Shown: in pieces, positions 1-64,000 of the stretch | Layout: each line of letters starts with the position of its first letter | How positions within the stretch are numbered: position 1 is the first letter of the stretch | NCBI GenBank assembly: GCA_963701085.1 | Contig: OY969561.1 | Location: 512,001 to 576,000, forward strand | Length of the DNA: 64,000 nt | Source of the DNA: an uncultured bacterium | GTDB lineage: Bacteria; Babelota; Babeliae; Babelales; Vermiphilaceae | Reading direction: 5' to 3' | Translations under genes and position numbers: made by a program | The notes under the pieces: generated by a model | The model's input: only the letters and a program-made list of their open reading frames with translations | What the model was told of the DNA's origin: nothing | Database searches by the model: none

Positions 1-2
1 AA

Positions 3-1505
3 CCAGAAACTAACGCAGTAAATCAATTGCGCGGCATTTCAATTTTCAGTCCACGATCACAAGATATTAACGCTGCACGCGATATTGTCGGCTGGCATCC
101 TTTTATTCACCGTTGCGATGCAACAAAAAATTATTCCGTACTCGCATTCACACCGCAGTACAACCAATCACTCAGGCCAGAACGCATTTCATTAGCACTT
201 TTTAATTCTGATACATTTTCACTTTCCGGCAGCCAAATTCCCGGACGCGCTGATACACAAGAACTGCTTGCTGATTACTTTGGATTATCTCCTGCATTTG
301 CAAGTAATGCATTCTTTAAACCACTCATCCGCAACCTTGAATGTGATATGGCATTATACATTGGCTTTGATTCATGGGTACAAGGATTATACTTACAATT
401 GCGTGGACCGGGAGTATGGACACAATGGAACCTCAAACTCAGTGATGACATTATAGATGAAAGCAACTCGCCATTCCCTGCAGGCTACATGGCTGCAGAT
501 GCTGTTACACCACCCTATGATTCATACACACAAGCAATGAGAGGAATCTATCCATTTGGTGAAGTTGAAAAACTTAAATACGGAAAAATATGTGGCGCAC
601 AAACACTCGGTGGTCTTGCTGCATTAGAAATGGTTCTTGGTTACGATTTTATACGGCGAGAAACTTCACACGTCGGCATCAATTTCCGTGCATCTGCACC
701 AACAGGATCGCGGCCCAAAGGTAAATATTTCTTTGAACCGCGCGTAGGTTGTGGTAAACATTGGCAAATTGGTGTTGGCTTTACCGGACATACTAGATTA
801 TGGGAAAAAGATAACGAACAAGAATTGATCATGTGGGTTGATGTAAACTTTACCAACATGCTCAAAGCCCGCCAACGCCGCTCATTTGATTTGTGCAAAA
901 ATGGTTTTTTCAGCCGTTATATTTTGGCAAAAGAATTTGATGAAAATGGAATGTTCACGGAAAAAATGCTGCCGGTAATCAATTTTACAACACTGGAGTG
1001 TGATGTGCGCAAAAGCATTCAAGTGGATATGGTATTTATGTTCGGATACACCTATAACAATTTTGTTTTTGATATTGGTTATAATGGATATATCAGAAGT
1101 AGAGAAAAAATTTCACTACGTGAATGTATTCCTGCAAATAAATATGGTTTGAAAGGTGTGCAATTTGCCGTTAATCCAATCACGGGACAACCTCTTAATA
1201 CCACAGAAAGTACCGCAACCATTTTTGAAACGCAGCCGATTGTTTCTGATGGACTGTTCCCCGTATTTATTTCCACAAAAGATCTCAATATAAAATCAGC
1301 TGCATCGCCACTTATTGTGACACAAAAACTGTTCTGGCATCTTTCTAATTCATGGCCAGAGTGCTGTGACCACAATGCAGAACCATTTATTGGTATTGGT
1401 GCTGAAATTGAATTTGAAGGTATAAATACAAGAAACTCCTACCAACCAACTAACACTACTATGGGACAAGCGAGTGTATGGTTCAAGGGCGGCGTATCAT
1501 TTTAA
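3..1505 (+). CDS. Hypothetical protein, probable outer-membrane beta-barrel; 5' end lies outside the window; paralog of 36531..37793
   Basis: Frame is open from position 3. Alternating hydrophobic strands and a C-terminal Phe (WFKGGVSF) typical of OMPs. Shares an APTG...G..GHW motif with 36531..37793. Confidence 0.55.
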   Translation, partial: PETNAVNQLRGISIFSPRSQDINAARDIVGWHPFIHRCDATKNYSVLAFTPQYNQSLRPERISLALFNSDTFSLSGSQIPGRADTQELLADYFGLSPAFASNAFFKPLIRNLECDMALYIGFDSWVQGLYLQLRGPGVWTQWNLKLSDDIIDESNSPFPAGYMAADAVTPPYDSYTQAMRGIYPFGEVEKLKYGKICGAQTLGGLAALEMVLGYDFIRRETSHVGINFRASAPTGSRPKGKYFFEPRVGCGKHWQIGVGFTGHTRLWEKDNEQELIMWVDVNFTNMLKARQRRSFDLCKNGFFSRYILAKEFDENGMFTEKMLPVINFTTLECDVRKSIQVDMVFMFGYTYNNFVFDIGYNGYIRSREKISLRECIPANKYGLKGVQFAVNPITGQPLNTTESTATIFETQPIVSDGLFPVFISTKDLNIKSAASPLIVTQKLFWHLSNSWPECCDHNAEPFIGIGAEIEFEGINTRNSYQPTNTTMGQASVWFKGGVSF

Positions 1506-2434
1506 TTATTTTTATTATATTTATTCAATGACTTACAACAACAATGTAAAACAGCACCCTTGCTTTCTAAATATTCCACTATTGCAGTAAAACCTGCTCT
1601 GCATGCTATGATTATGGCCGTGTCACCATCTACATCTTCTTGATTAACATTTGCCCAATGCTCTACCAATAATTTTACTATTCTGAGATAATTCATAGCA
1701 CACGCGTACATCAAAGCGCTTTCCTCTTCTTTATTCACCGCATTCACATACACGCCATGTTCTAATAAAAGCTTAACAATTTTTCTATCACCTTTATGAC
1801 ATGCACTCATTAATGCCGTTCTACCACGCTTATCAGAATGATTAACATCCACATTATATTTTAATAAAAGTTGAACTATTTTAGTAAAACCATTAAAACA
1901 TGCATAGCTTAAAACTGTATAACCTTTTTTATTGGCAATATTGGGATTAGCTCCGCGCTTTAATAACAGCTGTACTATTGAAAGATTATTATTAATACAT
2001 GCAAACGACAAAGCTGTATCACCGTCTTTATCAGCAACATTAGGATTCGCACCACTTTTCAATAGCAACTTTACTATTTCAATAAAGCCATTTGCCGTTG
2101 CATCACTTAAAGCTGTACTCTTATCTGCATCAACCATATTAACATCTGCTTTATGATGTAATAAAAGTTTAACAATTTCAATATAACCCTTATCACTAGC
2201 AAACATTAACGCAGTATTATCATCTGCATTGGCAATATTAGGATTAGCACCATGGTGTAATAATAATTCTGCTAACTCAAAAGAATCTCCAGCGCATGCT
2301 TCCATTAATGCTGTATTACCATAACTATTAACGCAATTAACATTTATACCATAGGGGTGGTGTAGCAATATTCTTATCTGTTCAATAAAACCACGCTCAC
2401 AATATTCTCTAAAAATTTGATTAATATCTATCAT
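1502..2434 (-). CDS. Ankyrin repeat protein (about 8 repeats), intact
   Basis: Repeated G.TAL..A...G..EIVKLLL..GA.VN units. Confidence 0.95.
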   Translation of the reverse strand: MIDINQIFREYCERGFIEQIRILLHHPYGINVNCVNSYGNTALMEACAGDSFELAELLLHHGANPNIANADDNTALMFASDKGYIEIVKLLLHHKADVNMVDADKSTALSDATANGFIEIVKLLLKSGANPNVADKDGDTALSFACINNNLSIVQLLLKRGANPNIANKKGYTVLSYACFNGFTKIVQLLLKYNVDVNHSDKRGRTALMSACHKGDRKIVKLLLEHGVYVNAVNKEEESALMYACAMNYLRIVKLLVEHWANVNQEDVDGDTAIIIACRAGFTAIVEYLESKGAVLHCCCKSLNKYNKNN

Positions 2435-3861
2435 GCCGTAATGGACATCTTTCTTTCTAATAATTCAATTATTTCAACCATTTTTTCATCCTGAGCATGC
2501 GCAAGAGCCGTATGACCATGTTTATCTGTTATATGCACATTGGCCCTTTATCTAACAGCAGCTCCACTATTGTCGCATGCCCCATCATAGAAGCATACAT
2601 TAAACCTGTCATTTCATTTTTATCCACCGCATCAATAGCAGCCTCTTTTTCTAATAATAATTTCACTATCTCCACATGACCATTATCACAAGCATTTATT
2701 AAAGGAGTTCCATAATCAGTAATAATATTAATATTTGCACCATTAGCTAACAATAACTTTGCTATCTCAAGATGACCTTTTGTACACGCTTGCGTAAGGG
2801 CTGCGTACTTATTGATACTAATTAAATCAATATCAATATTCTTATCGAGAAAAAGTTTTACCAATTCAATAGAACCACTAGAAGATGCTTCAATTAAAGC
2901 TTTACTTTCAGGAGTAATAATAGCGTTCTTATCTAATAATAATTGAACTACTTCCAAAGATCCTCGAGAACTTGCCCTACATAAAGCAGTATGATCATAA
3001 TCATCTACAACATTAACATTTGCATCGTTATTTAATAAAACCTTTATCACTTCTCTATCATCATTCTCACATGCAATTATTAACGCTGTTTTACCATATT
3101 TATCAGCAGCATTAATATCAACGCCTTTTTGTAATAATACTCCACTATCTCAACAAAAAAGAACCACCATTACACGCAGACATTAAAGGAGTAGTATAAT
3201 TATAACCATCAAGATCTGCGTCTACTTCCTCTCTATCCAATAATAACTTTACAATATCACTAAATCCTTCTCGAGCTGCTTCTATTAAAGGTGTACTACC
3301 ACTCCAATCCACCACATTAACAACCGCACCTTTTTCTAGTAATAATTTGACTATCTCAATAAAACCATTACCACATGCAGTCGCTAATGGAGTTGTATAA
3401 TCAAGATTATTAACATCCGCACCATGGTCTAATAATATCTTTACTATTTCAACACGACCATCTTTACATGCTCCCCATAAAACTCCTTGCATATTACCCC
3501 CAACAGTAAAACTCGCTCCTTTTTGCAAAAGTAATTCTACTATTTCAAGAGATCCCTGCCCACATGCTATAAGTAATGCAGTAATGCCCCAATCATCCAC
3601 AACATTAACATCTACATTTTTACTTAATAATAATTTAACCATATCAATAGATTCATTAAGACATGCTATAGTCAAAGCTGTTCTACCATTTTCACCAATA
3701 GCATTAATATCAGCACCTATTGCTAATAAAGAGTTCACCGTATCAAGAGAATTATCCTTACATGCCTCAATTAAAGCATTATGGTGATTATTTTTTGTAC
3801 CAACATTCTTAGATGTTTCTACAATTTCTTGTATCACCACTTCATTATTTGCCATATCCAT
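2431..3861 (-). pseudogene. Ankyrin repeat protein split by frameshifts (pieces 3145..3861, 2529..3050 and a C-terminal tail)
   Basis: The ankyrin consensus continues across the frame changes near 3150 and 2530. Either a true pseudogene or sequence error. Confidence 0.75.
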
Positions 3862-3875
3862 TTTTTATATCCTTA

Positions 3876-4257
3876 TTAATCAATTATTCTGCCATGTTTA
3901 CGTAGAATATCTTTAAGAAAAATATTTATTTTGCTAATACGACTGACAAAATCAATCCACTGTTGCGTCTTTGATAAGAATCCTTTCTCTTCACCGTAAT
4001 TAATGTCTTCTATGCCCTGCACAATAATGTCATCCAATTGATAAGTTAATTGTAAACCTTCATCTCCCAAAATATCACGTAGCTCCGCTGAAGGATTATC
4101 AAAAATTTCTCTTCTCTATACTGTTACCAATACAACAACCAAAATCACAAAACATTTTTTCTTCAACAGCAGGATCAACCAAAAAATCTAATTCATCGCA
4201 CATACTCTCAATGCCATTAAGACAACACATTTTTCGATATTCTTTATCTTCTGACAT
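3876..4257 (-). CDS. Small hypothetical protein with one apparent frameshift; paralog of 7894..8112
   Basis: ATG at 4257 preceded by an AGAGGA RBS. The C-terminal part shares TQ.WIDFV...IN..LKD with 7894..8112. Confidence 0.55.
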
Positions 4258-4270
4258 CTAATCCTCTTTA

Positions 4271-4760
4271 TTATTTCGAATGACTAATCCGAGCATGTAA
4301 AAACTCAACAATGCGAGTATGATTGAATCTCTCTGCAAGACCTAAAGCGGTAAAACCACACTTATCCATAACAGTAATATCTGCTCCATACCAAACCAAA
4401 AGTTGAGCAACCTCCAAATTGTCTTCATAACAAGCAAGACATTAACGCTGTGTCTCCATTTTCATTCATCGCATTAACATCACTATGTCGTTCTAGTAAT
4501 AATTTTACTACCTCAACATGTCCCCTATGACACGCACCCATTAAAGCACTGCGACCAAATTTATCAACACTATTAAGATGAGCACCACGCTCCAGAAGTA
4601 GTTTTACTATTTTAAGAGAGCCTCGCCAACACACCTCGATTAAAGGAGTAAAACTAAGTTCAGCACCAACACTATTAACATCAAGACCTTGGTCCAATAA
4701 TTGCTTTACTTTATCAATAAAACCTTGTTCTGTAAGCCTTCAAACATATTTCAATAACAT
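4271..4760 (-). pseudogene. Ankyrin repeat protein, frameshifted (core ORF 4425..4697)
   Basis: Ankyrin motifs in the ORF and in the neighbouring frames. Ends are approximate. Confidence 0.7.
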
Positions 4761-4775
4761 CCTATCAAACCTTCT

Positions 4776-7136
4776 TTAATATTTAATACCTCTACTTTTT
4801 TCAGTAACTTTGCTATTTTTACTGCTTCGTGAGGCCGTAATCGACTGCAAGAAAAGTCTGTCCACGTTCATCAACAATATTCATATCCGCGCCGTTATCT
4901 AACAATAAGGCAACTATATCATCAAAGTCATCGTAACATGCTACCATTAGAGCTGTTTGGCCATCTTTATCGACAATATTAATATTAGCACCGTGTTCCA
5001 ATAATAGTTTTACTATCTTAATAGAGCCCTTACGATATGTGTTCTTTAAAGCTGTATTACCATATTCATTAATAAAATTAACACCAGCATCTTTATCTAA
5101 TAATAGTTTTACGATTTCAACAAAACCATTCTCGCATACGTAATCATTAATAACGCTGTTTTACCTCTTTTGCTACCAAGATCGATATCAGCATCGTTTT
5201 GTAGCAATAATTTCACCATATTCACGGAATCTTTTCCACACGCTTGCATCAAAACAGTATAACCACTTTCATCAACGGCATTAATATCTACCATAGGTTG
5301 TTTTAATAATAGTGTTACTATCTCTATATTACCGTAATAATGAGCACACATAAGTGCAGTAATACCTTCTTTATCCGCAGCATTAATATCTGCACCTTTA
5401 TGTAACAATAATTGCACTATTTCAATTGAAATACGAGATGCTGACAATTAAAGAAGTAACGCCCCTTCGACTAACAGTGTTAACACTACAACCTTTATCA
5501 AGTAATAATGTTACCAATTCAACAGAACCATTTACACATGCCCCTAATAAAGCATCATTTTCCATACAATCTACGTTATACTCCAACAATAGCTTTACAA
5601 GCTCCAAAGAAGCATTATCACATGCCGCATTCAATGCCGTAATACCATTCAAACTCTTTTTATTGCAGTCAGCTCCATGCTGTAGTAGCAATCGTACTAC
5701 TGCAACGGATTCACCTTGGCATGCTGCCATAAGCGCAGTATAACCGTATTGATTGGTGCAGTTAACATCGGCACCATGTTCTAATAATAATTTTACTATT
5801 TCAAGATGCCCCTCATAACATGCAACGCTTAAAGGTGTATCACGTTTGTTATCCATACCATTAATATTGGTAATTTTAGACAATAAAGACTCTACAATAT
5901 CAATAGAGCCTTGCGTTGGCATGCTTCTATCAAAACATCATACGTAGTAATCATCAGAGAACCTTTATCGTTAACCTTAAAAATCAAAATGATGTCTCTT
6001 ATAATAACATCCTGAACTCACGATCCAGCGTGTACCATTCTGACACGCTGCAATCAAAGGTGTTTCCTTACTTTTACTCACTACATTCTTATGAGCACCA
6101 TGTTGTAATAATAATGTTATCACCTCAACAGAAGCACTACCCAAACATGCTATCAGCAAAGCTGTTTTACCTTGTTTATCAACACTATTAACATCTACAC
6201 CTTGAGCTAATAGAAACATCACTAACTCTAAATTGCCATTCCAACATGCAGCCATTAAAGCTGTAGAGCCATCGCTACCCGACATATTAATATCAATACC
6301 ATATTCCAAAAGCAATTTTACCATTTCAACAGAACCTTTATAACATGAATCTGTTAAAGGTGTTCTATCATAGACACCAACCACATTCACCTGCGCACCT
6401 TTTTCCAACAAAAGCTTCACCATTTCAATAGAATTTTGTGAACAAGCTCCGATTAAAGCTGTGTTACCATTTTTATCCACTGCATTTACATCAGCACCTT
6501 TATCTAATAATAATTGTACTATCTGAATTGATGCACAAAAACATGCGGTAATTAAAGCTGTTTCACCATTTTTATTGGCAGCAACAATATTAACATCCGC
6601 GCCTTTATCCAACAATAATTTTACTATTTCAAGAGATGGCTTATTAAGAATGGCAATAATTAATGCTGTACGGCCGTATCTACTAATATGATTAATATTA
6701 TTAACACTTTTATCTAATAATAATTTTACCACTTCAGTAGAAGCTTCTCTCACACGCTTCGATCGAGCAGAGTCTGATCATAATTTGTATTTATATAATT
6801 AATATCAGCACCGTACTCTAATAATAATTGTACTATATCAACAGAGCCGTTACTTGCTGCTGCCTGCAAAGCTGTTTGACCCCACCAAGCAGCAATATGA
6901 TTAACATTCGCACCATATTCCAATAGTAGTTTTATCACGTCCAAGGAACCATTCCAACATGCTATAATTAAAGGAGCATGATTATTCTCATCTCCTCCAT
7001 TAACATCAGCACCTTTTTCTAATAACAATTTCACTATTTCAACAGAACCTTTACGACAAGCAGCAATTAATGCTTTTGTATATTCTTCAACAGTATCCAT
7101 CACAACATTCTGTTCTAATTCTAATTTCATATACAA
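4776..7136 (-). pseudogene. Long ankyrin repeat protein broken into at least five ORF pieces
   Basis: ORFs 6750..7136, 5977..6753, 5422..5922, 5109..5447 and 4819..5001 are colinear ankyrin arrays joined by frameshifts. 3' end is approximate. Confidence 0.75.
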
Positions 7137-7153
7137 TTTCTTTTAAAAAACTT

Positions 7154-7813
7154 TTAATTTTTCTTACACTTTAAATGTTCAATATGATCAGACAATAATG
7201 TAACTATTGCCCAAGCTTTTCTAGAATAGGCCGCCATCAAAGCAGTCTTATCTTTTTTATTAACAATAGTAGTGTCAGCGCCATGTTTTAATAACAATTG
7301 TGCTACTTTGAAACAATGTATGTAACGATCATGACGTACAATTATATCACCGTTACGCATTTCAAGAGAACCTACATTACATGCATAAATTAAAGCTGTA
7401 TCACCATAATCACCTTGAACATTAACAAAGACTCCGTGGTCCAATAATATTACAATTGCATCAAAACCCTGACAAGATGCATGCATCATAGCCGTGCTAC
7501 CACTTACATCCATCACGTTGGCATCCGCGCCTTTATCCAATAATAATTTTACTTTTTCAAGATAACCATTGTGACATGCTTCCATTAAAGCTGTTCTACC
7601 TGACTCATTAATAAGATTAACATTCGCATTGCATTCCAATAACAAACGCACTATTTTAATAGAACTTTTGTAACACGCCGCTAACATCAATGCTGTATTA
7701 CCCTTGCTAGTACATACATCAACATTCGCACCCTGTTTTAGTAATAACTTTACTTGCTCAAAGGAACCATCTTTGGAAGCTGTTAAAAACTCTTCATTTA
7801 AATCGATTGACAT
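7154..7813 (-). CDS. Ankyrin repeat protein
   Basis: About 6 ankyrin repeats in one ORF. Confidence 0.92.
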   Translation of the reverse strand: MSIDLNEEFLTASKDGSFEQVKLLLKQGANVDVCTSKGNTALMLAACYKSSIKIVRLLLECNANVNLINESGRTALMEACHNGYLEKVKLLLDKGADANVMDVSGSTAMMHASCQGFDAIVILLDHGVFVNVQGDYGDTALIYACNVGSLEMRNGDIIVRHDRYIHCFKVAQLLLKHGADTTIVNKKDKTALMAAYSRKAWAIVTLLSDHIEHLKCKKN

Positions 7814-7893
7814 ATTGGAAAGACCTTTTACATTAAAATAAATGTGTAAATTTTTATTTTATAATTATTATATCAGAAATTTAAAGGCACTCA

Positions 7894-8112
7894 ATGGACC
7901 CAAAAACCATCTATCCGCTCCAAGCATATCTTGATGTCATTGGTACTCTATGCTACTTACTTGATATTCTTGCTTCTCCTAATATTGAAGAAGAATTAGA
8001 AGGATTTTCAACAACACAACGGTGGATAGATTTTGTAGATTATACTAAAATGATAAACGCTCTTTTAAAAGATGCCGTGAAAAAATATAAAAAAACAAAT
8101 GATTTTCTATAA
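7894..8112 (+). CDS. Small hypothetical protein, paralog of 3876..4257
   Basis: 72 aa ORF containing EE..GFSTTQRWIDFV...INALLKD. Confidence 0.6.
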   Translation: MDPKTIYPLQAYLDVIGTLCYLLDILASPNIEEELEGFSTTQRWIDFVDYTKMINALLKDAVKKYKKTNDFL

Positions 8113-8126
8113 ACAAAGATACATTA

Positions 8127-8810
8127 ATGAATGAATTTATAAGCGAAAAAAGCCTTGACCTCAATGACTTAATTAACGAAATCAGTGAAGATACAACATT
8201 AGCTAAAACTGACATTGATCTCATAGTAAATTCATTAATTAATGTTACTTATCGCACGCTTAGCAAAGGCGAAATCAGTTTACTATTCCGAACTTAGGAA
8301 AATTTATTATTACGCAAACACCTAAACGTGTTGGATATAAATCCTGCCACACAAGAGAAAATTATATTGGCAGGAACACAGGATGTCTCCTTTAAATATT
8401 ACAAAAAATTAGATAATTTTTTAAAAGAGTTGGATGACAAATCAGTGGAGACTAAAAATTATGTTAAATACAAAAGTTACTTCAAACATGAAAACTTTTT
8501 TCAGCATATATTAACAGATACACTCACTGAAGATATTTTGAAGAATCTTATAGCAGAAAACTGTAATATAAATATGGTTAGCCGCAGAGGCAATACTCCT
8601 TTGGTTTATGCATATAAAAAGCGTAAAAACAATAGTATCAAATTACTTCTTGATAATGACGCGGATCAAACAGTATATGAAGATGGATATTATGTAGGTG
8701 AATTTATTGATAACGGAAGAACTATCTTAGATTTGCGCGCGAAGATAATAATATTGCAGTATTGCTCATGCTCAGTAAAAGACAAAGCACGCATAATGCT
8801 ATACAACTAA
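8127..8810 (+). CDS. HU/IHF-like DNA-binding domain fused to an ankyrin repeat, interrupted by three 1-nt insertions
   Basis: Reconstructed LNDLINEISEDTTLAKTDIDLIVNSLINVTYRTLSKGE-SV-TIPNLGKF...KRVG-INPATQEKI...VSFK matches the HU fold. It is followed by NINMVSRRGNTPLVYA...IKLLLDNDAD. Confidence 0.7.
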
Positions 8811-9136
8811 AAAATCTGCAGAAAAAATTCTGGAATTTAGAGAATATAAGCAATGGATACAGTCAGAAGCAGATGCTTTGGACAACAATAAAGAGGCTGA
8901 TATACGCGCAACAATAAAAACTATTATTACAACAGATAGCATATTGCAAAAATATCCTCAATTCATTACTCTTGTAGATTCAATAACTAATTTTGAATAT
9001 ACCTTTGATTTTACGGTGGCAATGCTGATGATAAAATTGAAGCTGCTACATTGAATTAAAAATAAAGAAACAGGGAAGTGAAAAAAGGGCAGTTACGCAT
9101 CATCTTGAATATTTTCTCTTATCAAATTGGAGTTAT

Positions 9137-10581
9137 GCCGATGTACGAGTACGTATGCTTTTGTGGCGTACTGGTAAAAAAACACGAAGCATATTGGATA
9201 TAAAAAACACAGAACTAACAACTTTTTTGACATGAAAAAGCATACGCATGCTATCTAATAGCTTACTTGGCAAAGAAAACAATATACCTCTTGAACACTT
9301 TGTACGCTTTCTTATTGTGTTATTGAGTCGAATCGTACAAAAAGATCAGCGCACTATAGAAAGTCACGCGAAGAATTGGGCCTACAACAAACTTCTTTAT
9401 TATAATGAAAACAGTGAAGAAATCATCAAAATACTTATATTTTGTTCAAGATGATATTAACACATAAAAGAAAACATTCTTACTATTTCACAAAAAATAT
9501 TGATGCTCTACTCAACAAAATTGCCACTCATCGATAATTCGAAAAACTCATTCTTGCTGAACTTCTTGCGTAATCCAAGAAAAAGTGGACTATTACCGCA
9601 AAAACAAAACAATCTTATAATCAGGCTCCACTTAAATCAGCTATTATCTTCATGATACTATTAGGGTTGTTATTGTGTGGGCTTTATCTATGGTATAACA
9701 ATAATCTTGCACAACATGATCAACTAAAAATGTTAATTGATGAGCTTAAACATATGGAATAAACGTTAAAGAATGTTCCAAACGCTATTATAAATATACA
9801 GAATATTGGCTAGAAATTTCTCCCCACCAGAGATTTGTTTGATTATCAATGGAATACCGCAAAAAAGATTATAGAGCAACTCTATAAACTTCACTCAACT
9901 ATCCATGGCAAATTTAAATGGATTTTTATAATTATAGCCTCTGGTGCAATATATACAGTAACAGAAATATTCTCGTGTATACGCCAATGGTTAAGGCCAC
10001 AATATAACAAACGTTATGAAAAATACGCCATGATAGAAGATAAAATCCAGCAAAAAATAGCAAAATTATTAAATATAAGAGTAAGTAACAGTGATAATAG
10101 GGACATCTGTTCGCATTCCGCCTCATTTTTTTATTAAGAAAAGTATTACTACATTAGAAAAAAATATATTAATCTTATCTGAAGAACAAATTAACAACCA
10201 ACTCAAAGAAATTTATAAACTTACTCAAACAGAATTCTTTGAAATTGCTTTATTAAATAAATTTTTAAAACACATTCAAAAAAAGAAATTGTATTATTAC
10301 CACAAGCAATATGCGTTATATGACTGGTCTGCTTTACCTTCGGTAATAATAGCATTTTTACTCTTATTAATAACTCTCATATCATATTATTATGCATGTA
10401 TCTATTATGCTTGGGCAGAAAAAAACAAACTCATAGCAATATCAATAGTGATGCTTATATACATTTTTATATAAAAAAAATGTGTACCTCTCTACACCAA
10501 TGGTATTACCCAAACTATAACGAGTATAAAGAATATTATGAAAAATTGTCTTTCATCAAAAAAAACTACAACACAAAATAA
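9137..10581 (+). pseudogene. Fragmented hypothetical membrane-protein genes
   Basis: Short overlapping ORFs with hydrophobic stretches. Two end in a similar QW..P.YN...E.Y segment. Boundaries uncertain. Confidence 0.35.
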
Positions 10582-10763
10582 ATAATTTGCTTAAAAAATA
10601 TGACTCAAAAAAATAATTTATAGTAATATGCAAAATCATCCAGAAAATTAAAAACACTTACTGCATTATAAAGAAATGCTTCTCATAAGCGGTAAGCGTT
10701 AAGTACGCTTCAATGGGGACCCATTGGAAGAAATAAGAACCTATCCCTAAACTAATCTTTTCC

Positions 10764-10920
10764 CGCGCTCGCCCTGAACTTGTTGAAGGGTTTTCTTCGA
10801 GCGCTCGAGGATATCCTTTATTCCCCAATTTCCACTTCGTTCCAACCGGGGTCCCCATCGAAAGAATGAAGATGGGGTTGAACAGGCTCAGGACGAGCGC
10901 GAAAAAAAAGTATCGAAGGG
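10764..10920. repeat. Palindromic repeat (type B, GCGCTCGCCCTGAACTTGTTGAAGG...) with a nested insert at about 10819-10880, followed by a partial type A end
   Basis: Arms match 12146..12219 and 23385..23455. The right arm is interrupted by a GGGGTCCCCAT...ATGGGG hairpin. Confidence 0.85.
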
Positions 10921-10921
10921 T

Positions 10922-11170
10922 TTACTTGATTCGCAGGTTGTGAACATAGTTAATAAAATCTTGAACAGTATGAAGTTTTTCAGCATCTTCGTCATTAATT
11001 TCAATGCCAAACTCTTCTTCAACCTTCATAACAATATCAACCATATCAAGGGAATCAGCGCCAAGATCTTGTAATGTTGATTGCGCATTTACCGTTGCAA
11101 CATCAATATGCAACTTCTCAGCGATAATAGAGGTAATTTTACTTGCCGTCTCACTTATTTCAATTGCCAT
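10922..11170 (-). CDS. acpP: Acyl carrier protein
   Basis: DLGADSLD phosphopantetheine motif and EEEFGIEI. Confidence 0.97.
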   Translation of the reverse strand: MAIEISETASKITSIIAEKLHIDVATVNAQSTLQDLGADSLDMVDIVMKVEEEFGIEINDEDAEKLHTVQDFINYVHNLRIK

Positions 11171-12104
11171 CAATAAATCCTGTATTTTCGGGTTCTATTA
11201 TTATCATCTCTTTAAGTGTGTCAATATCTTCTTTTTTTGCAATCGATACCACCGTTTTTTCAGGGTACTGATTTTTAATCATATCATAAAGATCACCCGC
11301 CGGGGTTGCAATAATAATGCAATCATAATCAGTCAACAATCTCATCACGCGGGACCACTCGAGCGGTGAATTAATATGACGAATAAAGCGTTCTTTGGTA
11401 TCAGGCCCCATAGTTACCACATCGCCATCAATGCAACTGAGCAACGGAATTTTTAAATCTTTAAAATCAACTTTTTCAAGAAAAGGTTTAAATGCATCTA
11501 CAACACCATCCATTAACGATGAATGCATACCAACTTCTGGACCTCTATAATTTATAGTTGCTGAATCAGCAAACATATCCTGGATCTGTGAAAGTTGATC
11601 ACGGTTTCCCGCAACAACATGATCTGTTGGGCCGTTATAAATCGCTACAAAAACATTTCCAACTTGCAAGCATGCTTTTTCAAGCTGCGTGGTAGCGATG
11701 CCAATTATATGCATACTATCAACATCTGTTGTATCAATAAATTCTTGATAAAATGAACAGAATTTATTCAATAAATAAAGTCCATCAGGAAAACTGAAGC
11801 ATCCTGCCGCAAACAATGCTGCGGATTCGCCATTATTATATCCAGCAACAATATCCGGTTGAATACCATGCTCTTTGAGCACTGCATACACTGATGCACC
11901 AATTAAAAAAAGTGATGAATACGCATTGACCAATTTACTTAGTTCAACATCTGATGATGCAAAACATAATTTAACAAAATTATTATTCAGCACATGTGAC
12001 GCTTCTTCAAAATATTCTTGAACAATACGATATTCATCATATAATTCTTTGCCCATGCCAACAAATTGGCTGTCATAACCAGGAAACAGTAATGCTATTT
12101 TCAT
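11160..12104 (-). CDS. fabD: Malonyl-CoA:ACP transacylase-like protein with a degenerate active site
   Basis: FPG.DSQFVGMG N-terminus and HSSLM, adjacent to acpP. The GHSxG motif reads GYNNG. Confidence 0.85.
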   Translation of the reverse strand: MKIALLFPGYDSQFVGMGKELYDEYRIVQEYFEEASHVLNNNFVKLCFASSDVELSKLVNAYSSLFLIGASVYAVLKEHGIQPDIVAGYNNGESAALFAAGCFSFPDGLYLLNKFCSFYQEFIDTTDVDSMHIIGIATTQLEKACLQVGNVFVAIYNGPTDHVVAGNRDQLSQIQDMFADSATINYRGPEVGMHSSLMDGVVDAFKPFLEKVDFKDLKIPLLSCIDGDVVTMGPDTKERFIRHINSPLEWSRVMRLLTDYDCIIIATPAGDLYDMIKNQYPEKTVVSIAKKEDIDTLKEMIIIEPENTGFIDGN

Positions 12105-12145
12105 GCTCAAGCCTCTCATAGTTACCCTCTTGTATTTTTCCCTCT

Positions 12146-12219
12146 GCGCTCGTCCTGAACCTGTTGAAGGATTTCTTCGAGCGCTCGAGGATATTCTTCA
12201 ACAAGTTCAGAACGAGCGC
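12146..12219. repeat. Type B palindromic repeat, 74-nt near-perfect hairpin
   Basis: gcgctcgtcctgaacctgttgaagg...tcgagcgctcga...cttcaacaagttcagaacgagcgc. Confidence 0.9.
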
Positions 12220-12259
12220 GAAAGAATTTCAAGATAGGACAATCTTAATGATCTATCTA

Positions 12260-13678
12260 TTATAGACTAGCACGTAACGCCTTAAGACGAGCAATAGTTT
12301 CTGTTTTTCCGAGAATAACCAACAAATCAAAAACGCCAGGACCTGATGCTTTTCCTAATAATGCAAGACGAATCGGTTGTAATAAAGTTACTAATTTAAT
12401 ACCAAGCGTGGCTGCTAATTCTTTTGCAACTGCAGCACAATCATCATGCGTGAACAGCTCTTGTTTTTCCAAAACCGCAATAATCGCATCAAGATGATGC
12501 GAAGTATCAAGAGTTATCCATTTTTCCATATCTGCCGCATCACGTTCAGACGTACCATCATGTACAAGCAGCGCTTCTTGAACTAATGCTTTTAATGTTT
12601 TAACGCGCTCTTTATACAACGCAATAACACGTTTAACCGTCTCAACATTCCACGTAAATCGCGTTAAAAAATGAGTATCAATATCACGTATAATTGCATC
12701 AAGAATTTCTTCTTCCGTCATCGATTTCAGATACACAGAATTGACCCATGCAAGTTTTTCAAAATCAAAAATTGCACCGGTTCTGCCAATATGTTCCAAA
12801 GAAAAATGTTCAATCAGTTCTGATAATGAAAAAATTTCCTGATCACCATGTGACCATCCAAGACGTGCTAAATAATTTAATAATGCATGCGGAATATAAC
12901 CATCACGACGATATTCAACAACAGATGTTGCGCCATCACGTTTACTTAATTTATCACCGCTTGGGCCTAAAATAAGTGGCAAATGCCCAAAACGTGGAAC
13001 GGTATACCCACACGCTTCATTAAGCAAAATTTGTTTTGGTGTATTAACAATGTGTTCTTCTCCGCGAATGATATGCGTAATGCGCATAAACGCATCATCA
13101 ACAACTACTACAAAGTTATACATTGGAAAACTACCAGAACGGAGAATAATAAAATCATCCATTTGCTCAAGACTGATGGTAATGGTTCCTTTAATCAAAT
13201 CATCCCAAGAAACTTCCGCGCGATCTGCAGGAAGTTTAAAACGAACAACATGCTGCTTGGCTTCATCACCTTTTTCAGCAACACGATTTCTGCAATGACC
13301 ATCATACATAACAAAAAAATCACCACCTGTTTCGCGCTGATAGCGCGCTGCAAGATCTTCTGGCGAACAAAAACAGCGATACGCTTTGCCTGCATCAATC
13401 AGTTGCTGTGCAACATGTCGGTGCTCTTTTATGCGTTCGCTTTGTGTGACAATCTCTTCATCATGCTCTAATTGTGTCCATGCAAATGAATGCAAAATTG
13501 AATCACGATATTCCTGTGTTGAACGTTCAACATCAGTATCTTCTATCCGAAGTAAAAACGCGCCACCATGATGACGCGCAAAAAGCCAATTAAATAATGC
13601 TGTTCGCAAACCACCAATATGCAAGTGCCCTGTTGGTGATGGTGCAAAGCGAACACGCACCGTGTTTTTAATACTCAT
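12260..13678 (-). CDS. gltX: Glutamate--tRNA ligase
   Basis: VRVRFAPSPTG.LHIGG and KLSKR motifs. Confidence 0.97.
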   Translation of the reverse strand: MSIKNTVRVRFAPSPTGHLHIGGLRTALFNWLFARHHGGAFLLRIEDTDVERSTQEYRDSILHSFAWTQLEHDEEIVTQSERIKEHRHVAQQLIDAGKAYRCFCSPEDLAARYQRETGGDFFVMYDGHCRNRVAEKGDEAKQHVVRFKLPADRAEVSWDDLIKGTITISLEQMDDFIILRSGSFPMYNFVVVVDDAFMRITHIIRGEEHIVNTPKQILLNEACGYTVPRFGHLPLILGPSGDKLSKRDGATSVVEYRRDGYIPHALLNYLARLGWSHGDQEIFSLSELIEHFSLEHIGRTGAIFDFEKLAWVNSVYLKSMTEEEILDAIIRDIDTHFLTRFTWNVETVKRVIALYKERVKTLKALVQEALLVHDGTSERDAADMEKWITLDTSHHLDAIIAVLEKQELFTHDDCAAVAKELAATLGIKLVTLLQPIRLALLGKASGPGVFDLLVILGKTETIARLKALRASL

Positions 13679-13684
13679 ATATCC

Positions 13685-13724
13685 CCGCTTGCCCTGAGTG
13701 CCCCGTTAGGGGTGTATCGAAGGG
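13685..13724. repeat. Type A palindromic repeat arm
   Basis: ccgcttgccctgagtg-[ccccgttagggg]-tgtatcgaaggg; abuts the stop codon at 13725. Confidence 0.9.
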
Positions 13725-14405
13725 TCAAACTATCATTAACCCTAGTTGTTCTTGTACTTGATTTACCCATGGAGATGGCGCCATTTTTTCATCGCGTTGT
13801 TCATTAACAAGTTGTTGCCAAACCGCGCGCGCATCATCAATCTGATTTTGTGCCCAATAATAACGCCCTAAATAATATTGCGCGCTATCACGGAACATAT
13901 TATCTTTATTTTGTGCCAACATTTTTAATGCATCTAAACCAATAGAATTCATTGCATCATCAGTAGAATCCAATTGTATCAACGCACGTTCCATTTCATA
14001 CAATGCAATCATAGGCGATCCTGGCATATCAGCGATCATTCTATCAAGTACCGCAAGCGCCTCATCTCTTTTATCTTGCGCAAGCAAAATTTGTACTTTA
14101 TAACCCAAATAATATGGCAACAATGATGAATGAGAATGCTTTTTATAATTGGTTTCAAATTTTTCAAGTAGCGCAGACCATTGTGGATCTTTTTCACGCG
14201 ACATGTTTTCATACTCTGCCATTAACGCACTAAAATCATACTGTGCTGATTGCTCTCTATTTGCCACCCACAATCTGTGAGCAAAAAAGAAAACAATTAA
14301 CAGCACCAAAAAAGCAAGAACCTTATTAATATTCTTGCCGTTTGTAAAAATAAAATCGGAAATAGTTTTTAACACTGATGAACGTGTTGTATTTTGAATA
14401 GCCAT
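13725..14405 (-). CDS. Membrane-anchored TPR-like protein (YfgM-like)
   Basis: Single N-terminal TM helix followed by helical TPR-like repeats (AQYYLGRYY, ARAVWQQL). Confidence 0.6.
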   Translation of the reverse strand: MAIQNTTRSSVLKTISDFIFTNGKNINKVLAFLVLLIVFFFAHRLWVANREQSAQYDFSALMAEYENMSREKDPQWSALLEKFETNYKKHSHSSLLPYYLGYKVQILLAQDKRDEALAVLDRMIADMPGSPMIALYEMERALIQLDSTDDAMNSIGLDALKMLAQNKDNMFRDSAQYYLGRYYWAQNQIDDARAVWQQLVNEQRDEKMAPSPWVNQVQEQLGLMIV

Positions 14406-14450
14406 AGTACATAACTCCACAAAGAACTGTTGTTAAACATATAATAAGCC

Positions 14451-14732
14451 CGCCTTCGCTATCCTTCGATACATCCTCCTTCGCATAAAGCTTCGGAGGA
14501 CACTCAGGACGAGCGGCGGAGAACAAACAGCAACGTATCATACTTAAAGAAAAAAATAAACCCTTCGATACATTCTTCTTCGCTATCCTTCGACAAGCTC
14601 AGGACGAGCGGCGAAGAACACTCAGGGCGAGCGGAGAAAACAAATTCAATTCAGGATAAAATTTTTCATTCACAATCATATCTCTCCCCCGCTCATCCTG
14701 AGTGTTTTTGTCCTCAAAAATGTATCGAAGGA
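14451..14732. repeat. Cluster of three type A repeat arms with nested modules
   Basis: ccttcgatac...cactcagg.cgagcgg at 14463 and 14562; inverse arm at 14689-14732; nested cttcgacaagctcagg and cctccttcgc..aaagcttcggagg. Confidence 0.9.
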
Positions 14733-15788
14733 TTAAAGCTGAGCTTGCTGTGTAATTGATGTTTGTTTAACCACGTTAACTGTTGCTTTACCCTTTTCCA
14801 ACAACACTTTTAACGTTTCATTAAACGTAGGCACAACTTTTTGATCTACTGTTTCTTGCGCAAATAAAATCGCCTGCATAATAGCCTGTTCTTTGGAAGA
14901 ACCATGCGCAATCACCACCGGCTTATTAACACCTAATAAAAGTGCGCCACCAGTACGTGCATAATCAATTTTATTTTTGATACGACGTAATAATGGATAC
15001 GCAGCAGCAAGTAATATTTTCAGAAACAAAGAACGCGACGCTTCTTCTTTCATCCAATCCATAACCGCTTTTGCAGTGCCTTGAATACCTTTGAGTAACA
15101 CGTTTCCGGTAAACCCATCAGTCACCACCACATCAGCACGGCCAGAAAAAATATCACGCGATTCAATATTACCGATAAATTCAAGATCAGTTTGCGCAAT
15201 CAAATCAAAAGCGCTTTTCACCAGCTGTGAACCCTTATACGATTCATGCCCATTAGAAAGCAATGCAATACGCGGCTGCGCAATATGTTTTATAAGACGA
15301 ACATATGCATACCCCATATACGCAAATTGGACCAGATATTCTGGCTTACAATCAGGATTTGCTCCTAAATCAAGACAAAATAGTGATCCATGTGTTGTTG
15401 GTAAAAAACTACCAATTGCGGGACGAATAACCCCCGGCACACGACCAACAATAACCGTTGCCGCTGCCATGACTGCACCTGAATTACCCGCAGAAACAAA
15501 CGCGTGGGCTTTGCCAGCGTTTACCGCTTGTAATGCACGAACAATAGAGGAATCTTTTTTGCGTAACATGCCACGGATTGGATCTTCATCCATTTCAATG
15601 ACATCAGAACAGTGAACAAGTTCGATTGGAAGGGATCGCCACCGAGGATAGTAATGCGCCAATAATGGCATTACTTTATCCTGGTTGCCAAATAAAATAA
15701 GGGGAATTCCTTTTTTTGCTGCAGCCAATGCGCCTTGAACAGCTTCTTGCGGGGCATAATCGCCCCCCATTACATCAACCGCAATCAT
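14733..15788 (-). CDS. plsX: Phosphate acyltransferase PlsX
   Basis: IAVDVMGGDYAP, SAGNSGA, DVVVTDGFTGN, GGALLLG, HGSS. Confidence 0.97.
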   Translation of the reverse strand: MIAVDVMGGDYAPQEAVQGALAAAKKGIPLILFGNQDKVMPLLAHYYPRWRSLPIELVHCSDVIEMDEDPIRGMLRKKDSSIVRALQAVNAGKAHAFVSAGNSGAVMAAATVIVGRVPGVIRPAIGSFLPTTHGSLFCLDLGANPDCKPEYLVQFAYMGYAYVRLIKHIAQPRIALLSNGHESYKGSQLVKSAFDLIAQTDLEFIGNIESRDIFSGRADVVVTDGFTGNVLLKGIQGTAKAVMDWMKEEASRSLFLKILLAAAYPLLRRIKNKIDYARTGGALLLGVNKPVVIAHGSSKEQAIMQAILFAQETVDQKVVPTFNETLKVLLEKGKATVNVVKQTSITQQAQL

Positions 15789-15800
15789 CAGAATTTCCCC

Positions 15801-15826
15801 CCGCTCGTACTGAGCTTGTCGAAGTA
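15801..15826. repeat. Short repeat arm (ccgctcgtactgagcttgtcgaag)
   Basis: Same core as the 14587 and 52215 modules. Confidence 0.75.
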
Positions 15827-15840
15827 TAATAACTCATTAA

Positions 15841-16098
15841 TTACTCAGCCTGTGACTCAGCAGACGCTTTTTTTGCTGGTGTTTTAACCGCTTTCACCGC
15901 AAGGCGTGTAATTTTTCTATCCGCTTTGGTTACTAACACTTTGACACCTTTGTAAAAACCACAGTTTTGACAAGCGGTGTGAGGCACTATTGGATCTTTG
16001 CAATTAAGGCAACCAGCGATTGCTTTGACCTTAATACCCTTATTTGCAAAGCGCGAATCACGGCGGGCTCTGGAACGTTTCCGTTTTGGTACTGGCAT
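15841..16098 (-). CDS. rpmF: 50S ribosomal protein L32
   Basis: MPVPKRKRSRARRD, CxxC...HTACxxCGFYKG; upstream of plsX. Confidence 0.95.
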   Translation of the reverse strand: MPVPKRKRSRARRDSRFANKGIKVKAIAGCLNCKDPIVPHTACQNCGFYKGVKVLVTKADRKITRLAVKAVKTPAKKASAESQAE

Positions 16099-16206
16099 GA
16101 CATCATCCTAAAAAACTAAGAAAGTGTAAAAATTATTGTTTATAATCAATATAAGAAATATTCATTATTATACGGCATTTCTTTTAATAACGCAAAATCA
16201 AATAAA

Positions 16207-17184
16207 TTAAGCCTTTTTTTCATTACTATGCTCCGCATCCCACTTGGCGATATAACTTTCCACCATTTCTCTACGATCAACAGGAGCAGGATGTATAGGA
16301 TCTTTACGAGCTTCTAACAAACGCACTTCTAACCTATTCTTCGTTGCCCAATCAGGGTTTTCACGTTTGTTAAAAAAATTTGCAAATGCCTCAAGTTCTT
16401 CTCTTGTCTCAGCGTTTTCACAGGCAAATTTATCAGCAGCTGTTTCTTCATATCTTTTGTAAAAACTCATACCCAAGAGACTAAACATTAATTTTGGCAC
16501 TACACTTCCAACAGCTACCGATGATCGAAAAGCTGTTTTTAAAAACGTCTTTGGCGCTTCAATACCATACCTTTTATTAAATGCATGCGTTACCCCCGAG
16601 CACACAGTTTCAACTGTAACAGGAATCAATCCTAGTGCACACATAATTTTTTTTGTGTCATCCTTAATAATATGCTTCAATTCGTGTTTCAGAATCGCTG
16701 CATTCTCGTCAATGATTTCATTAGGATTATGAGTTTCATCTTGCAATACTCTATTTAATTCTTCAGCTCTCTCAGTACCAATGAATAAAATCTTACGCCC
16801 TAGAGCAGCTGCAGGAAACTTACCATCAACCAAAATTATGGGCAATGTCTGCAAAGATGAGCCGCCAATTTTTTCCATTTTTTTTCTCATCCATTTTTCA
16901 ACTTCAACTGGTACTGGTTTATCAGAAACTTGAATACCTCCAAACAACCTTCGAGGCGCATTGTTTATCACTGATTCAAGATTATTCACTGATACATCAA
17001 TATCCTGGCAAACCTTCTCATAATCTTTGTTCTGCTTATATGCAAACGCCCCACCCACAACAGTAACTGTTACCTTTCCTATTGTTTTTGCCCCACGAAA
17101 AATCCACCTGTACATAGAAAAAGATGAGTTACACATCATCAAAAACATGACTAAAACGCTATAAATTAGATATTTCTTATTCAT
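16207..17184 (-). CDS. Secreted or membrane M48-like zinc metallopeptidase
   Basis: Signal peptide, HELKH (HExxH), E..ADKFA and a C-terminal HP motif. Confidence 0.7.
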   Translation of the reverse strand: MNKKYLIYSVLVMFLMMCNSSFSMYRWIFRGAKTIGKVTVTVVGGAFAYKQNKDYEKVCQDIDVSVNNLESVINNAPRRLFGGIQVSDKPVPVEVEKWMRKKMEKIGGSSLQTLPIILVDGKFPAAALGRKILFIGTERAEELNRVLQDETHNPNEIIDENAAILKHELKHIIKDDTKKIMCALGLIPVTVETVCSGVTHAFNKRYGIEAPKTFLKTAFRSSVAVGSVVPKLMFSLLGMSFYKRYEETAADKFACENAETREELEAFANFFNKRENPDWATKNRLEVRLLEARKDPIHPAPVDRREMVESYIAKWDAEHSNEKKA

Positions 17185-17273
17185 AAACTGCCCCCATTGC
17201 TAATTTCATTCATATATAACAATATAGTATTAATACTATAAATTTTAATAAAATTGTCAATCTGAAATGCTAA

Positions 17274-17399
17274 TTATGGGGCTATTTTGACCTTGCGGGG
17301 TGCATAAATAAGCGCCCCAATAAAAAATACCCCTGTCATGGAGGCGATTGAGCCGGCAATGGAAACATCTGCGTATGAAGCTGCTATATAGCCAAAAAT
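17274..17399 (-). pseudogene. Displaced duplicate 3' end of the troD-like permease
   Basis: 17311..17399 matches 18358..18446 and encodes the identical peptide IFGYIAASYADVSIAGSIASMTGVFFIGAL. Confidence 0.9.
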
Positions 17400-17421
17400 A
17401 ATGAAAAAAGAGCTGTTTACG

Positions 17422-18309
17422 CTATTCAAGCTGTTTTTTGCGTTTATCAATACATTCCTGCACCAAAACAGCCTGACGCCTATACCGAGGATGCTCATCA
17501 TCATGCAAAAAATTGGCTACAGCAAACAAAATGTCCTTTTGCCATTGGCTACCATTTTTTTGGTTAAGATGATGTAACCGTTTCGATATACATAGCCCCA
17601 GACCTTTTCTCATCCAAGTTTTTTGGTTTAAAAAAGGCTCATGTAATGTGTGTTCTTCAAAAAGCTCAGCCCATCCCAATCGCCGATCCCTGCAAACTTC
17701 AAGATCTTCTACTGAAACATTCATAAATGCAAAACGGTCTGCTTCTCTTTCTTGATGTCTGATATACGTAATATTGGCACCCACAACCATTGCTGCTTTT
17801 ACGATAAATTTCGGCACACTCGCATGCGGCAAAAACAATAAACCACTTGTCAAACCTCGAACCAAACAACGCTTATCAAGATCATTATTATGATAATGTT
17901 TTGCTTCATGAAATAACATTTCTTGTGCAATAATTGCTTTTTTACGGATTACCTCATCTGTTTCTTGCTGGTCAAAATAATCTTCTAATCCGCAAATATC
18001 CTCTTTGTTCAATCCTATATAGGAATACCAAGTAACCCATCTGTTATCTATCTTGAGAGGAACCAGATTAGCATTCTTAATTCCTTTTTCAGCAAGATTT
18101 TTTCTTGCCCATTTTTCAATATTACAAGGCACATTTTCCAATCTACTTTCTTCATATTTTGCAAGTTCTTTATCCAACACATAATAACCACCACCAACTA
18201 ATGCTGAACCGGCTATATATCGAGCTAGATTAGCCCCCATAGAAAAAGACACATTATTAATCGTCAAAAACATCGCTAAGACACCATAAGCAACATATTT
18301 TTTATTCAT
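17422..18309 (-). CDS. Secreted or membrane M48-like metallopeptidase, paralog of 16207..17184
   Basis: MNKKY...SFSM leader, HEAKH, EREADRFA, HP. Confidence 0.7.
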   Translation of the reverse strand: MNKKYVAYGVLAMFLTINNVSFSMGANLARYIAGSALVGGGYYVLDKELAKYEESRLENVPCNIEKWARKNLAEKGIKNANLVPLKIDNRWVTWYSYIGLNKEDICGLEDYFDQQETDEVIRKKAIIAQEMLFHEAKHYHNNDLDKRCLVRGLTSGLLFLPHASVPKFIVKAAMVVGANITYIRHQEREADRFAFMNVSVEDLEVCRDRRLGWAELFEEHTLHEPFLNQKTWMRKGLGLCISKRLHHLNQKNGSQWQKDILFAVANFLHDDEHPRYRRQAVLVQECIDKRKKQLE

Positions 18310-18320
18310 CAACAAACTCT

Positions 18321-19181
18321 TTATATATAATGTTTAATTTTTTTACATCCACAAAATAGCGCTCCAATAAAGAAAACCCCTGTCATAGAGGCAATAGAAC
18401 CTGCAATGGAAACATCCGCATATGAAGCTGCTATATAGCCAAAAATGGCGGAAAGGGCTGCTAAAACTACACTCACGGCAATAAGATCATTAACCCGATG
18501 GGTTAGTAAATATGCCGTTGCGGGAGGCGTAATCATAAGCGCTACCACCATAATGGAGCCGACTGCATCAAACGTAGCAACGGTGGTGATACTCGCCACA
18601 ATCATCAAAGCATAATAAAACAGTGCTGGCGGAAAGTCTGACATTGTCGCGAGCGTTGCATCAAACGTCGTAATCAGCAGTTCTTTATAAAATAGGGCAA
18701 TAAAGAGGACATTAATGAGCAAAGCAACACCCATAATCCATAATGCATACGGGCCGCAATCAATGCCATTCAACGTAAAACGATTGAATGGCGCAAATGC
18801 CAGCTCGCCCAAGAGCACCATATCTGTATCAAGGTGCACGTTACGTGCAAACTGAGAAACTAAAATAACGCCAACGGAAAAAAAAAGAGGAAATACTAAA
18901 CCAATTGCCGCATCTTGTTTAAGACGTTTACTTTTAATAATCATTTCCGTGCACAGCACCGTCAGCACGCCACTCACTGATGCACCAATAATAAGTAATG
19001 GTGATGTTAATTGTTGAATATATAAAAACATCACTACAATGCCCAATAATATTGCATGGCTGATTGCATCACTCATCATTGCCACTCCGCGCAGCACCAA
19101 AAACACACCAGGCAGACAACACGTAACGCTCGCCAATAGTGCAATAACAACAATTTCTATGTGCAGCATATTCACCATCAT
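18321..19181 (-). CDS. troD: Mn/Zn/Fe ABC transporter permease (TroD-like)
   Basis: DAISHAILLG, HLDTDMVLLGE, multiple TM helices. Confidence 0.88.
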   Translation of the reverse strand: MMVNMLHIEIVVIALLASVTCCLPGVFLVLRGVAMMSDAISHAILLGIVVMFLYIQQLTSPLLIIGASVSGVLTVLCTEMIIKSKRLKQDAAIGLVFPLFFSVGVILVSQFARNVHLDTDMVLLGELAFAPFNRFTLNGIDCGPYALWIMGVALLINVLFIALFYKELLITTFDATLATMSDFPPALFYYALMIVASITTVATFDAVGSIMVVALMITPPATAYLLTHRVNDLIAVSVVLAALSAIFGYIAASYADVSIAGSIASMTGVFFIGALFCGCKKIKHYI

Positions 19182-20020
19182 GCAACACCCCTTTTTGGCG
19201 CACATAATAAAGAAAAAAGTACAATGCAACTTGCCGCAACCACAATCGCCGGGCCTGTTGGCACATGATCAATACAACTACTTGCATACACACCAGCAAT
19301 TGCTGCACAACCACCAAAGACCGCTGCAAGAAGTACCATGTGCACCAATCGCACCGTCCATTGCCGCGCCGCTGCTGCAGGGGCAATAAGCATAGTACTC
19401 ATCAACACAACGCCAACTGTTTGCAAACCAATAACAATGGCAAGCACAAGTAATATGGTTAACACTGTTTCTATAATTATCGGCTTAAACCCCAAAGAAT
19501 GAGCAAAAACAGGATCAAAAACGTACACTGAGCATTCTTTCCAACACACCATTAAACTCATCACAATAAAAAAAGATAGTAATGCGATCGCGCTAATATC
19601 TTGCTGAAGTAACGTTGACACATTACCGAAAAGAAACTTATTTAAAACTGCTTGATTACTCGTTGGTATTTTTTGTGCAACTGTCATCAAAACAAGACCA
19701 AAACCAAAAAAAACTGATAAAACAATTCCCAAAATGGTATCTTTTTTTAATTTTGTACGCGCACACACATAATTCATACCCACTACGCCAACAATGCCAG
19801 CAAGTGCTCCTCCTGTTAATAATACCCATGGATTTTTACTATGCGTGCACAAAAACATCAGTACAATACCGGGCAACGCTGCATGTGATATTGCATCGCC
19901 CAACAAACTTTGTTGCCGCAACAATGCAAAACATCCCAGTGCTCCTGCGGTAATTCCCAACAACGCAGCTCCTTGCATCACCAACAACAATGTATAATCT
20001 AGCAAAAAAGATGATGTCAT
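19178..20020 (-). CDS. troC: Mn/Zn/Fe ABC transporter permease (TroC-like)
   Basis: SLLGDAISHAALPG, FLFGN, PAAAARQW, PTGP. Confidence 0.88.
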   Translation of the reverse strand: MTSSFLLDYTLLLVMQGAALLGITAGALGCFALLRQQSLLGDAISHAALPGIVLMFLCTHSKNPWVLLTGGALAGIVGVVGMNYVCARTKLKKDTILGIVLSVFFGFGLVLMTVAQKIPTSNQAVLNKFLFGNVSTLLQQDISAIALLSFFIVMSLMVCWKECSVYVFDPVFAHSLGFKPIIIETVLTILLVLAIVIGLQTVGVVLMSTMLIAPAAAARQWTVRLVHMVLLAAVFGGCAAIAGVYASSCIDHVPTGPAIVVAASCIVLFSLLCAPKRGVA

Positions 20021-20790
20021 ACGACATCACTTTTTTGTTGTATTGTATTCCATGTCTGAGTCATAAAACTGGTGCCATAGGCACCATTAAGATTTGCTGA
20101 AGTTAAAACATTTTCCACCGGGCCACACGCAATGCACGTTTTATTCAGAAGCATCACCCAGTCGAAATAAGTTGATGCCGTAAAAAGATCGTGATGAACA
20201 ACAATAATCGTCTTGCCTTCATCACGTAATTTTTTAAAAAGCGTTATAATAATTTTTTCAGAAGTAATATCAACACCCGCAAACGGTTCATCTAAAAAAT
20301 AAATCTGCGCATTTTGCATTAATGCACGCGCTAAAAATGCACGTTGCTGTTGACCACCTGAGAGCACACCAATTGATTTATCTGCATACATTTCTAAGCC
20401 AACTGCTGCTAACACTTCATACACGTGCGCGCGCTCAGATGCACCAGGCCTTCTAAACCATCCAAGTTTTCCATAACAACCCATAAGCACCATATCAAAC
20501 ACCGTAATCGGAAAATCCCAATCAACAGAACTGCGTTGTGGGATGTATGCTATACGCTTACGCGCGTCTTTAACGAAACTACCTAAAATTGTAACATCAC
20601 CTGCAGCAACCGGGATTAAACCAAGTATTGCCTTGATAAACGTTGTTTTACCCGCACCGTTTGGGCCAATAATGCCAAGCATTACCTGCTGCGGCACCGT
20701 TACTGAAAAATCTGATAAAATAAGATTGTTATTATATTCAACAGTAAGATGAGAAACATCTAACGCTGGTATTTTTGATATATTATTCAT
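20017..20790 (-). CDS. troB: Mn/Zn ABC transporter ATP-binding protein
   Basis: GPNGAGKT, LSGGQQQR, LDEPF, VHHD. Confidence 0.92.
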   Translation of the reverse strand: MNNISKIPALDVSHLTVEYNNNLILSDFSVTVPQQVMLGIIGPNGAGKTTFIKAILGLIPVAAGDVTILGSFVKDARKRIAYIPQRSSVDWDFPITVFDMVLMGCYGKLGWFRRPGASERAHVYEVLAAVGLEMYADKSIGVLSGGQQQRAFLARALMQNAQIYFLDEPFAGVDITSEKIIITLFKKLRDEGKTIIVVHHDLFTASTYFDWVMLLNKTCIACGPVENVLTSANLNGAYGTSFMTQTWNTIQQKSDVV

Positions 20791-20851
20791 TGCATTAAGT
20801 ATAAAAAAATAGTAGATATAACACAAAAGAATTCTTTAACAAAGGTTATAC

Positions 20852-21574
20852 ATGAAGCTCACATCAAAAACTTTCTTACTCACATTATTTTTCTGTTGTT
20901 CACAAGCACTTATTTGTATGGAAAAAATGTCTCTAGATTCATATAAAGCAATAACGGAAGGAGATAAATATGGAACTCATCTTGTATACAGTATAGAAAA
21001 AATAAACGATCCCTTCAAAAGATATAAAGATGATCCAAATGAGATTATACTTTTTGAAAAACAATTAGAAAAAAACTTAGAAGACACCATTCGCAATACA
21101 AAAAGAGATACTATTTCTAACAACAAACAAATGCATATCATTTATAATGGTCATCATAAACCTGATTATTTTTCGTACATGTTGCAAGCAATGTTACAAC
21201 AAAATAATCTTGAACCAAAAAAAATTATGTCCAGAGACGGTACATCTGGTATTAAACTAGACCACAAGTTTATAGAACCACTTTCTTTGGAAGCACAAGA
21301 GACATTGTGTGCGTATTTGGTTAACATAGTAATGCATCCACATTCTACCATCACAAATAATCGTTGGATGACAGAAGAAGATTGCATGGATGAATCATTA
21401 TTTATACCATTTGCTTTACAAAACAACGACCGTGCAGCTCTATGCTATAAACTCCTCAAAGAAATAGTCCTATTAAACCTTCCTTCACAACCCTCGACAG
21501 ATCTGTACATGAAAATGTATTACTTTTATAAACGTTATGAAGAAATTGCATGGCTTAAAAAATATACTGTTTAA
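20852..21574 (+). CDS. Secreted hypothetical protein inserted on the opposite strand between troA and troB
   Basis: 240 aa ORF with an AAAGG RBS and a signal peptide ending ALIC-M. Confidence 0.75.
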   Translation: MKLTSKTFLLTLFFCCSQALICMEKMSLDSYKAITEGDKYGTHLVYSIEKINDPFKRYKDDPNEIILFEKQLEKNLEDTIRNTKRDTISNNKQMHIIYNGHHKPDYFSYMLQAMLQQNNLEPKKIMSRDGTSGIKLDHKFIEPLSLEAQETLCAYLVNIVMHPHSTITNNRWMTEEDCMDESLFIPFALQNNDRAALCYKLLKEIVLLNLPSQPSTDLYMKMYYFYKRYEEIAWLKKYTV

Positions 21575-22488
21575 AGTGAATCTACAATTGCATCAACATT
21601 ATATTTGATCATACCGATATAATTTGCTGCAGGCGTAGTATCATCACCAAGCGCGTCAGAATACAGTTCAGGGCCAATTGCAACAGACCATCCACGTGCT
21701 GAAACAGCATTTTGCACTGCAGCAATAGAACGCTGTGGAATTGATGATTCAACAAAAATTGTCGGGACTTTATGTTCTACAATATAATCAGCAAGCTCTT
21801 TAATATCTTTGGTGCTAATATCGCAATCAGTACTCAAGCCTTGCAAACCAACAACTTTAAAACCATATTGTGCACCAAAATAACCAAATGCATCATGCGC
21901 GGTAATTAAAATTCTTTTATTGCAGTTCAATTCACTGACGCGTTGTTGCACGTATGTGTGTAACTGCTGCAGCTGCGCACTATATTCATCACCATTTTTT
22001 TGATATATTTCTGCATGTTCACTATCAAGCGCAATAACACTTTGTTGAATATAATGCACAGCATCAATCCATAATAGAACATCAAACCAAATGTGTGGAT
22101 CGTATAAATCATCAAATTCAGCGCATCGCAGCTGCTCTTTTTTTACTGCATCTGCTGCTGCACACACATGCGTAAACCGCTGCATACCTTGCAGCACTTG
22201 TCCCATTTTACCTTCCAAATGCAATCCATTATAAATGACCAAATCTGCCGCTGCCAATTTATGCACATCACTTTCCCGTGCGCGATATAAATGTGGATCA
22301 ACTCCGGGCCCCATCAAACCATAAACTGTTATATTATCACCCACTATCCTGCGCACTGCATCTGCAAGCATGCTCGTTGTTGCAACGATGGTGAGGTGTT
22401 TTTGGGGTGCATCATGAATACGATGCATGCGTAAAAAAATAAATGCACTTACCACACAGGCAAGTGCAAAAAATAATAATCTTTTCAT
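21571..22488 (-). CDS. troA: Mn/Zn ABC transporter substrate-binding protein
   Basis: GPGVDPHLY, YNGLHLEG, DPHIW, TAHDAFGYF, LYSDALG. Confidence 0.92.
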   Translation of the reverse strand: MKRLLFFALACVVSAFIFLRMHRIHDAPQKHLTIVATTSMLADAVRRIVGDNITVYGLMGPGVDPHLYRARESDVHKLAAADLVIYNGLHLEGKMGQVLQGMQRFTHVCAAADAVKKEQLRCAEFDDLYDPHIWFDVLLWIDAVHYIQQSVIALDSEHAEIYQKNGDEYSAQLQQLHTYVQQRVSELNCNKRILITAHDAFGYFGAQYGFKVVGLQGLSTDCDISTKDIKELADYIVEHKVPTIFVESSIPQRSIAAVQNAVSARGWSVAIGPELYSDALGDDTTPAANYIGMIKYNVDAIVDSL

Positions 22489-22490
22489 AA

Positions 22491-23810
22491 TCACTGCGCA
22501 ACCCACATACCCGTAAAATCTTGTGCTACAACACCATCAAGTTGTAAGTTAAACAGCTCATTTTGAACTAATTCAGACGTTAATTGTGTGCGCATGATAA
22601 TATCATCAAAAGAAGTTGGCTGCTTACATGCTGCGATAATTTGTTTTTGCTGCTCAGAGCAATGCTCCTCCTTCGCCAAGGCTTCGGCGGACAGGGCATA
22701 CTTATTATCATCACTTTTTATATCAGTTTTTTGCGCTGCAACAAAAGTATGCAGCGTTAACTGCGCTGCTTTATCTCGAATTTTCTGCCTATCAGGCAGC
22801 ACAAGCCTGTCACCAAATTCAGTCAAAATATCGGCGCTGTTCATGACAAGTTTTGCACCATTTTGAATTAACGCATTGCACCCAGCACTCAATTCACTGT
22901 CAAATGGCCCCGGGACAGCAAACACTTCTCTGCCTTGTTCCATTGCATAATGCGCTGATATGAGTGCACCACTTTTTTGTGCTGCTTGAACAACCAAACA
23001 TCCGTGTGACAGTCCGGTAATGATACGATTGCGCGCAGGGAAATTTCCAGGGAGCCCTTCCATGGTTAATGGAAACGCGCTCACTACCAACCCGCCCCGA
23101 TCAACAATAGATTCGAATAATTTTTTATTTGAAACTGGATACACATTTAATAATCCGGAACCAAGCACTGCAATAGTTTTGCCACCATGATCTAATGTTG
23201 CTTGATGCGCCATGGTATCGATACCACGGGCACCACCGCTGACAATGGTATAGTGTGCGGCAACAAGATCCGGTACTAATGCATTAACAGCATGCTGCCC
23301 ATAATTATCCGCTTTACGCGCACCAACAATTGCAAGTAATTTTGAGGATAAACCCTCTTTATAATTACTCTGATTTTTTCCTGTGCGCTCGCCCTGAACT
23401 TGTTGAAGGGTATCTTGGAGCGCGCTTAATCCTTCAACAGGTTCAGGATGAGCGCGGAAAGAAGCAATACCATGTGCCACAGATAACACACCTTGCGCGT
23501 AAATCACTGCCGGAGCCAAATAAATTTCACGCAGCAACGCGGGATACGTATCATCTTCAACAGTTGCCCATTGAATGTTGTGACGTTCAATTAAATCAAG
23601 TTCGTAATCGAGAATTTTTTTATTCTGCAGACCATCAGACAATTTTTGCGCAGTAAGTTCAGTGAACCCACACGTGCGCATCCAGTCTGATGCAGAAAAG
23701 AGATAAAGATCTGATACCGAAATATCAGATCTTTCTAGAATTCTTTGAATAATTGCAGGGCCAATATTTTCTATTAATGTGAGGTGGAGAATAAAATTTT
23801 TGTTATGCAT
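22491..23810 (-). CDS. dprA: DNA-processing protein DprA carrying two in-frame repeat-derived inserts
   Basis: AIVGAR, IVSGGARGID, FPARNRII, SGALISA, GREVFAVPG. Confidence 0.95.
   Translation of the reverse strand: MHNKNFILHLTLIENIGPAIIQRILERSDISVSDLYLFSASDWMRTCGFTELTAQKLSDGLQNKKILDYELDLIERHNIQWATVEDDTYPALLREIYLAPAVIYAQGVLSVAHGIASFRAHPEPVEGLSALQDTLQQVQGERTGKNQSNYKEGLSSKLLAIVGARKADNYGQHAVNALVPDLVAAHYTIVSGGARGIDTMAHQATLDHGGKTIAVLGSGLLNVYPVSNKKLFESIVDRGGLVVSAFPLTMEGLPGNFPARNRIITGLSHGCLVVQAAQKSGALISAHYAMEQGREVFAVPGPFDSELSAGCNALIQNGAKLVMNSADILTEFGDRLVLPDRQKIRDKAAQLTLHTFVAAQKTDIKSDDNKYALSAEALAKEEHCSEQQKQIIAACKQPTSFDDIIMRTQLTSELVQNELFNLQLDGVVAQDFTGMWVAQ
22667..22695. repeat. Short palindromic module inside dprA (encodes LSAEALAKE)
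   Basis: cctccttcgccaaggcttcggcggac resembles the nested module at about 14475-14501. Confidence 0.7.
23385..23455. repeat. Type B palindromic repeat inside the dprA coding sequence
   Basis: gcgctcgccctgaacttgttgaagg...ccttcaacaggttcaggatgagcgc; translated as RAHPEPVEG...LQQVQGER. Confidence 0.9.
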
Positions 23811-23826
23811 ATATCTTTTGATGTTT

Positions 23827-24013
23827 GCACCCTTCGATACATCCCTACGGGACACTCAGGGCGAGCGGTTGGGTATATAATCTTTTGTCTTCCGCTCATC
23901 CTGAGTGTTTCGTCTTCGAAATGTATCGAAGGATCAGGGCGAGCGGTTAGGCAATATAATCTTTTTCTTCCAGTCATCCTGAGTGTTTTTGTCCTCAAAA
24001 ACGTATCGAAGGA
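23827..24013. repeat. Cluster of type A repeat arms between gyrA and dprA; the last arm supplies the gyrA stop codon
   Basis: Arms at 23830-23868, 23892-23933 and 23971-24013. Confidence 0.9.
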
Positions 24014-26640
24014 TCTTCATCTTCATCAATATCATCCGCACCATCTTCTTCATATTCTAAATCAGAGGCTGCTTCTTCATTCTCTTCATCTTGCTCATCT
24101 TCCTCGTCATCACCCTCTTCTTCTTGTTCACTCGGATCTGCCACCGGCAATGTACGAGTTTCAATGACAACACCAGATTCATCATCAACCGGTGTATCTT
24201 CGCCACCTTCAAACGCAACAACATTGTGCAGTTTTTGTGTAGCATCAAGTCTAATCAGGCGAACACCCTTTGCTTGGCGTCCCATTGCGCGAATATCTTT
24301 AGCAGAAAGACAAATAATTTTACCTGCTTGATCAATGAGTAAGATATGTGAATCTTCATGCACAATTGCAAGACCAATCACCACACCATTACGTTTATCA
24401 GTTGGGATAGTTCTAACTCCCATACCACCACGATGGGCAATACGGAAATCTGCTATGCGTACTTTTTTACCAAATCCGTGTTCAGTAGCAAATAAAATTT
24501 CACCATGATCGGCAATAATTTCCATACCAATAACGCGATCATCTTTCTTAACACGAATACCCATCACGCCGCTTGCTTGACGCCCCATACAGCGAACTTC
24601 AGTTTCATTAAAGCGAATTCCTTGCCCCTTTGATGTAGCAAGAACAATAGTATCAGTACCAGTACTCAATGAACAGAACACAAGCTCATCGCCCTCACGC
24701 AACGTAATCGCACGGATACCAGTTGCACGAATTTTTGAAAAACTAGACGCATCAGTACGTTTAATAATACCTTCACGCGTAACCATGACCATGAACTTAC
24801 CTTCCATATCACGAGAAGGTAGCAGTTTAACCACATACTCACCATCTTGTAATGGCAGCAAATTAATAATTGCACGTCCACGAGCAACGCGAGACGCTTC
24901 AGGCACTTCAAAAGTATTTAAGCTATACACACGCCCCAAGTTGGTAAAGAAAAGTAACATGTCATGAGCTTTTGCAACAAACACATCCTGAACAATATCA
25001 CCTTCAAGTGCGGTGAGTCCCATTTTACCTTTACCACCACGGCGCTGTACACCAAACACATTAAGAGGAACGCGTTTAACATAACCCTTCATGGTAAGCG
25101 TAACAACCGCTTCTTCATCAGGTATTAAATCAGCTTCTGTTAGAATATCAATCGCACCTTCAATTTTTGTGCAACGCGTATCATTATAATTTGTTTTAAT
25201 ATCTTCTAACTCTTTAACAATTTCTGCTTTGAGAACTGGTTCGTTCTCAAGAATAGATCTCAAATACGTAATTTTTGTTTTAATCTCAGCCATCTCAGCA
25301 TAGATCTTTTCTTGCTCAAGGCCGGTCAAACGCTGTAAGCGCATTTCCAAAATAGCTTTTGCTTGTTTTTCTGATAACAAGAACCTTTTATTGAGCAATG
25401 CAATTGCTTCATGTGCCGTTGGTGATTTTTTAATCAATGCAATTACTTCATCAATGGAATTCAATCCTATAATAAAGCCTGCAAGCAAGTGTTCACGTTC
25501 TTGAGCCTTGGATAAATCAAACTGCGTGCGACGGTAGATAATTTGCTGGCGATGATAAAGAAATTCGCTCAACAGCTGTCGTAATGAAAATACCAATGGC
25601 TGATTATCAAGAAGACCTAACATCAAAATAGAAACTGATGTTTGCAAATTGGTATGCTTGTATAACTGATTTAAAACAACGCTTGGAATTTCTCCACGTT
25701 TAAGATCAATAACAAGGCGCATGCCTTTTTTATCTGATTCATCTTTAATGTTAGAAATACCATCAATAATTTTATTTTTTACTAAATCAGCAATTTTGAT
25801 AGTCAAATCAGCTTTATTAACCTGATACGGCAATTCGGTAATAATAATGCTTGCGCCCTTATTTGCTTTTTCTTCAAACTCAGTAACGCCACGCAAAATC
25901 AGATTACCTCTACCCGTTTTGTATGCTTTTACAATCCCCGCGCGGCCACAAATAACACCGCCCGTTGGAAAATCTGGACCCGGAATATGCGCAAACAACT
26001 CTTCATCCGTAATAAATTCATTTTTAATCATCGCAAGAAGCGCATCAACAACTTCACCCAAATTGTGTGGTGGAATTGAAGTCGCCATACCAACAGCGAT
26101 ACCTGCTACACCATTTACGAGAAGATTTGGCAGCCTACTTGGCAAAACAATTGGCTCTACCGTTGATTCATCAAAGTTCGGGGTAAATGCAACGGTCTCT
26201 TTTTCTATATCCGCTAAAATTTCTTGTGCAATGCGCGCCATACGGACTTCAGTATAACGCATCGCCGCCGCGTTATCACCATCAACAGAACCCCAGTTAC
26301 CTTGTCCATCAAGCAATGGATAACGTTTAGAGAAATCTTGAATAAGCCCCACCATAGATTGATACACTGCTTGGTCACCATGGGGATGAAATCTACCAAG
26401 CACATCACCAACTACGCGCACAGATTTGTGATATGGTTTATTGTAAAAAAAACCAAGCTGATGCATTGTATATAAAATACGACGATGCACCGGCTTTAAT
26501 CCATCACGAATATCGGGTAATGCCCGACTCACCACAACGGACATTGCATAATCAAGAAAAGAATCTTTTAACTCTTTTTCAATTAAAATTGGTCTTATAG
26601 GTATATTTTTATTATTCACGATTAAAGTGGGACGTTCCAT
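23995..26640 (-). CDS. gyrA: DNA gyrase subunit A
   Basis: DGLKPVHRR, HPHGD, AAMRYTE, GyrA-box QRRGGKG and an acidic tail. Confidence 0.98.
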   Translation of the reverse strand: MERPTLIVNNKNIPIRPILIEKELKDSFLDYAMSVVVSRALPDIRDGLKPVHRRILYTMHQLGFFYNKPYHKSVRVVGDVLGRFHPHGDQAVYQSMVGLIQDFSKRYPLLDGQGNWGSVDGDNAAAMRYTEVRMARIAQEILADIEKETVAFTPNFDESTVEPIVLPSRLPNLLVNGVAGIAVGMATSIPPHNLGEVVDALLAMIKNEFITDEELFAHIPGPDFPTGGVICGRAGIVKAYKTGRGNLILRGVTEFEEKANKGASIIITELPYQVNKADLTIKIADLVKNKIIDGISNIKDESDKKGMRLVIDLKRGEIPSVVLNQLYKHTNLQTSVSILMLGLLDNQPLVFSLRQLLSEFLYHRQQIIYRRTQFDLSKAQEREHLLAGFIIGLNSIDEVIALIKKSPTAHEAIALLNKRFLLSEKQAKAILEMRLQRLTGLEQEKIYAEMAEIKTKITYLRSILENEPVLKAEIVKELEDIKTNYNDTRCTKIEGAIDILTEADLIPDEEAVVTLTMKGYVKRVPLNVFGVQRRGGKGKMGLTALEGDIVQDVFVAKAHDMLLFFTNLGRVYSLNTFEVPEASRVARGRAIINLLPLQDGEYVVKLLPSRDMEGKFMVMVTREGIIKRTDASSFSKIRATGIRAITLREGDELVFCSLSTGTDTIVLATSKGQGIRFNETEVRCMGRQASGVMGIRVKKDDRVIGMEIIADHGEILFATEHGFGKKVRIADFRIAHRGGMGVRTIPTDKRNGVVIGLAIVHEDSHILLIDQAGKIICLSAKDIRAMGRQAKGVRLIRLDATQKLHNVVAFEGGEDTPVDDESGVVIETRTLPVADPSEQEEEGDDEEDEQDEENEEAASDLEYEEDGADDIDEDEDPSIRF

Positions 26641-26720
26641 CAAATTAGCCCTTTTCTCGCATCAAAAATAGGTATCAAAAATTGCTTAGAATATACAATT
26701 AGTATAGTGGAAAATGATAC

Positions 26721-27536
26721 TTATGACAATAAATCAATAAGCATTACCGTAATATTATCAAGCACACCTCTTTGCACCACACAGAGTACCAACATTTTTG
26801 CAAGTAAACTCATATCCTGAATACTCGATCGTTTCTCTTGTAACAGTGCAGCAACTTCTTCATTATTCATCATATTCCACAAACCATCCGAAGCTACAAC
26901 TAAAAATCCATGGTTATTAGTTAATGGTATCTCTGCATATTCCGGCTCAGAAATAATCAAATTTTTACCAACATCATAATCACCAAATGCTCGTGATACC
27001 GCCAAAATACCATTAACTCTATTATGATACACATAACCTTGCGCATCTTCTATTCGCTGTTTTTCATCATGCCTCAGCGGCTTATGATCTTGCGTAGCAA
27101 ATGCAACACAACCATCTTTCTCTAACAACGCACGAGAATCTCCCACGTGTGCAAAATGTGCAACATTATCCTTAATATAAACAACACTCGCTGTTGATCC
27201 TGATTTCTTATTCAACTGCACAAACTCATCATTATCAGCATTCCTAAATGCCTCTACCATTCTTTCACGCATTGGCCCTGAGGTTTTACCAAAATAATGA
27301 TGAAAATTCTCTGCCAAAAAGTGCGCTACTTTGTCGTTACCATGACCATCATATACCGCATATAAATTACCACCATCAACGGTGCCATGATAAAATCTAT
27401 CTTCTTGATAATCTCTTTTATTTTGATAAGAAGAAATACCTATCCTTTTTTCTACCATTACCTCACAATTTTCACTCGCACCACAAAAAACCGTTGCAGT
27501 ACATACCATCAATAATGCTAATTGTTTGTTCACCAT
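26721..27536 (-). CDS. PP2C-family Ser/Thr phosphatase with a signal peptide
   Basis: RDYQED, VYDGHG, GST, VGDSR, DHKP, LAVSRAFGD, ASDGLW, DNIT. Confidence 0.93.
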   Translation of the reverse strand: MVNKQLALLMVCTATVFCGASENCEVMVEKRIGISSYQNKRDYQEDRFYHGTVDGGNLYAVYDGHGNDKVAHFLAENFHHYFGKTSGPMRERMVEAFRNADNDEFVQLNKKSGSTASVVYIKDNVAHFAHVGDSRALLEKDGCVAFATQDHKPLRHDEKQRIEDAQGYVYHNRVNGILAVSRAFGDYDVGKNLIISEPEYAEIPLTNNHGFLVVASDGLWNMMNNEEVAALLQEKRSSIQDMSLLAKMLVLCVVQRGVLDNITVMLIDLLS

Positions 27537-27692
27537 TATCTCCTTTCCAAAAAATAGATGTGCCGTTTTTTATTGCCTCTATTCTATAAGCAAATCACGG
27601 AACAATACAACAAAAAAATCCAAAACAGCGCACTTGCAATAACGCACCATAGATGCTAAATTTTCACCAACTGTTATAAAAAAAGGAAAGAC

Positions 27693-28343
27693 ATGATAAA
27701 ACTAAGAATTGTTGCCATGACTGCCGCATTAAGCACAACCTTTATACAAGCTAGTGAAGTACGTAATGCAATTACCATCAGACCAGCAACACTCAATGAT
27801 CTTGATGCAATTTCTGCTATTTCTCATCAACAATACCAAAATACCTTTAAACCCATGTGGCAAAAACATTATGCATGGCTGACCCCACAACACCAAACTA
27901 TTGATGAGTTTGTTAATGAAAAAGAAAAAATCAACAATGATACCAATGCTGATTTTATTACGCGACAAGCAAACAACGAAAATTGTTGTCTACTCATAGC
28001 GCAGTTAGCACAACCAAACACAACGGAATCTGTTACTGGATTTTGCAGATTTGAAAAAAAAGACGATACACATATGTATATACATTTTATTCTTGTTGAT
28101 GAACAATTACGCAGACAAGGCATCGCTAAACAATTAGCATACGCAGCAATGCACAAATGGGATACCGTGACCACGTGCAACTTCCGCGCGCTGGTGCATT
28201 ATGATTTTATTAATGAACTTTATAGTAAGCACAATTGTATAAAAACAGGAACCGTTGCTCTTGATGCTAAAACGGGAAAAATCTCCACTGATCCCGATGC
28301 AATAATCACCCACAACGATTATTCATTTACCATACAAAAGTAA
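27693..28343 (+). CDS. GNAT acetyltransferase with a signal peptide
   Basis: IRPATLNDLDAI and ILVDEQLRRQGIAKQL (motif A). Confidence 0.85.
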   Translation: MIKLRIVAMTAALSTTFIQASEVRNAITIRPATLNDLDAISAISHQQYQNTFKPMWQKHYAWLTPQHQTIDEFVNEKEKINNDTNADFITRQANNENCCLLIAQLAQPNTTESVTGFCRFEKKDDTHMYIHFILVDEQLRRQGIAKQLAYAAMHKWDTVTTCNFRALVHYDFINELYSKHNCIKTGTVALDAKTGKISTDPDAIITHNDYSFTIQK

Positions 28344-28354
28344 CCCTAACAAAA

Positions 28355-28393
28355 AACCGTGAAGACAATCATTTTCTGACTATCTTCACGGTT
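28355..28393. terminator. Hairpin between convergent genes, probable bidirectional terminator
   Basis: aaccgtgaaga...tcttcacggtt flanked by A and T runs. Confidence 0.65.
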
Positions 28394-28419
28394 CCAATTT
28401 TTTTGAAATTCTTAACAAC

Positions 28420-29220
28420 TTACTCGCGAGCTGTTTTTACAGCTGCTTGACACTGTTTAAAAAGATCAAACTTACTTCTTTTCATAGATGACCGATAAAA
28501 ACTATCATAATTTTTTAAATCAGAAAATGACTTGATTTCTTTTTTAACCAATTGTTTTTGATTGATAATCATTGCATTTTCAGGATTGTCCTTTAAACAT
28601 TTGTTAACTTTATTTAAAGACTCTTGTAGCTCATTTAACTGGTGACTAAAACTGCTCCCTAAGTAACCACTAAACTTAGTATATAGTTTTTTTTGCGCTT
28701 CCCTTTTTTCTGTGCGAACACCCAATACCATTTCAATTATTTTCATATCTCTAAAAGAAGCGTATATTCCCACTGGCTCAATTTGTTCTTTTAACAATAC
28801 AACTTCTGCACCCGAGACTTTTTTGCTTCTTTCTTCTCTTGTTTTATCTAATGATGCTATGAACTGAGTATAATCTTTTCTTGTTTTTGATGTATCATGC
28901 TTCTTCAACCCTTCTTTTTGATCAAGTTCTTTTGCTTGAGCATTCACTCGAATTGATCGATCTAAAAGTGCATTTAAATCCTGATCAGTTAAATCAGATT
29001 TTTTTAAATCCTGTTCAATTGAATCTATTGAATCAATTACTTGTGATAAGTTATTGAAATCTTGATCCTCATCCTGAACACCCAACACCTGCTTGATATA
29101 TCCCCTAGCAATTCTTGTAGCATTCCTTTCCTTACCTTGATTATTTGCATTATCCTTATTCATTGAATAGCTCAATGAAGCAACTGATAATAGCGAACTG
29201 AGCAATAATAGCTTTTTCAT
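28420..29220 (-). CDS. Secreted helical or coiled-coil hypothetical protein
   Basis: MKKLLLLSSLLSVASLSYS-M signal, K/E-rich body. Confidence 0.8.
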   Translation of the reverse strand: MKKLLLLSSLLSVASLSYSMNKDNANNQGKERNATRIARGYIKQVLGVQDEDQDFNNLSQVIDSIDSIEQDLKKSDLTDQDLNALLDRSIRVNAQAKELDQKEGLKKHDTSKTRKDYTQFIASLDKTREERSKKVSGAEVVLLKEQIEPVGIYASFRDMKIIEMVLGVRTEKREAQKKLYTKFSGYLGSSFSHQLNELQESLNKVNKCLKDNPENAMIINQKQLVKKEIKSFSDLKNYDSFYRSSMKRSKFDLFKQCQAAVKTARE

Positions 29221-29261
29221 ATATAACCCCTACATTGTAAATAATTTTAACTTATATACTC

Positions 29262-29288
29262 ATTTTACCCCCCCCTTGATTTTGTCAA
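29262..29288 (-). promoter_or_regulatory. Sigma70-like promoter with a G8 tract in a 15-nt spacer
   Basis: TTGACA (29288-29283) and TAAAAT (29267-29262) on the minus strand, upstream of the 29220 start. Confidence 0.45.
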
Positions 29289-29356
29289 ATGGTAATATAT
29301 ATGGAAATAGAGAAGGACCTATGGAGCGATAAGCACAATAAAAAAGTTACTATAAC

Positions 29357-29406
29357 AATTGGCCATAATTGGCTATAATTGGCTATAATTGGCTATAATT
29401 GGACAT
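29357..29406. repeat. Tandem repeat, 5 x 10 nt (AATTGGCTAT)
   Basis: aattggccat aattggctat aattggctat aattggctat aattggacat. Confidence 0.95.
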
Positions 29407-29443
29407 TTGTGGTTATAAAATTAGCTCAATAAAGGATTTTTAG

Positions 29444-29623
29444 ATGGATTCAATAATTAATCGCGAATACCTAGCTCATGTAACACCAGAACTACTGAAA
29501 AAATTGCGATATATTGCCTTAATAGAAAGCATTGGCGCTTCTACACGGTTGGCTGGAGCAAAACTATCTGATAAAGAAGTAGAAAAACTGCTATCACAGC
29601 TGAAACCCCATAAAGATCAATAA
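29444..29623 (+). CDS. 59-aa protein resembling the N-terminal inhibitory-helix region of Fic proteins (fragment or stand-alone)
   Basis: Translated by hand: MDSIINREYLAHVTPELLKKLRYIALIESIGASTRLAGAKLSDKEVEKLLSQLKPHKDQ. AAAGGA RBS. Below the ORF-track length cutoff. Confidence 0.65.
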   Translation: MDSIINREYLAHVTPELLKKLRYIALIESIGASTRLAGAKLSDKEVEKLLSQLKPHKDQ

Positions 29624-29727
29624 ACCAACAGAATAGGCACATTTTACAACTCAGCCATATCTCTTTATACTTGTTCCTAAGGTTTTTCCCTTAAAAACAC
29701 CCCTAAAACCATTAGAATGAGAAACGC

Positions 29728-31548
29728 ATGAGTCAACGCATTCCCAATTTACAAGAATTTACCCCTGATAGAATCAGAAATTTTTCAATTATTGCCCATA
29801 TTGATCATGGCAAATCAACGCTATCTGACAGATTATTGGAAATATCAGGCACTATTACCGAACGGCAAAAAAAAGAACAATTTTTGGATAAACTCCAGGT
29901 AGAACGCGAACGCGGTATTACCGTTAAAGCGCAAACTGCATCAATGTTTTATGAATATAAAGGGGTAAAATACCTCCTTAACCTCATTGACACCCCGGGA
30001 CACGTTGATTTTACCTACGAAGTTTCCCGCTCATTATACGCATGCCAAGGAGCATTACTGCTCATTGATGCGGCACAAGGCGTCCAAGCGCAAACAATGG
30101 CCAACTTCTACCTTGCCTTTAATCAAGATTTGACCATTATTCCTATCATTAACAAAATTGATCTTCCCAATGCTGATATTGAAAAAGTAACCAATCAGTT
30201 TGTAAATCTATTCGATTTTAAAGCAGCGGAAGTCATTAAGGCATCAGCAAAGGCTAATATTGGTGTGACAGAGATCTTCCAAGCAGTGATTGAACGCATT
30301 CCAAGCTTGCACGTATCAGCCGATAAACCACTGCGCGCGCTGCTGTTTGATTCTTGGTTTGATGAATATCGCGGCGTAGTCTGCCTTATCGCACTCCATG
30401 ATGGCACCATCAAAAAAGGTGATATAATCTCTCTTGCACAAGCAAGCTCCAATTATGAAGTGCTAGAAGTAGGATTGATGTACCCAGAGCCAACGCCAAC
30501 CAACGTATTATATGCAGGCCAAGTTGGATACCTAATTACCGGTATGAAAACCATTAAAGAAGCCCAAATTGGTGATACCATTTACCACAACAAAAAACCG
30601 GTTGAACTATTTCCTGGCTTTAAACCAGCAAAACCAATGGTGTTTGCCGGCATATTCCCGGTGGATAGTGAAGAAATTGGCTTACTTGAGGAAGCAATTG
30701 AAAAATTAACACTCAATGATGCCAGCGTATCGGTGGAAAAAAAGACCTCTGCCGCTCTTGGTATTGGCTTCCGGTGCGGATTTTTGGGCATGTTACACAT
30801 GGAAGTGTTCAAGCAGCGCCTTGAACAAGAGTACCATTTATCAGTCATTGCAACCGCACCAAGCGTACTGTACCAAATAAAAATGGCCGGAACCGGCAAG
30901 CTTGTTGACATTGAAAATCCGTCAGATTTCCCTGAACGGAACTTTATTGAAGACATTCTTGAACCTATGATTGATGCAACAATCATCGTTCCCCAGCAAT
31001 ATCTTGGTAATGTTATTAAATTGTGCGAAGAAAAACGTGGCAGACAACAAAACCTTACGTACCTTGATGACACACGCGTCATCTTAAAATACCGCCTACC
31101 ACTTAATGAAGTTGCCATGGAATTTTTTGGTGATCTTAAGGGAATGAGCTCTGGTTATGCCAGTTTTGATTACGAATTTTCTGGTTATGAACCTGCAGAT
31201 TTGGTCAAAATGGATATTTTGCTCAACGGGAAAGCTGTTGACGCGCTTTCTATCATTATTCATAGAGATAGAGCCTTTTATATTGGTAGAGATCTCACGC
31301 AACGCTTGCAGAAGGTTATTCACCGCCAACTCTTTGAAGTTATCATCCAGGCAGCCATCGGAGCCAAAATTATTGCCCGGGAACGTGTTGCTCCATTGCG
31401 TAAAGACGTAACAGCAAAATGCTATGGTGGCGATATATCCCGTAAACGTAAGCTTCTTGAAAAGCAAAAAGAGGGTAAAAAGAAGATGAAACAGGTTGGT
31501 TCTGTTGAAGTACCCCAAGAAGCATTCTTATCCCTACTCAAGAAATAA
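29728..31548 (+). CDS. lepA: Elongation factor 4
   Basis: IRNFSIIAHIDHGKSTL, GFRCGFLG.LH, KCYGGDISRKRKLLEKQKEGK. Confidence 0.98.
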   Translation: MSQRIPNLQEFTPDRIRNFSIIAHIDHGKSTLSDRLLEISGTITERQKKEQFLDKLQVERERGITVKAQTASMFYEYKGVKYLLNLIDTPGHVDFTYEVSRSLYACQGALLLIDAAQGVQAQTMANFYLAFNQDLTIIPIINKIDLPNADIEKVTNQFVNLFDFKAAEVIKASAKANIGVTEIFQAVIERIPSLHVSADKPLRALLFDSWFDEYRGVVCLIALHDGTIKKGDIISLAQASSNYEVLEVGLMYPEPTPTNVLYAGQVGYLITGMKTIKEAQIGDTIYHNKKPVELFPGFKPAKPMVFAGIFPVDSEEIGLLEEAIEKLTLNDASVSVEKKTSAALGIGFRCGFLGMLHMEVFKQRLEQEYHLSVIATAPSVLYQIKMAGTGKLVDIENPSDFPERNFIEDILEPMIDATIIVPQQYLGNVIKLCEEKRGRQQNLTYLDDTRVILKYRLPLNEVAMEFFGDLKGMSSGYASFDYEFSGYEPADLVKMDILLNGKAVDALSIIIHRDRAFYIGRDLTQRLQKVIHRQLFEVIIQAAIGAKIIARERVAPLRKDVTAKCYGGDISRKRKLLEKQKEGKKKMKQVGSVEVPQEAFLSLLKK

Positions 31549-31569
31549 TTATCAACCCCCTGGACCGGG

Positions 31570-31823
31570 AAAAAGAGAAATCCCCAACTTAGACCGTTGG
31601 GGGACCCAACCTACGTAAGAACTACGGTTAATTTACGTGGAGGTGTTCTTGTAAACACCTCCACACCTCCATACACCAATGTTCCCTTGGATTCCTTAAC
31701 GGGTTAAAAGCAAGGTCGCTGATCAAACCTGCTCCTGATCCCGCGACGGTTTGATGGCGACCGAGCCCCATGTCATTTTAAGAAAAATGCCAGAAACTCG
31801 CTGGTAACCCTTCATGTACTTAT
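31570..31823 (-). ncRNA. Putative structured ncRNA, copy L, family unknown
   Basis: GC-rich and non-coding. Homologous to 32023..32252 in inverted orientation with compensatory changes. Ends in a hairpin plus U-tract on the minus strand. Confidence 0.7.
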
Positions 31824-31843
31824 TTAATTAATATTTTTATTTG

Positions 31844-32006
31844 TCCGCACCCTTCGATACACCACTACGTGGCACTCAGGGCGAGCGGAGAGAAAAAACT
31901 ATCAAGGGAAAAGAAATTAAATATCTCTTTCTCATCACTTTCGTGATTATTTCCCCCCGCTCGCCCTGAGTGTTTTTGTCTTCAAAAATGTATCGAAGGG
32001 TGCGGA
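31844..32006. repeat. Pair of inverted type A repeat arms between the two ncRNA copies
   Basis: tccgcacccttcgatac...cactcagggcgagcgg (31844-31888) and ccgctcgccctgagtg...gtatcgaagggtgcgga (31957-32006). Confidence 0.92.
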
Positions 32007-32022
32007 ACATCTTTTTTTAATT

Positions 32023-32252
32023 ATAAGTACATGGAGAGTTCTCGGCGGGTTTCTAGCGCTTCTCAGCGATATGGGGCCCGTCGCCATCAGCTCTTCTAAT
32101 CTTTGCTGATGGTGACCTGAGCCTAGAACTCGATAAGGAATCCAAGGGAACCATTGGTGCACGAGTGCAGAGGGGTTGCAAAACCCCTTTGCGAAAGAAT
32201 TCACTGCTGCAAAGCAGTGGGGTCCCCGGCGCCAAGCTGGGGATTAATTCTT
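32023..32252 (+). ncRNA. Putative structured ncRNA, copy R, family unknown
   Basis: Multiple stems whose mismatches are G-U only on the plus strand, a GCAA tetraloop and a terminal hairpin. Confidence 0.72.
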
Positions 32253-32409
32253 AAATTAACAGCATTGGGTCTTTTTTTACCAAGCAAAACATTCACCCAT
32301 AAGCCTTTTCCCTATCAAAGTTAATTCAATTCTTGATTTATTAATCCTCTTTGTAATAAATTGAAGGAGTAAATATATTATTTCCTCAAAACCAAAAGAA
32401 GGAGCCTTT

Positions 32410-32616
32410 ATGAAAAATCATAAAGAAAATCAACAACACCATGATGTCATCAAATCGAACGACCAACCAAAAAGCAGATATTTTGACACGAAAGCATGCC
32501 ACTGTGGCTGCGACACCTGCAATGAATGCACCAACAGTTGTGATACAAAAAAATGTTCATGCGGCTGTGAAAACTGTCATTGCAACGGAAACCCTGAAGG
32601 CCATTGTTGCGCCTAA
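32410..32616 (+). CDS. Small Cys/His-rich metallothionein-like protein
   Basis: Strong GAAGGAG RBS; CHCGCDTCNEC...CSCGCENCHC...HCC. Confidence 0.65.
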   Translation: MKNHKENQQHHDVIKSNDQPKSRYFDTKACHCGCDTCNECTNSCDTKKCSCGCENCHCNGNPEGHCCA

Positions 32617-32644
32617 ACCAATACTATAAAAAAAGGAAGTTCTC

Positions 32645-33328
32645 ATGAATAAAAGAATAAATGCAATAATACTCAGCATACTTGCAAGTATGCTCTTAAT
32701 AACACAAGACACATTCCCACGCGGTGGTGGCGGCGGTGGCCGTGGTGGTGGCGGTGGCGGTCGTGGTGGCGGCGGCGGACGTGGCATGGGCGGTGGTGGT
32801 CGTAGCATGGGTGGCGGTAGAGGATTCGGTGGCGGTCGTGGTGGTGCTGGCGCAAGACCTGGAGCGGGACGACCTAGTACAAGACCTGGAGCTGGCGCTG
32901 CTGGTAGACCTGGTGTTGGTAGACCTGGTGCTGGTAGACCTGGTGCTGGTAGACCTGGTGCTGGCAATAGACCTGGTTCTGGCAATAGACCTGGTTCTGG
33001 CAATAGAGGCAACCGAGGAAATCGCGGCAATCGTACTACTGTTAATAATTTTTATGGTCATGGAGGTAACAACTGGGGTGGATGGGGAGCTTGGGGAGGC
33101 TACGGATTGTTCTTAGGAACCCTTGGTCTTACTTATGCACTAACAGCAAGTGCTGCATACCCTTATCAGTCCGACTATGATGGTTATTATTACGCATCCC
33201 AAGCAGAAGCGGATAGAGCAGAACAAGCTGCGGAAGATGCAATTGCAGCAGCTGATAGAGCTGAAGGATCTGCACAAAGTGCTGAGTATTCAGCAGGATA
33301 TGCAGCAGGAGCTGCTGTTCGAAAATAA
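32645..33328 (+). CDS. Secreted Gly/Arg-rich low-complexity protein
   Basis: Signal peptide, RGG tracts, GRPGA and GNRPGS repeats, a hydrophobic segment and an Ala-rich helix. Followed by a terminator. Confidence 0.8.
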   Translation: MNKRINAIILSILASMLLITQDTFPRGGGGGGRGGGGGGRGGGGGRGMGGGGRSMGGGRGFGGGRGGAGARPGAGRPSTRPGAGAAGRPGVGRPGAGRPGAGRPGAGNRPGSGNRPGSGNRGNRGNRGNRTTVNNFYGHGGNNWGGWGAWGGYGLFLGTLGLTYALTASAAYPYQSDYDGYYYASQAEADRAEQAAEDAIAAADRAEGSAQSAEYSAGYAAGAAVRK

Positions 33329-33351
33329 CCAGTAAAAATCTGTAAACTATT

Positions 33352-33384
33352 AAATGGCGTACCTTCATTGGTACGCCATTTTTT
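33352..33384 (+). terminator. Rho-independent terminator
   Basis: aaatggcgtacc-ttcatt-ggtacgccattttt. Confidence 0.8.
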
Positions 33385-33468
33385 ATGGCCATTTGCCCAA
33401 TACCCCAATTTTAGCTATGCTCAATATGAGATAACAACCTTTATTTCCAAAACCAAGGAGTCCTGCAC

Positions 33469-34578
33469 ATGGAGCCCCTAAGACCAGATACAGAATTAAA
33501 AAAAGAGAAAACTGATCATATATTTTCAGGCAATATTCTCATTTTATGGGCTTATGATGTTGGTGAAGACATTAACTTACAAAAAATTGAAGAATCACGC
33601 GATATTATTAAAATTCCACTCCACCTACCAAAACATTTTAAACAATATAACGTTCCGCTTGCTATTGAACTTCCGCGCCCACATTCAAGCTCCTTTTTTA
33701 TCAGCAGTAAAATACATAGCTTTGGCGCAATATCTTTAACGTACAAAATTCCATTCACTGATACCCTGGAAAATCTTCGCGTAAACTGCAATGAACTAGC
33801 AAATAAATATCAGCAACAAAGCGTTAAAGATGCCGAATCTATCTATAAAAAAATAGAACCTTTTACTATCCAGCCAAAATTCTTCCAAACAAGTGCATCA
33901 TACGTTATTATTCAGGTTGATCCGCAGCCGACCGCACTTGATTTAACACAACTGCAAAAAGCGTATGGTAGCACCATTGCATCTACCCTGAGATTTGAAA
34001 CAGAAATATTATCAGAGTTCCAAAAAAATGAAATTTTAGACTCTGCAATTGGCTACTTCCGCGGCAGTTTAATTGTTATAGATATTGACGCTGCATTTGT
34101 ATATGAAGAAGAGTATGACGATATTATCGATTTGTTCGAATTTGCTAATATCCAACAGCTTGAATTACGTTTCTTTGACCGTCTCCTTGATCAACAGATC
34201 AACACTATTTATGAACGTAAAGAAACAACATTATCTTGGGGTGCTTATTTGCCATTCTTTGGCACATTTTTCAGTGATCCGGTTGGCCAGCTGCGTAAAT
34301 TAAAAGCTGATATTTCCGTTATTACTGAACGGTTAGAAAGCAACATAAAAATTGCAGGAGAACCGTATTATTCAGAAATTCATAATCTTCTTGCTGATAA
34401 ACTTGATCTTAAAAATTGGCATGATGGCATTGATAGAAAATTGCGTATCGTTGAAGATGTGCAGACGGTATTTCAACAAAAAATTGATGCTAATCGGGAA
34501 GATCTCTTTTCCGTACTCATTATTATCTTAATTTTTATTGAACTTATGTTTGGTGTTTTGAGTTATTTAAAGGGCTAA
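33469..34578 (+). CDS. Conserved hypothetical membrane protein (possibly RMD1/DUF155-like)
   Basis: 369 aa with a C-terminal TM helix after a coiled region (W...IDRKL...IIILIFIE). Family call is tentative. Confidence 0.55.
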   Translation: MEPLRPDTELKKEKTDHIFSGNILILWAYDVGEDINLQKIEESRDIIKIPLHLPKHFKQYNVPLAIELPRPHSSSFFISSKIHSFGAISLTYKIPFTDTLENLRVNCNELANKYQQQSVKDAESIYKKIEPFTIQPKFFQTSASYVIIQVDPQPTALDLTQLQKAYGSTIASTLRFETEILSEFQKNEILDSAIGYFRGSLIVIDIDAAFVYEEEYDDIIDLFEFANIQQLELRFFDRLLDQQINTIYERKETTLSWGAYLPFFGTFFSDPVGQLRKLKADISVITERLESNIKIAGEPYYSEIHNLLADKLDLKNWHDGIDRKLRIVEDVQTVFQQKIDANREDLFSVLIIILIFIELMFGVLSYLKG

Positions 34579-35715
34579 ACTTGATGGATACTGCTCTTTA
34601 ACGCAACATTCCACCGCATCATCATAAGCTTTTTTAATCTCGCCAATAGCATCTAATAATTCAGCGTATTCTGCAAATGCAATTTTTTCAGCATTCAACA
34701 AATTTATATCAAATGTATCAGGAAAATTAATGTGTAACGGCTCAATCGTTTTATAGATATGATACAGCCGAACAGACGGCGTTACTTTATCTCCGCATGC
34801 TGTATTATAGTGTTCAATACATGAACACAAAAGAGCAATCTTACCCTTGTAACTATCATAAGCAAGTTTCATCTTGATATTCTCTAAAAGTATTGGCTCA
34901 TATGTATTCAGAGCATAATACCCTAAATCCTTTTCGTTCTGTATCAAACCTTTATTTTTCGCCCCATTGATCATAATAATAATAGTGCGCAATGTACTAT
35001 AAGGCTCTGGCGAGCACAACATTGCAAAAGCATCATGTACAAACTTTTTTTTCCAATCTTCATCAAAGGACACACCTTTATTACCTAACTGATCAAATTT
35101 TTGATTTGAGTGTATAAAAGAAACAAGCTCATGATAATGTGGGATTTTATTTAATAACAATGCATTAGTATCTTCAATCAATACCTCAATGACCTTACAA
35201 CTACCCACAAGATTAAGCCTTTTAGCCACAGGAGACCATGTTGTAGGCAGTATCTCTCCTGACGTTGCTGCTTTCTGATTATAATTCTTAAGAAAATAAA
35301 AAAAGAGAGAAGTTTTTTGATTAACAGTATCACGACAAAACGCAAACTTTCCCATGTGATCTTCATTAATACTATATTCCAGCTTTACATCATTACACGC
35401 ATTAATACATTGTATAAGATCTTGATAACGTGGAGATTTACAAGCAAGAAACAAACTGACTTTTTTATACAAATCATGCATATAATCACGGTGAGTTGGC
35501 ACAAGAGAGTTACACAATGATTCTTGTTGGTCTTGTTTTCTTTGCTCATTCAATGCATTTAATTCGATTGGTGCTTGAGAAGGAACTGGATTAATTAAAC
35601 TTCTAAAATTCAAGATGCTGTAACTATAAGGGACTATAAATGGTGTGCTATTCATGCACAATAAAGAAGAAATGTTACAAAGGGCTATGATACAGGCTGC
35701 ATAAAGCATAAACAT
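34567..35715 (-). CDS. Secreted hypothetical protein
   Basis: AAGGAGG RBS; signal peptide ending SLLC-M. Confidence 0.75.
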   Translation of the reverse strand: MFMLYAACIIALCNISSLLCMNSTPFIVPYSYSILNFRSLINPVPSQAPIELNALNEQRKQDQQESLCNSLVPTHRDYMHDLYKKVSLFLACKSPRYQDLIQCINACNDVKLEYSINEDHMGKFAFCRDTVNQKTSLFFYFLKNYNQKAATSGEILPTTWSPVAKRLNLVGSCKVIEVLIEDTNALLLNKIPHYHELVSFIHSNQKFDQLGNKGVSFDEDWKKKFVHDAFAMLCSPEPYSTLRTIIIMINGAKNKGLIQNEKDLGYYALNTYEPILLENIKMKLAYDSYKGKIALLCSCIEHYNTACGDKVTPSVRLYHIYKTIEPLHINFPDTFDINLLNAEKIAFAEYAELLDAIGEIKKAYDDAVECCVKEQYPSSLAL

Positions 35716-35797
35716 AATAACCTCCTTATTTTTAGATTATCACTCATGCTCTTTACACTAACAAAAATGTTATCAATTAAAAAAGTATATAAAAACA

Positions 35798-35835
35798 AAT
35801 AAAGCTGCAAGGCCTGTAAGTCTTGCAGCTTTATT
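35798..35835 (-). terminator. Terminator after grpE
   Basis: aataaagctgcaag...cttgcagctttatt hairpin. Confidence 0.7.
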
Positions 35836-35855
35836 AATGATTATTATGTATGTAT

Positions 35856-36407
35856 TTATTTGGCTACACTCACGGTAGCAGGGCGGATAACCTTATCATG
35901 CATGGTGTATCCTTTTTGAAGAACCTGCACAACTTGACCTGATTTATGTTTGTCGGATTCAACTTGAACCAATGCTTCATGATATTTAGGATTAAAGACA
36001 GAAAAATCACTCATTTCTTGAATCCCAAATTTAGCTAAAACTTTTTCAAGCGATTGATAAATCATCTCAAAACCAGCAAGCCATGCAACACCTGCAGCAT
36101 TTTCACGTTTTTTCTCTTGTTCAAGAGCACGTTCAAAATTATCAATAATCGCAAGAAGTTCTACAAAAACTTGCTTTTGAGCATCATGTGCCCAATCAAT
36201 TCTTTCTTGAGTAACTCGTTTTTTATAATTTTGAAAATCTGCCGTTAGGGATAAATATTTCTCAGCCCACTCTGTAACAGCTGCATTCGCCTTATCAAGT
36301 TGTTCTTTTTCACTCAAAACAGGCTCATTAGTGCCATCTAGTGATGCATTTGCATCATCATTACCGCCAAACCCGAAAAATTTCTTAAATTTATCATTGT
36401 CATTCAT
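35856..36407 (-). CDS. grpE: Nucleotide exchange factor GrpE
   Basis: ADFQNYKKR, IDNFERAL, FNPKYHEA, QKGY....VIRPATVSVAK. Confidence 0.96.
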   Translation of the reverse strand: MNDNDKFKKFFGFGGNDDANASLDGTNEPVLSEKEQLDKANAAVTEWAEKYLSLTADFQNYKKRVTQERIDWAHDAQKQVFVELLAIIDNFERALEQEKKRENAAGVAWLAGFEMIYQSLEKVLAKFGIQEMSDFSVFNPKYHEALVQVESDKHKSGQVVQVLQKGYTMHDKVIRPATVSVAK

Positions 36408-36530
36408 AAGAAAAATCCCCCTTACCTACAATATTCTAAAAAAACAATCTATGACTTAAGTATACCACTTTTCCTTTTTTTGATAAATTCCTTATACTTA
36501 AAAAAAACAGATTTTTAAAGAAAAAACCCT

Positions 36531-37793
36531 ATGAAAAATAAAAAAATTTATCTCATTATCCTGATTACTGCCGCCCATGCGGCATTTGCTATTGATAATC
36601 CTCATTTTTATCGTGCTACCAATATGTTTCTTGAGCCACGGCTTGAACATGACTACCTCACCACTTTTATCGCAACATTGGGAGGAGGAACTACTACCGA
36701 GGGACGCTCAAAAAACAATACCATAGTGCCACTACTCGATATATATGGCACCCACAACATCCAAGAATTGAACATTAACACCGCATTCACAAACCCCAAT
36801 AAACCTTACGACTTACTGCTCAATAACCTTGCACAACTGCCAAACAGACCTAATTTTGCAACAATTTCAATTGATGGAAAGTTTAATATCATAGAATCAA
36901 ACCTTTCATTTGCGCAAAACCTTGCTCACGGACTGTTCCTTTTCTTTTATTTACCGGTCAGAAGACTTAAAATAACTGATATTGGCATTACCGATCTTTC
37001 CCCGGACGACCAAACATTCCCTAACAAGCATACCCCTGAATGGCAAACCGTATGGCAGACACTCAATCCCCTTTTAACCAATTATGGCATCAATAGCTGT
37101 TCAACAATAAGCACGGGGGTTGGCGATCTTACCTCATGGTTAGGATGGACACATAACTATCAAGACACAACCACTATCGATTTTGTTGATGTTACCGTTA
37201 TGGCTGGATTCCTTGCTCCTACCGGTAAAGAACGCAACGAAAATAAACTCTTTTCACTCCCAACAGGCTACAATGGTCATTGGGGATTGCCGTTATGCGC
37301 AATGCTCTCGGTTGGCTGGTATGAATGGGTAACTGTTGGCGGATATCTCAACACGCTTTTTTTTACAAACAAAAATCACACCATGCGCCTCAAGACAGAT
37401 ATAGCGCAAAATGGCATCATAAAGCTCGCGTGCGGCGATGTTTCTGTACACAAAGGGCCACTCATCAACACAGGAGTTTATTTTAAAGCAGACCATTTTG
37501 GCCATGGATTTTCATTCACCACTGCTTATTCATTTGCTTCTCAACAAAAAGACCATCTTACACCAAAAAATCCAGCACTCTTTGATCGCTCCATTATTAA
37601 CAGCGACCAAACACTTGCTGGCTGGAATATGCATACCTTTAATTTTTCGCTTGAATATGATTTTTCCCGTGAAGGTAAAAACGTTGGCAACCGCATCGGC
37701 CTATTCTATAACCTTCAAATAGCGGGCGCAAGAACGTTTAACACCAACGTCACCGGCGGCACATATGGCATTGATATTGGCTGGTATATTTAA
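36531..37793 (+). CDS. Secreted hypothetical protein, probable outer-membrane beta-barrel
   Basis: Signal peptide ending AFA, beta-strand periodicity and an aromatic C-terminus (GIDIGWYI). Paralog of 3..1505. Confidence 0.6.
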   Translation: MKNKKIYLIILITAAHAAFAIDNPHFYRATNMFLEPRLEHDYLTTFIATLGGGTTTEGRSKNNTIVPLLDIYGTHNIQELNINTAFTNPNKPYDLLLNNLAQLPNRPNFATISIDGKFNIIESNLSFAQNLAHGLFLFFYLPVRRLKITDIGITDLSPDDQTFPNKHTPEWQTVWQTLNPLLTNYGINSCSTISTGVGDLTSWLGWTHNYQDTTTIDFVDVTVMAGFLAPTGKERNENKLFSLPTGYNGHWGLPLCAMLSVGWYEWVTVGGYLNTLFFTNKNHTMRLKTDIAQNGIIKLACGDVSVHKGPLINTGVYFKADHFGHGFSFTTAYSFASQQKDHLTPKNPALFDRSIINSDQTLAGWNMHTFNFSLEYDFSREGKNVGNRIGLFYNLQIAGARTFNTNVTGGTYGIDIGWYI

Positions 37794-37795
37794 AC

Positions 37796-38263
37796 CTAAT
37801 CCCGCTCATCCTGAGTGTTTTTGCCCTGCAAAAATGTATCGAAGGATTTTTCCATTGCGCAAATCATATCCTCAGCACAAAGAACAAAATCATAAGTTTT
37901 AGGCGTAATGACAACCAAAGAGAGTAACTGCTTAACTTTATTCAATACGGCAGCAAAATAGGCTGTATCATCTGCAATCCGTGGTGTCCCTTCTTGATGC
38001 ATACGATTGATACAAAATTGCGTAAAAGCTAACCGACCTAACAATAAATCAAACGATAACATCGCTCCATCACTCTTTTTTTCAAAAACATTAATCAATG
38101 CCTGCCACACATGCATCGATGACTCTAATCCTTTTTGATACCACGTCACGGGAAACAAAGAATCAAATGATAGGTTGACCTGATACGTTTGGGTCTTTGA
38201 TGATATACAACAGAAAACAACTGCCATTATCATCATCCAACTTTTTAAACTTTTTTCCATCAT
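37796..38263 (-). CDS. Hypothetical exported protein whose C-terminus is repeat-derived
   Basis: The last residues SFDTFLQGKNTQDERD are encoded by the repeat at 37802..37846. Confidence 0.65.
   Translation of the reverse strand: MMEKSLKSWMMIMAVVFCCISSKTQTYQVNLSFDSLFPVTWYQKGLESSMHVWQALINVFEKKSDGAMLSFDLLLGRLAFTQFCINRMHQEGTPRIADDTAYFAAVLNKVKQLLSLVVITPKTYDFVLCAEDMICAMEKSFDTFLQGKNTQDERD
37802..37846. repeat. Type A repeat arm within the 3' end of a gene
   Basis: ccgctcatcctgagtgtttttgccctgcaaaaatgtatcgaagga. Confidence 0.9.
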
Positions 38264-38349
38264 TCCCCCCTCTTACTAACAGCGTTTTCTCTACCTCCAT
38301 TGTTACAAATACCTCAGAGCAATGTCAATAAATATTCAATTAGAATATA

Positions 38350-38475
38350 TCCTTCGATACATTTTTGCACGCAAAAACACTCAGGATGAACGGAGGAGTA
38401 ATCCTTATCCGCTCGCCCTGAGTGCGTTTTTTATGCCCGATCGTCCTGAGTGCCCCGTAGGGGTGTATCGAAGGA
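38350..38475. repeat. Cluster of type A repeat arms downstream of ssb
   Basis: Arms at 38351-38393, 38409-38424 (partial) and 38437-38475. Confidence 0.9.
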
Positions 38476-38476
38476 A

Positions 38477-39031
38477 CTAGAAGGGCAAGTTATCTTCAAA
38501 TGGAGGTTCATCCTGAAAATCAATCTCGCCGGTTGAAGGAGCTTCTTCTTTTTTAACTGCTTTGGTCGCTTTAACACGTGTTTGCGCTTTTTCTAATTGC
38601 GCGAGCAAATCACGCTCAACAGCGTTGTTTGGATTAAGCTGAACACCAGCATCAGATTCATCTGCTAATGATGCACCAAATGCAGTTTCGGCCGAAGCGC
38701 CATTAGAAAGAAAGACAACACGCTCTGCAACAATAGAATGCTTGCTACGTTTTTGGCCTGTTTGATCATCCCATGAGTCTAATTTAAGACGACCTTCAAT
38801 CAGTACTGGACGACCTTTTTGCAAATACTGACGACAGCTTTCCGCTTGTGCGCCCCAAACATCAACATCAATGTAGCACACTTCTTGTACCAAATTGCCT
38901 GTTTGCTTATTTTTGAATTGACGATTGGTTGCTAATCCAAGACGGCATACCGCTTGCCCAGATGCAAGATTACGGTATTCAGGATCTCTTGTTAAATTAC
39001 CAATCATAATAATGCGATTAAACGCTGCCAT
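38477..39031 (-). CDS. ssb: Single-stranded DNA-binding protein
   Basis: NRIIMIGNLTRDPE, YLQKG..VLIEGRL and an acidic DNLPF tail. Confidence 0.96.
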   Translation of the reverse strand: MAAFNRIIMIGNLTRDPEYRNLASGQAVCRLGLATNRQFKNKQTGNLVQEVCYIDVDVWGAQAESCRQYLQKGRPVLIEGRLKLDSWDDQTGQKRSKHSIVAERVVFLSNGASAETAFGASLADESDAGVQLNPNNAVERDLLAQLEKAQTRVKATKAVKKEEAPSTGEIDFQDEPPFEDNLPF

Positions 39032-39125
39032 ATCTCGGACCTTCACTCACGCTAAGATGTATACATTATTAATACCACTTGTTTTTGATAATAGCAGAAA
39101 AATATCTTTTGCTAAGCGCTATTTT

Positions 39126-40724
39126 TTAATGAGCTACTCCCAAAAATGAATATTTCCTAAACATATCCTCAACTATCCGTCGTTTAGCTGCAACATCATA
39201 TTCTTGCAATTCAATCATCTCAAGATCACCTATAAAATCGGCTCTCACATTTAATGGGACTTCTTTTTCTGCACGTTGTTTTAAATTGTGGACTAAATAG
39301 ATCATCTTGCCATAACGTTCATCATCAAGCGGCCTTGTTTGATCAACAAAAAGAGAATTAATGTCAACCAATGCTCGACGTATTTGACTGTACTCTTTTA
39401 TAGTAAACTTTTTATAACTACTATACCCAAGCCAACTAACAAATGCTGCTGGTGTCAGCAACACAAGATCTCTCACGCCCTTAAACTGCTTCTGTTCTGC
39501 TTCAATCGCATCTAAAATAAGCTTCAGAACATCTTCACCTATACTCACTCCAAACAAGAGAAAAAAGTCTATTAATCCATGCGCATAATCACTCTGACTA
39601 GCTAACCATTCTATAACACTTTGTATTGATGCCGTCGGTTGCAAAACAGACATTTTTGATGGATCCAACTTTTCCTTTTTTGCTATGTTTCCCAAAAATT
39701 TTAGAAATTCTTTATAATCACCCTTATCCATACCATCATTAATTATTCTTGGCTCACCTAGTCCATATTTTTTACTCATATCAATCACAAATTGTTTAGC
39801 CTCGTCTAATGAGACATTTTTAGTATTAGCTAATGATGGAAGCATTACGCTCACTTTCTGCTTAGTTGTATTTTCCGGAAAAAGAACATTTATACTTCTC
39901 TTGACGGGCATCATAATCGGATCATAAACATTAACTTTTAAAGATTCAAATGCCGCTTGCAATTGATCAAAACTAATATTTTTATATCCATAGCCCAAGC
40001 CAAACATCAACGCCCCATACTTCAACCAGTTACGCTCAAAATGGACAGGAATCTGAGTGTCAGACATTTCTGATAAAATATCATTTTTAAAACGCCGGAC
40101 TTTTCCAAGCTTTAATCGTAACAACATCACTCGTGTAATAAATGGCGAGCTTTCATCACTATCCTGAGTATCTACTTTTATACGCGGCAATAAATCCAAT
40201 AATTCATCTATCCACGCATAGCCTTTTTCATAATCTTGCACAAAGACCGTTTTTCGTTGATGATCATAAACATTACCCAACTGCGCAAGCTGTCCCAATA
40301 AGACATACAACTCACCCTGATGACTTTGCAGTTGCTCAAGATTATTTTCTATCTCTTCTTTCTGTGACTTGCCCGTAACCCATTTAAGTGGACTTTTAGT
40401 TAAAAAATACCGCCACTGATGATTTCTTTGATCCTGCCAATATTTAATACGAGCATCAATTTCTTGTAATGCTGCTAATATTTGCGCATACGCATTGTCA
40501 TATAAAACTTTTGCGCATTTAACGAGCGCACCACTTTGCACTTTTTTATACACGTGCTCAGCTGCAACATCCTCTGAAAAATTACTCGTCACCCTTCGCA
40601 AATAAGACAAGGCGTCTGCTATTGTAGAAATAGTCACTTGCGGTGCAGGATGTGCTGCCTGGCAAACGCCACCGATGGTAAAAAAAGAAACTATTACCGC
40701 AACTCTTTTAATCAATATATTCAC
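39126..40724 (-). CDS. Exported NCA2/DGS1-like protein, paralog of 40882..42654
   Basis: GTG start with a GGGGG RBS. Motifs YW, HFERNW, LTPA, IRRALVDINSL, YGKMIYLVHNL, FIGDL, KRRIVEDMFRKY. Confidence 0.6.
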   Translation of the reverse strand: MNILIKRVAVIVSFFTIGGVCQAAHPAPQVTISTIADALSYLRRVTSNFSEDVAAEHVYKKVQSGALVKCAKVLYDNAYAQILAALQEIDARIKYWQDQRNHQWRYFLTKSPLKWVTGKSQKEEIENNLEQLQSHQGELYVLLGQLAQLGNVYDHQRKTVFVQDYEKGYAWIDELLDLLPRIKVDTQDSDESSPFITRVMLLRLKLGKVRRFKNDILSEMSDTQIPVHFERNWLKYGALMFGLGYGYKNISFDQLQAAFESLKVNVYDPIMMPVKRSINVLFPENTTKQKVSVMLPSLANTKNVSLDEAKQFVIDMSKKYGLGEPRIINDGMDKGDYKEFLKFLGNIAKKEKLDPSKMSVLQPTASIQSVIEWLASQSDYAHGLIDFFLLFGVSIGEDVLKLILDAIEAEQKQFKGVRDLVLLTPAAFVSWLGYSSYKKFTIKEYSQIRRALVDINSLFVDQTRPLDDERYGKMIYLVHNLKQRAEKEVPLNVRADFIGDLEMIELQEYDVAAKRRIVEDMFRKYSFLGVAH

Positions 40725-40824
40725 AACTACCCCCTTTACATAAAAAAAAATAATCTCTGTCCTCAAGCATATCTCATACGGCTTGCGGCAATCTAGACTA
40801 TTATTCAAAAAAAAGTGTGACCCT

Positions 40825-40850
40825 CCTGCGCCGCGACTAGGCGGACAGGC
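40825..40850. repeat. Short GC-rich palindromic module
   Basis: cctgcgccgcgactaggcggacaggc shares its ggcggacagg end with 22667..22695. Confidence 0.5.
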
Positions 40851-40881
40851 AATCACACTTTTAATAATCATTCAAAAATTT

Positions 40882-42654
40882 TTATGCTGCGATACGTCCC
40901 AAAAATGCGTATTTATTAAACATATTTTCAACAATACCACGCTTTATTTGTGGATCATATTGCTTTGATTCAAGCTTTGCCACATCAGTTAAAAATTCAT
41001 GCGATAATGGATCTTTAAGAGAATGTGCTTTATGGCGTAATTTATAAATTAAATACACCAACTTGCCATAATCATAATCATCAAGTTGTGCAAATGATTC
41101 TATTAAAAGAGAGTTAACATCAGCAAGTGCTATGCGTATTGGTGAATAATTTTTCTTGACGGCCCATTGATATGTCTTTGCACTACCTATACAAGCAGCA
41201 GCTAGCGGAGTAAATGCAGCAAGTTTTGCCGTCCAAAAATTGTTTTTAACAAAATCACCTACAACATTACCACCATCAACAATCAACAACCCTATTTCTT
41301 TGATTAATGGAACAATTTTTTTATCGATAAGCTCTGGATAATCTTGTAATAATGTCAATAACTCATCAACCACTAAAAGAATTCGCACTTCTTCTTGATC
41401 AAGACGATCATCATAATAATAAAAGGAAGTCTTTTCAGTTAACTCATTCAGCTTTTTCAAATTATTATTCGCCACATCCTGCATAATCTCTTCTTTATTA
41501 GCAACTTTCATTTTTGTTAGCGTTGTTTCCAATATCTTTTGGGCATATTGTCGCAATGACTCTGCACTCTTTTTAGTTAAAATCGCCACATTTGATTCTA
41601 TATCATTTGCTAATTTTTCTATCTCATCAACCCTTTTTTCAATATTATCAATTGAACTTTTTGAATCAATACCAAAGAAAACTTGATACAAATCCGTCAT
41701 TGGATCAATGACAACACTTTCAACAACTCCTTGAGCAAAGGAAACTGTTTTTTTAAATGCAGCTGGTAAAACCTTAGGGTTATTTGAATGATAATGCACC
41801 GCATACCCTGCTGCCGCCAAGATTGTTGTATATGCAATCCAATTACGTACAAAATGATTTGGCTGCCTGGCTGAAGCCATTGATACAAGAGAGTCACTCT
41901 TTAATGAACCAACATATTTAATTTTTAACCCTAGTTCAGCGGCAATAGCATCAAATTTGGTCCCATCAAAACTGTAGTTAGATGACACTTTTAGACAAGA
42001 CAAAATAGCAAACAACTGTTCTATCCAGACATAACAGTCATCATACATAACACCCGTTTCAGTAAATGCATGAGCATGTTCAGTAAGCAATCCTAATAGA
42101 GTGTATAACTCACGCTGTTTACGCTCTAATTTAATCAAATTATTGGTGATCTCTTTTGCCTGAGGCTTACCCATAATCCATTTTATAGGAGACTTATGAA
42201 AAAAATAATCCAACTGATGATGATGCTGATCACGCCAATAGCAAATAACATTATCAATTTCCTCTAATGCACTCAAAAGCTCGTTACGCGCATCGTTCAA
42301 AAAAACATGCGCGCAGGTTAATAACAGCGCGCTTGATATTTGTTCATATCGTTTATACACATCACTCTCAGCGGTTTCTACTTTTACCATCTCTTGATGA
42401 GCGGAACGAATGCGTGCAAGCAATGCAGTATGAGAAAAATCACCATAATTTTTAAACAGATAACGTAACTCTTTTTTATATGACACATTATCATCAACAT
42501 ATCGCTGAGGACCCTGCATGCAATGAGCATCGGTATATTTTATATAGCGAGTTACCGCTTGCTTAAATTCAATGGAAGATTTATGCCCTGATCCAGTACA
42601 CAAAGAAAAACTCAAAAAAGATACAATTAACAACTTATTTATTGGTATATTCAC
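40882..42654 (-). CDS. Exported NCA2/DGS1-like protein
   Basis: YW, RQPNHFVRNW, AFTPL, IRIALADVNSLL, YGKLVYLIYKLR, EFLTDVAKL, IVENMFNKY. Confidence 0.6.
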   Translation of the reverse strand: MNIPINKLLIVSFLSFSLCTGSGHKSSIEFKQAVTRYIKYTDAHCMQGPQRYVDDNVSYKKELRYLFKNYGDFSHTALLARIRSAHQEMVKVETAESDVYKRYEQISSALLLTCAHVFLNDARNELLSALEEIDNVICYWRDQHHHQLDYFFHKSPIKWIMGKPQAKEITNNLIKLERKQRELYTLLGLLTEHAHAFTETGVMYDDCYVWIEQLFAILSCLKVSSNYSFDGTKFDAIAAELGLKIKYVGSLKSDSLVSMASARQPNHFVRNWIAYTTILAAAGYAVHYHSNNPKVLPAAFKKTVSFAQGVVESVVIDPMTDLYQVFFGIDSKSSIDNIEKRVDEIEKLANDIESNVAILTKKSAESLRQYAQKILETTLTKMKVANKEEIMQDVANNNLKKLNELTEKTSFYYYDDRLDQEEVRILLVVDELLTLLQDYPELIDKKIVPLIKEIGLLIVDGGNVVGDFVKNNFWTAKLAAFTPLAAACIGSAKTYQWAVKKNYSPIRIALADVNSLLIESFAQLDDYDYGKLVYLIYKLRHKAHSLKDPLSHEFLTDVAKLESKQYDPQIKRGIVENMFNKYAFLGRIAA

Positions 42655-42745
42655 CAGTGTTCCTTATTGCAAAAAATGCGTATACAACGCGCATAATATC
42701 TATTTATATTATACCAGAAAAAATGAATTAGGAAAGCTACTTATT

Positions 42746-43162
42746 TTATTCAGACTGAATTTTTGAAACTTCTGCACGTAAAAACTCAAGACGCTGCTGC
42801 AACTTTTGTATCTCATCATTGCAACGCTCCAATTGGCACATTACCTTAGTTCGTTTTTGATGATAATCTGTCCGGCAGCTTTTACTCGCTTGCTTTAAAA
42901 AAGAATCTTTCTCTCCATCAGCATAGCCACTCAATAGATCAAGAGCCTCTTGTTGGACAACGTCAGTAGTTGATCGTAAGGCATTAACTGACCTATTAAG
43001 ATTATTTACTATAACAACAATATCGCTCTCAATTTCTATACATTGCTGCTCAGAGACATATTTCTTTTTATTTTTTGGCAGCGTAATAGACTCTTGTTCA
43101 ACAGAACAAGCACTACACATACCAATTACCATTACCAAAAGATTGATATACCGTTTTTTCAT
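42746..43162 (-). CDS. Hypothetical lipoprotein with a coiled coil
   Basis: Signal ending in a lipobox-like CSAC; helical body. Confidence 0.6.
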   Translation of the reverse strand: MKKRYINLLVMVIGMCSACSVEQESITLPKNKKKYVSEQQCIEIESDIVVIVNNLNRSVNALRSTTDVVQQEALDLLSGYADGEKDSFLKQASKSCRTDYHQKRTKVMCQLERCNDEIQKLQQRLEFLRAEVSKIQSE

Positions 43163-43168
43163 ATCTTT

Positions 43169-43786
43169 TTATTTCCCACTATTAATCATGCGCAAGCCTA
43201 TCCGCGCATATTGCCCAAATGACGCACTAATAAAGAGTATCATAACGCCAAGCATTGTATAATAGGTCTTAATGGGCATCCAGCAAAAAAAATAACAGGC
43301 AAAAAGCCACATAATAAATATCATCTGGATACAGGTAGTTGTTTTTCCAAGAATTGTCGGCTGTACGTTCAAATGACCACGCAAGCGATAAATAACAAAG
43401 GCCCCCACAATTTGTATCACCTCTTTACCCACCACAAAAAGCACAAACCAGCGTGGAATAGAAAACAGTGGCGTAGTTACAAAAGCTAACGTGAAAAAGC
43501 AGGATATCAGCAGTAATTTATCTGCTATTGGATCAAGACAAGCACCAAGAAATGTTTTTTCATTCAACAAACGGGCCAAAAGGCCATCAATAACATCGGT
43601 AAAACAGGCAAAAACAAAGAAAAAAAATGCGCACCCCCACCAACCAATAATCATGGCGCCAATTATTATTGGAACTAAAATTATTCGCAAAAGCGTAAAA
43701 AGCGTTGGAATGGTAATACGCTTTTCTGCATCTGGTAAGCGTTTGAAAATGCGTAACGTAAATCGAGATAGGTTAATTTTTTTCAT
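43169..43786 (-). CDS. CDP-alcohol phosphatidyltransferase (PgsA or CMP-forming cardiolipin synthase type)
   Basis: TDVIDGLLAR...LGACLDPIADK signature. Confidence 0.9.
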   Translation of the reverse strand: MKKINLSRFTLRIFKRLPDAEKRITIPTLFTLLRIILVPIIIGAMIIGWWGCAFFFFVFACFTDVIDGLLARLLNEKTFLGACLDPIADKLLLISCFFTLAFVTTPLFSIPRWFVLFVVGKEVIQIVGAFVIYRLRGHLNVQPTILGKTTTCIQMIFIMWLFACYFFCWMPIKTYYTMLGVMILFISASFGQYARIGLRMINSGK

Positions 43787-43794
43787 TGATACAC

Positions 43795-44862
43795 CTAAGA
43801 ACTTATCACCGCACTACCAACGCATACATCACCATCATAAAACACTGCATACTGCCCCGGCGCAATACCTTGATCACGAGCGGAAAGGATTACGGTGCCC
43901 GCGTGCCCATCTGTATCATATTCTATGGTGCATTCATACTTTTGCGCTCCATGACGCAATTTAACCGCAAAACTGTTTTTATCAGGCTTTATACCGGATA
44001 ACCAATGAAACTTTTCAACAACAAATGAGTTGCGTTGTTTTTCATCATCGTAATAATTGCGAGAAATAAAAACTATATTTTTCTCAATATCTTTTGCAAC
44101 AACATACCACGGACCACCGCCTAGACCAAGTCCTTGCCGTTGACCGATAGTATAAAACCAAAAACCATCCTGATTTCCCATAACTGTTCCGGTTTCACTC
44201 TCAATCATCTTCCCGGTTTGCATACCCAAATGGTGCCTAATAAAATCACTAAACTTAAATTTACCCAAAAAACAGATACCCTGACTATCTTTACGATCTT
44301 TATTTGGCAAATTAAACTCATGCGCTAACGCACGCAGTTCACTTTTTTGCATATGTCCAATGGGGAACATGACTCGTTTTAATTGTTGCTGACTTAGATG
44401 AGACAAAAAATAAGTTTGATCTTTGATAGGATCTGGGGATTGAAGCAGTTCAACAATGCCATCTTTTACACAAACTTGTGCGTAGTGACCAGATGCTATT
44501 TTTTCAAAGCTAGGATCAATTTTATCAAGAAAAAGACCAAATTTAATACGTTGATTACATAAAATATCAGGATTTGGTGTACGGCCTGCTTTAACTTCCG
44601 CAATGGTATAGGCAACCACCTCATCCTTGTACTCTTTTTGCAAGGAGACTACTTCAAGAGGGACATCAAGCTGCTCACATACCTGCTTTACAAAGCTCAG
44701 ATCGTTTTCCCATGGACAGTCACCCAAATAAGAAAGCTCATCTTCTAACCAAATTTTAAGGTAAAAAGCAGTTACATCATATCCCTGGCTTTTAAGCAGT
44801 TGAAGCGCAACAGAACTATCAACGCCACCAGAAACAAGAACCGCAACCTTCATTTTCTTCAT
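43795..44862 (-). CDS. mnmA: tRNA-specific 2-thiouridylase
   Basis: SGGVDSS, GRTPNPDILCN, KDQTYFL, DSQGICF, TIGQRQGLG, PGQ. Confidence 0.97.
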   Translation of the reverse strand: MKKMKVAVLVSGGVDSSVALQLLKSQGYDVTAFYLKIWLEDELSYLGDCPWENDLSFVKQVCEQLDVPLEVVSLQKEYKDEVVAYTIAEVKAGRTPNPDILCNQRIKFGLFLDKIDPSFEKIASGHYAQVCVKDGIVELLQSPDPIKDQTYFLSHLSQQQLKRVMFPIGHMQKSELRALAHEFNLPNKDRKDSQGICFLGKFKFSDFIRHHLGMQTGKMIESETGTVMGNQDGFWFYTIGQRQGLGLGGGPWYVVAKDIEKNIVFISRNYYDDEKQRNSFVVEKFHWLSGIKPDKNSFAVKLRHGAQKYECTIEYDTDGHAGTVILSARDQGIAPGQYAVFYDGDVCVGSAVISS

Positions 44863-45029
44863 TTTTTCCTTCAGTATTCAACGCATATATCTTTATAAGC
44901 ATATCATTTTCATGGAAAATTTCAATTTGTCCTGCAACAAAACAACATTTTTACAATTCTCTTGATCTTGGATATTTCTTTATTATATAACCATAAAGTA
45001 ATAAAACTTTTTAAAAATGAGGATATGTT

Positions 45030-45230
45030 ATGCAAAAAAGAGAATTAGCTAAATTTCTTTCCGGTGTCGCTGTTGCTAAAGTAGGATGCCATGCAGTGTT
45101 AGCCGCAAGTAATGTATTACCACTTACTTTATTAGGATGCACTATTTCCGTTAATTGTAATTTTTGGATGCTTATAATCTGGACTGCCGCAGCGATATTT
45201 CTAATCCACTATGCCTGGTTCAAAAAATAA
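45030..45230 (+). CDS. Small membrane protein
   Basis: GAGGA RBS and two hydrophobic helices. Confidence 0.6.
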   Translation: MQKRELAKFLSGVAVAKVGCHAVLAASNVLPLTLLGCTISVNCNFWMLIIWTAAAIFLIHYAWFKK

Positions 45231-45232
45231 AC

Positions 45233-46873
45233 ATGATTATACTGCTCATTTTTGCTTTTTTCGCGGGCTTTATAACGATTTTATCACCATGTATTCTTTC
45301 TATTGCCCCAATTTTACTTGCCGCAAGCGCAGAAGAAAGCCGCTATAAACCACTTGGAATCATTGCCGGTTTGATTATCAGCTTTTCATTTTTTACGTTA
45401 TCACTAACGGCCATTGTACAAGCAACCGGCATATCTCCTGATATTTTTCGCTCTATTGCACTTGGAATGATCATATTTTTTGGCTTAACTATGATCATTC
45501 CATTTTTTGAAAATACATTTGCTCTTTTTACCGCATACATCGCGCGCATAGGAAGCTCCCTACAAGAACATGCAATTCCAATAAAAACAGAACTTATTAG
45601 CGGACTATTGATTGGTATTGCACTTGGTTTACTGTGGACTCCCTGTGCAGGACCTATTTTAGCAACAATCACTACTATTGCTGCAACAGAAGGCGTTACC
45701 TTGACTTCCATATTGATCATCCTTGCATACAGTATCGGCGCAGCAATACCCATGCTATTACTCTGTTTTGGTGGTGCAAAAATTATAAACTCCACAACCG
45801 CTCTTGCACCCTACGCGCACACCATTCGCCAAATCTTTGGGATCATCATTATTACCAGCGCTTTAGCAATTATTTTCCATGCTGATACGTTTATCCAAGA
45901 AAAAATTGCGCACCTGTTCCCCTCTATTGATATTGAAAAAAGTAGTAGACTACAAAAGGAACTCAGCATGCTCAAAAAAACACCTTCTCAAAACACAAAT
46001 AATCAGGCGCCCGAACTAGTCGGCATTGCTGATTGGCTTAACTCACAACCTCTTACCCTCGCACAGCTCAAAGGCAAAGTAGTACTTCTTGATTTTTGGA
46101 CATACACCTGCATTAACTGCATTCGCACATTGCCGCACGTCGTTGAATGGTACAAATCCTACAAAGATAAAGGCCTAGAAATAATTGGCATTCATACACC
46201 AGAATTTGCTTTTGAAAAAAACAAAACACATGTAGAAGATGCCATAAAAAGATTCAACATCACCTACCCGGTAGCTCTTGATAATGATTATAAAACATGG
46301 CAGGCATATGATAACCATTACTGGCCAGCACACTATTTGATTGATCAAAATGGCATGATTGTAAAAACACATTTTGGTGAAGGTAATTATGTAGAGATGG
46401 AAAATGCTATATGCGCATTGCTCAAGTTACCCGCATGCACCAAAAAAGATGAGCTCCCATTCCGCAAGGAACTTACCCCCGAAACATACCTTGGTTTTGA
46501 ACGTGGCGACCATTACCAACCAACACTACCGATACAAAAAAATGCACCTGCTCTCTACCAATCAACAGAACCTCTTGGCGATGATAAGGTTGGCCTTACT
46601 GGCACATGGACCGTTACAGCCGACCACATTCATAGTGAAACCGATAACAGTGAAATTACATTAAATTTTATCGCAAATCATGTGTACATTGTCATGCAGT
46701 CAGACAAGCCTCAACAAGTATCCATACTTCTTGATGGCAAAAAAGAAGGCACCATTTTAGTACATGAACCACGCGCATATGAAGTCATTGATCTAAAAGA
46801 AAATTACGGCAGACACACGTTAACACTGCAATGCAACAAAGATATCAACGCGTATGTATTCACTTTTGGCTAA
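45233..46873 (+). CDS. dipZ: DipZ-like CcdA/thioredoxin fusion
   Basis: SPCIL, WTPCAGPIL, DFWTYTCINC, HTPEF, TPETYLG, YVFTFG. Confidence 0.9.
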   Translation: MIILLIFAFFAGFITILSPCILSIAPILLAASAEESRYKPLGIIAGLIISFSFFTLSLTAIVQATGISPDIFRSIALGMIIFFGLTMIIPFFENTFALFTAYIARIGSSLQEHAIPIKTELISGLLIGIALGLLWTPCAGPILATITTIAATEGVTLTSILIILAYSIGAAIPMLLLCFGGAKIINSTTALAPYAHTIRQIFGIIIITSALAIIFHADTFIQEKIAHLFPSIDIEKSSRLQKELSMLKKTPSQNTNNQAPELVGIADWLNSQPLTLAQLKGKVVLLDFWTYTCINCIRTLPHVVEWYKSYKDKGLEIIGIHTPEFAFEKNKTHVEDAIKRFNITYPVALDNDYKTWQAYDNHYWPAHYLIDQNGMIVKTHFGEGNYVEMENAICALLKLPACTKKDELPFRKELTPETYLGFERGDHYQPTLPIQKNAPALYQSTEPLGDDKVGLTGTWTVTADHIHSETDNSEITLNFIANHVYIVMQSDKPQQVSILLDGKKEGTILVHEPRAYEVIDLKENYGRHTLTLQCNKDINAYVFTFG

Positions 46874-47384
46874 TTTTTTTTACCATTCTCACCAGTTCTT
46901 TAAGCTCTTTAATTCTGACCGATGCCAAGCCACGATGAGGTGCATGCATTACATATACTTTTGATGCACCAATATCAGGCTGCCATCCATACGTAATCTT
47001 TGATGTACCAATAAAACGATCATAGGTTACTTTACCAACAAAACAAACCACTAATGGTTTATAGCGTTCTATATCCCTGCGTACATGCTCCGCTCCGGCT
47101 ACTGATTCAGCACGCGTTATTACATTCGCCGTCTTAGTGGCTCTATTGGCTACATTCAGCAATCCAAAATTATAAACTTTTTTAAATGCATGCAAATAAA
47201 GATTTTTCAATTGCACATCATCTTTAAGCACTTCGCGCGGTTCAGACAAAAGACCTGCATCATGCAACAGATACCAAAACATTTTATTATTAGAAAAAGG
47301 AATTTCACGCTGAGCAGAACCAGGATGAGGATTAATTCCTACGAACACAATTTTTAATCCATAACCTATTTGATATTTAATCAT
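46860..47384 (-). CDS. mug: Mismatch-specific uracil-DNA glycosylase (MUG/TDG family)
   Basis: VFVGINP, N.MFW.LLH.AG, VCFVGK. Confidence 0.75.
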   Translation of the reverse strand: MIKYQIGYGLKIVFVGINPHPGSAQREIPFSNNKMFWYLLHDAGLLSEPREVLKDDVQLKNLYLHAFKKVYNFGLLNVANRATKTANVITRAESVAGAEHVRRDIERYKPLVVCFVGKVTYDRFIGTSKITYGWQPDIGASKVYVMHAPHRGLASVRIKELKELVRMVKKISQK

Positions 47385-47392
47385 AATTTTAC

Positions 47393-47433
47393 TGCGCTCG
47401 TCCTGAACTCGTTGAAGGATATCTTTGAGCGCA
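47393..47433. repeat. Truncated type B repeat
   Basis: tgcgctcgtcctgaactcgttgaaggatatctttgagcgca. Confidence 0.8.
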
Positions 47434-47447
47434 GGAAAAAAATATCG

Positions 47448-47978
47448 TTAATTTTTTGCCGGATACGTTACTGTTGTTCCCTGCACAACTGCCCATGGAG
47501 TTAGTGTATGTAATTTTACTTCTGATTTACTATATATATCATTGACCTGTATGCCATGAGCAAGTAATGCATCACCAATAAGTGATCGATGACATCGCCA
47601 CGGCACCGCTTCAGCACACATGATGACCACTACTTTATGCTCAGCTATAGTAATGAGTTCTTGTAAGCCTTCTTTAAATTCATCGGTTTGCATGTAATCA
47701 GCATAGCCACGGAATGAAAGATTTTTCCAAGCCATATTAATTGAATCTTTGGATGCATGACGTAAACCACCGAGCTTTTTTTCATGACGATAATTAATGT
47801 GATGATTGCGTAAAACATGCGCCAACTCTTCACCATTAAATTGAGGATTGTGGCGTGATTTTGGTATAGTACGAATATCAACAAGTTCATCTATATGATA
47901 ATGCTTTATAATCTCTATAAAATCTTCAATTGATCTCGTTGAATGGCCAATGGTAAATACCGATAAATCTTTTTTCAT
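47448..47978 (-). CDS. DUF488 family protein
   Basis: FTIGHSTR, LVDIR, FRGYADYM, MCAEAVPWRCHRSLI. Confidence 0.9.
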   Translation of the reverse strand: MKKDLSVFTIGHSTRSIEDFIEIIKHYHIDELVDIRTIPKSRHNPQFNGEELAHVLRNHHINYRHEKKLGGLRHASKDSINMAWKNLSFRGYADYMQTDEFKEGLQELITIAEHKVVVIMCAEAVPWRCHRSLIGDALLAHGIQVNDIYSKSEVKLHTLTPWAVVQGTTVTYPAKN

Positions 47979-48016
47979 ATGACTTATAACTCCTCTAATA
48001 GTTTACTCATAAACAA

Positions 48017-49192
48017 CTAGACAATACATATATCACGACGTTGCAAAAGTGCAGGAAGTTTACCAATTACAACATAATCATGCTTCTTTTCTTTAACTGC
48101 CATATGATAGACGCAGTACCCAAGAAGATATAAACCAGTTACCCAAGAAGCCCCCAGAGTTGGCCGCTCTGCACTTCGTGCTATAGACTCAACAATCTTA
48201 AAAAAAATAATTCTTGCAAAAGTGCCCATCATGTTCTTTGCCTTTAACGTAGTTGAACCTGTCAACGCAAACGTAAAACAATCATACATCGGAATACCTG
48301 CTGAAAACCACGATACCATTTTCATGTACACTAAGGGATTGAGGCAATAGATATGCTCATCTCTCATTGGGACACGTGCATTAAAAAAATCTCTACTTCC
48401 TGTTGCTTGATATGCACGCACAGCTTCAGCGTTAAAATCATTCGCTATTGCGTTAATCCTAACATTCCTTTCATTTACGCCACAAATATCGAACCAAGGA
48501 AGCGCGAACGTTATAAAAACTGATAAAAAAAATGGTAAATAACGCAGATCCTCTTTGATGAATTTTTTGAGGGTAAATGATTCATAAAATTCATAGCGGT
48601 AATAGGGTTTACCATTTTCTAAAAAAGAATTCTGGAATATCTCAGCTACCTTAGCAATAGCTTCCAATTCACTTTTATCACGACTGCGGTCAACACAAGG
48701 CTCACCAAAAACAGTAATTTCTTTGGCAAGACCACAAATAATATCAGGTTTAAAATGAGGATTCTGGAAACAACGCTCTCTAAAAAAAGCATTTTTTTCA
48801 TCATTAATAATGTCTAAAAAACCCTCATAACAATATGCCTGTGCAATAGGCATATGCAAAAAAGCTTTGACGTGCTCATCATCCTTATACAAGCAACAAG
48901 CAATAGCTATTCGCAAATCTGGCACAAACTTTGTAGCAATATTAAATAATGCGTTCAGGCGTTCATCTTTATGATTGATAATGTTTTTAGTTACTTTTCT
49001 TTTGTCCCTTTCAGACAATGAAGAAAACCACACAGCTCCCTTACTCAACGATGTCAGCGGAAACCCTTTTAAAGATTTAAATGTTACTATGCGCTGATTT
49101 TTATTATCAGGCTCAAGGGAACGCTTCATGGGATAAGCAACGCCAAAAGAGATGAGCATAAAAAACACATTTATTTTTTTAACAATACACAC
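48017..49192 (-). CDS. Secreted or membrane hypothetical protein
   Basis: Signal-like leader ending VAYP-M, several hydrophobic segments. Start uncertain. Confidence 0.65.
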   Translation of the reverse strand: MCIVKKINVFFMLISFGVAYPMKRSLEPDNKNQRIVTFKSLKGFPLTSLSKGAVWFSSLSERDKRKVTKNIINHKDERLNALFNIATKFVPDLRIAIACCLYKDDEHVKAFLHMPIAQAYCYEGFLDIINDEKNAFFRERCFQNPHFKPDIICGLAKEITVFGEPCVDRSRDKSELEAIAKVAEIFQNSFLENGKPYYRYEFYESFTLKKFIKEDLRYLPFFLSVFITFALPWFDICGVNERNVRINAIANDFNAEAVRAYQATGSRDFFNARVPMRDEHIYCLNPLVYMKMVSWFSAGIPMYDCFTFALTGSTTLKAKNMMGTFARIIFFKIVESIARSAERPTLGASWVTGLYLLGYCVYHMAVKEKKHDYVVIGKLPALLQRRDICIV

Positions 49193-49330
49193 TGATGCAG
49201 CCCTTTATGATTTATTATTTTTGCAAAAAAACTAGTGACACTCAATATGCAACAACATTCTTCATTGATTTCTTAAATGTATATCGTTACAATAGCGATC
49301 ATAATACACCACCCATAACAAAAAAACACT

Positions 49331-50410
49331 ATGTTATCACAAAAAACAAATCTCATACTACTTGTTGCTCTTTTACTCAACCTGAGTGCTAATCTTACGG
49401 GCATGGAAATAACCTATACGCCTGACTCATTAATTGCTAATCCTGTACAATATCTTACGAACATGAACACAGCGCTTGATGCATTCAAACAAGAAGCAGA
49501 TAATCTTGAGACAACAAAAACAACAGATCAACACGACCTTGCAAACCTCACCAAAAAATATAAAGCCGTAATTCAAAAACACGAACAAACCTGTCCTTTA
49601 TTTTTACTAAAAGAATGCACCAAAGAAATAGGAAATATACAACTCAACAACAATTGTTTACTCAGCAGAACATATAAACCGCATTTTAGAGAAATTTTTG
49701 AAAAACACACCAGTCAACTATTAATTGAAAAATTACAAGCATCATCAACAACCCCGATTACTTATACAAGTTTTGGCTGTGGTGAAGCATTCCAGGACCT
49801 CATTATTATCACCAAGGTGCTTATAAAACAACCAAAGGCACTGTTAACTATTCATCTGATAGACGGTAACAACACTCCCTATGTAGCCGCTGTAGATTTT
49901 CTTGCTTGTTCTCGAGAAATAACAATAAAGCATGATTTTAGCTTTGATTCTCGACTGGAAGAATATGAACCATACGCTCGAAATAAAGACAAGGATTATC
50001 CGGAAATTCAGGCTATGTCTCATCAAGCACTAAAGCAACAATTAACGCTATTATGTCTGGAAAAAGAAGCACAATACAAACAATTTTTATCATGGCTCAC
50101 GCAAAAGTTTCCTTTATCACAGATTTCTCTCTACTTGCATGATCAAGTCATTAATTATTGCAACTTTATAAAAAAGAACAATCTCCCCCATGCCGATGTT
50201 ATAACTGCTGCTGACATTGAAGATGACGAAAGTCTCGCAAACGGGAGTATTCAAGACTATAAGATACTTTGCGGAGAAACATTAACTAAAAACCCTACAT
50301 CAGTTAATGCATGGTTAGGCAAGCTTGATGACAATTCCGCAAGAATATTAACAGTCTCTTTGCCAACAAGATTATCTTTTAAACTTAATGAAATTATTCT
50401 TGAGGCTTAG
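49331..50410 (+). CDS. Secreted hypothetical protein, possible degenerate Rossmann/methyltransferase-like core
   Basis: Signal ending LTG-M; YTSFGCG and IHLID resemble SAM-binding motifs I and II (tentative). Confidence 0.6.
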   Translation: MLSQKTNLILLVALLLNLSANLTGMEITYTPDSLIANPVQYLTNMNTALDAFKQEADNLETTKTTDQHDLANLTKKYKAVIQKHEQTCPLFLLKECTKEIGNIQLNNNCLLSRTYKPHFREIFEKHTSQLLIEKLQASSTTPITYTSFGCGEAFQDLIIITKVLIKQPKALLTIHLIDGNNTPYVAAVDFLACSREITIKHDFSFDSRLEEYEPYARNKDKDYPEIQAMSHQALKQQLTLLCLEKEAQYKQFLSWLTQKFPLSQISLYLHDQVINYCNFIKKNNLPHADVITAADIEDDESLANGSIQDYKILCGETLTKNPTSVNAWLGKLDDNSARILTVSLPTRLSFKLNEIILEA

Positions 50411-50762
50411 TTTCCTCTAAGATCCCCACCGCATCTTCTGCCGGCGCATAAATGGTGAACAATTTAAGACTTTCTGTGCCACTGTTTTTAAAATTGTGCT
50501 TTGTTCCTGCCGGGACAAAAACTAAATGATTGGGATACACCTCAGAAACAACATCATTAATAATTGCTTGCCCACGACCTTGTACAAAAATCAATATTTG
50601 ATCTACCGTATGAGCTTCTGAGCCAATTTCTTCCCCTACCGGAATGCACATAATCACTACTTGACTATGCTCACCCGTAACAATCTCTTTTCTATAAAAA
50701 GCATTTTTTATGGTTATATCAAAAATATTTTCATTAAAAAATTCTTTTGTATTTATATACAT
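50394..50762 (-). CDS. Cupin domain protein
   Basis: EIGSEAH..DQ and VPAGTKHNFKN. Confidence 0.9.
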   Translation of the reverse strand: MYINTKEFFNENIFDITIKNAFYRKEIVTGEHSQVVIMCIPVGEEIGSEAHTVDQILIFVQGRGQAIINDVVSEVYPNHLVFVPAGTKHNFKNSGTESLKLFTIYAPAEDAVGILEETKPQE

Positions 50763-50911
50763 ATCTATTTCCTTTTTTTACCTTACGGTAAAATAATTTC
50801 TTAAAAAATAGCAATACATAAAATGCTAATTTGTTTTTCAAAGAACATAACTTCTGCTAAGCTCAAGTCACTCATAACTAACCACTGTTTTCCCATAAAA
50901 AGGATCTTTAT

Positions 50912-51592
50912 ATGAATATTTTTTCTGGCAACTCCCTCTGGCAACTTGTTTATCAATCAGATACGGTCAGTAAATGTGTACTGCTTATATTATTCGGCAT
51001 GTCTGTTATATGCTGGGCAGTTTTTATTGGCAAACTTGCACTGCTACAGATAAAAGAACGACAATTCAAAGATATAAATAAAAAAGCTCAACAAATAAAA
51101 ACCATTACCGATCTTGTTGATATCACCGCAACCGCTCGCAACACTGCACCAAGTTATTTTATTACCAAAAACCTCGCATTCCTCAAAGAGCTTTGCGTGG
51201 GTAACCAAGGGCAGAAAATTGACGATAATCAATGGGAACTGCTCGAAAGATATATCGATAACTCAATTGAAGCAATGCTCCTACATAATGAAGAATACAT
51301 AGCAATACTCTCATCAAGTGCTGCCGTTGCGCCACTACTTGGTCTCTTTGGAACTGTATGGGGACTTGTACATTCATTCATGCGCATTAGTGAAACGCAA
51401 GTTGCTGATATTGCAACCATTGCACCTGGTATTGCAGAAGCGCTTATTACTACACTTGCAGGATTAGTTGTTGCAATTCCGGCGCTTATTATGTTCAACT
51501 ATTTACACACTAAAACACGCGCATTAGAACATAGTCTTATCACACTCGCGGACCGAATGACATTTATTTTTCAGCAACTTCGTGGAAGGTAA
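50912..51592 (+). CDS. tolQ: TolQ/ExbB family protein
   Basis: APLLGLFGTVWG, APGIAEALITTLAGLVVAIPA. Confidence 0.9.
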   Translation: MNIFSGNSLWQLVYQSDTVSKCVLLILFGMSVICWAVFIGKLALLQIKERQFKDINKKAQQIKTITDLVDITATARNTAPSYFITKNLAFLKELCVGNQGQKIDDNQWELLERYIDNSIEAMLLHNEEYIAILSSSAAVAPLLGLFGTVWGLVHSFMRISETQVADIATIAPGIAEALITTLAGLVVAIPALIMFNYLHTKTRALEHSLITLADRMTFIFQQLRGR

Positions 51593-51596
51593 ATAG

Positions 51597-52043
51597 ATGC
51601 GTACACGCAAAAACAGACGAACCAACCGCCAAAAAAACGGCTTGTATGATCTTTCCATGACACCATTAATTGATACAGCGCTCACGTTGTTAATTATTTT
51701 TATGGTAGCAACCCCCGTATTACAAAATGCAATCAAAGTAACCCTACCACGGGGCAATGCGCAAGAAGATGCATCCAACACGCAACAAGAACTGGTTGTG
51801 TTCATTGATAAACAAGGTGATTTTTATATTAATAAAGACAAAATTGCAAAAAAAGACCTCATTGTTCAGATAAAAAAAACTGTCGGCAATGATCATGAAA
51901 AAACAGTGTATGTAAAAGCTGATACAGCAATATCATACGGAACAGTAATTGAATTAGTTGACGATATTAAATTTGTTGGTGGTATAAAATATGTGGCTCT
52001 GGCAACGCAAAAACATTCACAAACGACACCTTCTTTGGGCTAA
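51597..52043 (+). CDS. tolR: TolR/ExbD family protein
   Basis: MTPLID..L.LLIIFMVATP, VKAD..ISYG. Confidence 0.9.
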   Translation: MRTRKNRRTNRQKNGLYDLSMTPLIDTALTLLIIFMVATPVLQNAIKVTLPRGNAQEDASNTQQELVVFIDKQGDFYINKDKIAKKDLIVQIKKTVGNDHEKTVYVKADTAISYGTVIELVDDIKFVGGIKYVALATQKHSQTTPSLG

Positions 52044-52869
52044 ACTTTTTGGCCTATGCCTGTTGTTCCATCTTATTTTTTTGTTTTGGATATTTTGTGT
52101 GTATCGCGATAACAGCTATATACTCTCAATTTCCATAAATAAAAAATTGGATTATTCTGCGCCCATATACTTTGTACCTCTTGGCACGCCCTACTCCGCT
52201 AAAAGTAGAATTTATCCTGAGCCTGTCGAAGGGAAGGGCAAGCCCCCTCGTACAACGCACAACAAACCTGCTGCAACACAAGTCCCCGTTAAAAAAACAA
52301 CACCCGTGATCCAGGCAAAACCAGTTACTGTTGTAACCCCAAAGAAAACTACCGAGCCAATAAAAAAAGAACTTCCAAAAACAGAAATTAAAAAAATAGA
52401 AGAAGTGAAAAAAGAAATTCCAAAAGTTGAACCAAAAAAAGAAGTTAAACCAACGCAACAAGCTGCTCCTGTTGTTGAACCACCAAAACCAGAACCAATC
52501 AAAACAACTGCTGCACAAAAAACGCAATCACCCATTGCCCAAGCGCTTGATACGCAACAAACAATTGCACCAGTGATCCCTGAAAACGCACAGATATCTC
52601 ACAACTATCGTGAAGTTGAAGCATTACGCCGTAGCGCACAATTACAAAAAGAGTTGGTGCAAAAATGGAAACCACCAATTGGCGTATCACCAGACTGCAT
52701 GTGTGAAATCTCTTTCTTTGTCAATTCAACTGGCGCAATAGAGGATTTAAAAATGGTAAAAAGTTCCGGTGTGGTGATGTATGATATTTCTGCACGCCAA
52801 GCGCTGTTTGCAATGAAGATGCCGCAATGGTCATATGGAAAACCTTTTACCATTAGCTTTAAGCAATAA
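51991..52869 (+). CDS. tolA: TolA/TonB-like protein with an in-frame repeat insert
   Basis: TM helix with a conserved His, a K/E/P-rich linker and a C-terminal W.PP...SSG...D..A domain; lies between tolR and tolB. Confidence 0.8.
   Translation: MWLWQRKNIHKRHLLWAKLFGLCLLFHLIFLFWIFCVYRDNSYILSISINKKLDYSAPIYFVPLGTPYSAKSRIYPEPVEGKGKPPRTTHNKPAATQVPVKKTTPVIQAKPVTVVTPKKTTEPIKKELPKTEIKKIEEVKKEIPKVEPKKEVKPTQQAAPVVEPPKPEPIKTTAAQKTQSPIAQALDTQQTIAPVIPENAQISHNYREVEALRRSAQLQKELVQKWKPPIGVSPDCMCEISFFVNSTGAIEDLKMVKSSGVVMYDISARQALFAMKMPQWSYGKPFTISFKQ
52187..52243. repeat. Nested repeat module inside tolA (PYSAKSRIYPEPVEGKGK)
   Basis: cgccctactccgctaaa-[agtagaatttatcctgagcctgtcgaaggg]-aagggc. Confidence 0.75.
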
Positions 52870-52889
52870 ATGATTTAATCAGGAAATAA

Positions 52890-54173
52890 ATGAAAAAATT
52901 ATACGCATTATTATTATGCACAGCATTACATATCTCAGCCGATGAAATTGAAATCGCCGTATCAGGCGCACAACAAGCACAAATGCCCATTGCTCTTATA
53001 GTTCTGGATGAAAAAAACAGTGAACTTAACGATATTGCCACCATCATAAAAAAAGATTTACAATTTACCGATCAATTCAAGCCATCTATTAAAAAATGTG
53101 ATGCTCATTTACCAAAAAAAACATTGCGCAAACATATACAAAAATTGTCTCAGACAGACACACCACTGGCACTCTGCATCAGTAGCGAATCTAAAAACAA
53201 TATTACATGGCGGTTATATGATACTATGCAATGCACCATGATATGTGGAAAAAAATACACAAAACATGGCTCAATTGTGCGCGGATGGGCGCATACCATT
53301 GCTGATGAAACATGGAAAGCGCTGACGAGCAATGATGGTTTTTTTTCTTCACGAATAGCATATTGTAAGGATTCAAAAAACGATAAAGGACACACCATCC
53401 GCAAAGTGTACATAGCCGATTTTGATGGCAGCAATGAAGAACTCCTTGTTGATCTACCCACTATCACCGTTGCACCTCGCTGGCACACCAAAAAACCACG
53501 CCTCACGTATTCGGAATATGCCAATACCAATGTAGAATTGATGTCTGTTGGCATGGATAAGAAGAGAAAACCTCTTTCAACTTTTGATGGCATTAATATG
53601 CTTGCAGGCTTTTCACCAAGCGGAAAATCAGTAGCGTATTGCGCCTCACGCGGAAGTGGTAGTTGCCAAATCTACCTACGTAACAATGGCAATCTAAAAC
53701 GCTGCACCAAAAATACCGGCAACAATACTTCCCCTATTTTTATTGATGACAATCACCTCTGCTTTTGCTCAGATTTTCAGACGGGTAATCCGCAAATTTA
53801 TATCGGCAATATTCAAACCGGCCATCTTCAGCGCATTACCCATGGTGGTTATTGCACATCACCAAGCTACTGTCCAAAAACGCATAAAATTGCTTACCAC
53901 AAAATGATCCATAGCACCATGCAAGTTATGATGTATGACTGCACAACCAAAAGTCATACACAGTTAACTAAAACAAGCGGCAATAAACACGAAGTCAGCT
54001 GGTCTCCCGATGGTACACACCTGCTTTTTGCACACGAAATTCCTGATAAAAATAGCCGCTTATGCTCACTCAACCTCTTAATGAGCACGACAAAATATAT
54101 AACCAGCACAAACGATGAATGTAGCTACCCTCACTGGGGGCCTTGTTATAAGGAATTTCCTGTTGTAACCTAA
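52890..54173 (+). CDS. tolB: TolB family protein
   Basis: Signal peptide, DL.F, AH..AD, F.SRIAY, DFDG, PD40 repeats (FSPSG, WSPDG). Confidence 0.9.
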   Translation: MKKLYALLLCTALHISADEIEIAVSGAQQAQMPIALIVLDEKNSELNDIATIIKKDLQFTDQFKPSIKKCDAHLPKKTLRKHIQKLSQTDTPLALCISSESKNNITWRLYDTMQCTMICGKKYTKHGSIVRGWAHTIADETWKALTSNDGFFSSRIAYCKDSKNDKGHTIRKVYIADFDGSNEELLVDLPTITVAPRWHTKKPRLTYSEYANTNVELMSVGMDKKRKPLSTFDGINMLAGFSPSGKSVAYCASRGSGSCQIYLRNNGNLKRCTKNTGNNTSPIFIDDNHLCFCSDFQTGNPQIYIGNIQTGHLQRITHGGYCTSPSYCPKTHKIAYHKMIHSTMQVMMYDCTTKSHTQLTKTSGNKHEVSWSPDGTHLLFAHEIPDKNSRLCSLNLLMSTTKYITSTNDECSYPHWGPCYKEFPVVT

Positions 54174-54280
54174 ATAATTTAAAATCGACAAAATTGATGA
54201 TTATGGTAAAATAAAGGTGTTAAAATAGAGCACCTTTATTATTGTCATGCTTATAAACCTCAAAACATAGATGAATTTGT

Positions 54281-56116
54281 ATGAAAAAACCTAAAAACAA
54301 CAACTCGTGGACCCCGAGCCCAAAAAATCTAAAGAACGCACTTGTCGCGTTTATCATGCTTGCAGGCGTTCTTCTTGTACTCCATAAACTAACGGAGCTG
54401 GGAAGAAATGTTCAAATTATCTCTTATTCAACATTTTTAGAAAAAGTTGATCAGGACCTCGTTAAAAAAGTATATGTTTCAGGCCAGGATGTTGAAGGGA
54501 TGTTTACTGATGGTAACCGCTTTGAAACGGTTATCGGTAGTAACGCAAACGATTGGGACCGCTTGCGCTCTCATGGCGTAGAATTTGCGATCATTTCACC
54601 AACCAATCAATTAGGCATCTGGTATCTTTTCCTTTTCTCCTGTCTTTTTGTCGCAATTTGGGCTATCTGGTATTTTATCCGTGCACGCAACGCTGGTGCT
54701 AATGGTGGCGGTGGAGGCAATATCTTTACCATGGGCAAAAGCGGCGCTCGCATGTTTCTACCCTCAAGCATTAAAGAAAATTTTAACTCTGTAGCCGGCG
54801 CTGATGAAGCAAAAGAAGAGCTTGCAGATGTAATTGATTTCCTCAAAAACCCTAAAAAATATCAACGCCTTGGTGCAAAAATAACCCGTGGCGTTCTCCT
54901 TATTGGTGAACCGGGAAATGGTAAGACATTATTAGCCCGCGCCGTTGCAGGCGAAGCTAACTGTCCATTTTTTAGCATTAGCGGATCTAACTTTATTGAA
55001 GTTTTTGTTGGTGTGGGTGCGGCACGCGTTCGCGATCTTTTTGCGCAAGCACGTAAACATGCGCCAAGCATCATCTTTATTGATGAAATTGATGCTGTTG
55101 GCCGTCACCGTGGCAGTGGCATGGGTGGTGGCAATGATGAACGTGAACAAACACTTAACCAGCTTCTTGCGGAAATGGATGGATTTGAAACTTCTCCAAC
55201 ACCGATTATTGTTATCGCCGCAACAAACAGAGTTGATGTTTTAGACAAAGCATTGTTGCGACCAGGCAGATTTGATCGCCGTGTTACGGTACCTTACCCT
55301 GATTTAAAAAGTCGTGAAGCCATTGTGGCGGTGCACGTCAAAAACGTAAAAATAGAAGAAGACTTAGATATTAAAAAAATTGCTCAAGGCACCCCTGGGT
55401 TTTCTGGCGCGGATCTTGCCAACTTAGTAAACGAAGCAGCCATTATAGCTTCCAAAGAAAATAAAGATCTCGTGACTATGCATGATTTTGATGAAGCACG
55501 TGATAAAGTGATGCTTGGCAAAGAAGTAAAAAGCATCATGCTCACCCCTGAAGATAAAAAGTTGATCGCCTATCATGAATCAGGACACGCGCTTGTGCGC
55601 CTTTTATTGCCAGAAACTTCTGACCCTCTTCACAAAGTAACTATCATCCCTCGTGGATCTGCGCTTGGCGTAACGCACTTCTTGCCAGAACGCGAGAAAT
55701 ATATTACCACCAAAGAGGAAATGGAAGCTTCCGTCATGTCGGCACTTGGTGGCCGAGTTGCAGAAGAAATCATCTTTAACACCCTCACAACCGGTGCATA
55801 TAGTGATTTCCAAGCAGCAAACCGCATAACCCGCAACATGGTCTGCAAATATGGCATGTCCCCAGAGCTTGGCACCATTATTTATAGCCAGCAACACGGT
55901 GAGTTTGAATATTCTCAAAAAACGGCTGAAAAAATTGATGCTGAAGTACAACGATTAACCGCATTATATCACGATCAGACGCGTAAATTGCTTGAAGCTA
56001 ACCGCGACAAGCTCGATCTGCTCGCTAACGCATTGATGGAAAAAGAGACCATGAATGCGGATGAAATTTACGAATTATTGAGCATTACACCGCGACAGGC
56101 TCATAAATTTGTTTAA
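54281..56116 (+). CDS. ftsH: ATP-dependent zinc metalloprotease FtsH
   Basis: Walker [34 protein letters not shown]. Confidence 0.98.
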
Positions 56117-56188
56117 ACTAATCTTGTAAAATTTTCTCTTTTTGTTATGTTAAAAGTAAGTAAATAGGCTTTAAGGAAGGTACGCATC

Positions 56189-56392
56189 ATGTCAAGAATC
56201 TGTTCAGTGTGCTCAAAAAGCCCACAGGTAGCAAATTTAGTAAGTAACGCTAACAATAGAGTAAAGCGTTGGGTATACCCAAACGTGCATACAGTACGCT
56301 ACACCCTTACCGGTGATGCTGACAAACACGTTCATCGCTCAAAAGTCTGCACCAAGTGTATGAAAGCAGGCAAAATCAAAAAAGTTATCTAA
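56189..56392 (+). CDS. rpmB: 50S ribosomal protein L28
   Basis: MSRICSVC...VSNANNRVKRW..PN...VCTKCMKAG. Confidence 0.92.
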   Translation: MSRICSVCSKSPQVANLVSNANNRVKRWVYPNVHTVRYTLTGDADKHVHRSKVCTKCMKAGKIKKVI

Positions 56393-56417
56393 TATTTAAG
56401 ATCAAGGTCAAGGGATT

Positions 56418-56699
56418 ATGGCAAATATCAAATCTGCTAAAAAACGTGTTTTGCAAACAGCAAAACGCCAATTGCGCAACCAAGCAAGAAAATCTTCTAT
56501 TAAAACAGCTATTAAAAAAGTTGTTATAGCAGTTGAATCAGCTGGCTTAGCTAACATTGAAACAACAAAAGCATTGTTCGTCGCTGCAGAAAGCAAAATT
56601 GCTCGTGCAAAAAGCAAAGGCCTTATGCACCGCAACACTGCTGCTCGCAAAATTAGCAAGTTAGCAAAAAAAGTTGCTGCTGCTGCAAGAACAGCGTAA
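56418..56699 (+). CDS. rpsT: 30S ribosomal protein S20
   Basis: MANIKSAKKR...KG.MHRNTAARKISKL. Confidence 0.97.
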   Translation: MANIKSAKKRVLQTAKRQLRNQARKSSIKTAIKKVVIAVESAGLANIETTKALFVAAESKIARAKSKGLMHRNTAARKISKLAKKVAAAARTA

Positions 56700-56722
56700 A
56701 AATTTAGTTTTTTTTAAAATTT

Positions 56723-56754
56723 AAAAGGTACCAATCAAATGGTATCTTTTTTTT
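56723..56754 (+). terminator. Terminator after rpsT
   Basis: aaaaggtacca-atcaaa-tggtatctttttttt. Confidence 0.75.
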
Positions 56755-56815
56755 GTTGCTCTGCCTTATAATAGATTAACAAAAATTCACCCCTCTTATC
56801 AAAAAAAGAAAATTA

Positions 56816-57511
56816 ATGAAAAAATACATTATTATCTTAGCCATCCTTGCCTTGTTTTTAATTTATTACCTTCAACGCAGTAAAAAAGCGTCACAACCTC
56901 AAACAGGAACTATCATCATACTTAATGGCCCATCTGCTGCAGGAAAGTCATCTATTCAAAAACAATTTCAAAAAATAAGTGATGAATTATATTTAACTGT
57001 TGGCATAGACGGCCTCTTTGATTCTATCCTGCCTGATGTTGATGAAAATGGTAAATCAATCAAGAATAATGAAACAATCCGATGGATTGAATTTGGCAAA
57101 GATAAAAACGAACATCAAACCATAACATTACATATTGGTCCAGCTGGGTATCGAGTTATCAAAGGAATGCACCGCGCAATAGCTGCATATGCCAAACAAA
57201 ATAACAACATAATAATGGACTACATCTTATATGATTCATCATGGCTACCAGATTTAATTAATACGCTCAAGAATTATAAAGTTTATCTTGTTGGCATTCA
57301 CACACCACTAGAGGTAATAGAACAGCGAGAAAGCAAACGAGGAACATCGCCAATTGGTCATGCACGCAGCCACTATCACACAGTACATGAAGGTATGATA
57401 TATGACCTTGAACTCGATACTTCTTTGAATACCCCTGAAGAACTCGCACAGCAAATAAGAAACTTTGTACAAAACAATCCATCTCCTCAAGCTCTCAAAA
57501 AATTAATATAA
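56816..57511 (+). CDS. Chloramphenicol-phosphotransferase-like P-loop kinase with an N-terminal anchor
   Basis: IIILNGPSAAGKSS, NIIMD, VG, RE..RG...G.AR, YDLELDTS. Confidence 0.85.
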   Translation: MKKYIIILAILALFLIYYLQRSKKASQPQTGTIIILNGPSAAGKSSIQKQFQKISDELYLTVGIDGLFDSILPDVDENGKSIKNNETIRWIEFGKDKNEHQTITLHIGPAGYRVIKGMHRAIAAYAKQNNNIIMDYILYDSSWLPDLINTLKNYKVYLVGIHTPLEVIEQRESKRGTSPIGHARSHYHTVHEGMIYDLELDTSLNTPEELAQQIRNFVQNNPSPQALKKLI

Positions 57512-57538
57512 ACCTCTATCAGTCAGGATCTAAATTAC

Positions 57539-57856
57539 ATGCGCAAAGTCTTTTGGGAAAACCCCTATCAAACAACGTTAAAAACTACCGTACTCGCAGT
57601 TGATGGCAATAGAGTGCTGTTCGCTGATACCATTGCCTACTCTTTTGCCGGGGGACAAGAAAGCGATAAGGCATGGGTTAATGGAATGCTCATATTAGAC
57701 TCACAAATGGATGATTTTCTTATCTATTACACCCTTCCCGACAATCACAACCTCCACGCAGGTGATGCTGTTACCATGACAATTGATTGGCCACGAAGAT
57801 CACGCTTAATGCGATTACATTTTGCCGCAGAATTAATTCTGGAAATAGTCAGGTAA
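57539..57856 (+). pseudogene. Truncated AlaX-type alanyl-tRNA editing protein
   Basis: FWENPY, GGQESD, IDWPRRSRLMRLH; stops at 105 aa, before the C-terminal CxxxH zinc ligands. Confidence 0.8.
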
Positions 57857-57954
57857 ATCTATAGAAAAAATTGAAATCAGGCTTGTGAATGATTCTACAC
57901 CTGATCAATAGAATCAATAGCCCCAATCCATATAGTAACTTATCCCTGCCCCTA

Positions 57955-57985
57955 ACTTGACTGACGGTCAGTCAAGTGGTAACAT
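57955..57985 (+). promoter_or_regulatory. TetR-type operator palindrome overlapping a sigma70 promoter
   Basis: Perfect inverted repeat ACTTGACTGAC-G-GTCAGTCAAGT (57955-57977); TTGACT-17 nt-TAACAT. Confidence 0.8.
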
Positions 57986-58029
57986 ATAGTATATAACGTG
58001 ATTTTTAGAAAAACCAAAAGGGTTAAAAT

Positions 58030-58656
58030 ATGGTTAGAATTACCAAAGGACTAAAAAAACGAAGGCAAGAAATAATAACAACTGCTCGTCAGCTCTTTCA
58101 GGCAGAAGATTATGACACAATCACCATGCAAAGGGTTGTCGAGGAGCTAGGGATCGCCAAAGGCACTATTTTTTATTATTTTGATTCTAAAGAAAATTTA
58201 CTCAAAGCTGTTGTTGAAAACATTACTGAGGAAGATAGTACGCGCAAGCAGTTGCTTATAGAAAAAACAAAAGGCAATGCTTTAGATAAGATACGTGCAG
58301 TTATGCAGATGGATAGCATTGCTCTGCAAAATCCAGCCCTCCTTAAACACCTTCATAGGCCAAGTAATGCAGGCATGCATACGCAGCTATTAGCCGTTAT
58401 GATACTTAATGAAGCTTCACTGTATGAAGAATTGATCCGTGAAGGCTGCAATGAAGGTATTTTTCAAACAGATACTCCTTTAGAGTGTGCTGAGTTCATC
58501 ATTGCCGCAATGCAATTTTTAACCGATACAGGAATCTATCCATGGACAGAGTCTGATATCTTGCGCAGAACACAATCTTTCCCTATGCTCGTGGAAAAGA
58601 TTTTAAAAGCACAACCCGGCTCTTTTCAATTCATGTTGGATACAATAAAAAAATAA
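58030..58656 (+). CDS. TetR/AcrR family regulator
   Basis: EII..A..LF...T...LGIAKGTIFYYFDSKENL helix-turn-helix. Confidence 0.95.
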   Translation: MVRITKGLKKRRQEIITTARQLFQAEDYDTITMQRVVEELGIAKGTIFYYFDSKENLLKAVVENITEEDSTRKQLLIEKTKGNALDKIRAVMQMDSIALQNPALLKHLHRPSNAGMHTQLLAVMILNEASLYEELIREGCNEGIFQTDTPLECAEFIIAAMQFLTDTGIYPWTESDILRRTQSFPMLVEKILKAQPGSFQFMLDTIKK

Positions 58657-58668
58657 TAGGGGATATCT

Positions 58669-59724
58669 ATGAACTCAACGATTACAAACAAACTCTTTAA
58701 CGTTATAGATCACGAAGTGACATTTCTCAATGCCAACGATGGTATTACATTGTCAGGAACACTTTCTATTCCTCAATCTTCTCAATTATATACTAAACCT
58801 CCTGTTGTAATTCTTGTTGCAGGTATGGGGCCTCATGACCGCGACTGCGATCAAATGAATGGTCAGAAATTATTTAAAACCATAGCAGATTATTTTGCCC
58901 ATCATGGCATTGCAGCGTTGCGGTATGATAAGCGTGGTGTTGGTAAGTCTAGTGGAGATTTTAATACTGCCTTTACTTTTGATTTTGCTCGGGATGTTGT
59001 AGCTGCAGTTCAATTTTTAAAAGAAGAGAGAACAGACATAGATGGCAATAATATCGGACTAGTCGGTCATTCTGAAGGAGGACTGATTAGTTTTATTGTT
59101 GCAAGCCAATCAACAGATGTTGCGTTTATGGTTTCTATGGCTGGCGCAGTTATAACAAACATTGATGATGTATTATTACAAACGGCGCTGCAGTTTAAAG
59201 CATCAGGTGCGACTGATTATTTTATAGCATTTGATAGAAAAATTCGTAAACAAATTCTTGAAGCAGTAACCACATTATCAATTAATGATGCACAAAAAAA
59301 GCTATCTGCAATGGTAAAGTCATACATAGAAAGTATGACTGATGAGCAACAAGCAATTGCTGAGAGCTTATTCCCATTTTCATTGACTGAAGATAATTGT
59401 GATATCACAATGTTCAACACAACATGGAGAACCTATTTGGCAAGCAATCCTATGATTTTTATTAGCAGGGTTACCATTCCCGTTTTGGCAATTCATGGTG
59501 AATTAGATTTTATCATGTATTCAAAAACGGCATTGCCAATAATTGAACAAGGACTTAAGGATGCTCGTAATAACGATGTAACTATTATATCAATACCACA
59601 TCAAAATCATTGCTTTCAACAATGTAATACTGGCGCTATCAATGAATACCTTACCATTAAAGAGTCTATTCATGAATCAACATTAAAATTGATGACTAAT
59701 TGGATTCTTTCTAAAATTGCATAA
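58669..59724 (+). CDS. Alpha/beta hydrolase
   Basis: LRYDKRGVG, GHSEGG nucleophile, G.LD, NH.F. Confidence 0.92.
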   Translation: MNSTITNKLFNVIDHEVTFLNANDGITLSGTLSIPQSSQLYTKPPVVILVAGMGPHDRDCDQMNGQKLFKTIADYFAHHGIAALRYDKRGVGKSSGDFNTAFTFDFARDVVAAVQFLKEERTDIDGNNIGLVGHSEGGLISFIVASQSTDVAFMVSMAGAVITNIDDVLLQTALQFKASGATDYFIAFDRKIRKQILEAVTTLSINDAQKKLSAMVKSYIESMTDEQQAIAESLFPFSLTEDNCDITMFNTTWRTYLASNPMIFISRVTIPVLAIHGELDFIMYSKTALPIIEQGLKDARNNDVTIISIPHQNHCFQQCNTGAINEYLTIKESIHESTLKLMTNWILSKIA

Positions 59725-59734
59725 AAGGATTTTG

Positions 59735-60370
59735 ATGAATATTAAGTACATTATAGTTGGAATTGCTCTCTTTATTCTTATCAGTATCATATGGCGACTG
59801 GCTTCACGTCAAAATTCATTACCCTGCCCCATTTGGTTGAGCTGGTTAGTTGAAATGGATAACCCATTTACCAAAGCAAATCAGGCACAATCTCTTGTTG
59901 AACGCTTACACCTTGAACTGGGGATGAAAGTAATTGACGTAGGGTGTGGCCCGGGACGAGTAACAATTCCTACTGCACAAAAAGTTGGTCCGCAGGGAAT
60001 AGTAACCGCAATGGATATCCAAGCCAGAATGTTAGAGAGGGTACAAAAAAAAGCTGCGACAGCACAATTGCACAACATCCAATTCCTTCAAGCGGGGATA
60101 GGTGAAAAGAAACTTGAACACAATTATTATGACCGCGCATTGCTTGTTACCGTATTGGGTGAAATTCCCAATCAACATGCAGCATTCAAAGAGATATTCA
60201 ACGCTCTCAAGCCCGGCGGATTGCTATTAGTCTCTGAAGTTATTTTTGACCCCCACTTTCAGCGCATGGGAACCGTTCAATCATTAGCCAATACAATAGG
60301 CTTTGAACAAAAAGAGACAATAGGAAACCGCTTTGCATACACCATGCAATTAAAAAAACCATCTCTATAA
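59735..60370 (+). CDS. Class I SAM-dependent methyltransferase
   Basis: VIDVGCGPG, AMDIQ, LKPGG. Confidence 0.92.
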   Translation: MNIKYIIVGIALFILISIIWRLASRQNSLPCPIWLSWLVEMDNPFTKANQAQSLVERLHLELGMKVIDVGCGPGRVTIPTAQKVGPQGIVTAMDIQARMLERVQKKAATAQLHNIQFLQAGIGEKKLEHNYYDRALLVTVLGEIPNQHAAFKEIFNALKPGGLLLVSEVIFDPHFQRMGTVQSLANTIGFEQKETIGNRFAYTMQLKKPSL

Positions 60371-60506
60371 CCAAAAAACTATAAGGATCTGTTATATGAC
60401 ATTAATCACTAATCCATCGTTACTAGAATCCTGCAAATATTGAATAAAAAAAACAGCAAACAAAGCGGTACCTTTTTTGCTGCCATAAACCAATGGATCA
60501 TAATTA

Positions 60507-61238
60507 TTAAAAACCAAATCCACCAAGAGATCGTGAACATATCGAGCATTTTTTGTCTCTCATACCATCATAACAATTAATACAGATAAAATTACCCAGA
60601 TGTCTATTAACACATGGAATGTTAGATAAATAATATCGATGTGTTTTACACACAAAACATGCTTGCATATTAAACAACTTAATCATCTTCGGCCTCATTG
60701 GATGTTTCATAGGAATTTTAAAATAAATATTTTTATTAACTGCCGCACCATACAACAACAGTTTTTTTATCACATCTTTATTAGACTGTTCTACAGCATA
60801 ACAGAGTGGGCTGTTACCATAACTATCATATATATTAACGCGCGCTCCACCCTTTAAAAGATCTAAATATTTATCACCATCATTCTGTGCAATTACCCTG
60901 CATAACAAAAGTCTCCCTGCGATATCATACACATCAAGATCAAATCCACTATGCACTAATTTCTTAAGAGATGCATACTTGAACAATTCTTTTGTTGAAA
61001 CTGCAATAAACGCATCGGCAAAGCTTCGGTGCACACAAGAAAGCGCTTTATCATCTTCATGCCCAAACAAAACAGAGGGATTATTTTTAATGATATCTAC
61101 CACGTCATCAATATTACCATAGTCAAAGGCTCTTATAAGCGCTGTTCGAGCTATCTGCTTATCAGTAACTGAATTCATCCCTATGATAGTGCCCGCACTC
61201 ATTATGCACCATAAAAACAGATATATTTTAATTTTCAA
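60507..61238 (-). CDS. Secreted ankyrin-repeat protein with a C-terminal RING-like zinc finger
   Basis: TTG start with a GAGGGA RBS; GNSPLCYAV...LLLYGA ankyrin; C-x2-C-x11-C-x3-H-x5-C-x2-C-x8-C-x2-C. Confidence 0.78.
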   Translation of the reverse strand: MKIKIYLFLWCIMSAGTIIGMNSVTDKQIARTALIRAFDYGNIDDVVDIIKNNPSVLFGHEDDKALSCVHRSFADAFIAVSTKELFKYASLKKLVHSGFDLDVYDIAGRLLLCRVIAQNDGDKYLDLLKGGARVNIYDSYGNSPLCYAVEQSNKDVIKKLLLYGAAVNKNIYFKIPMKHPMRPKMIKLFNMQACFVCKTHRYYLSNIPCVNRHLGNFICINCYDGMRDKKCSICSRSLGGFGF

Positions 61239-61333
61239 ATTGTCCCTCAATTGCTCTGTAATGCGCATCTTACCCATTATCTAAAAATATAATAAAAATT
61301 AGCGTATTTGCCAATCAGAACACAATCGTCACT

Positions 61334-61368
61334 AAAAAAGGTGCTCTCTTAAAAAAGCACCTTTTTTT
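61334..61368. terminator. Rho-independent terminator
   Basis: aaaaaaggtgct...agcaccttttttt. Confidence 0.75.
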
Positions 61369-61391
61369 ACTCTACAAAATTCTTATAGTAT

Positions 61392-61799
61392 CTATACTTG
61401 TAGATATGCAAGCACGGAAGCAACAAATGCAGCTTTAGACATAAGGTCTTTGTTACACTCAATCTGATCACCATCAAGATTACTTTGTACGCTGGCAATA
61501 GTATTATTACAAAGTTCCAATCCAAGAGTACAACTAGCAACCGTTAAAAGTAATTTCAATAATGATGATTCAATAGTAAGATAACGCACTAATCCATTTT
61601 CAACATATCCTATGACCTCACCTGTTACAGCACCAACACAACCACCCACAACAAACGATCCAATAGATGATGCAAGAAATTGTCTTACCGTAGCATTTTG
61701 AATGACATTTCTTTTTGCATTCTTACGTGCAGCAAATGCAGAAAATGGCACGGCTGATAAAAAAAACAGACCAACAAAAACAAACATTCTTTTATTCAT
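61392..61799 (-). CDS. Hypothetical exported or membrane protein
   Basis: AGGAGAG RBS, AFA signal, glycine-zipper-like segment. Confidence 0.65.
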   Translation of the reverse strand: MNKRMFVFVGLFFLSAVPFSAFAARKNAKRNVIQNATVRQFLASSIGSFVVGGCVGAVTGEVIGYVENGLVRYLTIESSLLKLLLTVASCTLGLELCNNTIASVQSNLDGDQIECNKDLMSKAAFVASVLAYLQV

Positions 61800-61828
61800 G
61801 ATACACTCTCTCCTCATAAAAAACGTTT

Positions 61829-63550
61829 TCAACAAATTAGATCCATATATTTCTTATATTCGATCAAGAAATTTTTTGCAATAGTTGTTGCAACTTGTGC
61901 CGCACCAACTCGCTCAACAAGAATGACAACAACAAGTGGATTATACTCCTTATACTGAAAATGTCCTACAAACCATCCATGCTCCAAATATTTATCATCA
62001 AGCTTACGTTTGCTAAAATCACTTGTTTGCGCGGTACTTGTTTTTGCATAAATTATTATATCTTTTACTTTACGCACAGAGCGTCCTGTACCACTTTTTA
62101 CCACGGATTTCATTGATTTTTTTAAAAACGTAATTGTCTCAGGTTTAATATCAAGAGGACTCGTGACAACAGGCTCATTAACGAGCAAGCGTGGCGCAAC
62201 CAAATAACCAGTAAAAATACTTGCTATCATGCATGCAATCTGAATCGGTGTCGCCAATAAAAAGCTTTGTCCAATAGCAACTGATAATGTTTCTCCTGGC
62301 CACCAACGCTCACCCTTATAATCAAACTTCCACTCTCTGTTGGGGATCAATCCCATTTTTTCTGGAAAAACAATATTTGTTTTTTTACCCAGTCCAAACT
62401 TATAGGCATATTCAGCAAGAATATCAATATCAATTTTTTTACCAATCTCAAAAAAAAGTGTATTACACGATTCTGCTACCGCTTTTTTTATTGATATTTC
62501 ACCATGCCCAGATCTCCGTGCGCACCAGTATTTTCGGTTACCAAAGAGCGTGTATCCTTTACAATTCCACAATGAATCTTCAGGAATAATGCCACGTTCA
62601 AGAGCAGCACTGATAGTAACAAGTTTAAAAATAGATCCTGCAGGATAACTCGCATCAAACGCTCGATTAAGAAAAGGATTTTTTTCCTGCAAACCCTGCC
62701 ACGTATCATATGAAATGGGATCAAGAAAAATATTAGGATTAAAATTAGGACGCGATACTAACGCCACAATTGCCCCATCAGCTGGATTAAGCAGAATAAG
62801 ACTACCCGTTTGATGTTCAGGAAAAATCTTCTCACACAACGCTTGAACATCGATATTAATGGTAGTTTGAACATCATTGCCAATTAACGCTTTTTCCAAC
62901 TCAACCTGCGATATGCATTGCCCAACGGAATTAACCACGTTACGCATTGATCCTTGTTTACCACACAAATCGGTATTAAACAATTTTTCCAACCCCAACT
63001 GCCCGTTAGCAAGCGCGGTGATATTACCTAAATAACCAACAACATGACTACCACATGAATTATAGGGATAAAACCGTTTAAAATGGGTATCAATAACAAT
63101 GTTTTCATGATTAGGAAAAGTCTCCATCAATTTGCTTAACTTCGTAAAATCAATATCAAAAATCAACTCTGTTTTTTTACTCTTTTTTTCACTTGCCACA
63201 ATTACATCAAATTTTTGTCCTGATGTAAGAACAACTCCCGCAATATCTTCTATTTTTTTTAAAAGTGTTACCTGATCATGAGAAAGAGTTGCCTTACCCG
63301 TTCCTTGCCAATACACGGTGGTTACCGGACGATTTGTTGCAAGAAGATTCCCCCGAACATCACGAATACTACCACGAGGAGAATCAACCGTTGTATAACG
63401 AATAAAATTCTTCTGACTCCGTGATGCGAAATACTCTCCGCAGTAAATTTGCAAAAAAATAAGCCGCAAAAAAATAATCACAAATGATAGTGTTGCGACA
63501 ACAAGAATACAGATGATTTTTTTATTAATAGCGACAGTTGATACAGACAT
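61829..63550 (-). CDS. mrdA: Penicillin-binding protein 2
   Basis: RL..LQI, PRG.I.D.RG, GSIFK (SxxK), SCN, KTSTAQ, HGWF. Confidence 0.93.
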   Translation of the reverse strand: MSVSTVAINKKIICILVVATLSFVIIFLRLIFLQIYCGEYFASRSQKNFIRYTTVDSPRGSIRDVRGNLLATNRPVTTVYWQGTGKATLSHDQVTLLKKIEDIAGVVLTSGQKFDVIVASEKKSKKTELIFDIDFTKLSKLMETFPNHENIVIDTHFKRFYPYNSCGSHVVGYLGNITALANGQLGLEKLFNTDLCGKQGSMRNVVNSVGQCISQVELEKALIGNDVQTTINIDVQALCEKIFPEHQTGSLILLNPADGAIVALVSRPNFNPNIFLDPISYDTWQGLQEKNPFLNRAFDASYPAGSIFKLVTISAALERGIIPEDSLWNCKGYTLFGNRKYWCARRSGHGEISIKKAVAESCNTLFFEIGKKIDIDILAEYAYKFGLGKKTNIVFPEKMGLIPNREWKFDYKGERWWPGETLSVAIGQSFLLATPIQIACMIASIFTGYLVAPRLLVNEPVVTSPLDIKPETITFLKKSMKSVVKSGTGRSVRKVKDIIIYAKTSTAQTSDFSKRKLDDKYLEHGWFVGHFQYKEYNPLVVVILVERVGAAQVATTIAKNFLIEYKKYMDLIC

Positions 63551-63554
63551 AGAT

Positions 63555-64000
63555 TTATTTTTTATTTATCATCGCATTAATCGGATGAACACCTTCACAT
63601 AACTTGGAAAGATTTTCAAGAGAAACATGCGTATACTTTTCGGTTGTTGCAAGCGTTTTATGACCAAGAAGTTCTTGTACTGCACGTAAATCAGCACCCT
63701 GATTGAGCAAGTGAGTTGCAAATGAATGGCGCAGCTTATGTGGCGTGAGTTGTCTTTCAATGGGCAAGAACGCTCTGAACATCTTAATAATTCGCTGAAC
63801 TGAACGCGGCGTCAATTTTTCATAGCGATAATTAAGAAAAAGATGCTCTTGCTGACTTTGTATTTCAGGTCGCTCTATGGTGTAATATTCTAAAATCTTT
63901 TCTCGCGCCTTAAGGCCAAACAATACAATTCGTTCTTTTTTACCCTTGCCAAGAATACGAATCGTCTTAGCATCTAAATCAATATCTTCAACGCAAATAT
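63555..64000 (-). CDS. Tyrosine recombinase XerC/XerD, C-terminal part (gene continues beyond the window)
   Basis: [38 protein letters not shown]. Confidence 0.92.

Follow-up and report, generated by a model that had tools for sequence, protein, structure and literature searches.

The REP, BIME and REPIN elements of the Proteobacteria are multi-copy extragenic inverted doublets that lie preferentially 3′ of genes and between convergent genes, and they can serve as terminators or stabilise mRNA. REPs are imperfect palindromes of about 20–40 nt whose halves pair with each other and which are mobilised by RAYT (Y1) transposases; the termini of MITEs and other transposons are terminal inverted repeats with flanking target-site duplications and a cognate transposase. 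Among structured RNAs, raiA, OLE, ROOL and GOLLD are orphan bacterial ncRNAs that emerged from comparative genomics, while the sponge sRNAs CsrB and RsmZ carry repeated purine-rich GGA sites (one of them in a hairpin loop), end in terminators and occur as several paralogs. The hammerhead ribozyme has a conserved core around three stems with a cleavage site. Here we compare with these systems a pair of elements from a genome of the Dependentiae, whose members have small genomes and live as obligate intracellular parasites of protists.

In the window, by which we mean the whole 64-kb stretch of DNA that was analysed, two elements lie back to back, L on the minus strand and R on the plus strand. 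They are best read as belonging to a new family of structured RNA elements, about 200–300 nt long, that extends across the Dependentiae and is normally arranged as divergent pairs. The first-pass annotation had presented them as duplicated structured RNAs of no known family, pointing outward, with a conserved core and a terminal hairpin followed by a T-rich tail, and this description stands, for units of about 245–265 nt. Its bounds (32023–32252 and 31823–31570) were right as to place and slightly too narrow as to extent. The features, with their best bounds, are as follows.

32018–32262, plus strand: copy R, whole unit from the 5′ motif to the T-rich tail (covariance model R1, 224.2 bits, E = 1.7e-65, full length)
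31562–31828, minus strand: copy L, whole unit (covariance model R1, 271.8 bits, E = 7.8e-80, full length)
32023–32030, plus strand: conserved 5′ motif ATAAGTAC of R (L equivalent 31816–31823, minus strand)
32036–32131, plus strand: variable 5′ domain of R, a type A three-way junction (L equivalent 31701–31810, minus strand)
32036–32046/32121–32131, plus strand: P1 of R
32047–32053/32073–32079, plus strand: P2 of R
32080–32091/32105–32116, plus strand: P3 of R
32132–32157, plus strand: conserved linker GATAAGGAAT and P4 hairpin (CCAA/TTGG, loop GGGAACCA) of R (L equivalent 31676–31700, minus strand)
32158–32192, plus strand: H-type pseudoknot of R (L equivalent 31637–31675, minus strand)
32158–32161/32177–32180, plus strand: pseudoknot pairing of R, 5′ strand TGCA with P5 loop TGCA
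32167–32176/32183–32192, plus strand: P5 stem of R
32193–32257, plus strand: 3′ module of R (L equivalent 31570–31636, minus strand)
32193–32201, plus strand: A-rich linker of R
32202–32219, plus strand: P6 hairpin of R
32223–32243, plus strand: P7 hairpin of R
32244–32257, plus strand: T-rich tail of R
31844–32006, no strand: central REP-like palindrome between the copies (inverted repeats I3 and I4)

Aligned with each other, L and R are colinear over 289 columns at 77% identity, and the blocks said to be identical (ATAAGTACATG, GTCGCCATCA, the 18-mer TAAGGAATCCAAGGGAAC, ATTGGTG and GGGTCCCC) are indeed the same in both. Likewise, single-sequence folding recovers in each arm the proposed stems P1 to P3, including the inner stem of P2, then the hairpin that follows them and the terminal hairpin, trailed by its T-rich tail. 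The minimum free energy of R is −106.9 kcal/mol against −74.3 ± 4.7 for shuffled sequences (z = −6.96) and that of L is −92.8 against −73.8 ± 4.9 (z = −3.85), with 0 of 200 shuffles as good in either case; RNAalifold on four copies gives double changes in 13 of 60 pairs. The hairpin CACTGCT-GCAA-AGCAGTG, also listed previously, exists in R but not in L, where a weaker hairpin occupies that place. The hairpin GCAGAGGGG/CCCCTTTGC is present, but to read it as a hairpin is incomplete, as it forms half of an H-type pseudoknot that had been overlooked and is new to this analysis: the four nucleotides 3′ of P4 base-pair with the loop of P5, with TGTA and TACA as the partners in L. In R, pseudoknot loop L1 is CGAGT and loop L3 is A-rich. 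A terminator scan marks P7 of L (31602–31582, minus strand) and the antisense of P6 of R (32219–32202, minus strand) as terminator-like. With the end of lepA at 31548, L runs toward the 3′ end of that gene, as had been stated, and downstream of R on the same strand lies a small Cys-rich ORF with a promoter-like site of its own at 32351–32379.

The family is set apart from all models of Rfam 15 and is not described in the literature searched. With the 4227 models of that release and a covariance-model score at or above the family gathering threshold as the criterion, the 64-kb window has 0 matches. When E values up to 10 are admitted, positions 31400–32500 return 23 weak matches, none near threshold and the best ones on the central palindrome, and a single 271-nt copy returns five, at chance level; ten homologous loci give no match on the element. 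The literature search, which took in Dependentiae genome papers without their supplements, found no mention of the family. In the portion available, SRP RNA, RNase P RNA and tmRNA are the only other ncRNAs that the genome paper of one Dependentiae isolate names (PMC6561590). A pattern search of a genome collection gave 39 stretches, mostly single matches in unrelated taxa, which by our own estimate is about chance expectation. Viral contigs were considered as carriers and rejected, since model R1 confirms neither of the two pattern matches found in them, which points to chance.

Six copies, in three divergent pairs, are present in the source genome (G000). Copy number ranges from 0 to 23 per genome, and the family occurs in 27 of the 151 Dependentiae genomes sampled. 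The initial reading of a local duplication does not hold: the family is order-wide, and divergent pairs are its normal state. Of 102 cores, 68 form 34 divergent pairs; there is no tandem arrangement, and the one convergent adjacency falls between two neighbouring pairs. Metagenome contigs and distant families contain such pairs as well, and 12 pairs are spaced by 11 nt or less. The arms of a pair often differ in 5′ type, indicating that they are not selected for pairing with each other. A convergent ORF turns its 3′ end toward 70 of 94 outward ends, at a median distance of 27.5 nt, and a co-directional ORF lies downstream of only 24 of 94; singletons have a co-directional ORF upstream in 20 of 38 cases and none in 18 of 38. 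The neighbours in G000 are the housekeeping genes lepA, orn, priA and pgi. Several loci are syntenic between species and one across genera, with both flanks in common, and at syntenic loci the flank proteins are 46–95% identical and the stems differ by compensatory changes. At the orthologous orn–priA site, G000 has a pair, G006 one copy, G003 a solo hairpin tailed on either side, and G008 a different hairpin with T-rich runs on both sides; G000 additionally has two solo hairpins. Within one genus, copy number runs from 0 in G001 to 12 each in G005, G007 and G008. Given this range and the solo hairpin at the G003 site, the family can be dispensed with at individual sites and by at least one species, as would be expected of a selfish element, and the number of loci syntenic across species indicates that its spread is slow at best.

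In each unit of the family, P1 closes a variable 5′ domain, after which come a purine-rich linker, the small hairpin P4, an H-type pseudoknot with an A-rich third loop, one or two 3′ hairpins and a U/C-rich tail. Compensatory changes maintain this fold both between genera and at loci that are syntenic. The covariation is strong: among 99 homologs, 93.0% of 3443 helix cells pair, compared with 67.0% after shuffling and at most 46.5% after sliding, and 58 of 60 pairs have double changes, figures that are inflated because they were counted on an alignment of related paralogs fitted to the model. P1 covaries across the family (double changes at 9/9 pairs), as do P4 (4/4) and P7 (7/7). For the pseudoknot, a MAFFT alignment that was not fitted to structure (A4) has 98.4% of 316 cells paired, compared with 74.8% after shuffling and at most 57.7% after sliding; all 4 of its pairs covary and 0 of 500 shuffles are as good. 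At least 4 bp of it form in 81 of 87 members, against 23% with permuted partners. The excess of G-U/U-G over A-C/C-A (285 versus 56) identifies the outward strand as the one that folds, which agrees with the orientation first assigned.

The linker and P4 make up the most conserved stretch of the family and, with the pseudoknot involving P5, its conserved core; the linker and the P4 loop switch jointly between a GG-type and a GC-type. The three-way junction previously taken for the 5′ domain is present in both window copies, but it is merely one of several interchangeable 5′ domains, and other copies have domains of different types. By eye, a further helix, P0, between the 5′ motif and the linker is clear in some groups (CCGUUU/AAACGG, ACCCC/GGGGU) and weak in the type found in the window. 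At least 5 T in 10 nt are found in 85% of 65 3′ tails and at least 5 A in 9 nt in 80% of 87 A-rich linkers, and insertions (small palindromes and one IS) lie only in the loops of P4, P5 and P7. An unbiased covariation scan of anchored segments was set aside as too noisy. The suggested conformational switch between linker and P7 (GGAATCCA/TGGGGTCC) is not supported by covariation: it is formable in 39% of 57 members compared with 43% when partners are permuted.

Like the REP, BIME and REPIN elements, the family consists of multi-copy extragenic inverted doublets at the 3′ sides of genes and between convergent genes, and may likewise terminate transcription or stabilise mRNA. However, its arms are about 250 nt long, have a multi-helix fold of their own with a covarying pseudoknot and are often of unequal type; with Y1_Tnp absent from G000, we rejected an assignment to REP or REPIN. 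The palindrome reported between L and R does exist (arms 31844–31861 and 31989–32006, 18/18 complementary; inner pair 31873–31898/31947–31972), but it is a separate REP-like insertion, unrelated to the RNA family. It has 137 BLAST matches in the genome and is missing from all 12 closely spaced pairs, whose copies stand 1–11 nt apart. With raiA, OLE, ROOL and GOLLD the family shares an elaborate covarying structure with a pseudoknot, a noncoding character and restriction to a lineage; it differs in its multiple copies, modular 5′ domain and divergent pairs, none of which is known for those RNAs. As in CsrB and RsmZ, there are purine-rich GGA-containing sites (one in a loop), terminator-like ends and several paralogs, but the Dependentiae RNAs have only two sites, both of which change to GCA in many members. 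A CsrA sponge was rejected on these grounds and on the lack of CsrA (PF02599), which has 0 matches in G000, a genome 92.6% complete, and was detected in control genomes.

We favour, tentatively and with somewhat less than even confidence, the reading that these are pairs of genes for structured sRNAs, transcribed outward, ended by terminators and probably having a protein partner. Each unit would be its own small transcription unit. Transcription would proceed outward from a compact bidirectional promoter formed by the AT-rich centre of the pair, and P7 and the tail would probably end the transcript. Directly 5′ of the motif ATAAGTAC of R is an AT-rich hexamer that resembles a −10 box; the motif and the AT-rich stretch upstream recur in 94 family members, and to judge from its sequence the hexamer may have a promoter role. 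No conserved −35 box is evident upstream of the motif, and a consensus scan between L and R found no sigma-70-type promoter. The module of A-tract, P6, P7 and U-tract may also halt transcription that arrives from the convergent neighbour. The most speculative step is that the RNAs could be RNP scaffolds acting in trans: a partner shared by all of them, probably a protein, might be bound by the pseudoknotted core together with the linker and the P4 loop as two co-varying half-sites, and each paralog might owe its own specificity to its swappable 5′ domain. The candidate partners Hfq, ProQ and CsrA were not found in G000. Public runs are uninformative on expression of the element: among the 24 runs listed by a search with the stretch, none has half its words and six soil metatranscriptomes have 7%. 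Equally uninformative in this respect are contigs of four soil metatranscriptomes, which cover 32385–32500 and some lepA-like pieces and nothing of 31511–31954 or 32029–32361.

It is also worth considering that the pair itself may be what spreads, as a palindromic repeat of a selfish or mobile kind, similar to an outsized REPIN, BIME or MITE, whose folds aid mobilisation, for example as single-stranded DNA, or keep the insertion harmless. The multi-copy and patchy occurrence, the inverted pairs with conserved inverted termini (P7 and tail), the mosaic copies with swapped 5′ and 3′ modules, the varying content of orthologous sites, with solo hairpins among them, and a preference for gaps between convergent genes that is reminiscent of REP elements all lend this reading an appreciable, if minor, chance. 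The first-pass annotation had held that many dispersed copies with target-site duplications and without covariation would make these MITE termini; the copies are many and dispersed, but they covary, and no target-site duplications were seen by eye in 65 ends. In addition, five transposase and reverse transcriptase families have 0 matches each in G000 (Cas12f1-like_TNB, PF07282; RVT_1; DEDD_Tnp_IS110; Y1_Tnp; DDE_Tnp_1). Among them, PF07282, PF01548 and PF00078 would be the cognate, usually adjacent proteins of guide or template RNAs (TnpB reRNA, IS110 bridge RNA, retron ncRNA), an assignment that we rejected in view of their 0 matches and the housekeeping neighbours. Synteny of many loci, arms of different 5′ types, and a multi-domain fold with a covarying, A-rich-looped pseudoknot that far exceeds the needs of a transposon end also speak against mobility.

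The proximity of so many outward ends to the stop codon of a convergent ORF suits a cis-acting end-of-gene module instead, that is, a structured 3′-UTR, bidirectional terminator or insulator transcribed by read-through via the antisense of the partner copy and not from a promoter of its own. On paper the layout of A-tract, P6, P7 and T-tail terminates both ways, the orn–priA hairpins of G003 and G008 both resemble bidirectional terminators, a spacing of 1–11 nt leaves little room for a promoter, and about half of the singletons stand behind a co-directional ORF. However, P1 to P5 and the covarying pseudoknot are needless for a terminator, L and the remaining singletons have no co-directional gene upstream, and the G-U asymmetry reflects selection on the outward strand only, so that we consider this reading improbable. 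A riboswitch, another cis-regulatory leader or a self-cleaving ribozyme is very improbable indeed. A compact pseudoknotted fold followed by a terminator-like hairpin, and the Cys-rich ORF after R, would suit such a function, and in a minority of copies (L076 and L078 among them) CUGAUGAG and CGAAA directly flank P1 in a multi-helix junction, resembling a hammerhead core. Yet most copies, L and R included, deviate at core positions, hammerhead stems I and III could not be drawn by eye, and no ribozyme model, hammerhead included, matches the 271-nt copy even at E up to 10. The earlier argument against a riboswitch, that L is directed at the 3′ end of lepA, is reinforced by the prevalence of convergent ORFs at outward ends, by the rarity of co-directional ones, by the promoter-like site that the ORF after R has to itself, by a 5′ domain that is not conserved and by a switch pairing without covariation. 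Mimicry of the 16S rRNA 3′ end was also rejected: the core aligns locally with the G000 16S at a score of 18, compared with 19.9 ± 2.4 for shuffles, and with the last 75 nt as the target 24% of shuffles do equally well. Small peptides fare no better, as P5 indels and differing stop positions break the frames of both the 5′-motif ATG and the TTG ORF at 32154–32324, which by eye are not conserved between copies.

The strict divergent pairs, sometimes 1–11 nt apart, lend themselves naturally to the study of minimal bidirectional promoters. A bolder extension, which we regard as doubtful, is that the family forms a new class of RNP RNAs specific to the host-dependent Dependentiae, a modular system without counterpart in model bacteria. 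Up to about two dozen paralogous RNAs per 1–1.7-Mb genome would then share a pseudoknotted protein-binding core and carry swappable 5′ specificity domains; minimal bidirectional promoters would drive their expression in obligate divergent pairs, and they might serve in guiding, sequestering or host-directed functions. The family occupies scarce intergenic space in about a fifth of the sampled genomes, and its multi-copy, pseudoknotted and covarying nature points to a layer of RNA biology that has gone unrecognised in the Dependentiae. Alternatively, it may represent a structured selfish element of a new kind, with a second role as terminator, and the family is a test case for how repeats become useful to neighbouring genes.

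The two arms that a first-pass annotation had described as divergent paralogous structured RNAs, here called R (+) and L (-), are homologous units of about 250 nt. Pairwise alignment of 32010-32275 (+) with 31555-31835 (-) is colinear over 289 columns at 77% identity and contains every identical block that had been listed. Folded singly, R reaches -106.9 kcal/mol (z -6.96) and L -92.8 kcal/mol (z -3.85), with 0 of 200 shuffles as stable in either case, and this independent folding yields the stems proposed earlier; a repeat finder reports inverted repeats both between and within the arms. L is directed, as had been noted, at the 3′ end of lepA (Pfam GTP_EFTU and LepA_C), which ends at 31548. 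The palindrome between the arms, for which BLAST gives 137 matches across the 1.2-Mb genome (G000), is a REP-like repeat distinct from the RNA family; such palindromes often lie exactly between paired RNA copies, in other species as well, and no Y1/RAYT transposase was found in G000. BLAST together with R1, a covariance model derived from four of the copies, finds six copies in G000, arranged as three divergent pairs.

Features of the window and of G000
31562-31828 (-) and 32018-32262 (+), window: pair A, divergent copies L and R (BLAST and R1)
31844-32006, window: REP-like palindrome between L and R
G000:1140379-1140594 (-) and 1140754-1141015 (+): pair B, divergent, between orn and priA
G000:1163852-1164141 (-) and about 1164262-1164642 (+): pair C, divergent, adjoining pgi
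32158-32161 with 32177-32180 (+), window: pseudoknot in R (complementarity, covariation)
31672-31675 with 31650-31653 (-), window: pseudoknot in L (complementarity, covariation)

The earlier idea of a duplication therefore holds as regards homologous copies and fails as regards a merely local event, since the family has six copies in G000 and occurs in many genomes. The proposed covariance-model search of relatives gave R1 matches in 17 of 61 related genomes, G000 included: 9 of the 10 congeneric genomes besides G000, 16 of 36 within the family and none of 24 in other families. Among the congeneric genomes, G001 (95% complete) carries no family copy. A second model, R2, restricted to the conserved core and built from 79 sequences, matched 22 of 151 genomes spanning 9 families in an order-wide sample, and 27 of 151 (E up to 1e-4, up to 23 copies per genome) in a phylum-wide sample in which every genome is labelled ‘same order’ or closer in kinship. 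Metagenome contigs contributed 49 further members by an exact-pattern scan followed by R1. The exact pattern also occurs in a genome collection, with two divergent matches in locus L120 and one in L114 (each Candidatus Babeliales bacterium), other two-match records being ‘uncultured bacterium’ or Puia sp.; this agrees with the Dependentiae origin presumed in the first-pass annotation.

No Rfam model matches the family; a known Rfam family is thus excluded and the claim of an unknown family stands. Full-text literature searches found no mention of such RNAs in Dependentiae: the accessible part of one genome paper names ffs, rnpB and ssrA as the only other ncRNAs (PMC6561590), and term look-ups in the text of another, supplements aside, gave nothing (PMC4776705). 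We place the family among the orphan structured ncRNAs or structured repeats rather than in a categorically new class.

Selection maintains the fold on the outward strand. Among 99 R1 matches from 63 fetched sources, standard pairs fill 93.0% of 3443 helix cells, compared with 67.0% in shuffled controls and no more than 46.5% with partners slid; these figures lean high, as the alignment is model-fitted and the sequences are related, but they still exceed the slid controls by a wide margin. Changes on both sides occur in 58 of 60 pairs, and 0 of 500 shuffles reached the observed values on four of five measures. The modelled pairs include 285 G-U/U-G and 56 A-C/C-A, and because of this excess the folding strand is the one pointing outward from the pair centre, the direction first assigned. 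Syntenic copies in different species show compensatory changes in helices P1 and P5 and in a pseudoknot, for example between the priA-side copy in G000 and locus L061.

This pseudoknot, absent from the first-pass annotation, joins four or five nucleotides after P4 to the complementary P5 loop. Both sites change together, in the combinations UGCA/UGCA, UGUA/UACA, UGUG/CACA, UGUC/GACA, UGCC/GGCA, UGCG/CGCA, UAUC/GAUA, CAUC/GAUG, GGUC/GACC, CGCGG/CCGCG and UACGA/UCGUA. At least four contiguous pairs are possible in 81 of 87 usable members, compared with 23% (sd 4%, maximum 35%, 500 permutations) when the loop is taken from an other-type member; the six exceptions include IS-truncated and misaligned copies. 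In A4, a plain MAFFT alignment of 79 cores made without fitting to any structure, columns 37-40 pair with columns 66-69 in 98.4% of 316 cells (shuffled 74.8%; slid at most 57.7%). All four pairs show double changes, which occupy 97 cells where 29 would be expected, and none of 500 shuffles matches the observed percentage paired, double-changed cell count or covariation score. An A-rich stretch follows the loop strand, with AGA or AAA in 45 of 81.

Around this core the architecture is modular. The part invariant across the order comprises a purine-rich linker, a P4 hairpin of 4-6 bp and the pseudoknot with P5. By eye, the linker and P4 loop resemble two direct half-sites that switch jointly, either xAGGrAU with a GGAAC loop or AAGCrAU with an nGCA loop, which hints at a common, possibly dimeric, putative ligand. 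The 5′ domain has at least four forms, and the G000 copies are mosaics in which the three-way junction seen in L and R (type A) is replaced in two copies by an unrelated hairpin domain, the 3′ half being common. The 3′ end consists of an A-rich linker, in which 80% of 87 members have five or more A within 9 nt, then P6 and P7, and finally a tail rich in T and C that contains TCTTA-like repeats, 85% of 65 members having five or more T within 10 nt; on paper, the outward RNA would end at P7 and incoming opposite-strand transcription at the antisense of P6.

In some copies the P4, P5 and P7 loops carry palindromic insertions about 30 nt long, or in one case an IS, as expected for a folded RNA with free loops. 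The palindromic element (GCCTGCCCTCCGTAGC...-type), a second one and smaller than the REP-like repeat, occurs in these loops in L022 (G000:1163845-1164655), L060, L072 and L073, and one copy of pair C holds three insertions of about 30 nt. The IS4-type element (L068:2582-4058; 424-aa DDE_Tnp_1 transposase; terminal repeat CTTAAGTTGACAGCATTGG) occupies the P5 loop of a copy from a related genome; its terminal repeat also truncates RNA copies at L069 and L070, what looks like a remnant of this repeat follows the R tail at 32248-32269, and DDE_Tnp_1 has no match in G000.

Several known kinds of RNA can be set aside. A leader or riboswitch, which the first-pass annotation already disfavoured, is excluded by gene context, the variable 5′ domain and the lack of covariation in the alternative pairing, which also leaves the suggested conformational switch unsupported. 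Two copies (L076:2489-2718, - strand; L078:3484-3713, + strand) have CUGAUGAG directly 5′ and CGAAAG directly 3′ of P1, resembling a hammerhead core; despite this motif in a few copies a hammerhead is rejected, no Rfam ribozyme model matching either copy. TnpB, IS110 and retron RNAs are ruled out because the corresponding proteins were not found in G000, as is a CsrA sponge, CsrA not having been found there.

Core-model matches in the 63 sources number 102, as 34 divergent pairs (68 copies), 34 singles and no tandem arrangement; at one place two neighbouring pairs adjoin convergently. Model ends lie 1-11 nt apart in twelve pairs and overlap by 6 nt in one more; wider spacers are usually occupied by a REP-like element. 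With ORFs of at least 80 aa called crudely, 70 of 94 outward ends point at a convergent ORF from its 3′ side (median 27.5 nt) and 24 have a co-directional ORF downstream (median 93 nt), four outward ends having no ORF within the fetched locus. Where both neighbours are known (27 pairs), the genes are convergent in 12, tandem in 13 and divergent in 2. The neighbours of the family are unrelated housekeeping genes. Downstream of R is a 68-aa Cys-rich ORF (32410-32616) without a Pfam family, preceded by a promoter-like TTGTAA-17-TATATT (32351-32379); in four soil metatranscriptome runs, contigs that start at 32385 or 32393 are identical to this region, and the ORF may encode a metal-binding-like peptide expressed at a high level.

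At several loci both flanks are the same in different species, and at one locus a flank recurs in another genus (protein identity 46-95%); much of the family is therefore vertically inherited. Turnover is seen as well: the orn-priA site holds a pair in G000, one copy in G006 and, in G003, a lone P7-like hairpin, tailed on either side, that reads as a putative bidirectional terminator. At this site G004 has other sequence of hairpin-like appearance, and the hairpin in G008, which has T-rich flanks, is unrelated, priA being next in both; no priA match was found within the fetched G001 locus, and R1 with filters off found no copy in G001, G003, G004 or G008. Two solo P7-like hairpins with family-type tails on both sides also lie outside RNA copies at G000:C1:779143 and 781349 (R1 matches 779123-779321 weakly, E 0.36); they could be what deleted pairs left behind, or else minimal bidirectional terminators. 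Pairs B and C, each one type-A and one type-B copy, are inverted relative to each other at a distance of about 23 kb and bracket a gene block (G000:C1:1140379-1164642).

We tentatively prefer to regard L and R as a pair of small RNA genes: transcription of both would run outward from an AT-rich pair centre, their own bidirectional terminator modules would insulate them, and they would act in trans through the pseudoknotted core. Fold and strand are established, and we infer transcription, promoter and partner. Patchy copy numbers, solo hairpins and the position beside stop codons fit a selfish inverted-repeat element, tolerated since it supplies terminators, or a purely cis-acting end-of-gene module. 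The covarying pseudoknot and multi-domain fold are less readily explained by either, and the five transposase and reverse transcriptase families tested (Cas12f1-like_TNB (PF07282), RVT_1, DEDD_Tnp_IS110, Y1_Tnp and DDE_Tnp_1) were not found in G000, which also speaks against the selfish element; we consider that element unlikely and the cis-acting module less likely still. The small RNA genes we prefer are nonetheless compatible with both, in that a mobile sRNA-gene cassette whose terminators are co-opted by neighbouring genes would satisfy all the data.
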